DNA from: Auanema rhodensis
Taxonomy: Eukaryota > Animalia > Nematoda
Assembly: GCA_964057225.1 (NCBI GenBank)
Contig: OZ059894.1
Span: 16,120,001 to 16,184,000, forward strand
DNA: 64,000 nt
Direction: 5' to 3'
In this document: piece by piece, positions 1-64,000 of the stretch
Layout: every line of letters begins with the position of its first letter
Numbering within the stretch: the stretch's first letter is position 1
The notes under the pieces: model-generated
Told to the model about the DNA's origin: nothing
The model's database searches: none
The model's input: the letters and a program-made list of their open reading frames with translations, nothing else
Position numbers and translations under genes: made by a program

Positions 1-2924
1 GTAAGCATTAGCAGCGCTAAAGATGACGCATGCTTTACAAGCTGCTTTTAGGATTAAGACTCAAAATGTGTGAAACATCTGACTAATTGTATTTTTCTTT
101 GCTACTCATCATCATCATCGTCATCTTCTTCTTCATGCGTATCCGTTCCTTTTATTTTTCTAGCTCGTGATCATCATTTCTTGAAGAATCCTTTTAAAAT
201 CTACAGACCAAAAAACTTTTAAGCAGGAGTGGTAGTAGGTTGGACTTCTAGTTCTGATCTCTATTTATTTCGAAAATCCAAAAGACCGCCTGTGAAAATC
301 TTTCTCAATCTTTCAGATCTTTTACCAAAATCTCGAACAATTTTCTGAAATGGAAAAATGAAAACCAATATCTTTGCAACATTTGAAATTCATTTAAAAT
401 TCCAGCTTCCTCTACTATGATAACTATTATTATTATTTAAAGTTTTGAATAGCTATCCTATCTTACTTTGAAAAATTAATAATATGTAGGCATGGATCAC
501 ATTCAAGCGTATTGCAAAATTTTGAAATATGGCAACCAATTACTTTATAACTAATTTACTTAATGATGTCTCTATTGATATCATCCATTCATATTGGCAT
601 ATCATTCAGATATTCATATAAACCCTTTCGAAATGCGAAGTTTGCTGCTCGAAGGGTCTGCTTCAACAACTTGCCAATTCATATTTAACTCATCTACGGC
701 TCAAAACGCTAACACTATCTACCAATTTATTTTTTATTTTTTTTAAAGATCTCGTTCATATTAGATAAATATTATATATTTATAAATATTCAGCTGAACG
801 AATGATCAATTGTACAGCTGCAAGATAAACTTTCTTATAGTCAAAAAAGAACTATTTATTATTTATATTATTATTTTGCTATTTATTATTTCGATTACAA
901 TATATGTATTCTTATACATTCTCATCTATTTTACGTATTTGATACTCTTTTTGATGTAAAAGTTAGAAGTTATTTTCCTGATTCATTTGTTTATTTTCTT
1001 GGAAAACAACCACTCTGTGCGAATGTGTGTAAATGAAATACATAGTGCCACCTATTATGCATGTTCAACGTGATCCACGTGAAAATTAGCATATCATTTT
1101 GGTTGAAGCTATTATAATACTTATGATAAATCATAGTTTTATATAATCTTATGAAAGATAATAAATTAATTAATTATTTGAAACCTTTTAAGTTTCTTAT
1201 GGGTTTTTATCTTGCAATATACTAAGTGAATACTATGCCTAACTTCATCTATACACCAATTTTATAAATTCTAGTTTTTCTTTTTCCATTTAAAGAGAAT
1301 CTAAGCTGCAAATTTAAACATGGACTACTGAAGTGATACAAATAAAGCGTGCTAGAAAAATCACTTCCTTAAGTTAAAGTTGCCGAAAAATCCTTATAAT
1401 TTATTTAATCTTTCAAAAGTCATTCCAATTATTTTTTAATATGCATATACAAAGAAAAAAAGACAGAAATGTAGACATTTATCTTTTTCTTACTTGATTT
1501 TAAATTTTACTACTTTATATGATTATAAGATGAGTTGTCCCTCGAATTCAAATAATTTTTCATCTATTCTCCTATTATGTGGAAGAAGTAATAGCTGAGA
1601 GTTATGGTTGCTGTAGGAGAAGAGACAAAGAGTGAGAAAGATTTAGTATAAAACAGCGAAATAAAGAGGAGTAGACAGTGAAAAAGAGAGATAGAGAGAG
1701 AGAGAGTAGTTGGTAAGTAGTAGAAGAAAATATGGCACAAGCTTGTCTCCTCATCTATGTACTCGACTCGCTTTTCAAGTCTCTTCAGTTCATGTTCTTT
1801 GTCATATCTTGGAAATCAGAAGCTAATTTTGTCTTCTGACCATCACATCAAGCATTTCAATGTTGTAATGCTTATGGCCCATGATATGGGATGATGTTTA
1901 ATGTCAAAGAATCAGAAAGTAAAATTAAACTATGGCTTTATAGAGTTTCTTTAATGACCGTTTCTATTCCTGTATCAGATTCTTCTCAACTGAGTTAACT
2001 ATTGGATTTCAAGAACCTTTAAAGAGAATTAAAAAGAAGGAGAACTAGAGTGAGGGGAATGATGAACAAGGGGGCCACATCAACTACTTGTACTTCAACT
2101 ATACGATAGAAATTTTCAAAATACTATGATAAATATTTTTGTAAGAACAAACAATGCTATTAAAGGAAAATGCGTCTAGTCAATTTAAAGATAAATCCAA
2201 CTAATGTGAAGAAAAACAGTTCGTTAAAACTGATCTTATTGGTGATAATTCGCAAGAAGCTCATTTGATGATGCTATCTAATGAGACTATCTATATTGAG
2301 CCAAGGGAGCTCGAAGAATAATGTTTTTGAGACTTTATGAAAAAAATCTTTGTCTCATAATGAATTCGAAGTATTTTTCATTAATTTTTTCCCGTAAAAT
2401 AATATTTTTTATCTCTCATCTTTGCTTGAAGCTTTCAATATTCAGTTGTAGTCGTCTATATAACCTCATTGATTTGCTGTGCTCAATCTATCAAGTTAAT
2501 AAATGACTATAATACTTATATTATACATATAATATGAATAATTATGAGTTAGAGTGAGATGATGTTGAGAGGAAAACTATTCAAACAAACTTGTCTTCTT
2601 CTTTTACTTCTTTTACTGAACTTAATTTTTATTCTTACTTTGTTTCCTGAGCATGAGAGTATGTGAATTTTAAAAATTTTAAATAGTCATTTGTACCTTA
2701 TTTCTAAAGTATGTTTTTCTAATTATTCATTTAAACCGCTTATTCTTATTCATTCAGTTTTGCCTACCTTTGTCTATGATGTTTTGAAATATTTTGCCTC
2801 TTTATCTCTTTCTCTCAAAACTTTCACAAGATTATATTTTTAGGCAGATCAATACTTTGAAGCATATCAAATCATCTGCTGAAAATAGTTCATTACTTGA
2901 TATTACTGTTTCAAATCTATTAAA

Positions 2925-5900
2925 ATGGGAAACGAACAATCCTTTAATTCTGTTGATACTATGAAAACTGGAAGCCGACGAAGTCTGGATGCTACTCTAC
3001 TACGACAAGTAAGAGATTTTCCTAATTTTAATAAATCACTTGTGACGTTTAAACAATGATGTCATAGTTTTTTAGTTAGTTTACTGGTTTATTTATAAAC
3101 ATGCGTATATACATGTATGTGTAAATATTAGATAAATTCGAATACATTTAAAAGTAAAAATAAGAAAAATCAAAAATAGTAATCAGATAATTCGTTTTGT
3201 TAACCTGTTCCTCTTATTTTTGAGCACAGAGCACAAAGTAGTGTGGCGTATCTGATGTTATATTTCAAGAAATGAGACACTTCGGCGTGTTTACTAGTTT
3301 TCTTTGCAATTTTTTTTTAAAAAATATTAAGTTAATTCCAAATAAATTCAAAAAATTTAAACAATTGTCTAGTTTTTTTTAATAGTTTTTGATCTTTGCA
3401 TTTATTCATCAACCCTTGTCATCAGCATTTCGAAGTCAAAGTTCTCTTTGGAACGTGGGGTTCGTTGTCCTCAGACATCCTTTCCTCGGTCTCTTTTTGA
3501 TAATTGGCTCATAAGAAGGACTAGGAAAGTTCGAAAAAGGAAGGACAAGATCTAGTAACAATCGGGGATTAAACAGAGTTGGAAGAACAAAGTTGCTGTC
3601 AGCGGAAGAAGAAGCTTCAGAAGCTTTTAAACGCGTCCGCCTCATCATCATAGGCTTGAATAAGTGTACGTGCTCAACTTCTGACTCTGACCTATCATTC
3701 TAACTCTAATACGAAATTTAAATTTTATTTTTGAATTTATGACTTGATTGTTTTCTATCGCGAAGTTAACTTTTGGGTTCTAATATAAAGAATCAAAAAT
3801 AATAAAGACTTTGAAGATATTTTAACATAAAAGTTTAAAAGATTTCCCTGCTTATCCAAACAAACAATGTTTTTTAACATTAAATTTTTTCAAGCATAAA
3901 GCTAATTTCTATTGAAATATTACATCATTTTTCGAACATTTTCTCAATAAGCTTTAAAGAATTATTCAGCTTCATTGACTTTTTAAGAATAAAAAAAGGT
4001 TATTTATCAAAAAAAATCATAACTATGCCATATAAGATTCAGAAAATAAATCTTAATGTTCATAGCACATTGGGGTACTTCATATCGTTCATCATATTGT
4101 TCATTGGGACACAAATACCAACAACACTTCCTTTGATTTTTGCTATTTCTTCAAAATGTATTTTATATAATATATTCGAAAATATGACATGAATATATAT
4201 TATATTTAGTTAAAAGATAGTCCTATTTCTGGAAACAAAGTGATAATATTGATAGTAAGTACTCATAAGGGAGTAGAAGAATGTGAATGTAAAAATCTTC
4301 ATGTATGTCAACAGAATGATGAAAAGGGGACGATTTATTTTATAGCTAAATTACATAGCTTCATCTGTTGGCATTTATTTATGATTCACCATAGAAGAAA
4401 GGAGAAATAAAAAAAAGAAAAGAGAATAAGAGAAGGCGAGAGAGTAAGATGGAAAGAGAACGATAGGAGAAAGCTCCTCTTGTCGTTGTCTTCGTTGTCG
4501 TCCTATCTTCGTTATCCTCATGATGCTCTAAGATCCAACTCAGTTCTTCTATTTTCTTTTAGCTGTGCTCATTTTTCTTGCCAATAACTTCATAAAATTT
4601 TTTTAGTTTGCTTGTATAAGGATTACATTACAAATTAATTTCATGAATTTTGCAAGATTTACAGGCTTATTTTCCTTCTAGCTGTTTTTTTTGCTAATCA
4701 AGTGCAATTCCGTCCTATGCTTCACCTATTTTAGAAGGTGTTTCATGCATGGAAATATGGCTGACAGGAAGAAAATTAAGGAACAAGTGCATAACTGTGT
4801 TATTCTCTTACAAATCATCTAGAATAGTAATTATGCAATTCTAACCTATACTTTAAAAGAATGTCAAGTTTTGGAAGCTTGAGAAGAGGGTAAAATGATT
4901 CCAGTTATGTTTGTCTATTTTCGTAGATTTGTCATGGGTCAACACACTCAACTACATTTTTACAAAAATATTACATCATATTTAATTTTTTTAAGGGGAA
5001 TTCTTGTGCGGTTTTGCGAAAAAAATAGTTGTTTTGAATTTTTACGTGAAGTCCACGTGTATTATGCAGCCTATTTCATCTTTTATAATGTTGAGAGCGG
5101 TTGTTTGTTCGTTTTTCTATAATTTTCTATATAAACTAGTTATCAACGTCTTCAATATTTTGATCTTAAGCCTTTTCCGTTTAGTGATTCTTTGGCCATT
5201 TGGTATAGTCACATCTTTCTCCAAAATGCTGATACTATGACAAAAGGGTGTGGTAGTAAATTTGACGAGAGTAACGATTTAATCTGGTAATGGCGTCAGA
5301 TTTCCAAAGTAACACTTTTAAATCTTTTCGAAGCTCACCAATACTGAAATCTAACTCTCAGTTGAAATTGTCATACTTTTTACTGACTCATTCTATATAA
5401 GAATCAACCATCAAAGTTTTTGTTACCAAAAATCAAGTATTTCCTCACATTATCTAAATTGAAACTTGTATGGAAAGCTGAAACCCGAAGAAGAAAGTTC
5501 TTTTTTTTTTTCAAATTTTCACCAGCCTATTTGAACATCTTTTCGACCCCATTGCTATCCCCTCCCCGTCTCCGTGACATTCGAACTTTGGGAGGGGAAC
5601 TCATTCTGTTTTCTTTCTGGCTCTTACCTCATTTCAGTTTGTTTTTTTTTTGTGAATAATAGAGAAAAAGAGACTAAAAAGAACAAAATATGTTCCGCAT
5701 CATACCTGACGAGCCTGTTTTCTCGATATATTGCAGAATTCACATGTCGCTTATTGGTCTTTTGCGAGCATATTTTATTTATATTTCTATGCATTCCTTT
5801 CCTTGTAACAAACTAAAATATTATCTAAGCTATTCACCTACAGTTTCTTATCTTCTACATTTTTGAGTTTTTATAAATATTTTTCATCATTATGAGGGCT

Positions 5901-8236
5901 TTCAGTAAAATCATCCATACACATATTGACTCACATACTCGATGTGCTAAAGCTCTGAAGTTCGACACCTCCCCACTACCCCCCACCCTGAGGCAATTCT
6001 ACTTTCCGGACCACCGGATGGGCAGGATTAAAGTAGAAAATCGTTTTTTCTAGGACTTTGTCTGATTATAAAACTTTCTTTTCATTAAAAAAAGGGACTT
6101 TTTACTACTTTGTTCGTCTTGAATTACATATTATTATCTTTACAGTAGTAATTAAATTGTCATTTTTAGATGCAAATGAAAATCAATTCTCTAAAAAAAA
6201 AAAGATATTACCGATGTTTTTATTCAAAAAGTATCATCATTAATCATTATTAGTTGTAGAAAAAACTGAAGATTTGAAAGTTTCTCAGGATATATTCACT
6301 ATTTTCTATAGCATTAGGTCACTCAATAACTTTATAATTTCTATAAAACAAAGCCATTTTTTCAAAACAAAAATTCGATAAACATTTCAAAGTGTGTTAT
6401 TCTTCTTTTAAACTTCACTGTATTACTATTTTTAAATTATTATTTTGTATATATATAACCATGAGCTTTATACTTTTTGCAAGGTATTTGAAATGTTTAA
6501 AAATCTTATCTGACTGACAATACTTTTTGCATTTGCTATAGTATTTTTGATTTTTCCATTACAATTATTCAAACATTGCAGAAATAAGAAATTCCTCAAA
6601 TATCATGTGTGTCCAAGCTTAAAATGCAAAATCTAAAAGGAAATTCCTATATTTGGCACTGATCCTGCAGTATGACATCCGCCATATATCCGGTTGACGA
6701 ATCCTACTGCACTACACAGTTTTTCTTGATGTTTTTTCCCCTTTGTTTTTTTTTAGAAAATTAGGAAATTAGTCTTACTAACGGTTTTTTTTCTTTGCTT
6801 CATTAATGAAAAAAAATATAATTTACATCTGATATTATAAGAATAATAATAATTAATATATGAGGTCGATAGTTCAACACAATTGGAAAAGCTTCTTCAG
6901 AACTATTCTGAAGTGCATCTGAACGTTTTTGAACTTCTTTACTACTTAATAAACGGAAAACAAACAACAGACTTTTAACTTCTTCTTCTTGTTCTTGCAA
7001 ATCATAAAAATTTTATTTTTTAAGCTACTTTTCCTTTTAGGTCAATACAGGACACATTTCTCCTCGAGTCTCAATAGTTGGCCAGTCTTTGCCAAATCAT
7101 CAACAGACTCAAAATTCCATCCAAAATCAATCAGAAAATCGTAAGATTTCTCATAAATTGTCCGACGTTGGGTTGCCATCCAGTCCGAACCTGCAGCATC
7201 ATCGCTTGAGTACCGACTGCGTTTCAGAACTCAGGTACACATATAGCAACATCAATAAGCTTACTTCAACATGATGATGGGTTACAGATACTTCAAACCA
7301 AAGCTTTCCTTAACGGGAAGAGAAGAAATGGGAAATCAACAAGGACGGCGTCTTTCCCGAGCAGCTGTACACTTAGAAAATGGCGGTGAAGCCGGAGCAT
7401 CTTTAGTTGATTATCTCAAACTTACTCCGTAAAGTTTATATATTATTAATTAAACAATGCTTGGATAACTATAGATATCAAATTCAACTGCTACAAACAA
7501 CTTGGGCCAGAATTAAAGGAAATAGTAACACATTTGCCCAAGTATTCAAGTATGTTTCAAGGTAAAATAAAAAATATATATATTTATTTTTTCAGGTTAT
7601 TATGCTTCAAATCGACGATATGTCGTGAAATGTTCCAAAAAATGTCAATTGTTGAGGGTTTTCGGTCAAACCAATGTTGCGACTTGAATATGCATGCCAA
7701 GGTATTTCCTCCTTTTCTGACACAATATCGACTTTCCTCTCTTCAGGTTCTAACAGACTTATTAGATTCGTTGATGACAGATTTAACACAATCATCTAAA
7801 ATAGTACAAGTAATCATTTATTTTTAATTTTTGAATCACATATTATCTTATAGGCTCGATGTATGGACATTGGTGCTTCTCATGTAAACATGAATGTACG
7901 ATGCTGTGGGAGCTTGTGGGACCAACTGGGGGAATGCTTAACAGAGGTACTGAACCTGATCAAAGATCTCTCTTCATAACATCCTTTTGACTTTTCAGGT
8001 TATTACCAAAGTTGAATGCGTTCGTTCAAAAAGAGAAGCCGTGAAAGCTTGGATATCCTTAGTGAGCTACTTGGTTCGTCCATTTCAACTTTCTTTAACC
8101 TTTTCAGAATGTGTATTGTGTTTTAATCTATTTCCTAATTTAGGTGGATGGTATGAAGTGTGGCTATATGGATGAATGGAAAAGAAAGCAGAATGGCCGA
8201 TTATGTCATAGTAATGGGTATGACAATCAAGAATAA
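2925..8236 (+). CDS. Nematode globin with N-terminal extension (GLB-20-like), multi-exon
   Basis: Exon 2925-3008 (MGNEQSFNS...) splices in frame to 7041, followed by short exons reading LTPYQIQLLQTTWARIK, CREMFQKMSIVEGF, DLNMHAK (E7 His), DIGASHVNM (F8 His), WDQLGECLTE, AVKAWISLVSYLVDGMK; stop TAA 8234-8236. Confidence 0.88.
3436..4104 (-). CDS. Possible small antisense gene nested in globin intron 1
   Basis: MNNMMNDMK (4104-4079) can splice GT-AG in frame to 3691 and continue into track ORF 3436-3651; acceptor is weak and no homology recognised. Confidence 0.3.
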
Positions 8237-8782
8237 TCGGAATTTTATATGACAGATCTTCTATGAGAGTAGCTAAACGATTTTTTTCTCAAAAAGAAAG
8301 AAATATCTTTAATTGGGTATAAGCACATTTCCATTCCAATCAGATCTCGCATTCATTTTTTTGTACAAAAACCCGTGAATAATTTCATTTATACTCCTTA
8401 ACATTTGAATATAATTTAAGAAAAAAAAAACAAAAAAACTTTTGTCAAGATAAAATTAGAAAAAAGCCTCCAGTTCTATAAGGGTATTTAAACTCTGAAG
8501 ATATTTCAATTTAAAAATTGATGTTTCTGTTTGTATTATAAGATTTTGAATGTTTGTTATTTCCAGATTACAAAACAAAAATTAAAACTTTAAAAAAAAA
8601 GAAAAGAAAGAATATAATACTGTCATTTTTAATAAAGTCTTTGAGTTTTATACAACTTTGTTTTTGTTAATAGAAATATATAATACAATATATAGAATAA
8701 GGTACAAAATTGTCTAATTTCTAATATTAATTCATATTGAAAATAAGTTTTTCTCTTATTTATATCTTAGATCAAGATAAAT

Positions 8783-9977
8783 CTAACGTTTTTTCATACA
8801 AATTGACGAACTTGTAAACAAATTTCTGAATTATTAATTGCGAATGTGTAGCTGTTGGACGCTATATGTTTTAACTCAGCTTGATTAGATAAAAATTGTA
8901 AAAGAACGTCTTCTCTTCCATATATTCTGTCAAAAAGAATTGAACAACGATTTGAAAACTTGGCATTCTGTAAAAAAAATTAAAAAACTGATTCAATATG
9001 ACATCACATATTTAATCTGATCATTCAATCTTTAGAAATAACTATGTTGACTACTATATGAAATATGAAACTCACTCTGAAAAAATCCAAAACTTTATTG
9101 ATTGTGATCATTGTTACAGTAGCATCAGCCCAAAATGATTTTAAACCAAAATTACATTTATTAGAACGATCTATAAGGATTTCTAATGCTTCATCATCAC
9201 ATAATATTGTTCGTTGACTGATCAACCTAAAACGATAAATAGTATTAGATAAAAGACAATAAACACAGAAAAAAAAAAGATAAAATCTAAAGAAATAAAG
9301 TGAAAATAAAAATATTTTGTATGACAATAACTAACTTTAACGCATGAATTGCTCTCATAGAGCTTACTATATCAACGACATTATCAAAAGTGAAACAAGG
9401 ATCAATTGAAAGTTCAGTACAATATGGTAGTCTTTGCATAAATGCATATGCATCTATATCACAATGAGATTCGAAAATTCCTAACTGAAATGTAAAGAAA
9501 CATTCAATAGTAATTCATGAAATTGCATACTTTTTCTATATTTCTAAGCCACCAATCTGGTAATGAACTGAGAGTATCTCTCATGAAATTTGTTCGAGCT
9601 CTTACAATAAATTCCAATGGTTTTAATGACCAAATATAATGAAAAAGATCTTCATAAGAAGTTGCACACGTAAATGACTGAAAAAATGGATGCGAATAAA
9701 ATTTAAAAAATCAATATTACCTGGTTAAAATTGTTTTTTATTATCAGTACGATTATAGAATTGCCTTCAGTTTCAGTTAAATCAATAGTCTCTACCTGTT
9801 CTCGTCTGTTTAGAAAAAAAATTGGTTTTTAATCAATGAAGATGTAACTCACTTTATTTTTTTATTTTTTCGTACAATTTTATAAAATCTTTTACTAGTA
9901 GTTGCTACTTTCCTGAGGCAGGGGGCTTCCAAATATCCAAATACTTTGGTTAGAATTTCATCTGGTAACCTCATCAT
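8783..9977 (-). CDS. F-box protein, multi-exon
   Basis: N-terminus MMRLPDEILTKVFGYLEAPCLRKVATTSKRFYKIV fits the F-box consensus (LPxEIL..IF.YL...L......KRF); GT-AG exons lead to stop at 8783. Confidence 0.8.
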
Positions 9978-11620
9978 TCTCCCAAGTTGGAAGCCTAAAA
10001 ATCTGAAATATAATTTTTCAGGAAAACTGAGAAAAGTGCAAAAAGAAAAGTGAATGTAATATGATTTCTTCTAATTCAAATATGGAAGGTACAGCAATTA
10101 ATAAACTAGTTCGATAGTTGTGAATATGACCTCTCTTATTGGGCAGTGGGATGACCTAGTATAGTAAGATGTGACCTTCCTATTTCGTACCACCTACCTT
10201 TTCTCTGAAATATTGTCATTTTGCTCAAGGATTTGCTCAAAGACAACATTTGTCAACAAACCAGCAGATTTCTGCTTCCTCGACGAGGTGGATGAGTTTT
10301 CCGAACAAGGAGCATATAAGTGCTGCGTAGTTAAATACTTCTTCAATATTTCCAATTATCATTTTTTCAATGTTTTGTTCTTCATAACCTTCAAACGACC
10401 TCTAAAAGAAGGGTGGACCTAAACTCAAAGAAAATAAGTAATGTATGCATTTCTCTTTAGAATTGCATACCGCAAATACTCTTAAATTTACTTGTTTTGT
10501 AGTTTTCTTGTCTTTCTAAGTTTGTAATCAATGTTTTTATGGACAACTTATATTCCAAAATGATAGCTGTCATGAGAATTTTTTTTTACTCTTCAAAAAA
10601 AATGAAATTTTTTAGGTCTTATCTCATACATGCATTATCGAATGAATATTGTTCACATCTACTTCAGTATGTTTACTCTGACTATACGCTTTTGAAACTA
10701 TTTTTATTTTAACGTAGAATTTCTCTGAATTTTACACCATCTAGAAACTGTATCATATTCCAAATTCATTCACATAGTCCGTTATCGTAATGCTTGATTG
10801 CATCAACCATTCTACACCTTGTATTCTCGCAGAGATTTTCCTGGGGTTATGGTAGCTCATTACGCAATTTTTGTAGCGGAAGGTAGGAAAGCTTACATTT
10901 TCTCTTTCGATCTCTTTGTCTGTTCCAATTAAATTTTTATATTCAATCTTATTTTTGTTTTTGTTTGTTTTTGTTTTTATTATGTATTTTATGTATGGAT
11001 ATGTTTTGTCACGTATCTAATTAGAATTGCGTGGAATGCTACGTTAAACATCACATGACTTCGTATGTCAATCACTGTGTATACATGTAGAAACAATATA
11101 CGGTTGTAATCAGTTTTAACTTGAAACTTTTAGAATGCTAATTTTTTTTCTATCCTTTTATCTTCTATTTTCTAGTCTTTGTTATTTTATAAGTTTTCTC
11201 ATATGTCGTTTTTCACATGTTGTTTTCCCAAATTTCATTGTTTTTATTATTCGAATAAATTAATCATTTGAGTTAATTGTTTTAACTTAACTTAATCTCA
11301 ACTCTTCAATATCTTCATAGTTCTATATTTACGATTTTTCTGGATATTTAAAAAAATTTTTTTTCGTAATTACACTCTTTTCGGTTAATATTTGTACATT
11401 AAATGTCTTTATTTTTTTTAATCTGATTTTTTGCAGTTTCGTGTTTTGCTGATCTTTAAGTGATCTTCTTTTACTGATGAAATTACTGCGAAATGGGTCC
11501 TGGTGCGACAGGCATGAATTTCGCAACACCGTAAAGTGGGCGGATTATTTGCTCTGCAAAGGACCGTCAGTCCTATTTTCAGCTTAACGGCCAGTGTATC
11601 TTATTAGAAGTTTCAGCGAT

Positions 11621-11638
11621 ATGATCGCTGGATTCTAA
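11621..11638 (+). promoter_or_regulatory. uORF1 (MIAGF*) in atfs-1 leader
   Basis: ATG ATC GCT GGA TTC TAA, 4 nt after the TTTCAG acceptor ending at 11616. Confidence 0.7.
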
Positions 11639-11733
11639 GATAGAAAACTTTCTATTGTTATTTGAACGATTCAAGGTAATTTGCTGTTTTTACCCTCTTA
11701 GCATTTCTATAATTTGATTATGATTTGCAGAAG

Positions 11734-11865
11734 ATGTCGCCCTTACGAAGCTCTGAGAGTGCGGAATCTCGAAATGTTGTCCAGAATTACCAGAATTACT
11801 ACGTCCATGGGACCACAAGTCCTAGGAGGGTGTTCCCTGTTAAGGGACGCCCAAACCGCTCCTAA
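11734..11865 (+). promoter_or_regulatory. uORF2 (43 aa), out of frame, overlapping the atfs-1 start
   Basis: ATG 11734 to TAA 11865; the main ATG at 11774 is 40 nt downstream in a different frame. Confidence 0.7.
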
Positions 11866-13151
11866 GGTTGCCCCAACCTATAATATAGAGCAGCATATCT
11901 TGCATGATCATGCTGCCTATTGTAAAATATCTCTTCCACCACGACAGAGAAAGTAAAAATACATTGATTAATTTGTCTTTAATTCATAGTTTTGCAGCTC
12001 CAGTTCAAGCTGTGATCCGTTTCTTGGAATTGGTCCTGGTGGTAGTGAATCAATGAATGATCTCGTTGACTTGGAACTTTCTTCCAAAACTCCTTGCCGA
12101 TCTCGTGTTGCAAGTACATCCAGTAAGAACTCATATATTTCTTATTATATTATATTTTTTCTTGTGCAGACTCGACAATAGAAGATTTGTTTTCATCAGT
12201 TCGGTTTAAATCCGAGTGCGAAATTGAAAATGAGAGTGATGAAAGTTTTTTAGAAGGAGACAGAGTTTTCAATTTCTCGGTTAGTTCAGTTCTTATAAAA
12301 TCCACTATGATGAAAAACATGCTAATCATGAAAAGAGCGCCGTTTGCTCTTACCCCCGTGTTGTACAACTTGTTAACTGAGTGGAATTAACCTGTATTTT
12401 TAAAAAATTATCTTTTTTTGTTGATTATCAATTTTATCATTTTTAGAATCCACACGCCCAGTATTTTGTTTCGTTAACAGACTTAAATTTAAGTTCTGAT
12501 AATGATGAAAAATGTCGATGGGATGCTTGGGAATCACCATTTTCATCTGCAGCCAATGTTAAGATAGAAGAACCTGATGTAGACGAATGCTCTCCGAGTT
12601 CAAGTCCTAACCCCGAAGAAACACTAGCTGTAGTGCCAAACATAAAGCCGGAGCAAGTATGCATTAGTTCTGGTTTTTGTTTTTTAATTTTTCTGTTTAG
12701 TACGATGATTACGAAGTCAAACCAGAATGCAGTGTTCAATCTGAGAGCAATAGGTATAGTCCTGTTGATGGTTGGTATTATCAACCAGTTGTGAAAAAAC
12801 GTGGTGTTACTTTGAAGGTATATCTTTAATTTTTAAAAATTGCAATGGAAAAAAATTTAAGCCTCGTGTGGACGATGAAACTGAACGGCGCCGCGCCATG
12901 AATCGGGTTGCTGCTTTACGATATCGAGAAAGAAAAAGAAGGGACAAACACCAGTTAAAAATGTATGTTCTTTGTAGCTTATCAGCAACTTGCATTTTTC
13001 TCCATTTGCAAATTATTTGTTTTATCATTTCACCTTATCTGATTCCAGGCAGCTTCGTGAAATGGAATTAAGGAATAGAGACTTGAAACAGCAGGAAGTC
13101 CGGCTTTTAATTGAAATATCGACAATGAAGTCAAAATTGCACAATGCATAA
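11774..13151 (+). CDS. atfs-1: ATFS-1, mitochondrial-UPR bZIP transcription factor
   Basis: N-terminal MLSRITRITTSMGPQVLGGCSLLRD resembles the ATFS-1 targeting sequence; DPFLG and WDAW blocks; bZIP KKRGVTLKPRVDDETERRRAMNRVAALRYRERKR matches the remembered C. elegans ATFS-1 basic region; seven coding exons join in frame. Confidence 0.9.
12301..12385 (+). ncRNA. Intronic box C/D snoRNA, predicted U6 snRNA guide (mgU6-53/SNORD8-9-like)
   Basis: Terminal stem TCCAC/GTGGA, box C ATGATGA 12307-12313, box D CTGA 12377-12380; CATGCTAATC before a D'-like ATGA is complementary to U6 GAUUAGCAUG; lies in the longest atfs-1 intron. Confidence 0.85.
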
Positions 13152-13528
13152 AAATATATATTATTTTTTTATCTATGTTCGTAATTTCAATGTAATGAAT
13201 GTATCATTCTTTTTTTTCTTTTTTTTTGCAATCGGGGGGACAATGTGTGGGACGGGTTGGAAGAAAAATGAAACTGGTTCCAGAAATTATTTTAAATTCT
13301 GAATGACAGTCCTTCGCTGTATTCTGTGTAATAGAAGACCAAGATGAAGGATAAATCTTCATTTCTCGGGTGTTTTTTGTCTGGATTTTTATTTTAAAAT
13401 TTCGCTGGTCACCGCAGTCGCAAATTCGCGTCACATGTGCGCTTCATCGCTGATTCAGCTCCGACGTTCATCTTCCTAGCCTCTCGTATTCCCTTCAAAG
13501 GAATACTTACACATATTTTTTATTTAAT

Positions 13529-14372
13529 ATGAGTGATCGTTGTATTTTCTGTGGATGGAATCGTTCCAATTGTTATAAGGACATCAAATTTTTCGCTTTA
13601 CCGAAAGAGCCTGGTCTTAAACGTCTTTTGTGGATGCATGCTGTTCAAAAAAAAGTAAGCATTAATTAAATTAAGTCGATGTGTTTTGTTTTTAGGTTAT
13701 TAAAAGGCACGATAAAATTTGTAGTATTCATTTTCGACAAGGTAGACCTTCAAATGATCCTTCTCACGAAGATTTCATACCTCATTTGTTCTTGAATCCT
13801 GAAAAAACGTCCTCTGAGGTTTTTCGGTTTAAAAAAATTGAATTTTATCATTTAAATGTAGGTTCTTTCCTATTTGGAAAATGAGGATATGAATGATGCT
13901 CCTGCACCAAGAAAGTCGAATGAGAAACAGGGTAATATTGTGTTTCGATTAAATTTGCTTGTCATGTGCTCATTTTAATTGATGTTGATAGGCCCCAATA
14001 ACATCAATTTTCAGATACTAGTCCACCAGAAAACGATGATACTTCCGCCAATAATAAAAAACCAAATATTTTGAGAGGCAAGAGGGTAAAAAGATTATTT
14101 TTTTGTTTATTGTTTTATTATTTTTGTAATAGAAGTGCACAACAGTGATAACTGCGAGAATACTTGAACCGGTACAGTTTTTTGTTCACAAACTTTAATA
14201 TTTTCTGTTTTTAGCGTTTAGAAGCTGGTGTCAAAAAAGTTTGTGTGGTAAAAAAGCATGTAATGCTCTCAACATTTTCTAGTCCTAATTTAATTATTGC
14301 TAAGGATTCTAGAAATCAAAGTAAGTTCATTTGTACCTAAACAGCATGATGTTTTTATTCTCAGAGCTATAG
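13529..14372 (+). CDS. THAP zinc-finger protein
   Basis: MSDRCIFCGW...FFALPKEP...LWMHAV...ICSIHF...FIPHLF shows the C2CH THAP signature with conserved P, W, F and P. Confidence 0.85.
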
Positions 14373-14609
14373 CCATATTGTTTTTCAAACGGTGTCTATA
14401 TCATATTTGTTTTAAAGCAGGTACCTTATATTTGAACTAACTTAATGCATTACGGGTGTTAAAATGCTAGTCTCTATCGAATAAAGCATTTCTTCAATAT
14501 ATTATTTTTACTTATTGAGTTTTTTTCTCATTTGATTATTTTACCATTTTCTATTTGTATCACTTCATTTTTCTGGAAAATTCTTAGATGCTATCCTAAA
14601 TTTCTGAAG

Positions 14610-17600
14610 ATGGATAAGACTGGTGTAGTCGCTATGCGACTTTTTGCCAATTGGGAAACCGATCGTGCAAGTTCTAGTACTGTTCAACGGTTAGTTCTCA
14701 GGTTATCTGATAATATGATCTAATGTTTGTTCTAATGCGTTCAACCATATGATAGCGTAAGATAGCTAAAAAATAATTTTTTTTTTCAAATTTTCACGGT
14801 TTTTCACTTGATCGAAATTTAGTGTGTTTACCCTGGGAATTAATCGCTTGGAATTAACATCCTTTCCAGTATCTGTTCAAAGTATCGTATTAACCGCTAG
14901 GCTAGAGGTATGTTTGAGTTAATCTGTATATTTATATTTTTATTCCATTTAGGGCTATAAACGGACATTGAGATGTAATGATATTACAGTTACTCCTGAA
15001 AATGGGAAAGTAGATATGGACTTAGATATATCGTTTAACATTCAGGTTTAATATTGCTTTGTTTTATTTAATCAGTTATATTCTATTTAGTACCCTCATT
15101 TTTTGAAGCGAGGGCGTAATATTCTACAGATAATGGTTCAACGACGTAGGAAGTATAAGAACAGGCCTATACCAGGCGGTTTCAAAACTGTAGCTATTGG
15201 TTAGGAACATGATAATATATATTATAAATTGTTTGAACTGTTCAGGAATGATTAATCTTTCTCAGTTGTTGCAAATGGGCCATTTACGTGAAATAACTCT
15301 GTGGAATGCTGAGGACTCCTCAAAGGAAACTACAGCTAGTAATATTAAAAAATTAAATATATTTTTTTATAACCACAATTATTTCAGTTCACAGTGTTGG
15401 ACGCTTATTTTTATCGTTTTGTCAAACTTCACCTTTGGATTATGATTGTGATCGTGAAGGAAGAACCGCTAAAAAATCGGGTCAAGAAGGAGATATAACC
15501 GAGGTTTGAATTCATATTAACGTTTCTAAGTATTTTTTTCTGATTTTAGGAGGATTCTGAAAGTGATTATGACGAAATGGGCATTGATAGTGAGATAATC
15601 GAGCCTTCAAGCACTAGAAACGGGAATAGGAATCGTGATATGAAAAGTAAATTAGTTCGAAGAAAGAACTTGAAACAAAAACTTTCTAATTTATTGAGAA
15701 AGTTTAAAGTTCCCGAAGATGAGGTAAAAAAACCTTTTTAATCTATTAAGCCTTGTTAATCGTGTATCTAAGGTTTTGGAAACTAGTGCTGTAGCATCAG
15801 TTTCTAATGCTCCTACGGCTAAGGAAATTGAAGCTATTTTCGAAGAGTTAGAGGAGATGAGTGATTCAGGTAATTTTAAAATTTGCTATGCCTATTGTAT
15901 CTTTTTTTTTACAGGACCCGAGATTGGCGGAGATGATATTTCCATTGGATCTAATCCCCGTCCTGCTTTGCGTCCTTATTTTACCCATTCTCGAGAAGTG
16001 CTCCCGGCTATTTATGATAATGTGAGCCATCATTTTTGATTTATATTCTCATGATGTATGTTTAAGGATGGCGATGTAGGTTCGGATAGCGAAAACGAGG
16101 AACTAGACTGGTCATCAGAGGAAAACACAAAAGATCACGCATATCGACTAACTCAGAATGTGGCAGTTTCTAAAACATCGCAATCTTATTCAAATAATAT
16201 GGTACGAATTGTGGAAATGTTTATGTTCATTGTGGGAAATTTTCAGCAGCCTGTATCAAAGGCACAAACAAAAGTTTCCTCAACAAGTAGTGCTCCTTTA
16301 ACCGGAAGTGGTCTTTTCTCAACAGTTCCGCACTCTCAAACAATTTCTTCGATCTCTAAGAGTGAATTGCCTCTATCCGAATCAGGAAAGCTCTCTGTTA
16401 TTTTGGACAAAGTTGTTTATGGATTTTGAATGGGAATAATTGTTCTCTTTCAGCTCTCTGGATTACTTTCGTCTGATTTACCACCTTCTTCCGTATGGCT
16501 TTGCTCTTGCGAAGGCTATCACCCCGAGTTTGCAAATCTACCTCTTGTGGTATGCAATACTGCAGCTTTAGTTAAGCAAGCGTTAAGCCAAATAATAGCT
16601 AAAATACATAACTTGTGAGTTTTCGATTGGTGACGTTCATATTTCTGCCATTTTAGTTGTAACAGTAATTCTGTGAATCCACCTACGACTGTTGTTGGCT
16701 TAATAGGAAATGACAAGTTAATTAGTCAGGTATGAATATGAAATATGTATGAGAACTAGTAATTAAATTTTCTATATGCAGGTTCTTCGGGCATATGTTG
16801 ATTGTTTACATCATAAATCATCGAGTAATTGGCTTCAATATTTGTGTTTTGTGATTGTTCCACCGTCTAATTCGTTAATTGGAAGACTAATATATGGTAA
16901 ATCAAAATTGTTATGCTTTTATCTAATTCAAGAAAGTTCAGGTGTTGATAGTGAGTTTGATGAGCTTTGTAGAGATGTATGGGAACGATGGAATGATTTA
17001 TCTAGTAAAGAAGTCAGTAATGCTGTGGAACGACTAGAACAATGTAGTGTAAAGTTTGAATCAAAAATTCCTCTCCCTATTGGAGAAGCCCTTCTACAGC
17101 TTGGTGATACACATGAGGTTTTTATTGCAAATATGTTTGTTTAATAATATTTTTGGTTTTCAGATGGAGGCTAAATCGGTCTTTGTTCCATTTTTATCTG
17201 AAGTTAGAGTTGGACAACTTGAAGAAGAATATGATCTAACTCCTAGAAGCCATGATGAGAGTTTGAATGTCAAAGAAACTAACCAAGGTTTGGTGAAACA
17301 TTTTAACACACTCTTTGTTTAAACATACAATATGTTTTATTTTTGCTAGCTGTTTTGCAAGCAAGTTTAAGTTTATTATAATTCTTGTTCAGGAAATAAT
17401 TCACCTCCCTGTAGTCCTCATACACGATTAGACGCTCGTGAGATGAATGTGGAATATTGGATAGGCAGAGAGCATTCTAACAATGTAAATTGAATATTTT
17501 TATTTATTTTTCAATATTAAATTTGTCTGTTTAGGAGTCTGTTCTTTCTTATAACACCACTCCTAATTCCAAAAAAGATCATAATAAAGGATCTTTAAAA

Positions 17601-18083
17601 ACAGCCTTTCGTAGTCTTATGATATCACGGTAAAAGCTTTGACAGATTCAATTAGGAACCTTTCAATTTTAATTTAGGTCTCTCAATCATCAACTTCTCT
17701 CTCTAAGCTTTATTAAAGAAAAAAGAAAAGAGAAAATGCTTCAGAAACTTGGAATGAAGAAAGGACAAGTATTAACACATTTCCTATAAGTTTAAATATA
17801 ACTTCTCATTAAGAAATCCGACATAGACACTGCTCCCATCCAGGTTTTGGGAGTAACTCGCTTGCTATGCAGTGGATTGGGAAAACACAGCGACCTCTCA
17901 GGTAAACTTCCACTTCAACACTCTTTCATTCTCATGCTTGAGAATATGTATAGTTTATATTTTGAATCTCAAAGCATTGCAGTTTATGTGGATGGAAATG
18001 TGTTCCATTGTGTACGATACTTCCAGACATCAGCTCAGTGGCAAACACATGTCAAATCGTTCCCTATATGTTTCTTTTCTTAG
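14610..18083 (+). CDS. pacs-1: PACS-1 sorting protein, many exons
   Basis: [49 protein letters not shown], acidic middle region, C-terminal [22 protein letters not shown]. Confidence 0.92.
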
Positions 18084-20242
18084 ACCTTGCAGCTAGTTAT
18101 TAATCATATCTGTATATATTCAAAATCCCACTTGTTTCATAATTACGGTGTTCCTTTGCGTTCTATCTCCAGGTGCTTAAAGCTTTTGTTCAACTTCTTC
18201 TCAAGTTCATATTGTGATTCTCTTGCTCTCGCCGCCCCTTTGTTCTAATATCAATCTCATAAAAAAAGCAATCTTCGCCTAATCCGTATTAGAGTTTCCC
18301 ATTCATTCCCTTGTCCTATATGCTTGTGATGCTAGTAATATCTTTAAGTTTGTAAGAATGTGTCAATATAGCTTTCTAACTCGTACACTTAAAATAATCT
18401 CGCTCCTACCTAATCTTGTCGTCTTATTCTGGTCTATATCTTGTTTATCAATGATTTAATTTTCATTAATGTTTTAATTTAATTTAAAAAATATTTATTA
18501 GTAACTTTCTCTCCTTGAAATTTGCTGCTTTTTCCTTTTTTTTCCAGTTGTTAAACACTGCCCCTGGAGATTTGACTCGACTTTTCGATAGTTTTACTAT
18601 TGAATGTGTTAGTTAAGCTTCATCATATTTGTTCTTATTTCTCTTTTTTATCGGATCTTGTTCATGTGAATTGATACGAACATAAAAAATATGTCATTCT
18701 AATAATATTGTTGTTTATCTTCTACATTTTATTCCTTTTTTCTCTTTGATTCTTTACTGCTCATTCTTTTAATCATATTCAGTTTTGGTAAACAATCAGT
18801 GGCTTTTTATCTACTCTTGCGATCAAATACCTTTCCAGGACCATTCTTCCTTTAAAAATGTTTTTTTGGCCCGGTTATATTGAGCATCTTGGCTCTTCTT
18901 GACAAAAAATACTTCTTAAACACTACAGAAGAAGAACTGACAGAATCAAGCAAGGGTCGAAGAGACTAAAAGCGCTAAAAGCTTTGGATCTCTGTCAAAA
19001 AGCTAAGTGACTTTCCACTTTAAGAATCTTCTTGCCGCCGTTTATACGTATTCCCTGAAGTATCGTTAAAGCCATATCGTGAAACGAGCCTACGAAGATC
19101 TATGCTTATTTGTGAAAAAATTTTTTCTTAGAAGAAAAAGATAGTTGTGTATGGTGAGGCCAAATGTTAGTCCACAAACAAGGAGTTAATCCAGCATTTG
19201 TTTGGTTATTTTTAGATTAACAAAAGCAATATGCTCCTCGGAATATCTGCTTCATTTTTTATTGTTAAAACTTTTCGCTCACATTCCTTATGCCTTCATG
19301 GAAGGCATATGTATAATAGGAAGATTCGCTCTTGATATTTGATTTTCATGCACTCTTAAGTTTTCACTCAATCTTCAACTACATTAATACGTTCTCACCT
19401 ATAGAACATATTTTCAAGAGAATTTTAATGTAAAAAACATCTCTTGTCACTTATATTATTGTACTTATGATGTCATATGATGAATATTTTGATGTAAATC
19501 TATAAACGTTATGATTAATTGGAAATGTTCTAATTTTGTTAAAACGGTATTAGCAGAAGTTGATTGTTTCTTCGAATGTTGCCTTTATTATCGTTTCGCA
19601 CGCAAGCTTCACGCGAACTTTACGTGATAAGTGTTCTTCAGTTTTGTTCATGTAAGCGATTCTAACTGTTGTATACTTCCATATCCCCATGTTTCTCTCG
19701 CTCTGCTTCTTCATCTATTCCGTACCTTATATCATACTTAGTTTGTCCTTTGTCTTCTTGTCGAAGCTCATTTGCTTTTTAGTTCTTTTTCATAAGGAAC
19801 TAAATCGAAGAATAGAAGAGTGACGAATACGCATATGCGTCAAGTTGTCCGTCAAGTTGTCCAACTTTCCTGCTAACGTTTTCTTCCACCCGGTTGTCTA
19901 TCAGTTTTCTGATGACGATCTTCTTCAAGTTGAAACTTTCCAGCTTTATAAAACATATTTTTGTGTTGCCAAATAGATTTGATAAAGTGCCAAGAATCAT
20001 CTTAATCATAAACAAGCAGCTTGGAGCCATAAACGTTTAGGAACTGAACGAATAACTAAGGAGAAAAGTTGTCTCTTTATACCCAACCACCCTAGCCTTC
20101 CATTCTGTTTCAATCCAGCAAGTTGGAATAATCTCTCAATATTTTGTTGTTTGCTTTTCTGCTCTACCTATTCTCCTCCTCTTTACTTTGCATTTTTTTA
20201 CTTTTATATGTATGCTAGACAGCCCAAGAAGTTCAATGTTGT

Positions 20243-20258
20243 GGGGGGGGGGGGGGGG
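20243..20258 (+). repeat. Poly-G tract (G16)
   Basis: 16 consecutive G. Confidence 0.95.
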
Positions 20259-21608
20259 AGAGAGAGTAAGAAACCAGCAACGAAAACATTTCAATTTACT
20301 CCATCTCGTTTCTTCCTTTTCGCACTACTGAAGTCTTTCCCTTCTTCATTCATTCCATTTGCCATCGTCACCATCGCTTTTATCTCGTTTCTTAGTCTTC
20401 ATAATGTTTTCATGGATCTTGTGTCTCTTCAGGCTCAGAATCTTCTTCATTTTCATCATAAATGCTACTTATTCATGCCTCTTTTAACATTGTCTATTTA
20501 AGGTTTCCGATACATCAACGTCAAGAACTAGTGATGTCAAAGATTTTATTTGGATTAGTCAGGTACATCAGTTATTTTGAACTCTCTCACACGTTTTGCT
20601 CTACGAATGAAATATACATAACTAGAACTTATAATAACTATTTGATTTATTGATTTTTGATTTGATTTCTAAGAAATAAAACTTTATTGTTTCTACTTTT
20701 TCTTTCAGTTCAATATTACATTTCAGGGATTAGAAGGGAGAACAGGCAGACGACTTCTTTCACACATTTCAAGCATCTATCTATTTACACATTTTCTCTC
20801 CATTTGGTAATTTTCGTATCAATTTTTAAATGAATCAACCAAATACTCTCATCAAATAAGTCATTTTAATTATTTTTCTATGAGAAAAAAGTAATTTAAG
20901 TTAAATAATAGTATGAATTATTAGTTAATTATTACATTTATAATCGTAATAATTATGAAGTTCAATATAAGATTTCAATTATAATGTTGTTGTTATTTTC
21001 TCTCTTTCTCTTTATTTTATATTTTTCTTTACAAAAATAATTTCTAAATTACTTTATTATGTTTCTGCATGTAAAACAATTTCTTCTTTCAGTTTGAGAA
21101 TTCAATATTCGTTTATGGCAAAGAGATTCAGCTGCAAAACCTTTTCAGGTAAGAGATAGAGTATGAACACTAAAAAGCAGTTAGTACAATCTTTTTTTTC
21201 ATTTACTATGCTGTTTTTAAGTTATATACTACCATATATGTATATATATACATATAAATTATAAAATATATATTATGTGTATATCTAATAATTTTTTGTC
21301 AAATCTATTAAATAAATTTTTTTTTTTGGAGATTACTCTCACTACGCTGATTTCTTTGCTTTATTCAGCCATCATATCATTCCTTTTTGCTAATAAAAGG
21401 AGATTACAAATGAAGACTAATTCGAAAGATTTGTGAATCCCATCGGATATCATTGATTCTTCACAATGCATCTTCATCAGCTTTTCGAAATATTAGAAAT
21501 TTTTTGAAATATTTTTCTCATATTTTAACTTTATCTTATTATTATTATTATTAGTTTTTTTTTCTGCTTTGTTTTTTTTTAAATAATTCTTCATTTTTAG
21601 ATTAGCAA

Positions 21609-22386
21609 ATGTCCTCCGCTCCTTTGCCTATAACAATGCATCCTGAATCAATTTTCAATGAACAGTTACCTATTGTAAGTTAACTAATATTATATTTTAT
21701 TATTTTTTTTATCTATGTATGTGTTTATAAACAGAACTTTTTTCAGAAAAATACTGATCAAAGAGTTACGTTATTCAATTTAGTTCTAGCGTATGCTTTG
21801 GCTATATCATTAGCTGTACTATTATTAGTTTTACTATATGGCTATTTGAAAACTCGAGATATGAATAGAAAAGTAAGATTTTCTAATAATTTTAAAATTT
21901 TCTATTTCTAAACCATAAATTTTGAACAACACATCAATTGAGTAACAAGAGAAATAATGTTTTCTTTTCGTTTTGTGAATCTTCCGAAAATCCCTTTAAG
22001 CTCTATGAGAAAAAAAATGTATTCTCTTTAAAAATTTAAAGTTTATGGATGTTTTCGAAAAAAAAATATGATAAGTTGATTCATTTTTCATCTCATTCGC
22101 GAAATTTTTTTACAACATCATACACAAATATGGTGATTTGGAATAAAGCAGTAGATGTTTTTTTTCCCATGAAGTCAAAACACATTCAATTCTCTTTTAA
22201 TTTGAAATATTCATACTTCAAACTAGACATTCAAGACAGATTCAAATATTTTTCTAATAAAAAATATTTGTTATTTAGGATCGGGTGATGTGTGAAAGCG
22301 AAACCGTTGAATCGGGCTTGGAAAATTATCCTATTCATAGCAATTTTGCTTGGACAGATGGATATGATTCAATACAACGTGTATGA
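21609..22386 (+). CDS. Small (99 aa) single-pass membrane protein, three coding exons
   Basis: Three phase-0 exons with canonical sites: MSSAPLP...LPI / KNTDQRVTLFNLVLAYALAISLAVLLLVLLYGYLKTRDMNRK / DRVMCES...SIQRV*. Confidence 0.75.
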
Positions 22387-22780
22387 TGAACTGTTTTCTC
22401 AAAGCATAAGTTTTGTTCTTTAATGCTGGTCCTTTCAATATTTTTTCTTTGAACTATGGTCTTTAAATCAAAGAAATATTATGTCTTATACAAAGCTTCC
22501 TCGTAAGCAATACTTTGGCAATGCAGGTAACGATGATTACGGCCATGTGATTTTTTTGTTTTAATTTATGTTTATCTGCATTTTCAAACTTTTTTTTTTG
22601 TTTTTCTTTTTAACCATTATGCAGGAAATGTAAAGAATTTATTTTAATATCTTATTTAATATATGTTATTTATAAAAACAATATAAACATACAAAATATA
22701 TCAAACTATATAAGTAAAGCTCTTTAAGTGACTGAACTTGAATTTGTTTTCTAAACGAATGAGGTTAATCAATGACATTT

Positions 22781-25311
22781 TCATAAACTTTCTGATTTCA
22801 ACCAAGGTCTTGGTGCATAAAAGGTTGCTTTATCTATTCGATTAACACTAGCATACCTGAAAAGAGAGAATTATTGGCATTTCTTAAATAAAATCTATAT
22901 CAATTAATTATTTTTACCTTGCCCTTAATAAATCATAGAAAGGATAAATATAATCTACTAGCATCTCTTCAGCTACATCTTCGAAATAGATTTCATTCAA
23001 AGCATCTCTACAATTTTTCTTTTTTTCTTTTAAATTATCTTCTTCTTTTACCTTAGTTCTGTTATAAGTTTTTCTACTTTACTAATTGAAGTAGAATAAA
23101 CTTTTCCAACAATATCAACATTATAAGGATTGGAAGCTCCTAGTAACATCTGGGATGATTGAAGCCAACCATTTTCCCTGAAGAGGGAAAATTCATTTTT
23201 AGTTGCACTTCAGGCGAAAGCGGTTGTACGGCTTCATACATTTTCAATAAATTCAAAGTTTTCATTTACCTGTTATGAATCCATGTAGAATTCTCATAAT
23301 AAGTTTTAATCTTTTCATATGACCTAATAGTGTCTCTTACTTTATATCCTGATAAAATAAAAAAATAAAATAAAATAATTATAATATTCATTTACTAACC
23401 TGGAAAACGACATTTATCAGTTCCTGAGAGAATTAAACTAATATTTGTATTTTTAGGACAATTCAAATTAATTGCAATTTCTTCTATATCTCTTTCTAAA
23501 TATAGATCTTATATGAAAAATTGCATGAAAAAACAAACGAACCGACAATGACAAAGTTTTGAAGAATTTTGATATTTAGTGCCAGTGAGCTCATAGAAAC
23601 GGGAAATGATTCACAAAGTGAAGCAAAATGATCATATCTAAGAATATAAATATATCTTATTATTATTATTTTATATTTTATCTTATATACCTTTGCCATC
23701 CTGTTACTATGAACCCATGAAAATCAGGGAAAATAGCTGAATATTTTACACTTTGTAAGAACCTAGAAACAAATATTTTTATTTATTTTAAAATTATTAT
23801 TATTACAAACCATTGTTTATTATTTTGTACATATGGTTTCATTCTATTCCAAATTTTATTGGCTCCGTCAGCTCCTGCAAACAGATTAAAAGTTTTTCTA
23901 GAAGAAACACTTGAATATTACCCTTGAAAGCACTGCCACCCCATACTTGATTGAATGATTTAGAGAGTTTTGTCCACATTTCTGTTGGAAGATCCTATAT
24001 AGGGAATGATATATATATATTGAATTAATCTTATAGTAACCTTATCCAAGTTTTCAGTGTATTTCCATACTACTGGAACAACTAATTGATCAAGTTTATA
24101 TTCTCTTATAAGTTCTGGGGAACTTGATTTCAATTCATCAAACCACATCAAAACCTTAATATGATCAAAATTTTAAATAAAAACTATACAAAAAGAAATA
24201 ATAACCTTTGTACTAGGGAATTGGTCAGAAATGTTTTGAGCTAAATTCTGAATATGATTGAACTCCAAGCGTTTTGTGTCATTCTTGAACTGCTCTGTCA
24301 ACTTTATTTTATCTGCTTCACAAATTCCAATCTAGTTTGAAAACAATAAAAAAAATATTTGTAATTCTATAAATTTACTTGATAAACTTCATCTGCTCCT
24401 ATATGGAAATATGGCATTGGATATTTAGAATGAATATCCAATACTTGATTGATCATATCTAGAATTAGTTCACGAGCTTCATCATCTCCAATACATGCAA
24501 CCTTCAATATAATTTATTTTTTGTTTAAATTATATTTGAAATTACCATTGGATAACGTGAATCTTCTCGTAAATGCATAGAATTTTCTGTTTTTAGTATC
24601 CATTCTAAGTGACCTAATGTTTGAATCAGTGGAATGACAGTTAAGCCGAGACCATGAGCACTAAAAGTATTCCCTTGTCAAACTTATTACTTGGACAACT
24701 TACTGATCCAAAATGTTCAATGTTTCCTCCAGAGTATAAGCATTTCCGTTCTTCATTCGCCCCAAACGGCCAGAATACGGAAACATGTCCTGAATAATCA
24801 TGTTTTCTTCAAATTCTCTTAGATTTTTCATAATGTTTCAAGCTGACGTTATTGTTCTGACCTCCCATTCAATAATAACTCCGGTTGCTCCAAGTCTGCT
24901 GATACTATTGAGAAGATCCATGAAATAAGTTGGCCGCGGTGGAGCTCCTATGAAAAAAACAGAAAAATCTTTGTAAACTATACCAAAAAATGTTTTTTAT
25001 TTATTTTTTTCTAGTATATTCACAACAAAAACATATGTTGTGTATAGATGTTCGCCAGAGAAAAATATAGGAAAACTATTGAAATTCCACACCTTTGAGA
25101 TCAATATGGATTATGACATCTTTTGGCATTCGGTTTGTAACAAGTTGACATTTAGAAATCTGTAAAGTTCAACAGGTTACTGTTTGAAAAAAAAAAGAAA
25201 TTTCAATAGAATATGGATTTCATTTTGAAAAGCATTAAAACGTTCACAAACCTGTATAAAATTGTAAATATGAAGAAGAATCAAACCTGAAGACCAACTC
25301 CACCATTTCAT
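22781..25311 (-). CDS. GH20 beta-N-acetylhexosaminidase (HEXD / nematode hex-2 to hex-5 type)
   Basis: IHIDLKGAPP, GATGVIIEWEDMFPY, IPLIQTLGHLEWILK, catalytic FHIGADEV; hydrophobic N-terminus. Confidence 0.92.
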
Positions 25312-25516
25312 TCCTAGTTTGACTTGAGCAACCTGGAAAAGAAATGAAATTTATGAAATGCTGTCAAAAAGAAAAACAAAGAAGAAAGTAAGAAAACAGA
25401 TTAAATTGTCTTTTCATACAGACATTATGACAAATCAGTTAGTAAAGGTATGAATAGAAAGAGAATGGTCAAAATGAAATAGATGTTACTGGTATAGATG
25501 GGAGGACAGATCAAAA

Positions 25517-25535
25517 GGGGGGGGGGGGGGGGGGG
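25517..25535 (+). repeat. Poly-G tract (G19)
   Basis: 19 consecutive G. Confidence 0.95.
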
Positions 25536-28500
25536 ATAACGAAATCAAATAACTAGAACTGGAAAAAACGTCTTATGTCTATGAATATGTCACCTTTACT
25601 ATTTTATCAGAAGTGATATGAACATATTAGCATATAACTATGAGAGAAAAACAAAAAGTAAGAATCAAAATGAATGATCTAATGGATTTTAGTAATGAGA
25701 ATACACAGAATATGATATGTTTCATATTAAAAATGATTTTCATTAGCTATTTATCAGTTTGAAATGTGAGATCAAGAGAGATAGAAAAATAGACCTGTCT
25801 GTTGTTTGATGATAATGACGATAATGTGAAAAAGGACATCTAAATGATACAACAAGTTAAATTGATGGATTATCTCCTTTGATACTGAAAGATAAACGGC
25901 ATTTGTTGTATGTATGTATACGTAATAAAACGATAAATAAACTGGATTAAAAGATTTTTTATTTGAAAAAGATTAATTTATTGTAATCTTTAGTTATTGT
26001 AATCTTATCATATAAGCTTTTAAATTTTTAAAATCACATGTTAGTGTGACAGCAATGAATTCGATATGATTCGTTGATTTTGTTTTCTAAGCAAAAAAGT
26101 TGTTGTAGGCTTTTCTCAATAATTTATCAGCTTCGGCTCACGAAATAAAAAAAAATTAGCTGAGAATCTGAGATGGAAGCATATACGAGACGAATTGAAT
26201 TGGAACAAGTGGTGCAATGCAGGTGGAGAAAGAGTATCTCTTGCGTCTGCTTGATATAAGTTTTTGAGATCAAATCGCCTAAAATTCTCAAACTCTATAC
26301 TGATTAATTGTAATTTTCGAAATGCTACTATCATACATTGTCCTCATAAATCATGAAGGAAGTAGAGCAGATGCTGGATTCACACATAACGTGGAGAGAA
26401 CATTTGGAAAAAAATTCTCAGGTCAATGTATCAAGTATGGAGATGAATAGACCATGTTAACCAAGGCATTGTAATGAATGTAATTGAAAATTCGAGAAAA
26501 AAAAGAGCTATTAATGAACTCATAAAATGTCCACAAAGGACATTTTTGACTGATTTTTGGAATTTTAGAACAGAAACAGGAAAAAAAGAGCGAAAGTGAG
26601 ATAGAAGATGAGTTGTAGAGACATAAAGACGGCAGAACATGTAATGGAAAGCGAGAAGCACAACATGAAACACAAGGTGAAAGGTCTGATGAACGCAATA
26701 CATTGTCCACGCTGCTAGGTGTCACGGAAGCTGTGCTCCGAAAACCTGTATGTCGAAAGCGACAAACTATTGAACAGTAATTGGATTTTCCTCAAACATT
26801 CTTTGGTAAGACAGAGAGAGTGATAGAGAGAGAAGAGAGAGAAGGTAAAAGAGAGAAAGATGAATAGGTAGGAATAAGATAGCATAAGTGAAACAACCAT
26901 TCCTCATCTAGTATCAGGTAGAAATGAAACGTTGAAATGTTATTAGGACAGATATCACGTGAAAGTTCACGTAACGACAAAAAATAATTTAATCACATAA
27001 CTTCATCAATACAAATAAAAATAAAAACACGTGTAAGATAATGAAATTTCCATATGAAACAAGAAAGCAGCATGTTTAGAGTGAAATGAAGATATGAAGA
27101 TGAAATACCGGATGCCACAATAAGATTATTTCCAAAAGTGAAAGGAATGATTTGTCTGATATTATAAGCAATGATATACCAAGATGATGAAATTGACAGG
27201 AAAGCAAGATGTAAGATAAGTACTAAAGGAAAAGCTGCTGCGAATGTTTGCTAAAATCCGGCAGCAGCAAGGCTATGGTATCATTATTATCGCCATGGTT
27301 GACGATATTGTAACAGAAAACTGAACACAACTACACAAGGCAAATCCATTTTTATTAAAATTGAAGTAATCAGCTGTAAAGAGAAAACTAGGGAGAAAGA
27401 AGTTTTCATACCTTTCTGAACATTCTTAACAGTAAAAAACGAAAGAAGGAATAGAAATGAATTGAATATGTGAGGAACGAAGAGAGGAAGAGAGAGATAG
27501 AAAGAAAAAGAGAATGTGAAAGTAAACGAATGAAAAGTAGATAGAGAGAGAAAACTTGTTTATGGCAGATAAACTACCTGAGAGTCATATTAACAGAGAA
27601 AGAGATATAATAGAAAAGAAGTTGAAAGTCAAGCAGAAGTAATAGAATTAAGGTAAAAGATAAGGGAGGTAGTAAGGGACGTCGTGTGAGGATATAACAT
27701 TTCTTTATCCTTCATCTTCTCACTCCTACTCAGACTATTGAAATAGCTAATATCTTTAGTTTCTTTAGTTTGCTTGATATTTACAGTTTAAACTAATATA
27801 AGAATAAAATAAATAGTTTATATATAAATAAAAAATTAATTATTTGATATATATTAATCTATATTCTATATGTAGTTTGTAAAATATTGATCTCATATAT
27901 GATCATTGAATATATTTTTTATTTTTCATTTTTTCCAAGAAATGTTTATCTAATCAGTTAATAAAAACATAAGACACTTCAGAACAATATGACTTGTTCT
28001 CAGAAAAAAAGGAATTTCGAATGGCATCATGAAAGGGACATGTTCAATTTAATTTTTTGCTTTCGATTTCGATGTCTCTTCTCTGATGTTTTTCAATCTC
28101 TTCTTGATTTAGTGGCTATAAGTGATACTATGAAAATCGACAGATGATCATCTTATCAAAGAGTTCATTAAACGTTAGGAGAGAAGATGAGAACACATGG
28201 ACCATCAGATATTACAGCAAATATGTCATTTATGGATACTTTTCTTCCCATTATCACAAAGATATTAAACTTGTTTCTTTTTTTTTATCTTCGGGAAATG
28301 TGAATGTATCAATAAAAGAGCATTTAATTAAATGTTAAGAGGGACCTATGAAAGAGGATGGAAAATGAGGAAAAAGAAAATAAAGAGTCATTAATTGAAG
28401 TTCTCTCAATTCAACTGATTAATTTTAGATTCTTAGAAAAAAAAATGAAATTTGAAATAAAAATAAAGAAGACTTTCACCGGTCATCGTTACAATACTAC

Positions 28501-30119
28501 ATTAAAAATGTTTAATTAACATTGTTTTCATAGATCATCAAAAGAACAGATGATCTCTTTTACAAACGAAAAGAAAAATAAAGATAAGAAAGGATATATT
28601 CTATTTATCTTTTTAAAAAATAATAACATTAATTTTGAATGAAATAACATTATATTAACAATAATATATTCTATTTTAATTCTGAAAAAAAAATATGAAA
28701 GATGAAACTAGTTCAATGAATTTATTACCTGCTGAGTATTGCTCTACATAACAATGTTATAGTCAAGTTAGATATTGTTAAAATAATAATTTAGAAATAT
28801 AAATGAAGAAAATTAAAAAAAATTATAATATTTATGTATATTTTTAGTTTTAATTATATGATAAACTTTAATTTATATGTAATAATTATTTAAAATATAT
28901 TATCGTAATCTTCTTGTTTATAATATTATTTTCTAAATTAAATAGTTAAATGAAATATATTATTAACCAGTTCACGTGAAATATACGTGGATTATTTTTT
29001 ACTAAAAAGGTAAATATTCAAATAAGATTGCATAAACGTATATATGCAAATTATACGGATAGTTGCATATAGTATACTATGCTTTAAGTTTTTTTGTATA
29101 ACTTATTTAAAGTTTTCGGAAATAGTATAGATATACTACAGTATAGTATAGTAATAATATATAGTAAATCTCTTAATATTTTTAGAATAATAATACTAAT
29201 ATTATATTTTTTGAATGATACTTTCTTTAGAAATTCTCTCCTTGCCTCCCTGAAAATCGTTAATGTTTAGAGTAATTATCATCTCATTTTTCATCATTTC
29301 TTGTTGAATTCGAAGGTTAATAGGATCATTCATTTAATTTTTCTCTTGATAAATCCAGTTTTAAGTAAATTAAAATAGTTAGATAACCAATTTTAATTAT
29401 AAATTGTTAACTATACAATTGAGATTTCAGTATTAGTCTAATTTTCCAATTTTGCTATTGATTACAAAATGTATAAAATTAGTATTAATCTATATATCTC
29501 TATTTTAAATTATGTAAAAAATAAAAGAATTATACAAGAAATTAGTTTTAATTTAATAGAATAATGATAATCATTTATATTTTATATTTTTGACAATTAT
29601 ATAATTAGTTAATTATATAATCTAACCATGTTATTATACATATATATATAAGTTTCTAATACTTTATGGTTGTAGAACAAGAATGTTTATTTTTTCTTTT
29701 TCAACATAAGACAATTTCAAAATATTTGTTCTTGTGACATATGTCTTGTAATAATGGTCAGCTTAACCAGTTCCATGTGAGGGAATAACTAAGCTTGAAA
29801 CCGTAAAAGGCGGATTTGTTTTACATGTAAACAAGAAAGACGGTTAAAATCCTCATTATAAGCTATAGAAAATACATATAGACAAGGAGCAGTTCTATTT
29901 TTTATTTTTCTTACCAACAGTTTCATCACTTGAGATCCACCATTTTATATTTTTTTCTTATTACTTCATCCATGTTTCTATTAAAATATTGAAAGAGGAA
30001 GTACTTGTCTTTTGAACTAATCTTGAACTTATACCTGTCCATAGCAAACTATAATATTATTTTTTATTTTATTATAAATAGAAAACAATACAAAAGATAA
30101 GCTTATTATTCTTTCAGAA

Positions 30120-31430
30120 ATGAAAACTCTGAATTTGACATCAACTTTACAATTACCTTATCAACATTCTATTGTATTACCATTTGAACAAGGATTAGAT
30201 TCAAATTATGTAAAACAATTATATGAAAACAATTGGTATTATACAATACCAATTGGAATATTATATCTTATAGTTATAAAGGTTTTTTTAAAATTTTAAA
30301 TATTATTAAATAAATAAAAATTATTAAGTATTTGGAAGCATTTATGAAAAATCGTCAAGCTATTAAATGCAAAAATCTGATAATTCTATGGAATGGAATT
30401 TTGGCTATATTTAGTATAATAGGGTAAATACGTTCAATATATTATCTTGAATTACTTTAAAAATTCTTTTGATTTATTTATTTTCAATTTTTAAAGATTA
30501 TTACGAAGTATTGAAGAAATGCATTATACTTTAACACAACATAGTTTTTATCATTCAATATGCTATTCATATCATCAGGATAGTGTAGCAGCATATTGGT
30601 TTTTATTCTTTTCTTTTTCAAAAATATGGGAATTAGGTTAGTTATCTATTTTTAAAATAAACTTATTTATTTAATAATAATTCTAGGAGATACAGTTTTT
30701 CTTGTACTACGTAAACGACAATTATCGTTTTTACATTGCTATCATCATATAACAGTTCTTATCTATACTTTTCAATCAGGTCCTTTTTGATTTTAAAACA
30801 AAAAAAAATGAAAAGAAAGTGAAATTACAATGCTTTGTACTTACACAATAGGAAAAAAAACTGATTAGTTTCATGAACGTAATATTGAAAGTTATTAATA
30901 GATATATCATAGATAGAGAGAAGTTATTAATATCTTTGATCATTTGATTCAAATAATGTTTGAAAACTTAACAATAAGGTCAAATATACTGTGATTTTCT
31001 TAGGATCTGAAATATTAGCTGCTGGACGATGGTTTATCTCAATGAATTTCATAGCTCATTCAGCTATGTATCTCTATTATACGTTAACATCAATTGGATA
31101 TCGATTACATAAAGTTAATTTTATATATTTGAATCTAAAAATTAATTTATTTTCAGTATATATCAGCTACAGTTACATTAATTCAAATAACTCAAATGAT
31201 TGGTGGAGTTCTTATTAGCTGTACGGTACTTGGTTTGAAGTTATTAACGTAAGTTAAACGTTCTAAATTGTTTTTACAAACTTGTATCTTATAGAACATT
31301 GCCTTGTCATCAAACCAACTTCAATTTGAGTTTATGCTTTTCAATTTATATTTCATATTTTTATTTGTTTGTTGTATTCTTTAAAAAAGCTTATTTAACT
31401 AATTGTAAAAATAAGATAAAGTCTAACTAA
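30120..31430 (+). CDS. ELO-family fatty acid elongase (ELOVL3/6-like)
   Basis: [24 protein letters not shown] histidine box, [22 protein letters not shown]-terminal KIKSN ER-retrieval motif. Confidence 0.95.
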
Positions 31431-34400
31431 TGTATATATTTATTTATTTCCTTATTTATATTAATTTATTAATCTATTCTTTATAAATTTATCTTCTTAT
31501 TTCATCTTATTCTTTGTAATTAATTTGATGATATAACAATGCCGACAAGTTTAATCTCTTTAAGATCTACGACAGGGTATTTCCTTGGCTAAGACCTTTT
31601 GATGTATTCGGTCGGGTCTAGACCACCTTTTTGCCCATTTTTCTTCATTTTCCATGTCAATTTCAGGTATTCACAGAAGGATATGTCGGACCATTCTACC
31701 TACTTATCGAGGAGTCACACTTTCTAAATAACTTAAATCCTTGAAAAGTTTACTTTTTGAAAGATTATTAACAATATCAAACAACTTTTATTAAATTAAT
31801 CCAAACTTATAATATATTCATACAAAAGAATATTTACTGTTTTTTCAACTTAAACTTTGCCCTCTCTCTTTCTGTTCATAACGACGAAAACGTCAAATGT
31901 CTCATCGCATCCGCTTTAAGAATATTAGAAAATACAATCTTAATACAATACCAAAAAATAAGATTGGGAATTATTATATTTATATTATTTTACATTAAAT
32001 CCCAGAGTTAAATGATTACGGCAGATCGAAAAACATAACAAACATGAATTAAGATAGAGACGGGAGTCAAACCCTTTCAAAATTAATGTTTAAATTAGTA
32101 GATTTTTGAAATTAAAAAAACAGGAACCCTTTTTTACTTCAAAAAATATAATTAAAAGCAATAAATCTTCAAAAAAATTTATTTTGTGATTAAAACAATA
32201 TATATTAGATATATAAATAAATAAGAATAACAGATTAATAATCATTCGTATTATTTACACATTTCATTTATTTATTTATACTACATCTATTAATTCTAGT
32301 TTTTTTTTTCAAAATATTCAATTGTTACGTTGTGTAGTTTCTCAAATATTATACATACTGACATATATACATACTATATTCTTTCTTTAGTTGTACTTCA
32401 GTCCTCAATATTTAATGTTTAACAAGTTTAAAATATGATCTTTTGGTTGTTCGATTTGTAATATAATTATTCTGTTTCTTAACTCAATTTTCTTGATTCT
32501 TCTCACATTTTTCTTCATTTTCTTTCGTTGTTAGTACATCCACATGCTTTTAAGATGGTTCAAAAGTTCATAAGCTTTAGTGCAACCCTCGAAAATTCAT
32601 TTTAAAAATTTCGAAACATCTAACGGTTGAGTATTCATTCTATTCAAAAATCCAATCAACCCTTTTCATGACTAATCTCTGTTATTTGATTTGTTTTCCT
32701 CGGCCTTATCTAGAATTCTTTGAAGATGAATATTACGTATATATCTTAATATTATTTATTTTCTTCAAAATCTTTAAATCTGTTATCTCATTTCCTAGTC
32801 TTTAATGCCATGAGGCATTAACCCGTTTTTCCATTTTTGGTTTAATATGGCTTGCCCTTGTTCTGCATTTCACCACGTGTGTTTATATCAAGATCTTTCC
32901 AATATCAGAAATTGTATCTTCTTTCACCCCCCCCCTTTTCCTATTCAGTTCTCTTCTGATATTTCCTTAACCCAGACCTTCTTCCTATCTTCTCACCTGT
33001 ATCTTAAACTTTCTCGTTATCTGTTAGTTGATGCCGTTTGCATATAACGAAAACCTCGTAGTCTCTATGAATAATGGGCAGAAATCACATGGTTTTGCGA
33101 ACCATGATGGTTTGGATAGCCACACCACGTGGTTTCAAGAACGTTGTGAAAAGGAAAGAAGATAGATGAGAAGTGAATGAGAGTGAGCGATAGATTTAAA
33201 GAGAATAAAAGTTGAAAGAGGTTCGAAAGCAGACAGAAGAAAAAGAATGTTATATCGTTATGGGACCATCAGAATCACTTCTTCCATGTCGCCATCAATC
33301 TCTATGGCTCCTCCAAACTCCCATCATCTGATACAAATGACGTATATTTTGAACTTCCATCTCTTGAATGTTTCGAATCTGGCGACAACTTGAGCGGCAT
33401 TGTTTCATTGTTGCCTCTCTCTTCCTTCTCTCTTGCTTTCACTTTTCTCTGCTCGTATAGTCTCTCTCTCTGCCTAGTTCCTCTTCAATATTTCATTTCT
33501 CTTTCATTTTCTGTGCTGCAGACCAATTAATTTCCTAGGCTGGAAGAAGCACGTGGTTTCCAAATTGTAAAGAAAACTTTCAGTGTCTGATTTAAAAAAA
33601 AAATTAAGTTCAAATATATAAATAGCAAATCTAAATTTTCAATCAGCCAGTTATCATGGCTAGTAACTAATGCTGTAGTGATATGTAGTTTTCTTTTTCC
33701 ATGCAGGCTAGTTTGATCATCAAATCATTTAGATCAAACAGCTCCTGACCATATTTACACTGCAAATCTAAATCAATTCATCATCGCTGAAATTAACAAA
33801 GCATCTGACTTTTTCTCTTCTTTCATTCGAAATATTAAAAAAAACCTTTACATATCTATTAATAACATTTTTTCAAAGGAATATAATGTTGAACAGAGGT
33901 GAAAAACAGAGCAAAATACTATTTGACGCCAAAACTTTCGTCATATACATGTATGACTCATACAAATTTTACTGTTCAAGCTCAACATTTGATAATATTA
34001 TTAACCTGATAATATTTTTAATTTTATCTGTTATTATTAAAAAATAGTTTCTTCTTCGTAGTTTTGAAGCTTTTCTATATAATCTTATTATATTTTCATC
34101 ATAAGTTGTCATCATTGACTGGCCAGATCATGATCATCTCTCCTCCACTTGAGATCCTCTTCGCTCCTCCTTCTTCATTCCCCCACCCTGACATAAGATC
34201 ACTCTTCTCATCAGCATTATGATTGGTCTTCAAATCATGCTTAATCCTAAGCTTATCTAGAGCATCTACCTGTCCATTCAGCCTCCACACGTTTTTTCGT
34301 TTCATGGTATCATTTATCTCCTGACAATACGAACAGCTGGTTCATTACTACTAGGATATCACCAAAGTAAAATAAGAGTATTTCTTGAAAATATTTACCA

Positions 34401-34758
34401 TTGTCCAGATTTTACTCAAAATTTTTTGCTTTTCATTTTGCTATTTGACATCATCAATACATGACTGGGTTTTTCGCCATTTTAGTCAGGCCAGTCTCAT
34501 TGCATTGCCGATTTGCAAGCTTAAAACTTCACCCCTTGTTCTCATTTTCCCTTGCATCCACCATGCATACCATATTAGAAGCAAGCTTTCGACTCGAATT
34601 TGTTTTACAGTTGCTAGTGACAGCTCATCTGCAACATCCGGCAATGACTATTCTTTATCTAATTTTTGCAGTTCACTTAGAACAGTTGGAGGAAACAGAT
34701 ATTGAGACAACATTAGAGGAACAGAAATTTGGATTCCATCTATCCTTCTCCCCCTTCC

Positions 34759-34786
<28 letters not shown>
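34759..34786 (+). repeat. (CT)n microsatellite
   Basis: Uninterrupted CT run. Confidence 0.9.
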
Positions 34787-34789
<3 letters not shown>

Positions 34790-37700
34790 GATCTCTTAAC
34801 CTCACCCAGCTCTCGCTCACACACTCTGTTTTATCCTACATTTCCATAGTCATACTTGTCGATCAACAAGACCAACTAACACTCATACACTTGACTGGAC
34901 CTTGTTAGCTGACCAGACTAATCATCTCTTTCACCCTCTCATATTCTCTTACTCCTCTTATGTTTTCGCCTTTCTGTCATCTTCATCTTCTGTCTCTTTT
35001 TCGGCTCTCCGTCAATCGGACCTCGTTTAATCGTGTATTCAGGCCTCAGCAAACCGATAATTATCCTTAAAAGAGACAGATATAAACGCCATCTGATTAT
35101 TCAATAGCTTCATCCTACTGATTCAAAAGCTGGTTATAAAGACTCAACATTGTAACGATAAGGAAGTCGCATTAACAACTAATACGGTTTGAGGCAAGTT
35201 CAAGGAGAGGGAGAAGTGCAAACTTCTTCCATCATCATCATATGCAGCTTGGAGGTTTATTAAGACTTTGGCTCTCTGCCTCTGGTATTATAATCGGTGA
35301 AATGAAGGCACAAACGATCACGTGACTAGCTGGACATGACGAATGGCTGCCTGGCCTTCCCCTTTTTCATTTGCCTCTCGAACATGTTACCAAGGTTCCC
35401 TTTTCATTTCCTCTCCGGACAAATGTTTAATCTCATGTAATATTACCTTATTAACATACAATTATCAATTCATGTAGTTACGTGAGATCAGTATTACGTG
35501 AGATATAGAAGATGTCATTTTAATCAAAATAGATATGCTGAGCGGTTGTTCATTTTCATTTTTTCGCAACTATCTCCTTTGAACAAAGTTCCTTTTGGAC
35601 GAAACATCTTAATGCATATGCGTACTTCCTAATTTCGAACTCTCCTTGCTATCGTGTGACTCTTCCCTATAGGATTCTACCGGTTCTTTACTCGAAATAA
35701 TTGGGGAACGCATGTCTCCTCCTTTCTTTCTTCTTCTTCATCTCTCTTTCTCACACATATTTGGCGGTCAGCAAACTTCCTCACCATTCATATATGGGTC
35801 TGATTTCAATACCTTTTCTCTTTCTTACTTTGTTCGTCTATTTTTTTCAACTGTTTCGTCGCCTATAGTCTCGTTATTGCCATCATCGCCATGCCGAAAG
35901 CAAATTATCATCTATCATCATGACCAATAGATGTCGAAAAGCAGTGTCAATGAACCACACGTAATAGGCAATCATTTTTGAATGTTTTTTCTATCATATA
36001 TTATTCTTTTTTTCCCATCATTACGTTTGTATATCACATTTGCAAACAGTTTTTAGTTTGTAGTTTTCTTAGCAAAAAGATCTCTTTTCCCGATTTTGAA
36101 CAGACAAACCAAACATTTTACCAATAACTTAACATCTCAGCTGATTCAGGTCGGCAGAGAGAACAGAAAATTGATGATTCAATCGATTGTGAACAGCAAT
36201 CATCTGACAGATTTACAAGTTTTGAATCAATATTTTCTTTATATAGATATTGGGAAATAAAAATTTTTTTCTCAAAAATCTCACGCCATGTTGTGTATTC
36301 GAAGGAAAAAAATATTAACACTTCTACACTTCAAGGCTATGATTAACCTTTACGTCAATACCCCTGACCTTCTGAACGAAAACATCCTTTTCTGATTGCA
36401 ATAGACTTCTGGAGAACAGTATTTAGCGTAACGAACAGTGTTAGGAAAGATCGAGAGAATATGTGAATATATGTTAGAGAAATAAAGAATAATAATACAA
36501 GAAAGATAGATAATAAGAGAGAGAGGAAGAAAAAGATAGTGAAAGAAGAAAGGAGGAATGAATAGTGTATGCATAGATTGAGAAACAGGTGACTTGCAGA
36601 ACGATCTATAGTCAATCTGTCTCAGAGCCTTTTCGGGAGGATTTTGAAAGACCGGAAATATGCAGTTTGATCTTTTATGCTTCTCCCTCCCACTCCTCAT
36701 TTCATGTTTCTTCTGTTTTTTGTTTCCATGTGCTTTTGTCGGTCGAAACGACTGTTTGTTCCATCAATTTCTCTAATTTCTTTGCAGCTTCTCATTTTTT
36801 CGAAAAAAAGTTACAAATCATGTTTAAATCCTAGAACTCTAATTTTTTTTGTAAAATTCGATCATTAATTATTTAGCTGTAATGTAACCTAAATATCATA
36901 TTCTTCTCACCAGTCTTGAAAAAGAGCTTATGTAACTTTTGTTGTTAGAAAAAGCAAACTAATATCTAAATTTTGATTTCAACAAACATATCTCTTTCCC
37001 AATATTTTTATTCGTCAAATAATGCAATTTTGATTCGAAATATTGAATGTTGCTGATAGTTGCAACTTAGTTGATTTGAGGACAATCACGAGTAGGTAAG
37101 TGCACTAATCATTGTATTGCAACAAGCGAGGGTGGTCTTTCTGATGATTTTGCTGTAAACACGATCTGTAAACTTTTAACTCGACACTATTTCGCATCAA
37201 AAATTATCATCTTAGTTGTCATCATAGGATGGCATAGAATTAACAATACTTCCTTACGAAAACTTTGAATTCATTATATTTAATTCTTTTCGAAATTTTA
37301 GAATCTCATCTTTACATGTAAATCATCCGTTTGAAAGTCTTTGTACCCGAGCGTTCTCTGTGGCTGATGAGGTGACATCTTGTACATTTGCTAGGTTGCG
37401 ATCATCAGTTAGCAGCGGCAAAATGAACGTTCTTTGGATTTTCATTGTTAGCTGCAGAAGCCCAGTAACCGGTTGAGCATTCACCTCTTTAAACTACATT
37501 CATCTGCGAACTAATGTGTTTGTATCCCCTGAACGGTAGTGTATACATGTATTATGCGTATATCTATTGCCTTTCTTTACAAAATGCCTGAAAATCTAAT
37601 TTTAGATCACCTGACGCTGATTAGTATTCAAAACTTAGTTTCTCAGTCAGTCTTTGTATGCTTATCATTTTCTTGTTATCTGACCACGTGCAATGCTGAT

Positions 37701-37832
37701 AAAGAGAGGCTCGCGAATTTTTCGAACTCTGTGGTTCATTATCACTCGACGAACTTTCATTACGTCTCGTCCCAATAACTTTTCAGAATCTGATATGATT
37801 TCTTGACAATGATGTCGTTGACCATTAAATGC

Positions 37833-37897
37833 TGCGACGATGAGATCAGCTCATCCACTGCGTGTGGCCGTAAGTTGATGGGCTGATCACAAGCGTA
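37833..37897 (+). ncRNA. Candidate pre-miRNA hairpin
   Basis: GATCAGCTCATC pairs with GATGGGCTGATC, extending to about 20 bp with a short loop; the 5' arm begins TGAGATCA. Confidence 0.4.
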
Positions 37898-40161
37898 TAG
37901 AACGATATTCATGTATACATCAATGCAAGAATACCAAATAAGAAACCGGAGAACATTAGGACACTGCTGATCCTGATCCCAACGATAAAATCGCTATCAG
38001 CCCAGCGACAACGATGACATTGTTGAACAAACCATTATCATTCCATGTACATGCATGTGTATGAGGCCATCAGTTCTTCCGATGACGTTGTTGTCGTTGT
38101 GTAGTTTTCTTAAGAAGTATTTTTATTTGTTCTAGTATAGTTTGTATTGTATCCTATATTTCTCTAATAATTATGATATACAAAGTTTTCGAATTGAGTC
38201 TTTTGTCTGTCTCATTGTCCGTCACACAACTGTTCCCCTGCAGTTGATTTTCAGGAACTTGGCGTACGCTTCCTCGAATAGATAAAAAATAAAAAACAAA
38301 CTGCCTGCAGATATCTTCTATCACAATTCAAAACACAAAGGGCTTGCTATACTTTACTAGAACAAAATTGTGACGCTCTATCTATCTCTCTTCTTTTTCA
38401 CTCAGCACATAATTTTTTCATTTCATTTTAGTGAGCAGAGTGTCCAGTTGGTTGAGGAAATTATGTAAACGGAGTAAGCTCAGTCATATTTCCTATCACT
38501 GAATCAATCATGGGGGGGGTTTAAAGTTTTTTTTTTCATCTGCTCTGTTTATTCACAAGGTTTCGACTAGGAAACCTCTGCGGCATCCAGCACAAATATT
38601 AAAAGATTTACCTTTGAATCTGTCTCGCCATTTCTTTTGTAGCGCAAGACACCTCAAACCATCGTTTTCTCATAATATTTGTTTTCTAAACCTCAACGTG
38701 ACCCTAGCCATTTTGTCTCACATCGACAGTCAGTACAGCTTTTCCCACCAGACTTATGAGTTGTATTTTACTTCTTGATGTTCCAAACAGCTACTGTTCT
38801 AATGCTGCTTTTATTACATTGCATAATACCTTCCGTTCTTCGAATTTTCCTTTCCATTCTTATCACATCAGCTTTAGTGGCGTTGATGTTGCTGCTTTGG
38901 TCATGGCAAGTAGCCAACAAAGCAACTCACTTACGACTCATTCCATCTTCAACCATTTCATGTTGTGTCTGAATCTCTTTTCTCTCGACGATCAAACATA
39001 TGGTCATGCCATCGAATGATCTCATTGGGGCGGAGCCCCTTTATCATAAACTCCTGGTGACTATTGTCTCTATTTAGTGTTTGAACTTTCTCTTCCCGAA
39101 GGTCGAACCAACACAGCCATGCTAGCTTTTCGCGGAAAATCCGTTTGCTTCACTGAAAGCTGCTGGTTTCAGTTAATTCACTTTTCCATCGATCTATTTC
39201 TTTCATAAATTCACACTTCAGTTTGAATTCCTCTAAACGATATACACACATTAAAACTTGAAAAGATTTTTTAGAAACGTATAAAATTTTTCTTGAAACA
39301 ATCGTTACTTGCTTGTTCAAATGAAATGAAACCTTATACTCGTATTGAATATGGGCTTTCTCAATGCTTACGCAACAAACCCATCAACAGAGCTTCTCCG
39401 CATAGATATAGCCGACTTAGTTCCTTTATGTCTTTACTGCCTGACGCGCACAATGTGCGCGCACATTTAAGTTAGCTCATTTCCAGTGTTAACCCAGCCC
39501 CATTGGTTGTCCTCTGGCCTCCACCCTTTCCTACGGAGGCAGATCGGCCTGTCTTCTTCTCTCCTTCTTTTCCCCCCTCTCTCTTCTCAACAGCAAGTAT
39601 GTATCCAACAACTAACTGGTCATTGCTTTAATAATGTTCTAGCCTGTTTAACCATTCTGAACTTTAATATCTCTCTCTCATTTCCCAAAATCTTGAAATA
39701 GTTCGTTCAATAATTTCCAGAAATATAATTATATCAAATACTTCATATATAAACTTAATTTCGTAGAAAACGTGTAATGCGTACCCTTTTGTTTTGTATT
39801 TTGTTCTTTGTCATTTGAACAGTTGATTAGCCATTCCTAGCTTATCACTGAAAAAAAAACTTTTTACCGTGCTATCTTAGAGGAGCATTTAGCAACCTTT
39901 CTTTTAATTTTCTCGCCCTTTCCATCTAAATGTGATATGGCTCGATTCTTCTGTCCAATGTCCTGTTTCCATCTGCAAATTCCTTATTTTTGGCCTGTTG
40001 TTTTCTAATTTCGCTATATTTTTTTTGAGAAAATTCAAAAATATTTATTCAATTGATTTTTACAGGTTAATAATATTTCGGGTGTCCTTTCTGCAGGACC
40101 CACTCACGGGTGGTCATTGTTCGAAGACATATTTCTATATTTCTACTAACTCGTTATAACA

Positions 40162-43100
40162 ATGGATGGAATATATCACGTGATTCAGAATATTAAAACG
40201 TTTTATGATACCATCAATCCGGCTACTTTATCAGGTAATAATACTTATATATTTATATTATTAATGTTTTTGGATGTATAGGAGCTATTGATGTTGTTGT
40301 GGTAGAGCAGCCTGATGGCACGTTTAAATCTACCCCGTTCCACGTTCGTTTTGGTAAATATGGAGTGTTTAATCATAGTAATAAGGTAAATTGTTTAAAA
40401 TTTTCACTGTGTGCCGCAATTTTTCCCTATTTAGTATGTTGATATAACTATTAATGGGGAAGAAATAAATTTGAAAATGAAGCTTGGAGACTCTGGCGTT
40501 TCTTACTTTGTTGAGGAATGCGAAGGTGGAGCTCCAGAATATATGATTACTTCTCCTGTGCCGGAGACAGTTTTCCCCCAGCCTGAAATGGATGTTCAAA
40601 AGGTCGGTTTGTTTTGTTTTTGTTTTTCAATTTCATATATTACGCTTTAAGGTTCTTGATGCTAGTGCCAGGAAATTAGAAGAGTCTCAAACTGGCCGAA
40701 TTCGAAGAAATTCTTTAGATGATAATCAGTTATGTGCTTCTCGTGAATCTAGTCGTGAAGCTAGTAATGATCACTTGAACCACGATCAAGAGTGAGATTT
40801 CTTTGCGTATATTACAACTTCCAAGTTATGTTTTTCAGACAATCTCTATCTGAAATTCAGCTCAGATTACGTAGTATGCCGTTCCCTTCATCAGTTTTCA
40901 GTAGCCGAAAATACAGATCTCTTCCTGATTTGACTTCCCTTTGTGATGCTATTGCATGTGCACATCCAAGTGGAAAGTGTGGTACTGAGAAACCGACCCC
41001 TCTTAGAAAGTAATTGAAGAATTAAAAAAATATATAAATTTGATTGAATTTCTAGGTTGTCCATATTCCCTCATTCAAGATCACAAGCTTTTGATGCTAA
41101 AAATGCTTCAAACGAAGCTATATTGGAAACATTGAAGAAGTCTCAACCTAGAAGAAAGAAGAGTAAAAAAGAAGAAACAATGCCTATTAATATTCGCATT
41201 AATGTAAGATTTATTCAAAACTCCTTTTCGTATAAGAAATGTTTCAGAATGACAGTGATAGTGAGCTTGATTCCTCTTTGTCATCATCCACTGTTTCAAC
41301 ACCCTCTCCATCTTTACTTGATGCTCGAGATGTTGCAGATGGAGCTCTTTCTGATTCAGAAGTTGATAGACATCGTAATAATGAAACTGTATAGTTTTTA
41401 ACTTTTTTTCTATAATTAATCATATTCACTTTAGCATGAAAACGATGTAATGGATTGGAAGTGGGGTCAACTTCCTGAGACTAGAGAAAATAAGAGGCAT
41501 AATCAAAAAACTGAAAAACCTAAGGTATATCTTATCAAAATTTATTGGAAAACAGTTTTTCTTTTTTTAGAAAGAGTCCTCTGGATGGAGTGGATGGCTA
41601 CCATGGCGATCTCGCCCAGCTCGTTCCCCATCTCCATCAGAAGAAGAAGGCATTACTTTGGACGAGTTATCTAAAGCTACTAGCGATCCTGTAAAAATTC
41701 AGAAGTATCTTGGAAAAACAAAGAGTGGCAGGTAATAACTTTTTTTTGGCGTTTTCGAGCGCGTATATTCAGCATGAGTATTGACAGTGGCCATGCTTCT
41801 CGTGGTGCTTCACATCCAGCTAGTCCTGTGACCAAAACCGAAGACATGGACTTTTTAGATGAAACGGTATGTTTTAGTTGCATATCTCCAAATAATTCCT
41901 TCTATTTAACTCTATAGACCCCTACACAAGAGTTTCCTAATAGTTCTCTACTTTCCCAGGATAAACGTGAGTCTTCCCGAAGACTTCGAAGTAGTAGTGG
42001 GGGACCTCGAAGCGTGTCTTCAAGCGAGGATATATTGTATGCTCTTTAATATTTTTTTCAATGTTACTCATTCCTGTTTCAGCCCATTGAGTGAAGATGA
42101 CCTCGAATCAATTGAGGGGCAAGATGGAAAAACCTACATCAGGTCTTTACGTCTGTCTTCTGAAAAATTGAAGAGTCTTGGACTTCTTCGAGGTGCTAAC
42201 GAATGCAGATTCAGTATCACAACTAAATTCCAGGTGATTCGAGTTGATTTTTTAAACAATGTTTTTTATTAATTTAGGGTACATGCTGGTGTGCTTGCAA
42301 TATCTACTTGTATAAATGGTATGAACAAATAGTGATTTCCGATATCGATGGAACAATCACTAAGAGTGATGTGCTCGGCCATGTAATTCCTGCAATTGGT
42401 GGAACATGGGCCCACTCAGGCGTTGCTGAATTATATACTCACATCAAGAACAATGGGTACTATTTATTTATTGAGTGAACTCAGTCATTAATTAACTGTT
42501 CTCAGATACAAGATGGTATATTTATCGTCAAGAGCTATTGGTCAAAGTCATACCACGAAGCAATACTTAAGGAGTGTAGCTCAGAACAGTAGGCAATTGC
42601 CTGACGGTCCTGTTTTGCTGTCTCCTACTAGCGTACTTATGGCTTTCCGCAGGTTTGTAATAAGATTACGCGTACATTTTTGGTTTATGTGTTTTTAGAG
42701 AAGTTATTGAACGACGCCCTGAAGAATTTAAAATTGCTGCCTTGTCTGATTTGAAGAAACTGTTCCCAGTTGCCCTCCCATATTTTGCCGGATTTGGAAA
42801 CCGTGAAACAGATGTAACTTCTTATAGAGCTGTTGATATACCAGCGAAAAGAATTCTCATCATTGATCCTACTGGTAAAGTACGAAGGTCAGTTAGCTTC
42901 ATGTTTTTCGAAATTATCAAATTATATCTTTTACAGATCCGATTCTGTTGGTTACGTAAGTAGTTATCTATCGATGGCTAATGATACAGTGGATTTTCTT
43001 TTCCCTCCTTTGAACAAGTATCAAATTTTCAATTATTTTCTGTAGTGAAAATTCTAATTTCAGTAAAAATCCTGTAGAAAACAAAAGGGTTATTGCTGAT

Positions 43101-43285
43101 GTTGAGCAAAACTGGCTGGCACCTTTGGAACACAGGTATGGACTATTGATTAATGAATTGATTGATTTCGATGCTTTTCTAGTTCGTTCGTTCACTGGAA
43201 ACAAGCTGATTCTGAGGAATTAATGATAACAGATGATGACTTAAAAGCCTACGAAGCAAGAAGAACTAAAAGCAAAAGAAAATAA
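40162..43285 (+). CDS. lpin-1: Lipin / phosphatidate phosphatase
   Basis: [37 protein letters not shown]; [20 protein letters not shown] (DIDGT at 42341), [18 protein letters not shown]. Confidence 0.97.
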
Positions 43286-43848
43286 ATTCTATTTGTCCTA
43301 TTATAGGAGGGGCTAATTAATAATAATTATGTACAGGTGAAATAGTTGTTTTTTCTTGTTTTCTCCTACTGGTCATTCCTCAGCATATAATATTGCTGTT
43401 ATAAAATTGTTAACAGTTCCCTGTTTGGTTTTCCATCTTGTCTTTCCGTATTTGCTCTTGCGCGTTTCACCTCAACTCGCTTTATATTGCCTGTCCACTT
43501 TGCTGGTACTTATTGATCTTGTACATTATCAACTTTCTTTGATTCGTGACGTAGAACTTGAATCTAAGTCATTAAGATGCTAGTTTTGCATCATTTCTAA
43601 AGTGATATATAGTTTTTTTAGAGGTTCTATATACATTTGTATTGTACTAGAATAGCATTTTTTTGTTTTATCATGACTAGTCCGCATTTTGTTTGCTTTT
43701 TTCTGTGTTAAACTTGTTACTTGCGTCTACAGGTGAATTTATAAATTTTTCTAATTATTCTTGTTTTTTTATTGAATTGTTATAAAAGCCTGAAATACAT
43801 AATAAGATATGAAGTTAATACAAGAAGTTGTCAATTTTTATAGGCTTC

Positions 43849-46800
43849 ATGGAATCCGGTGAAGGTAACGTCGTGGTTCTGGAAGAATCAGATAGACTAA
43901 ATCGTAAATAACTTAAAATAAATCCTTTTGTAAGCGCAAACGTTTCAGCTGACCGAACAGAGTTAGAACTTCAGCCTTTAAATAGTCACCAAGTTTACAA
44001 ATAGATTGTTGCTAATAATTTAATTTTAAACTCCAGGAAAGTGGGCCACCTGATATAGCAGGCGAAGCAAATGCGAGTATTGTGGATAGGTAACGTTTTA
44101 AAGTTTCCAACAATATGCTAATATGAAAGCTTGATTACAATTATTAAGAAAAACTAATTTGAATGGGCATATTTATTGAAAAAGAAACATATAACACCAA
44201 TTACAGATGTAAATATCAGTTTAAGAGAGCTGTCGATGAATGTTATAAACTTTTTGGAATAGTTGATGACCCTACGATAAATACGTTTGTTTTTTTAATC
44301 GAAATTTAGCTCTAAGCATCATTCAGGCTACGAATCCAGCGTCGAGAGCAATGCCAAGATGGTAATGCTCTAGTTTTAATTATTTTCATTATCGTTATGT
44401 TAAGCTGGACATGAGAATTATAGAAGCAGGAGAAAACATGCTCTTAAAATACTTCTGAATTATTTAATACGTTTTATTGAAGCATGTATATATTTAATAC
44501 AAAGGTATTTACAATATAGTATTAACATATTCTGGATCACTTTTTCAGAGGAAAATGTACCAAACCAAGTCGAACGCCTCCAAGAATAGAAAGCTGCATA
44601 GATATAACCGAAACGATTAATATAAATGTAATTAACACTGAATCAGAAGAAGCGGCTAATCAAATTGAAGATGAAGAAGAAGATGATGGTGAAGATAGAG
44701 GTAAATTATGAAACTTTAATTTAAGTTATCAATTATTTGTAGAAGCCGATCTTCAAGTATCAAGATTGGATGAAATGAATGATATGTTCACTATACCAGA
44801 ATCTGATATACATGTGGAGACGGATACAAGATCTCGATACAGGAATGAAATTTTAACGGTATTCTTTTTTTTTTTGTTTTGATGTTCGGATTTTTATTCC
44901 AGGAAGCCGCGAGAGGTGTGCAAAGCACAATAAATCCTTATATGACACGAGGCTCTGGGTTGTTACCACTTGGTTTTTCTTCTACGTTTGAATCTCTTTT
45001 TTATGTACCTGAAACCACTTGTAGGTATGTCTATATATATATATATAGCTTTTCCTAGTTTCATTAAATATTTAGGCCATTTTTTACATATTATACGATT
45101 CTATCTTTAATACTTACGTTTACACTTAGTATTTGTTATTTTGAAACAATCCCTATTTCTATCCCAAAGAAAATTCAGGTAGCATATTTTCTGTATTTAT
45201 CTAAAACTTTCATTATATTTAAAGAAAACTGTAACTTTCAATGATCAATATAACAGTACAGCAACTTCATATACACACGGAAATATATATTATGGAGTTA
45301 GATCGGTGATAATGCTCATTCAACAGGTTTTTAATTTTATAATTATTATTAAAGGCTGCATTTATCCGGATGGGCGCAAAGTTTAGTCCATGTATGAGAA
45401 GTACCAAAATGCTGACTGATGCTCGAAATAAGGACATTGACGAAGAAAGAAAATCTGGTTGTTGTATTTTAAACGACAAGAAACATTGCTTTCAATCTAT
45501 TTCAGCGGATTGCTATGTTTGTTTGATTTTTGAATTCTTTCTTTATAACATTTCGCAATGTTACAGAAAGAACTAAATACATGGAAGAAATATTCAAATC
45601 GTAGTGGCCCTGTTTGTGGCAAAGATCCAGAGTAAATTGTTTTCAATCACGACTAAAACATTGTTTTGTTTTTTAGGTATTGTAAACGGCCAGAAAAGGA
45701 AGACTGGTCTGCAGATATTACTGAGTGGCCATCTTGTGAACAGAGTAAGAATCGTAGCACAGTTGAAGATCATATGAAATGTGTAGTATGTATGAAGACA
45801 CATTTTGATAAATTATCTAATAATTTAGTTAACTGCAAGACCATGTTGTGTTGATACCCTAGGACAATGTAAACTATTAACCAAGGACCTATGTGAATTT
45901 GCACAAGGTACTTTTCACAAAGATAAATTTTTGTGTAGTGAGGTTTCAAACATTTTAAATTTTTGAATTGAATTTAGTATTTAGGTCAATTGCCTAGATG
46001 ATATTTGTGGACCCTACAGAAGTTTACAGTTTCTAAGATTGGTGATATCTTTGTTTATACCTGCAGGGTATTTTTTTATATTTTACAATATCTTGATGAA
46101 AATTCTTAATTAAGGCTCTTGCATCTAATATCCATCTTATTTTATCTAATAGTTTTCGTTAGAAAAATCGAATATCTGCTTGGTGGGCGTTTAATGATTA
46201 TTTTCTTGGTTGCCGGTGTTACTGGAAATCTACTATCCGCTACGCTATCACCATATACTGTAAAATCAATGTTATATTTTTATTTTTTAGTTCAATTTTA
46301 TCGATTACAGGTTGAAACAGGACCATCCGGAGGACTTTCTGGTACTGTTGGTTATGCTTTCGTAGATATAATTTCTAATAGGTATATTAAACATTAAGCT
46401 ATTGTAATTTTTTTTATGTACAGAAAAAGCAATAGTAAATGGATTTCTCATTTTCTCGGTCATGTTTTTTTCGGCTTTGCTCTTCCTTTTCTTTTGGGAC
46501 TGACTCCATTTGTAGATAATATGGCTCACATTGGTGGATTAATTCAAGGATTTTTCGTTTCTCTTGGTAACTTTGTTGTAGATATAAGTTAATATTTTTA
46601 AAACTCTTCAGTAGTATATCCATATAGTTTCGAAAATGAAGATGAAAATGAAAATAATAGAAAACGAAAGAGAGCTAAGGTAATTACTATTCATAAAGAA
46701 ATTCTAATCATTTATCTTTAGTTGTTTATTGCTGTTGGGATATTTTTTTCTGTTCTCATTTTTTCTGTGACCTTGTATTTGTTCTATGGTGGTTTTGAAT

Positions 46801-46889
46801 TTGATTTAGGAGGATTATCTTGTTTAGAAATGCCACTCTATACTTGTCCAGGGATTGGCTTTGCTGATCTAAACCGGGCAATTGCCTAA
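43849..46889 (+). CDS. iRhom (rhomboid pseudoprotease family)
   Basis: Long cytosolic N-terminus, RPFFTY, Cys-rich iRhom homology domain (GAKFSPCMR, SGCC, SGPVCGKDP, DITEWPSC, RPCC), TM4 GPSG, TM6 DNMAHIGG. Confidence 0.9.
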
Positions 46890-47351
46890 AATGTTATGTA
46901 GAATAATTGAATACTATAGCCTTTGTTTCAATATCATATTATACACTTTTTTAATTTTTGCTCAAACTACTTATCATCTGTGATCATCCTAGTTTTCACT
47001 TACACTACTGATCTGCCACATGAATCTTTTCATATTATCAAAGCTTTCATATACTTTATTTTCATAAAAATTCTCATAATTTTCCTATTTTCGTATTTTT
47101 ATTATTTTATTCTATATACTTACGATCTACCAGCAATAACTAAATTCTTCATTACCTGAGTATTATACAATCTTTTTCATTTACTTCTGAATATTTTATA
47201 AACCTGGTTGTTTTATTTTATCTACTTGTTATTGTTTGTTTAAACTCCGTACATTATCTATCATACGTTTCAATTTTTCCGTCAGAATTATTTTTTTATT
47301 TTTGAATATCATCTTTCAATTTTGCTCATAACGTTCATATATCGTTTGTAA

Positions 47352-47930
47352 TATTAGGTTGTTAACTTGTTCCGTTCCTCCCGGTGTGTGCTAGGAAAAT
47401 GTAAAAAATAAGGAAAGTGCAAAAATTTATTAATTATTACTTCCTGTTCTTTCGCTATTCGCTATTCTCCAAAAATTTCAACCTATAATGATTTGAAGTT
47501 TGCACTCTTCCAGCTGATCTATTGATCAAAGCAGATGATAATCTGTTGGAGCAATATCTGAAGAGTATGAGATGCTTCCAAACATTTCAGCCCAGCTCCA
47601 GAAGCGTTTGTTGAGCTCTTGCACAACAGTGTTCGAGGGTTTTGTCATGCAACAACGCTATGCTCCTATTTCTGAACCCATCTTTATCTTCCATGGCAGC
47701 ATGAAGATTTCTATGTTGATCAGAATAGTGTTTTCCTTTTATGGCTCTTTCATTCTTAACAAATCTCGATCTATTGCTCTTAGTCGAGTTATATAGGGAA
47801 AAATTAGAAAATTTATGAATTTTTCCTATTCTTTTAACCGTTTCACAACATTAGCTTTGCTGACTATCAGTTGGGTTCCAATTGGGGGTGGAGTTGCTCC
47901 AGAAACTTCAACTTGAACTTTTCGGTTTTT
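47352..47930 (-). mobile_element. Degenerate mariner (Tc1/mariner) transposon remnant
   Basis: Minus strand reads HYSDQHRNLHAAMEDK..RSIALLHDKTLEH..QTLLELG*..YSSDIAPTDYHLL*S (compare LHDNARPH and YSPDLAPxDYHLFRS), with stops and frameshifts; TA plus TTAGGTTG TIR-like end at 47352. Confidence 0.8.
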
Positions 47931-48804
47931 TCCAATCCTTACAAGTGCTAAAAGCTGGATATGTATACATCTTTTATTTTTCGAAAGACTTCTTTAACAG
48001 AAATTACTATTTTAGAATGATAAAAGGGAAAGTGGTTCGCAATGATTTTCATTTAAAATTTTGTCTTTTATTAATTTTATTTAAATATATTTTCATCTAT
48101 TTCTTTTAAATTTTTTTTTCAATTTTGTTTGTGAAATTATCATAAAAATACAAAGAATTAAGGGAGCTACAAAACAAGTTAAAATAAAAGTTTTTGAATA
48201 ACCAAGTCTTCTTTCGAAACGTGAACTTTAACGTGGTTTTTGTCAAAAACGTGAACTTTACTATATCAAATACTTGAATTATATGAACTTTTATATAATG
48301 TCAGATGTCTTTGAACAAAAATTATTGAAATAGTAATAAAATATTATAAAAACATTCATTAAAATAATCAGAAATATTATAAGTTCTATAATAATTTGTT
48401 GCAAAATTTCAATAATTAAAATCATGGCGTTGACCTGAATTTTAAAACAAATATTGGAAAGAAACGTAAAAAGAAAGACAATAATGATAGTAATGATTCA
48501 GTCTAAGAATATAAAGCAAAAAGGAAGAATTAATCGGTGAGAATCGAATGCGTAGTAAGTAGTAGATCACAGTCAATAACAGGAAATATTCCTTCTTAAA
48601 GCTCAACTTGTGCAATTATTTCAATTGGATGATAACTATTCAAATAATATAATGATAATCTTAAATTAAAGTAGAAAAATGAAACAAATTTCTGATGATG
48701 TATAATGTACAATTAAATAGAAATCAACAGCTCTACAGGGACATTTATGTATATTGCTAGACTTAGAAAGCTTTTCAACGATGTTTTAGTTGTTTTAAAA
48801 AACT

Positions 48805-51800
48805 TTATCCAGCAGACATCCAAACTCCAGGATCTAAACGCATTTGTTGTTGTTGTTGTTGCTGTAGTTGCTGTTGTTGCTGTTGCTGTTGAGGTTGTTG
48901 TACAGCTACATCTGGAGTATAACCAGTATGTCTTCCACTAGTATCTATAGATGGCAAAGCCATGCCAGCAACACCCTGAAGATGTATAAGATTATTTGAT
49001 TTCTCTGCTAAGTTAAGCAATACTTGTGGAACCTGAGCTGAGTTTTGTTGAGCGACTTGTGGAATATATCCAGCTGGAGGATTAATTCTATTTTGATCTG
49101 GATATGGTGGACGTCCGTTTTCACCGACAGCGATACTGTAGGAGCTAGAGATGACAGGGTTAGATGGATTACTGTAGCCATTATTGTTGGAAGAATATCC
49201 ATTAGATCCATACTGATTATTAGAAGATGAATATGGTGGTGTATTAGTAACGGGAGCTACATCAGGTACATATCCACTTCGTTGTTCTCTGAAAGTGAAT
49301 ATTAAATTGAAAACAAAAGTAAACTCATCAGCATTGTTTAAGTTTTAAAAGTAAAACTTACGTTCTAGTGTTTTGATTGTTGCTGAATGATGGGTTAGCC
49401 CCAAATCCAGACATTGGATATGTAGTTTGTTGTTGGTTATTATTCATATTTCCTTGTTGTAAATCAATCATACCATTATTATTATTATTATTATTATTAT
49501 TAGTTCCATATCCATTAGGGTAACTTCTGAAATTATTTATCAATTTAGTTTTTTCTTTAAAAAATTTAATTACTACCTCATTTGTTGTCCATTCATTTGA
49601 TTTTGCATCATTTGCTGTTGCGAATTCATTTGTTGGCTATTCATATTCTGAAAATTAAAGAAAAAAATTATTTACAAGTTTTAAAAATTACATCCTGTGA
49701 TCCTGTATTATAGGTATTCATTCCATTATTTCCATTTACACCTTGTAGATTGACTACTTCAGCTACGTTATTGCTGAAATTATTAAACATTAACTGGGAC
49801 ATAACTTCGATGAACTCACTAAGCTCCTTGGTTCATGTTATTAGGTTGTCCGTAAGCTTGATTAGGATTCGTTAAGCTATAACACAATCATAAATGAAAA
49901 GTTTTATAATTGTATTCTTACCCATAAGCAGCTGCTCTCATTCTATCTACAGTGCCTGAAACACTGTTCATGACTCCACTAGCAACAGCTCGGCTAGCAT
50001 TTGCGATTTGTTCTAAATAAATCAAAATTATTATTATGTTTTATTTAATTAATATTGCAAAAGTCTATAATAATAAATACTTACGAGGAACAGCCAATGG
50101 GATCCATTTTGGATCAACATTAGGACCTCCATATGAAGTAGTGATATGATTTCTATTACGATAATATTGTTCAAAATCTCGCTGATTCTTAACAAGTTTA
50201 ATATTTTTTTCAAAAATAATATGATAATTCGTACTTGTTCAATAGAATGTGATTGAGAGAAGGATCTCCACTCAGGTACAAACAGGTAGAAACAGTTACG
50301 TCGCAGAATATTCAAATAATTTTCATCTCGAACTTGATCTTTCTCAATTCCATAATCAGGTAAACAGAAATCATGACAATCAGTACATTTTCTGTCTATA
50401 ATAAATAATAATTAATAATATTATTATTATTATAAAAGTATATACTTTGCTGATTAGTTGATATATAATCAAGCTGAATCCATCTAACTCCTTCACACTC
50501 AGGAACAGGAGGATCCATTTGTGGTGGCGTAAGAAGAGGAGAAGAAATCCATGTCCATTGTTCACCCCATCCTTGACTCTGTTCAGATCTCTACAATTCG
50601 ATTTATAAGGTAATTTACTTGAATGTTAAACTATCCACCTTCTTTCCTGCACCTGCAGCTTTTCTCATATCTAATTCGCTTTGAAGATTTGAACGATCAA
50701 GTGGTAGCACAAAGCAAGCAATGTTCTTTCCATTGTTCTTCAAAGATTCATCAATGACCACAACACGATTCTAAAACATTATTATAAGAAAGGAAATCAA
50801 TTTGTGAATTCGAAAAGCAAATGCTTAACAGATACTTGAATTTTAAAAAAATGAAAAAAACTGTTACGAGTAACATACCGCCTTGAAATCATAATAGTTT
50901 ATGTAATTTCCTTTAAATGGTGGAGCTCCTTGCATTTGCATACGAACTTGTTTTCCATCTGCTGCCATGACAATCTTACTCGGAATAGCTTGACCAGATC
51001 TTTGCATCTCTGGTGGAAGCCATGATAGAGTTAAATTCTGAATAAATTTCAAAAATAGTAATAAATAGTAATCTATATCTATCTAATACCTTAGGAGGTA
51101 TAAGTACTTGCGTTAATACTATAGCTATCATTGCTCCAATAATAACAATAATTAATAAAAATAGAATGCAGAAAGCGTTAATTGGTCTTGCACACCTATA
51201 ATGATATTTGAATTGTTAAATCAAATTATTTGATTGCTCTTAACCATGCTCTGCAGTCTTGAAGGCGATTTGGCTTCGTTTTGCCTGGTAGATCAGAGGA
51301 GGATTCTAATATATGAGCCATCGATGGAGTCTAAATGGTTTTTCAATAATTCCATTTTTAAATGTCTCCTTCATTCACAAATATATTTTATGTTTTTAAC
51401 TATATTACATATAGTTAATTAAAATATATTATTGAATGAAAATGAAAATGGAGAAGATGATACCTTTGATGGTGGTCGAGAATATTGAATGCTTCCAGCT
51501 GGTGGAACACCTGATGGATCAGCAAACACAGGCAATGATCCCTTGCCCTAGAATATGTAGATTTGATTTATTCAGTTCGACATTAAATTTTCAAGAAAAA
51601 ATTAAACATTTTAAGAATAGATAGAATTAAAAGGAAAGAAGAAGGAAAGATTTTGTTTTTGAGAACTTAAAATCTATTTATATACTGTTTTTCTTATTTT
51701 TTTCATTTCTAGATTTTTCTATCATTCTAATTTTATATTGGAAACAAAAGTTTTACAAAGAATCTATTGTACAACACAAACCTTTGCTTAAATCTTTCTT

Positions 51801-52209
51801 TCCAGGTTCAATTGTCTGCCCTTAATCTCAAACCCCCACCCTTTTCATAACTGTCTCTCCCTCTCTATCTCACCCTCTCTATACTTATTCAGTTCTTTCT
51901 CTTTCTCTAATAATAGTATGTACATTGATGCATATTCTTCACGATCTCTCAATTAACACAGTCTCTATAAGTCAAGACAAATAAACAATATAGTCATTGA
52001 CTACCCTCTAACCTACTCACCTTCCTACCTGCTCTCTCTTTCTTTGTATCTCTCTTTTTCTCTCATATCTATTCATTTCTCATATTCCTCACGTGCCAGC
52101 TGTCTCTGATACCTGTAACAGCTTCTCCATTTACGGACAACTACAGATAATTTTATCAACTCTTAATCTCCACACTAGTGACTCGTTTAATCACTTCCAG
52201 CGTCTCTCC

Positions 52210-52264
<55 letters not shown>

Positions 52265-54323
52265 GGCTCTTTCCTGATGCTTCTTCTTTCTTTTTATATT
52301 TCTATGATAGTTTTAATACCTCTGTTCTACTGATTTAATGATTGATTTATATTATAATTAGTCAATTTCACATTGTCAATCAGGAAATCCTACCTGGTAA
52401 TATCCTTCTACCGTAATCCCTAACTGAGATGAGGTCCGACTACTTGGCTGTTGAATTGTTGATATCATTGAACCAGATAAAGCCTTAATAATAAACATAT
52501 TGAATGAGAAAAGCTTCAAAAAGTTTCATAAAAAACAAACCTGATTCTTGAATGGAGCATGTACTTTCGGATAACAATTCACTTTAAGATTATTCAAATT
52601 TTCGTCTGATTCTACCAGATTCGTCCAGCTGGCACGGCGTCTACCGAGACCTATAATTATAATTAATATAGAATTAGAATAGTATAAATTAAAAGGAATA
52701 TAGAAATAGATACATGTAGATTATTGGTTAAATAGAAAAATGTTCCAACCTGATGAATCAGAATATTGACTAAAAGTGTCAATATCAGTTACAGTTGCAC
52801 TACCACTACGATATGCTGGTGGCGGTCCTAAATAAGAAAATAATTTTAAAAATATTATTTTTCTTGAAAGTTTAACACTTATATGTACAACACAGATAGA
52901 TAGAAGATAGATCAATGAAGGTAAGAAGGGGAATAGACAAGTAAAATCAGGAAAATCTTACTTTCTTCTAGAGAAGTCGTTGACTTGTTAAACTGTTTGT
53001 CGTATTGATGATGATGTTGAGATACAGGAATCATGTACATGACGATTCGTTTATGGTTTTTTTCAAATTCAAATTAGTCAAATTGGTATATCGTTTGTAA
53101 TCCTCAATCTATCATTCTATTGAATGACAAACTCGGAGGATTTGAGTTGAAAAAAAGGCAAAAACGTTCAAATGAGGAAGCAGGTTCAACGACTACACAC
53201 ACAAAATTCGGAATAGTATAGTTGGTGGATTCGTCAAGCTCACGAAATGTATATAGCAACTGCTGTGCCTGATTGACTAGTATCAGAGGTATTAGCCAAT
53301 TCAGAGAGAGGGAGAAATAAGAAGTGCTAGAATGGAAATCAAGAGTGAGGGAATACAGATTTAAAGAGAAAGAGAGAGAGAGAGAAGAGAAGAGAACAAG
53401 CAATAGATAGATAGGGGAAAGGGCAGTTAGCGGATAGAAGGTGATGGGGATTAACTAGGCTGACCAATAGCTAACTACAGATCTGTTGGGATCACGGCTC
53501 TCTCTTCTATTCTCTCTTAGCTTAACCATGAAGGACCTCGACCGATGATGATTAGCCTGTTTCTATGGAGACATTGATAGATTTGGCACCTTTCCAATCA
53601 GTATCTCTATTCCCTTTCACCCCCTTTTGTAGATAACATGTACCAAATATGCGTTTAAATATCTGATAGATATGCAACACAAGCCTTTCCCTATGTGACA
53701 CCAGAAATAACGGGACCAAATGCTCCCAGTAGGTTGCAGAGAGTTTTCGGACACCGATAGCTAGTGTAGGCACAAAGGATCGGATATGCTTCTGACTTTG
53801 GTCAAACAGGCTGGATAACACCTTCGACGACTTTCTAGTTCTGAAGAAAAAGTAAAGTTGCTCATCCGTGAGTTGTACAACTTTCGCCCGGCTTGTTCTA
53901 AGTTTGATTACAAATGTCAATTGAAAAATCGCATAAACAAGAGAGTTTTGTAATTATTTTCAAAAATTTTTGTAATACTATACTAATTGTATGAATATAT
54001 TTAAAATATTCAAATATCTATATATTTTTAATATTAGTATATCAAAGCTAAAATCCTCTTTCAAAAACGTAAATTTGAATTCTTAACGCTTAGGAGTTAC
54101 AGAGTATTCGGTCAGTTGACCTCAAAGGTGCTTTCATTGAAAGGTTATTATATTACATTTGTAGAGAAGAGAGATACAACAAGAATGACCAAATGAAACA
54201 ATTCCCCTTCGTCAAATAGAAATTTTTAATTAAATGTCTTCAAATTTGAAGATGATGTTGCAACATACCATGAATTGCTTTAGGCGCATGGTCCAAAGCT
54301 GGAAATCGAGCCTGTCGCGACAT
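48805..54323 (-). CDS. Type II membrane BRICHOS-type protein with Q/N-rich C-terminal tail (C09F5.1-like)
   Basis: ATG 54323; TM AFCILFLIIVIIGAMIAIVLTQVL; YYDFKANRVVVID...CFVLPLD...PECEGVRWIQL fits the BRICHOS D and two-Cys pattern; CTDCHDFCLP; polyN and polyQ tail. Confidence 0.8.
52213..52262 (+). repeat. (TC)25 microsatellite, intronic
   Basis: Uninterrupted TC run. Confidence 0.95.
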
Positions 54324-56843
54324 CGATTACCCTTTGATTTTTGGCTGAAATGAGAATAAATTAAATTTAAAAAATTAAATCATTAAAATTAGAGTTATTA
54401 AAGAGAAACAAGAATATGAGAAGAAAATTTATAAATAATATTATAATAAGTTTGAATTAAATATTTTCATAACTGGTCTGTAATAGGTCCAGATTTTGAT
54501 GATGACGATTTGTGGACAATGGTAATGATGTAGATGATGATATAGAAAGTAGATTATATTTATCATAAAATATGATTTCAAGTTATTTTCTGTTTCAATG
54601 ATTCGATAAAACTATAAGTAATGGTAAGAAGAAATGAGATGCTCTCATGAAACTAGATTGGTCACGACATCAGATGAAACATGGTTTGATGAAGATGGTA
54701 CTCAATTCTCTCTTTTCTTTTCCCTTTTTTGCTATGTTAATAATATTTTTCTTCTCAACCTCCTTTACTTTTCTCTCCCTCTCACTCATATTCCTTCTAC
54801 TAACACTCTTTGAGCAAAAGAAAAATCACTATATGTTCAATAGTCATCTTTGCTTTTCAAATTTTGCAAAGTGGACATGTCTGCGCATTGTCCAACTTAT
54901 GCTTGACTTGGCGACTCAACACCAGCCCAACATCTAAAATTTCAAAAAGATAGACTTGAAACATATAGATTATAACATCAATAACATCTTCAATATTTGA
55001 GCTTTTCATGAAAATTCTGAGAAAAAAGAAGAACCATACAATTTAATATATTAATAGTTTTAAAATATTGTATAAAATATTCTTCATTTCAAATGAAAAA
55101 TGAAATAAATAATATAAATTGAATATTTACATCTAGATATGTACTCATTTAGTCAGAGTATTTACGATAATCCCTTAATAGTGGAACGGCTAGCTAGCGG
55201 ATTGTCCGAATGATCATTTCTCTTATTAGACTTGTGTATCAAAATAAAATAAAGAATTTTAAGGAATCCAATACAGTTCATGGAAAATCTCCCCAATCTA
55301 TGAAATGAATGATACGTGATCATGTATAATCTTGAAAATTTCAGAAAAAAAAGATGAATAAAACAGTAAATATTATCTTTAAAAAAGAAGAAAATGTCTC
55401 AAATTTGTTTTAAAAAAAAATTTAAATTACAGTTCATACTGTAATTAGAAGACAGTTAATTTATTAAACTAAAATCTAAAAAAACAAGAATTACAAAAAT
55501 ATTGTAAAGACAATTTGAATAGGATTTCAATTAGTATAGAGGGAGCTTCAGTTGACCGATGTATATCTGAGGGTCTGTGTGTAGTAGTAGTAGTCAATTT
55601 CTGACCATAACGTTCATCTACCTCCCATAGCATATGCAAATATTTGAAGGAGCTTGGGCTCCCGCCCTTAGCTCAGACGCCACCAAGCTAGCGCAGTCAG
55701 CCAGTCAGTTAACTTATACCATGAGAGGAAAAGAAAGAGAAAAGGGATGCGTTTTACGTAAAACCTCAAGATAGAGACTGAAAGGGATAAGAAAAGGCAA
55801 TAGATGTAGAACGGTTAAATAATCGGAGGGAACGGAAGGAGCTATAGTCGAAGAGATGCTTAGCTATGACAGGCTGCTATAAGAAAAATTGAAAATACAG
55901 AAGATGAAAGAGTACGAACAACAGAGCTAACTGAAGACTTGAAAAGGAATGTGTACATGAGAGATAGCAGATGCTTAAACGATTCAATAAATTAAATAAT
56001 CGCAACGGAACCACAAAATCTTCAGAAATTACGAGATGATTAGCCTGAAAATAAATATTTATTATTCAATATAAATATATAACATGATACATGAAATATG
56101 AAATATGCAAAATACTATGTCAAATATATTCTTGCTAATGCATATGTTATAAAATATATTTTGAAGAAAAAATATAAAAATATTATAAACTTATAACTAT
56201 GATACGAAGTGTGAGAAGTTCACGTCAGCTCCACGTGAAATATTTTGAATTACTTGAAAACATTGCTCATTTCATTCTTAGCGGATAAAAAAATTGGTTG
56301 TGTTTCTTATTCTTACTATAATTTGTACTTTTTATTTTACTATATTACATATTACATATTATAAATTTTTTTTTTCATTTTATATTTTTTTTCTAAAATC
56401 AAACTACAAACATATTTAATAACTATAATTATATATAATTTTTAATATTTTATTTTATAAAAAATATAATTATTATGATATTATATTATTTTGACATAAC
56501 ATTTCTTATGTGTTAATAATGAAATACATCATATTCAACTTCAAACATTACCATCAAAATTATAAATTAAAAAATTAAACTAAAATAATGACTATATATA
56601 AATAATAATTTCATCATGTACTCCATACAAATTATATTTTTTTTTGTTATAGAAATATTTTTTTATTAAATAACAACACATGCCAATTTATATTTTATTT
56701 TTCGTTTTATTGATAATTTAAAAAATGAAATTCAATTTTATCTGAAAAAAATCTAATGATTCTCAATACTGATCTTGATCATCATGATGTCTTGAAAATT
56801 AGTAAGCAACCATAGCACATGTTGGCTAAAGATTCGATTGTGT

Positions 56844-57141
56844 CTACGTGCTATTCTGCTCATTTTTTCGGGCACAGCCCTCGTTATTGCCTTGAAAACA
56901 GACTGAGGACTAAAATTTGTAAAACAAAAATATATAGTTAAGAAATGAAAATTAGTTGATGTTAAAATTGTCTATTCAATTACGAAGAGTTTCCGTTTTA
57001 GAATGGTGTTTCTATATTTACTTTGAGCGTTGCTTTATCATTGTCAGCGAAGCGTTCTGAAGTTACCAAACTAATTTCTTCTTTTTCATCTTCTTCAATT
57101 CTTCTTATATTATACATATAGCTAATGTCTTCAAACGCCAT
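56844..57141 (-). CDS. Possible 61-aa two-exon orphan gene
   Basis: TTCAG immediately before ATG 57141; phase-0 GT-AG intron 57021-56910; no homology recognised. Confidence 0.35.
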
Positions 57142-59625
57142 CTGAAGAATCGGAATATTATTGTTAAGATGAGAATACATTCTATTTGCATACGATAAGA
57201 AGGAATCATCATCATCCACTTGACTTATTTATGATCTGATGAAGCTTTTATGAAATAGAAAGCTAAAAGGTTAAGTGATTTGGGCATGAACTTTAATATT
57301 TTACTATGTATAATCTCAACAAAAATTTTAAGAAAGAAAGTGAATTAATTGTTGAGATCAAATTATTTTCAAACTGATGTATGAAATATACTAATTAAGG
57401 GCAATATCTACAGATTAATCGGATTTTTCAACTTCTGCGATAGATATTTCAAAGAAAAAATGTGCTCATATGAAGCTTTTTTTTCCATTTTGTACCTAAA
57501 TATATCAAAAGAGTGATTATTTCTTAAAAGCATGAGAAAATTCAAAGAAAGTATGTGCCATTGAGTTTAATGAAATCTTTTTTTTCGCTTTCATTTAATT
57601 ATCTTACAAGTCTTTTAACACCTTTCCCCATTTATTCACTCATTCTCTCAAATTTCAATTTTCTCTCATTGCTCCTTAATCTTTTTTTTTTTGAAATTTA
57701 AGTATGCGATAGATCTTTCTATACTTATTGCAGTTTTCTTTTATTCCGCTATGAGAACATATGTATTCTTCGAAATGACTTTTTGACAATTCTACCAAAA
57801 TCTAAAAGCAATTCGATTCGGAAGCACTAATGTCGAAAGAAGAAATATCTTCGAAATGAAGAATGGCCAACATCGAGAACAAGCGACGTGACTGTGAGCG
57901 AGATAGGGCTTGGAAAGCCGAATCGCCCCAAGGCCAGAGAGCCGGCAGCCTGCCATTCGCCTACGTGCACAACGACATTTTTCCTAACCCGTGCTGGAAA
58001 ATGAAAGAAGAGGAGGAATAGAAGTATGAAGAGCTGATTTTAGACGGCAATTGCCTTTTCTCTCATTCTATTTTTCTTTCTTTTATGGTCTCATCTCCCT
58101 CCCAAGCTGAAATTGAAAATTTTTATTTTTCACCAATTTTTCGGAAACATATACACTAGAAGCTTAAGTTTCTATCGTTTCATATCTTTCAAGTCTACTT
58201 CCTGTCTATCTATGTAACTGTGTGAAATCGTTCATAGATTTAGAATTTTTTTCCTCGTTAAAACCTGAATTATGATATACCTTGTTGACGTCAATTTTCA
58301 AAATTTGTAAAACTTATTGTGAAATTTCAAAACTTTTCATCAAAAAGAATATTCTATTATACAAATTAAATGTTAATCTATATTTCATTCCTGCGACCCC
58401 ACTATATATGACAATTAACTGGCAGTGTGCTACATTTTGAACGACGAACTTGCCCTTAATACAAAGATCACATTCGGAGCTTTTAGATCAACTATGCTTC
58501 CCACATCACATCTGTTGCTGGGATTTCCAGAGATACTTGATCTGTGTTCTGGTCATTTGCAGCCAGAGATTCGTTCCATCTCTTACACTAATTCTCCATT
58601 TTTTTATTTGTACTATTTGCATCTTTCTTATTTGTTTCTTTTTATTTAAAATAGTTGTTTTTTTTTATTTCACACTTTCATTATTTTTTTAAAAAATTGA
58701 AATTCTTAGATAAGATTTTACTTATAACCCACAGAAATTTTTTACTTGGGTTATAAGTCCTACGTGCTTTCCAGCAAAATCAGAGATATCGCTGAAGAGA
58801 AAGGAAAAACTTAGATTCAGAGAGGTGTTCGCTTCGTTCCTTGTTTTGAAAGTAGAATTAAGATCGATATATATATATGTACATCTACATAATAAATATG
58901 TTATCTCTTTCTCATTCTCTCTTCATCATATCTTTAGATATTACTATGCCTATATCTAGTTTTTTACTTCACTAATGTAAAAGAAATGACCAAGAGAATC
59001 ATATATTTTGTGGAAACTTGTCATGTTTCTCCTCTGTTCATCAGCTGGCAAGCTATAATCAATCGTTTCACCAAGCACCACTATGTATGTATGTATGTTC
59101 TATAATCCAAGAATGTTTTTTTTTTCAAACCTTTTGATTATTTGCTATTCTTTTCCCTTGTAATTAATCAGGAATATATCATTTAAAGATACCATTGTAT
59201 ACTTTTTATATTTTTCCGCCAAACGTCATTTACTTCCAAATCAATTGAAAAAAAGATGAATTCATTCTAGTTTTCTTTAAACTTCTTCAACTCGCTTCAA
59301 ATGCATGCTCAGATATTTCTTTCTGCTATAATTCAAGTCTGTACTACACCTACTTTAAAAAAAAACTGTTGCTTCTCATGACAAACTACGTTTTCTGCGC
59401 ATTTTCATAGAAAATATACGTGTCATAGTTGCCTTCTGTTTCTCTTGTGTTGACGATTCTTCTGGAGTCTTAGGCAAATACATCTATCCACGTGCCATTG
59501 TTATTCCTCATTTCGTGTATTCTACAGCAACGATCTTCTTAATATTTCAAATTTTCTCTAGATTATAGATCACGTAGGCATAAAGGGTTGTGTGGTCTTC
59601 CATGTCTTATCGTTGATAAGAAATC

Positions 59626-63147
<3,522 letters not shown>

Positions 63148-64000
63148 TGTTGTGCAATTCGTGTACATTAAACAACTTTTTCTATGATTTTCTAGGAATA
63201 ATCATAATCGTCTAACATAGTCTGATGGTTTTGAATATTACAATACCGATTAGATATATAGTATTCCTTGAACAGGTGTGCCATATGAGGTTAATATCTT
63301 GTTTCGTTCTCCTATCCTTAAACATATTTCAAAAATACCGTAATGGTTAAGAACATTTATATATTTTTTTCGTTAAAAACCTGTAGAAAGAGGCCGTGAT
63401 TGTATATAAGCCCAAGAGTTTTTTTTATCAATAATCTGTATCTTTATTCATTAAACGGTTAATTTTTCTTGTGACAAAACGAGAAACAAAGGGTAAATTG
63501 AGGTTGTCTTCGTAACGTTTCTTTGGTTTTTTTTGTTCTCAATTGTTCTTATTCCTTCATCTATCAGTCGTTTTTTTTTTGTGTTTCATTGTTTTAAAAG
63601 CTCAATATGTATAGTTTATAGAATTTATAGAGTAAATCATAATTTATATTTTGTATTTTCTTGTTTTTTTTTATATTTAAGCTTCTAAGTTGCAAACTAA
63701 AATCTTTAGATATTTGATCGACTAGTAGTTCTGTTCAAGCAAATGATATTCATTCTTGAAGCAAGATCCAGCAGCAAAACCTCTTAGATTTCTTTTGGTT
63801 TTGAGCATTTGGAAGATTTTAATATAAAAAAAATTAGAATAGGCCCTGATAGTAAGAGGGTTCTTGAAGCTTCTCTAACGAAGGCAAAAAAATATAAATC
63901 TATGGGCTTTAATTTACAAGAGATCACACATCTATCGAAAAAAAATGTTTTCTCTTCTTCTTTTAAGTTTTTACTTTCGGTTAGTTGGTAACTACGTAGT

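Follow-up and report, generated by a model that had tools for sequence, protein, structure and literature searches.

Transcript, leader and protein

The window, a 64,000-nt stretch of the Auanema rhodensis genome, carries on its forward strand a gene of seven coding exons, preceded by an intron-containing leader with several upstream open reading frames (uORFs) (Table 1). A single study provided spliced RNA contigs from four runs, and these confirmed the leader intron as well as all six introns of the coding sequence (CDS). Since the leader intron is confirmed by these contigs, which cover both uORF1 and uORF2, the mature mRNA retains both uORFs. The arrangement is therefore the one originally predicted, i.e., a short uORF followed by one that runs across the main start codon in a different frame, and uORF1, the leader intron, uORF2 and the main ATG lie at exactly the coordinates that the original prediction had given them.

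The 5' end of the transcript differed from that prediction. The TTTCAG at 11611-11616, which had been taken as the acceptor of the leader, is unused in these contigs, which pass through it from 11435/11437. The contigs of runs X2 and X3 begin at 11435, ahead of which they carry the additional letters CAAGTTTG. Taken with the genomic AG, CAAGTTTG corresponds to the 3' end of nematode SL1, and the mRNA therefore has an SL1-trans-spliced leader of 282 nt (11437-11675 plus 11731-11773), which is long for an SL1 mRNA. The SL1 site, at 11436/11437, is located 180 nt upstream of the acceptor proposed earlier, whereas trans-splicing at 11730, also suggested, left no sign in the contigs.

The mature leader contains five upstream ATGs (uATGs) and four uORFs. 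Both of the uORFs that had been described are thus present, but the total is four rather than two, with two extra uORFs (uORF-A and uORF-B) within the longer leader and extra uATGs at 11477, 11493 and 11514. The unconserved 36-codon uORF and the 13-codon uORF, the latter with a good start context, precede uORF1 and should lower re-initiation. A search of Rfam over positions 10500-13500, at E values up to 1, gave no match.

Table 1. Features of the transcript, listed in order of position within the window.
Feature	Position	Strand	Basis or remark
SL1 trans-splice acceptor (ttttttgcag)	11427-11436	+	CAAGTTTG at contig starts, runs X2 and X3
Leader exon 1, 239 nt	11437-11675	+	unbroken contig cover, depth 160-220, joined to 11731
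uORF-A, 36 codons	11477-11587	+	ATG missing in Auanema sp. JU1783, hence not conserved
uORF-B, 13 codons	11493-11534	+	conserved internal in-frame ATG at 11514 (MNFATP)
Leader block conserved like coding sequence	11493-11640	+	alignment to JU1783
Predicted hairpin enclosing all of uORF1	11604-11638	+	predicted fold; AUG of uORF1 forms its 3-nt loop
uORF1, 5 codons (MIAGF)	11621-11638	+	ATG 11621 to TAA 11638; present in mature mRNA
Leader intron, 55 nt, GT..AG	11676-11730	+	joint 11673>11729 (cut +2) in all four runs
uORF2, 43 codons	11734-11865	+	stop 11863-11865; found in 8/8 species
Main CDS, 314 aa, seven coding exons	11774-13151	+	RNA joints
CDS exons	11774-11952, 11998-12122, 12170-12279, 12447-12656, 12701-12817, 12862-12962, 13049-13151	+	

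The main protein is an ATF4-type bZIP. The basic-region exon starting at 12862 matched the Pfam bZIP_2 profile, at its cut-off, PF07716 was found on orthologues of the protein, and human ATF4 (1CI6) was its only match in the PDB. By features, the nearest clusters were arthropod ATF4-like ones. The homologue search was started with exon 4 and led to the orthologue in Auanema sp. JU1783 (protein P0002), which is 67.6% identical over its full length and was used as the next query. The homologue searches and an exhaustive search of representatives gave only Auanema, Heterorhabditis and strongylid proteins; no Caenorhabditis protein appeared in the homologue searches, including one with a profile built on the part outside the bZIP, at E values up to 10. 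The genomic exon-1 ORF had no exact match on record, and no relative was found among 81 pattern matches in a metagenome scan.

The first 24 residues of the protein comprise three R/K, no D/E, six S/T and nine hydrophobic residues, and include an amphipathic 11-mer with a muH of 0.63. By its composition this N-terminus, which is conserved across clade V, looks like a presequence and is a putative mitochondrial targeting signal. A truncated isoform lacking this signal had been suggested to start at the Met at 11807, but this codon is not conserved, being Val in Auanema sp. JU1783. We take the N-terminus and a D-W-x-A-W-N-H-Y-L motif to resemble C. elegans ATFS-1, and it is on resemblance that the name atfs-1 is applied to the gene; a full-text search for the ATFS-1 N-terminus of C. 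elegans returned no paper. We conclude that the gene is probably the Auanema-type rhabditid orthologue of a clade V ATF4/ATF5-family bZIP with a presequence-like N-terminus (ATFS-1-like). An atf-4 orthologue without a presequence is a less likely identity, given that the conserved N-terminus is presequence-like.

Conservation of uORF2 and of the upstream leader

Eight loci were compared, i.e., two from Auanema-type genomes (the window and Auanema sp. JU1783) and six from strongylids (Cylicocyclus, Ancylostoma duodenale, Teladorsagia, Cooperia, Trichostrongylus and Heligmosomoides); Haemonchus, Nippostrongylus, Necator and A. ceylanicum, whose proteins matched no contig, lie outside this set. 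At all eight loci the uORF2 ATG is situated 3 nt past the acceptor AG, has an A at -3, and precedes the main ATG by 40 or 43 nt (40 nt in the window). Both distances equal 1 modulo 3, and the main ORF is consequently in the +1 frame relative to uORF2 in every species. The length of uORF2 is held to 42-43 codons and its out-of-frame overlap with the CDS to 89-92 nt, the window having the 92-nt form. Its TAA stop is built from xxT AAR in all eight species, within the GCT CCT AAG codons (A-P-K) of the main frame in the window, and is kept in Heligmosomoides despite an amino-acid change from A-P to P-S. The last sense codon and stop read UCC UAA in all of the eight species but one, which has UUC UAA, and T is retained at two synonymous sites in all eight.

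The main frame accounts for part of this conservation, given that a strongly conserved coding stretch holds two thirds of uORF2; when synonymous codons were randomized, an open frame with a stop at the exact codon was obtained with a probability of ~0.08-0.12 per species. The N-terminal peptide specific to uORF2 is not conserved, differing between lineages, and the uORF2/CDS overlap shows no suppression of synonymous changes, which fits a role for the translating of uORF2 and not for its peptide. A functional uORF2-encoded peptide was rejected on the first of these grounds.

Within one species, the uORF pattern is no more than expected by chance. Dinucleotide-shuffled leaders contained 5.2 +/- 1.8 uATGs, as compared with the five observed, and an out-of-frame overlapping uORF arose in 40% of them. 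The weight of the argument rests on conservation, and what is unusual is the long, intron-containing leader together with its preservation across species. The shuffles, along with the lack of conservation of the ATGs at 11477 and 11493 in JU1783, would agree with an AT-rich leader giving rise to upstream ATGs that are neutral and have no effect. However, the start, frame, length and stop of uORF2 are kept in eight of eight species, across lineages with introns and flanks too diverged to align, and the overlap part alone has a probability of ~0.1 per independent lineage. As a general account of the leader, neutrality is hardly credible, and for uORF2 chance is already very unlikely.

Three of the four leader uORFs have counterparts in the sister species, namely uORF1, uORF2 and the uORF ending in MNFATP. 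The JU1783 counterpart of uORF-B has 27 codons, lies in the same frame and shares both the MNFATP end and the stop. uORF1 is identical in JU1783 (L001 3862-3879), where 35 nt are predicted to separate its stop from the uORF2 ATG after splicing; the distance in the window is 40 nt (37 + 3). Conservation of uORF1 and of MNFATP is confined to the two Auanema-type genomes. No counterpart of uORF1 was detectable in the upstream DNA of strongylids, an observation that runs against the reading preferred below. In trichostrongylids, a GATA-type motif located ~70-110 nt upstream of the acceptor is conserved, suggesting from sequence that uORF2 may stand alone there.

The leader block listed in Table 1 is conserved like coding sequence, with 88% identical columns in the alignment to JU1783 and full identity over 11583-11637; by comparison, identity is 40-47% in the intron and the upstream flank and 79-82% in CDS exon 1. 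The predicted hairpin around uORF1, whose sequence is identical in JU1783, has a folding energy of -14.5 kcal/mol and a z score of -3.95, and was equalled in one of 200 shuffles. Enclosure of the uORF1 AUG in the hairpin loop is a feature that speaks against a re-initiation model. Outside the hairpin, the conserved block gave folding z scores of -0.7 and +0.75 relative to shuffles. A multi-branch fold of the block, with two seemingly compensatory pairs in the two-sequence alignment, was rejected as being no better than shuffles.

Proposed start-codon competition and competing explanations

The anatomy of the leader, its presence in the mature mRNA and its conservation were observed, and uORF translation, repression by uORF2 and any dependence on stress, whether through eIF2alpha phosphorylation, TORC1 or neither, are inferred. 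The reading that we prefer, with a probability of about 0.6, is that of an ATFS-1-like gene with an SL1-spliced four-uORF leader in which uORF2 acts as a conserved brake through start competition, with re-initiation after the short uORFs. Ribosomes initiating at uORF2 would end 92 nt past the main AUG in another frame and would produce no transcription factor. As initiation at uORF2 precludes the main protein, uORF2 would therefore be a brake by start-codon competition, like uORF2 of ATF4/ATF5. In Auanema, the short upstream uORFs would be expected to convert scanning ribosomes to re-initiating ones. Behind the uORF1 stop, such ribosomes would find the uORF2 AUG after only 35-40 nt and the main AUG after 80 nt, and a fraction of them should pass over the uORF2 start and initiate at the main AUG instead, which would make output a function of the speed with which initiation competence, in the form of ternary complex, is regained.

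In mammals, the mitochondrial stress response is gated by uORF-controlled ATF4, CHOP and ATF5, whereas the accepted picture for nematodes is one of ATFS-1 mitochondrial import in which the ISR is not needed (reviews including PMC5835775). The induction of C. elegans ATFS-1 is independent of gcn-2, pek-1 and eIF2alpha RNAi (PMC9623136; PMC5835775), which contradicts the proposed gating of the UPRmt by the ISR in that species. ATFS-1 synthesis in C. elegans is translationally regulated, and a reporter comprising the promoter and 5'UTR mirrors the protein (PMC9623136). Papers containing both "atfs-1" and "uORF" concerned the uORFs of ATF4, ATF5, CHOP, zip-2 or tars-1, and none those of atfs-1.

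It might be argued that uORF2, together with the terminations within the leader acting via nonsense-mediated decay, constitutively limits the basal synthesis of a transcription factor that is potent and costly, with leaky scanning to the main AUG at an unchanging rate and with regulation by stress occurring entirely later, via mitochondrial import. This would be in keeping with the detection of uORF2 alone in strongylids, with upstream uORFs that differ even between the two Auanema-type genomes, and with a C. elegans UPRmt that works without eIF2alpha kinases (PMC5835775; PMC9623136). Translation of C. elegans ATFS-1 nevertheless rises under mitochondrial stress (PMC9623136), and an AUG with A at -3 in all eight species is not a leaky context. 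Furthermore, uORF1, the hairpin and the 150-nt block match coding sequence in the strictness of their conservation, which is beyond the need of a passive damper, and we regard such constitutive damping as unlikely. Somewhat less likely again is a leader that depends on TORC1 and eIF4F, in which the leader length, the conserved block and the hairpin would demand high initiation and helicase capacity and the uORFs would form part of the barrier; synthesis would then track TORC1 activity and not eIF2alpha phosphorylation. Both the length of the leader for an SL1 mRNA and the stability of its conserved hairpin (-14.5 kcal/mol) point in this direction, as does the requirement of C. elegans ATFS-1 translation, and of its promoter/5'UTR reporter, for TORC1, v-ATPase and ribosomal proteins but not for gcn-2 or pek-1 (PMC9623136). 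On the other hand, the block outside the hairpin folds no better than shuffles, and this reading leaves unexplained why the start and stop of uORF2 are so exactly conserved.

A quite improbable alternative is that uORF2 serves as a +1 frameshift sensor of the zip-2/antizyme kind. uORF2 would in that case be a decision point at which translational or mitochondrial stress induces a shift into the main frame, either within the overlap or at the UCC UAA that ends uORF2, yielding a product with the uORF2 peptide replacing the presequence. A main ORF in the +1 frame relative to uORF2 reproduces the geometry of the C. elegans zip-2 oORF/mORF (PMC11831180), and the constancy of the uORF2 length, of its terminal codons and of T at the two synonymous sites would also suit a shift site. 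However, the GCT CCT AAR codons also specify A-P-K, which is otherwise invariant in the main protein, the overlap extends over a short distance, and the peptide specific to uORF2 is unconserved.

Relation to known systems and implications

Like the gene described here, mammalian ATF5, whose N-terminus is a weak mitochondrial targeting sequence, combines an ATF4-type bZIP and a presequence-like N-terminus with a short uORF and, as the last uORF, one that crosses the start codon in another frame. ATF5 uORF2 comprises 59 codons, as compared with 43 here. The spacing in the window (40 and 40 nt) is much tighter than in ATF5, and also than in ATF4, where the uORFs are much more widely spaced, a point against the preferred reading; two extra uORFs and an SL1-trans-spliced mRNA further distinguish it from ATF5. 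A two-layer logic, translation and then import, would be common to both (reviews including PMC5835775). ATF4 and yeast GCN4 similarly have one or more short permissive uORFs followed by an inhibitory last uORF, whereas the leader in the window holds four uORFs of mixed length, of which the 36-codon uORF comes first. The conserved sequence and hairpin, located immediately 5' of uORF1 and around it, recall the re-initiation-promoting elements 5' of GCN4 uORF1 (PMC3131280).

In C. elegans, zip-2 is also a bZIP gene with an upstream ORF over the main start and a main ORF in the +1 frame (PMC11831180). This overlapping ORF represses in unstressed animals; it has 146 codons and a conserved peptide, with the overlap stated as both 121 bp and 121 codons (PMC11831180). 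In contrast, uORF2 has 43 codons, an overlap of ~30 codons and an unconserved peptide.

The protein in the window shares with C. elegans ATFS-1 (ZC376.7) a bZIP and, putatively, a presequence, and is shorter, having 314 aa as compared with 472 aa. R4, the residue altered in the constitutively active ATFS-1 allele et17 (R4H), is present, while position 6 is T and not G. The synthesis of C. elegans ATFS-1 is likewise controlled translationally through upstream sequence, as it would be here, but its regulation is reported to be ISR-independent (PMC9623136).

Taken together, the data indicate that this ATFS-1-like worm gene probably carries a translational brake of the ATF4/ATF5 type. What is new is a long-kept, start-overlapping uORF on an ATFS-1-like gene in both free-living and parasitic clade V nematodes, which suggests that an ATF5-like two-layer design, with translation followed by import, is ancestral and persists in worms. 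Were the frameshift reading true, an ATFS-1-like protein with a replaced presequence would reach the nucleus without an import defect, whatever the state of import. uORF2 is a candidate cis-element for the unexplained, upstream-sequence-dependent translational control of ATFS-1 in C. elegans (PMC9623136). If, on the other hand, Caenorhabditis is without uORF2, its loss there would be a dated one and could account for the ISR-independence of the UPRmt in C. elegans.

The ATFS-1-like gene and its mature leader

The ATFS-1-like gene encodes a 314-aa protein, assembled from RNA-supported exons with the end of the coding sequence (CDS) at 13151, and its exon from 12862 onwards gives a match to Pfam bZIP_2. 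Searching exhaustively with exon 4 recovered a 301-aa protein from the sister genome Auanema sp. JU1783, to which the window protein is 67.6% identical over its full length, which assigns the window to an Auanema-type rhabditid. By profile searches, orthologues were confined to clade V, i.e., Heterorhabditis, Cylicocyclus, Ancylostoma, Necator, Oesophagostomum, Teladorsagia, Haemonchus, Cooperia, Nippostrongylus, Trichostrongylus and Heligmosomoides. Common to all are an N-terminus (M-L-S-R-x-[ST]-R ... G-C-[ST]-x-L ... P-T-A-P-K), a W-x-x-W motif and the basic region R-R-x-x-N-R-x-A-A-x-R-Y-R-E-R-K-R. Human ATF4 was the sole solved bZIP to match, and the closest feature clusters were arthropod ATF4-like "activating transcription factor of chaperone" proteins. 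Residues 1-24 contain three R/K and no D/E and are rich in S/T and hydrophobics, as a presequence would be; they include R4, the residue altered in et17, a C. elegans allele with constitutive activity. Given that homologue and profile searches recovered no Caenorhabditis protein, the name atfs-1 denotes a well-founded resemblance and not an assigned orthology. In the databases, the N-terminus is wrong or truncated in several of the orthologue models: that of H. polygyrus lacks the conserved first exon, which sits at position 2793 of its locus (L007), and the A. ceylanicum, Nippostrongylus and one Haemonchus models (P0006, P0012 and P0014 among the proteins concerned) begin at a Met aligned to Met-8 of full-length strongylid orthologues.

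Contigs from four public RNA runs of one study, in which roughly half the sequence words from 11300-13300 occur, were placed on window positions 8300-14200 (5,901 letters). They skip seven GT..AG introns of the bZIP gene and hence represent spliced RNA. The leader intron was removed in all four runs and spliced contigs carry both uORF1 and uORF2, confirming that the two frames lie in the mature mRNA. The TTTCAG at 11616, originally predicted as the leader acceptor, is passed through by contigs starting at 11435-11483, none of which begins there. In two runs, the loose letters CAAGTTTG precede the contig; with the genomic AG at 11435-11436 they form the 3' end of the nematode spliced leader SL1. 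As SL1 trans-splicing falls just after that AG, the mature leader is 282 nt long. Being contigs, and from the window species only, they reveal neither rare isoforms nor where transcripts end or how strongly the gene is expressed; minor alternative trans-splicing at 11616 or 11730 may also occur.

Features of the leader, the gene and the trichostrongylid upstream block
Feature	Position	Remark
uATG	11477	36 codons
uATG	11493	13 codons
uATG	11514	shares frame with 11493; MNFATP
uORF1	11621-11638	MIAGF, stop TAA
Leader intron	11676-11730	GT..AG, 55 nt
uORF2	11734-11865	43 codons
Main ATG	11774	40 nt downstream of uORF2 ATG, different frame
CDS introns	11953-11997, 12123-12169, 12280-12446, 12657-12700, 12818-12861, 12963-13048	RNA contigs
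Trichostrongylid block	L004 2850-2900, L005 2850-2900, L006 1710-1760	CTTATCA (GATA-factor site, other strand) and CTATCTCC

The predicted coordinates of both uORFs, the intron and the main ATG were all correct, as were the 40-nt spacings (uORF1 stop to uORF2 ATG in spliced mRNA; uORF2 ATG to main ATG) and the 92-nt out-of-frame overlap of uORF2 with the CDS. The mature leader nevertheless carries five uATGs, those of uORF1, uORF2 and 11477, 11493 and 11514, and so is not the clean two-uORF switch proposed.

Other features of the RNA were also observed. In three runs, contigs run on beyond 13125 into a junction between the exon 6 end and the exon 7 start (positions 13125 and 12963); this looks like an assembly-graph cycle, not a splice form, and leaves the leader unaffected. 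A low-depth contig (12286-12457; depth 4.5, run X1) spans most of the 167-nt intron 12280-12446, within which a putative snoRNA (12301-12385) had been proposed from sequence alone; it may represent either a stable intronic RNA or intron retention, and Rfam gave no match in this region at E up to 1. The upstream neighbour (8714-10072) lies on the minus strand, as judged from CT..AC joints, and contig coverage is absent across 10073-11254, placing the outron and promoter of the bZIP gene within about 1.3 kb.

Conservation of uORF2

The layout in the window is by itself not above chance: dinucleotide-preserving shuffles of the leader yield 5.2 +/- 1.8 uATGs against the five observed, and 40% of them contain an out-of-frame overlapping uORF. 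Its weight therefore comes only from cross-species comparison, for which seven orthologous loci were fetched (eight genomes with the window). The uORF2 ATG lies 3 nt past a splice acceptor (AG|ARRATG) in all eight, with A at -3. It precedes the main ATG by 40 nt in the two Auanema-type genomes and Heligmosomoides and by 43 nt in the remaining five, so that the frame relation is identical throughout. The uORF is 43 codons long except in Heligmosomoides, where it has 42. In every species its stop TAA straddles two main-frame codons, taking its T from the last position of one and its AA from the Lys codon of A-P-K; in Heligmosomoides the amino acids are now P-S-K, the TAA nonetheless being kept. 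When synonymous codons were randomised, the probability of an open frame with a stop at the same codon was as low as 0.08-0.12 per species, and introns and flanks between these lineages are beyond alignment. This conservation makes it very unlikely that uORF2 exists by chance. Across the eight genomes the uORF2-specific portion of the peptide showed no conservation, and no suppression of synonymous change was found in the overlap. These comparisons point to conservation of translation across the main start codon as such, and not of a peptide.

The upstream leader block

Thus position, frame, length and stop of uORF2 hold across relatives; a counterpart of uORF1, or of the block around it, was not found upstream in strongylids. 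Between the window and JU1783, positions 11493-11640, which include the MNFATP uORF and uORF1, are 88% identical (11583-11637 without a difference), compared with 40-47% for the leader intron and flanks and 79-82% for CDS exon 1. Neither the 11477 nor the 11493 ATG is kept in JU1783, although that genome has another upstream ATG, in frame with MNFATP. uORF1 lies entirely within the 3' arm of a hairpin (dG -14.5 kcal/mol, z -3.95), its AUG forming the 3-nt loop. The remaining ~110 nt 5' of the hairpin (11493-11604; 3731-3846 of the JU1783 locus, L001) are conserved at the level of coding sequence between the two Auanema-type genomes and fold no better than shuffles; they might promote re-initiation, bind a protein or act as an enhancer at the DNA level.

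Three trichostrongylid loci share conserved sequence that carries a GATA-type motif, about 70-110 nt upstream of the acceptor before uORF2; it may be a proximal promoter. This hints that in these species SL trans-splicing uses that acceptor, leaving uORF2 as the sole uORF of the leader. The Cylicocyclus record (L002 1340-3995) has a separate same-strand 73-aa "gene" whose TAG lies 5 nt before the bZIP main ATG; leader exons were probably mistaken for a gene here, in which case the Cylicocyclus leader would be long and cis-spliced.

Proposed start-codon competition and its possible input

The best-supported reading of the comparison is that uORF2 acts as a conserved translational brake through start-codon competition. 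A ribosome initiating at the uORF2 AUG would terminate about 90 nt beyond the main AUG, and the next AUGs are out of frame. In Auanema, the short conserved uORFs would yield re-initiating ribosomes, some of which, given the 35-40 nt spacing, would skip the uORF2 AUG and start at the main AUG, much as in ATF4, ATF5 and GCN4. A truncated isoform starting at Met-12 had also been predicted; this start is not conserved, the codon being Val in JU1783.

A rival to the brake is that ribosomes translating uORF2 shift by +1 into the main frame: the main ORF lies in the +1 frame with respect to uORF2, which ends in UCC UAA in seven of the eight species, and the arrangement equals that proposed for C. elegans zip-2 (PMC11831180). 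Other rivals are a constitutive damper and a TORC1/eIF4F-sensitive leader. In C. elegans, mitochondrial stress raises ATFS-1 synthesis through TORC1, v-ATPase and ribosomal proteins, and a promoter and 5'UTR-only reporter tracks ATFS-1 protein (PMC9623136). The originally predicted gating by the integrated stress response is possible but unsupported in the window species, and the C. elegans evidence counts indirectly against it, since gcn-2, pek-1 or eIF2alpha RNAi had no effect on ATFS-1 synthesis there (PMC9623136; PMC5835775).

As reviewed elsewhere, mammalian ATF5 pairs uORF control with a weak targeting sequence (reviews including PMC5835775). None of the papers examined attributes uORFs to atfs-1. 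Control of ATF4-family bZIPs by uORFs is itself textbook knowledge. The finding bears on why worm and mammalian mitochondrial stress responses seem differently wired.

What the first reader, a model, noticed from the sequence alone, without database searches (positions are those of the whole stretch)
12301..12385. U6-methylation guide snoRNA hosted in an atfs-1 intron
Seen: canonical C and D boxes, a terminal stem and an internal hairpin AAGAGC/GCTCTT. The 10-nt CATGCTAATC preceding the D'-like ATGA is complementary to U6 GAUUAGCAUG, and the D+5 rule points to the A of the catalytic AGC triad (human A53). Known: vertebrate SNORD8/9 guide U6 Am53. A second stretch, CCCGTGTTG, matches 18S CAACACGGG but is not in D+5 register. 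Inference: spliceosome modification may be transcriptionally coupled to a mitochondrial stress factor, and the uORF-repressed host could yield snoRNA without protein.
Basis: partly seen in the sequence, partly recalled or inferred. Interest (0 to 1): 0.75.

Follow-up and report, generated by a model that had tools for sequence, protein, structure and literature searches.

The report
Intronic snoRNA predicted to methylate U6
An 85-base guide RNA sits inside an intron of a worm stress-factor gene, is conserved in a related worm, and most likely directs methylation of one base in the catalytic core of the U6 splicing RNA; it is an ordinary new member of a guide family already known in vertebrates and plants.

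Summary
Window 12301-12385 (+) has a C box, a D box, a 5-bp terminal stem, an internal hairpin and a 10-nt element (12318-12327) just upstream of a D'-like AUGA. That element is complementary to the metazoan U6 segment GAUUAGCAUG.

Spliced RNA contigs from four runs show it lies in a genuine 167-nt intron of an expressed, SL1-trans-spliced bZIP gene.

The same RNA sits in the same intron in Auanema sp. JU1783. Stem, boxes, guide and D' are 36/36 identical. The D-side spacer is 4/11 and the intron flanks about 40-50%.

The best Rfam matches for both copies are snoU6-53 and plant snoR53Y, in the same guide/D' register, but well below the gathering scores.

The 18S match is not conserved and overlaps the likely C' box.

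Not shown: the mature RNA, U6 methylation, this genome's own U6 sequence, and orthology of the host to C. elegans atfs-1.

The orthologous genes of two strongylids lack the snoRNA, which argues against an old functional tie to the stress factor.

Verdict: a new member of a known kind, of modest interest. Earlier scan notes describe other U6-guide snoRNAs in this genome, but not this one.

The parts
12301..12385 (+). Predicted mature box C/D snoRNA, about 85 nt
   Evidence: Sequence; fold; 72/86 aligned positions identical to the Auanema sp. JU1783 copy at about L001 4497-4581; best Rfam hits are snoU6-53 and snoR53Y
12301..12305 (+). 5' half of the terminal stem (TCCAC), pairing with 12381-12385 (GTGGA)
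   Evidence: identical in JU1783, so there is no covariation to count
12307..12313 (+). C box AUGAUGA
   Evidence: invariant in JU1783
12318..12327 (+). D' guide CAUGCUAAUC. It forms 10 Watson-Crick pairs with U6 GAUUAGCAUG (human nt 49-58). T 12323 lies opposite the A of the AGC triad.
   Evidence: duplex -14.0 kcal/mol; guide plus D' 14/14 identical in JU1783 while the neighbouring spacer is 2/4; same register as the Rfam RF00377 and RF01279 consensus
12328..12331 (+). D' box variant AUGA (consensus CUGA)
   Evidence: Aligned to the CUGA D' of snoU6-53 and snoR53Y; invariant in JU1783
12333..12351 (+). Internal hairpin (AAGAGC / GCUCUU, loop 12339-12345) between D' and the likely C' box
   Evidence: the 5-bp core AGAGC/GCUCU is kept in JU1783 while the loop changes (15/17)
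12359..12364 (+). Putative degenerate C' box UGUUGU, 12 nt upstream of the D box (inferred)
Evidence: GUUGUA is conserved in JU1783 and recurs at the matching place in metagenome contig L007.
12366..12376 (+). D-side spacer, probably not a working guide
   Evidence: Only 4/11 identical between the two species
12377..12380 (+). D box CUGA
   Evidence: invariant in JU1783
12280..12446 (+). Host intron (GT..AG, 167 nt), fourth intron of the trans-spliced mRNA and the longest; the others are 44-86 nt
   Evidence: The joint 12278->12446 (cut +1) is present in contigs of all four RNA runs. The snoRNA starts 21 nt after the 5' splice site and ends 61 nt before the 3' splice site.
11437..13183 (+). 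Host gene: SL1-trans-spliced, 8-exon bZIP gene (ATFS-1/ATF4-like); main ATG 11774, stop 13148-13150
   Evidence: Seven GT..AG joints and a loose end CAAGTTTG at 11435; bZIP_2; ATF-4 is the best PDB match of the ortholog's bZIP; orthologs P0002-P0005

Best explanation
Window 12301-12385 (+) encodes a functional box C/D snoRNA of about 85 nt. It is transcribed as part of the pre-mRNA of an ATFS-1/ATF4-like bZIP gene and released from its 167-nt fourth intron by splicing and exonucleolytic trimming down to the snoRNP. No promoter of its own is expected, because only 21 intron bases precede it. After assembly with fibrillarin, NOP56, NOP58 and SNU13, the 10-nt element upstream of the D' box (AUGA) pairs with U6 snRNA over GAUUAGCAUG. 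This places the 2'-OH of the A of the catalytic AGC triad (human A53) at the fifth paired position, for 2'-O-methylation. The D-side spacer is not a working guide.

Shown here: the motifs, the intron and its splicing, host expression, and selective conservation of boxes and guide. Inferred: accumulation of the RNA, snoRNP assembly, pairing with this species' own U6, and methylation.
For: The motifs and their register are present.

Conservation: the same unit lies in the same intron of the ortholog in Auanema sp. JU1783. Identity there is stem + C box 13/13, guide + D' 14/14 and D box + stem 9/9. This contrasts with the D-spacer at 4/11, the C-to-guide spacer at 2/4, and the intron flanks at 12/24 and 25/61. 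The flanking coding exon is only about 50% identical at the protein level.

Family resemblance: the two best Rfam matches, for both species independently, are snoU6-53 (17.3 and 17.8 bits) and plant snoR53Y (16.0 and 19.6 bits). Both align C box, CAUGCUAAU and D' in one register.

Host: the intron is removed precisely in RNA contigs of four runs, and it is the gene's longest intron.

Background: human U6 Am53 is guided by SNORD8/9 = mgU6-53 (PMC7960923; PMC5855946).
Against: Both Rfam scores are far below gathering (36 and 43 bits), and nothing passes gathering anywhere in the window.

No mature 85-nt RNA was seen. The only RNA over the intron is one low-depth 172-nt contig in run X1 (12286-12457). 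It runs past both ends of the snoRNA, so it is probably unspliced precursor.

The duplex is only 10 bp, and D' and C' are degenerate.

This genome's own U6 was not available to me. The target sequence rests on the known conservation of metazoan U6.

Only two species carry it, and the stem has no compensatory changes.
Confidence: 0.75

Rival explanations
1. It is a real, conserved C/D snoRNA, but the conserved element does something other than methylate U6 A53. It might pair with another RNA that carries the same 10-mer, or bind U6 as a chaperone without catalysis, because the D'/C' pair is too degenerate to seat fibrillarin.
For: D' is AUGA and the best C' candidate is UGUUGU. The duplex is only 10 bp. 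No methylation data exist. A conserved block UACCC(U)CC next to C' is unexplained.
Against: The guide/D' register is the same as in the vertebrate and plant U6-53 guide families. Degenerate D'/C' boxes are usual in active snoRNAs (general knowledge). mgU6-53 is named as the methylation guide for this site (Ganot et al. 1999, as cited in PMC5855946).
Confidence: 0.13
2. One reading: placing the guide in the stress-factor gene functionally couples U6 core methylation to mitochondrial-stress signalling, with the uORF-repressed mRNA serving mainly as a snoRNA carrier.
For: The snoRNA has no room for its own promoter, so its output should follow host transcription. In C. elegans, intronic ncRNAs without an upstream motif correlate with host expression (PMC1474057). 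An earlier scan note reports conserved uORFs on this mRNA.
Against: The orthologous genes of Cylicocyclus nassatus and Ancylostoma duodenale have only short introns and no such RNA within 3 kb, so the association is lineage-specific. snoRNAs are long-lived and hosts mainly need steady expression. The host mRNA is well represented in all four runs. No regulatory data exist.
Confidence: 0.05
3. It is not an RNA gene. The conserved block is an intronic splicing or transcriptional element, or a chance set of motifs.
For: The C/D-plus-stem architecture alone is expected 0.3 times per window and the 10-mer 0.17 times. No mature RNA was observed.
Against: Conservation follows snoRNA logic exactly: boxes, stem and one guide are invariant, while the other spacer and the hairpin loop are free to change. 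The best database matches are the two families with the same guide.
Confidence: 0.04

Closest known systems
Vertebrate mgU6-53 / SNORD8 and SNORD9 (Rfam RF00377 snoU6-53/MBII-28)
   Same: Box C/D RNA hosted in an intron. Both carry the antisense element CAUGCUAAU, then one base, then D', so the fifth position lies opposite U6 A53. Both have a single working guide on the D' side. It is the best or second-best Rfam match for both worm copies.
   Different: The worm RNA is shorter (85 nt against a model of about 110). D' is AUGA, not CUGA. The pairing covers U6 49-58 rather than about 50-60. The internal region is unrelated apart from a hairpin. It scores 17-18 bits against a gathering score of 36. 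The host gene is different.
Plant snoR53Y (Rfam RF01279)
   Same: The consensus carries CCAUGCUAAU + N + CUGA in the same register. It is of similar size (76 nt), and it is the top match for the JU1783 copy.
   Different: It scores 16-20 bits against a gathering score of 43. There is no similarity outside the boxes and guide. I did not check the plant family's genomic organisation.
Other U6 methylation guides (SNORD7/mgU6-47, SNORD10/mgU6-77, SNORD67, SNORD94) and the U6 guide snoRNAs noted elsewhere in this genome
   Same: They are C/D snoRNAs that modify U6 (PMC7960923). SNORD10 gives a weak hit through the boxes.
   Different: They target different U6 positions with different guides. According to unchecked scan notes, the other guide in this genome targets a cytosine and has a tRNA-like promoter.

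Membership tests
Box C/D snoRNA (general) | C box RUGAUGA near the 5' end, D box CUGA near the 3' end, brought together by a short terminal stem | tested here: met
   AUGAUGA 12307-13, CUGA 12377-80 and the 5-bp stem 12301-05/12381-85. All are invariant in JU1783.
Box C/D snoRNA (general) | Accumulates as a stable small RNA bound by fibrillarin, NOP56, NOP58 and SNU13 | not testable with these tools
   Only assembled contigs of four probably poly(A)-type runs were available. They show the spliced mRNA and one low-depth intron contig, and no 85-nt species.
U6 Am53 guide family (mgU6-53 / SNORD8-9, RF00377) | Antisense element of 10 nt or more against U6 around the AGC triad, immediately upstream of D or D', with the fifth paired base opposite A53 | tested here: met
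   There are 10 Watson-Crick pairs and T 12323 is the fifth base upstream of D'. The register is the same as the family consensus. The test used the canonical metazoan U6 segment, not this genome's U6 gene.
U6 Am53 guide family (mgU6-53 / SNORD8-9, RF00377) | Reaches the Rfam gathering score of the family model (36 bits) | tested here: not met
   17.3 bits (E 0.23) for the window and 17.8 bits (E 0.16) for JU1783; no hit at gathering. Similarity is confined to boxes and guide, so common descent is not established. I claim functional equivalence only.
U6 Am53 guide family (mgU6-53 / SNORD8-9, RF00377) | U6 carries 2'-O-methyl at the AGC-triad A, and this depends on the guide | not testable with these tools
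   No modification data were available. I found no paper on U6 ribose methylation or an mgU6-53 equivalent in nematodes.
Intron-encoded, splicing-dependent snoRNA | Lies in sense orientation inside a spliced intron of an expressed host gene, without its own promoter | tested here: met
   The intron 12280-12446 is removed in contigs of four runs and the host is expressed. Only 21 intron bases lie upstream of the snoRNA. Absence of a promoter is inferred from that spacing.
Host = atfs-1 (C. elegans ZC376.7 ortholog) | C-terminal bZIP of ATF4/ATF5 type plus an N-terminal mitochondrial presequence | tested here: inconclusive
   bZIP_2 is present and the best solved relative is ATF-4, 1ci6. The N-terminus MLSRITRIT...LGGCSLLRD is conserved in four nematode orthologs and looks like a presequence by eye only.
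Host = atfs-1 (C. elegans ZC376.7 ortholog) | Reciprocal best match or synteny with C. elegans atfs-1 | not tested

The most novel reading that the evidence does not exclude
The U6-A53 guide is an ancient animal/plant snoRNA lineage that nematodes kept in a compact form with an AUGA D' box. In the Auanema lineage it moved into the ATFS-1-like gene. There its supply, and so methylation of the catalytic AGC triad of U6, follows transcription of a mitochondrial-stress regulator, giving a stress-tunable mark in the spliceosome's active site.
Probability: 0.04. Interest if true: 0.65.

Novelty: new member of a known kind. Interest (0 to 1): 0.3.

Why it matters
It adds an unannotated but well-supported U6 methylation guide to a nematode genome, and it predicts that the A of the U6 AGC triad is 2'-O-methylated in rhabditid worms as it is in vertebrates. 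I found no nematode report of such a guide in the library searched. Because the guide is single-copy in the window, short and intronic, a clean deletion is feasible. That would allow a direct test of what this active-site methylation does in an animal. The proposed link to mitochondrial stress signalling is not supported by the comparative data.

Tried and rejected
Rfam:
- At gathering thresholds there was nothing in the window or in the loci.

Searches for more orthologous loci:
- The representative search with exon D by reference gave one ortholog.
- The word-index searches with P0002 and with the P0002+P0003 profile gave only Heterorhabditis, Cylicocyclus and Ancylostoma.
- The N-terminal exon by reference gave nothing.
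- The Heterorhabditis protein has no contig on record.
- No Caenorhabditis locus could therefore be examined.
- The spliced host protein was never joined.

Metagenome scan for C box + guide + AUGA:
- It gave five contigs. None has the worm architecture with a proper stem and D box, so none counts as an ortholog.

- Rejected. It is out of register, it is changed to TCCATGTTG in JU1783, and it overlaps the likely C' box.

D-side guide:
- Rejected as functional, at 4/11 conserved.

THAP domain in the ORF at 13529-13666:
- Not confirmed by Pfam.

Literature:
- Zemann et al. 2006 and Deng et al. 2006 are not held.
- The supplements of PMC3342880 are not held.
- Papers containing both 'ZC376' and 'snoRNA' do not link the two.

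Full report
**What is there.** On the + strand, window 12301-12385 reads as follows:
- a 5-bp stem half TCCAC (12301-05)
- one base, then the C box ATGATGA (12307-13)
- a 4-base spacer, then CATGCTAATC (12318-27)
- ATGA (12328-31)
- a hairpin AAGAGC / GCTCTT (12333-38 / 12346-51)
- a pyrimidine-rich stretch, then TGTTGT (12359-64)
- an 11-12-base spacer, then the D box CTGA (12377-80)
- the stem half GTGGA (12381-85)

ViennaRNA recovers the terminal stem and the hairpin in the centroid structure. The energy z-score of -1.95 is unremarkable, as expected for a C/D RNA.

**Is it more than chance?** Not from the motifs alone. A scan of my own for RTGATGA ... CTGA closed by a stem of 5 bp or more finds exactly this one case in 128 kb of both strands, against 0.3 in block shuffles. 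The 10-mer occurs once against 0.17 expected. The weight comes from the register and from conservation.

**Genomic setting.** Contigs of four public runs from one study, labelled 'organism A', match the window without a single difference. Their type is not on record, but they are evidently RNA because they are spliced. They join 11673>11729, 11952>11998, 12122>12170, 12278>12446, 12656>12701, 12814>12859 and 12962>13049, all GT..AG. One contig carries the loose end CAAGTTTG at 11435. From my own knowledge this is the 3' end of the nematode SL1 leader.

The RNA therefore lies in sense orientation in a real 167-nt intron (12280-12446) of an expressed, trans-spliced 8-exon gene. This is the gene's longest intron; the others are 44-86 nt. 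The snoRNA begins 21 nt after the 5' splice site and ends 61 nt before the 3' splice site. That leaves no room for a promoter of its own, so processing from the host intron is the likely route. In C. elegans, intronic ncRNAs without an upstream motif track their host's expression (PMC1474057).

Run X1 alone has a 172-nt contig of depth 4.5 over 12286-12457. It overruns both ends of the snoRNA and the 3' splice site, so it is probably precursor. It is no evidence for the mature RNA.

**The host.**
- The exons encode a bZIP protein (Pfam bZIP_2).
- I searched exons separately, by reference. The joined protein model was deliberately not built or searched.
- Exon D (12447-12656) found one ortholog of 301 aa, which a source names as Auanema sp. 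JU1783.
- A profile search added Heterorhabditis bacteriophora, Cylicocyclus nassatus and Ancylostoma duodenale proteins.
- All share the N-terminus MLSRI(T/S)R...GCSLL...PTAPK and a C-terminal bZIP.
- The closest solved bZIP is ATF-4 (1ci6, E 1.5e-4).

This fits an ATFS-1/ATF4/ATF5-like factor, as an earlier scan note also concluded. No Caenorhabditis protein was retrieved, so orthology to atfs-1 is untested. The window's species is a close relative of Auanema sp. JU1783: the protein is about 50-87% identical exon by exon.

**Conservation.** The JU1783 gene (L001) has the same RNA in the same intron.

| Segment | Identical / compared |
|---|---|
| Stem + C box | 13/13 |
| Guide + D' | 14/14 |
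| D box + stem | 9/9 |
| Hairpin (stem kept, loop changed) | 15/17 |
| Block from hairpin to TGTTGTA | 14/16 |
| C-to-guide spacer | 2/4 |
| D-side spacer | 4/11 |
| Intron flanks | 12/24 and 25/61 |

This is the pattern expected of a C/D snoRNA with one working guide on the D' side. The stem is invariant, so no compensatory change can be counted.

I take TGTTGTA to be a degenerate C' box, because it lies 11-12 nt from the D box. This is an inference.

**Target.** CAUGCUAAUC is the exact complement of GAUUAGCAUG, which is human U6 nt 49-58. The computed duplex is -14.0 kcal/mol. With D' = AUGA, the fifth base upstream (T 12323) faces the A of the AGC triad, human A53. Human U6 Am53 is assigned to SNORD8/9 = mgU6-53 (PMC7960923; PMC5855946). 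U6 is the most conserved snRNA and its AGC triad is essential (PMC5855946).

In permissive mode, the best Rfam matches for the window are snoU6-53 (17.3 bits, E 0.23) and plant snoR53Y (16.0 bits). For the JU1783 copy they are snoR53Y (19.6 bits) and snoU6-53 (17.8 bits). In all four alignments the C box, CAUGCUAAU, one base and the D' UGA line up. The register is therefore that of two independent families carrying this same guide element.

The scores are well below gathering (36 and 43 bits), and nothing in the window passes gathering. I therefore claim that it works like mgU6-53, not that common descent is shown. I could not read this genome's own U6. Earlier scan notes report large arrays of intact-looking U6 genes about 9.7 Mb away, which I did not check.

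**Host association.** The Cylicocyclus and Ancylostoma orthologs (L002, L003) contain only short introns. Within 3 kb on either side they have no match to the guide pattern or to a covariance model built from the two worm copies (R1). The pairing of this guide with this gene is thus specific to the Auanema-like lineage, as far as four species can show. That argues against an old functional coupling between U6 methylation and the stress factor. The coupling idea remains untested speculation.

**Literature.** I found no report of a U6 ribose-methylation guide at this site in nematodes. The C. elegans paper I could read names CeN128 for U5, and CeN94 and CeN104 for U6 pseudouridines (PMC1474057). 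Two key C. elegans snoRNA surveys are not held, so 'not previously described in nematodes' cannot be asserted.

**Verdict.** The snoRNA is real, conserved and intron-hosted, and it very probably guides 2'-O-methylation of the U6 AGC-triad adenosine. It is a new member of a known kind.

Noticed in passing
window 11435-11437: A contig of run X3 carries the loose end CAAGTTTG just before 11435, upstream of the acceptor TTTTGCAG|TTTCG. This looks like SL1 trans-splicing of the host mRNA at about 11437.
   Followed up: partly
window 12286-12457: Only run X1 has a separate low-depth (4.5) 172-nt contig covering the snoRNA intron and 11 nt of the next exon. None of the other six introns is covered in any run. 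This could be precursor or a splicing intermediate stabilised by the snoRNP, or simply noise.
   Followed up: no
window 12351-12358 (UACCCCCG); L001 about 4547-4555: A block UACCC(U)CC between the hairpin and the putative C' box is conserved between the two species. It is not explained by any box or guide.
   Followed up: no
L007 443-531 (+): Metagenome contig JXWU01069650.1 has C box, CCATGCTAATC (11 nt complementary to U6), ATGA, about 26 nt, CACGTTGTAG, 11 nt, then ATGA. This is the same order of parts as the worm RNA, including the GTTGTA block. It lacks a terminal stem and a CTGA D box, and its organism is unknown.
   Followed up: partly
L006 2506-2641 (-), L004 2571-2712 (+), L008 1426-1489 (+): Metagenome contigs hold short C/D-like units, tandem in L004 and L006, that carry the identical CATGCTAATCATGA. 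Their terminal stems are TGCCA/TGGCA and their D boxes are of xTGA type. Two tRNA genes lie next to the L006 units. They are possibly U6-53-type guides of other eukaryotes.
   Followed up: partly
window 11731-11865: An ATG at 11734 opens a reading frame that overlaps the main start codon at 11774 in another frame (the listed ORF, from a TTG at 11725, is 46 aa). This is the uORF treated in a separate scan finding. I only confirmed that it lies in the mature spliced mRNA.
   Followed up: partly
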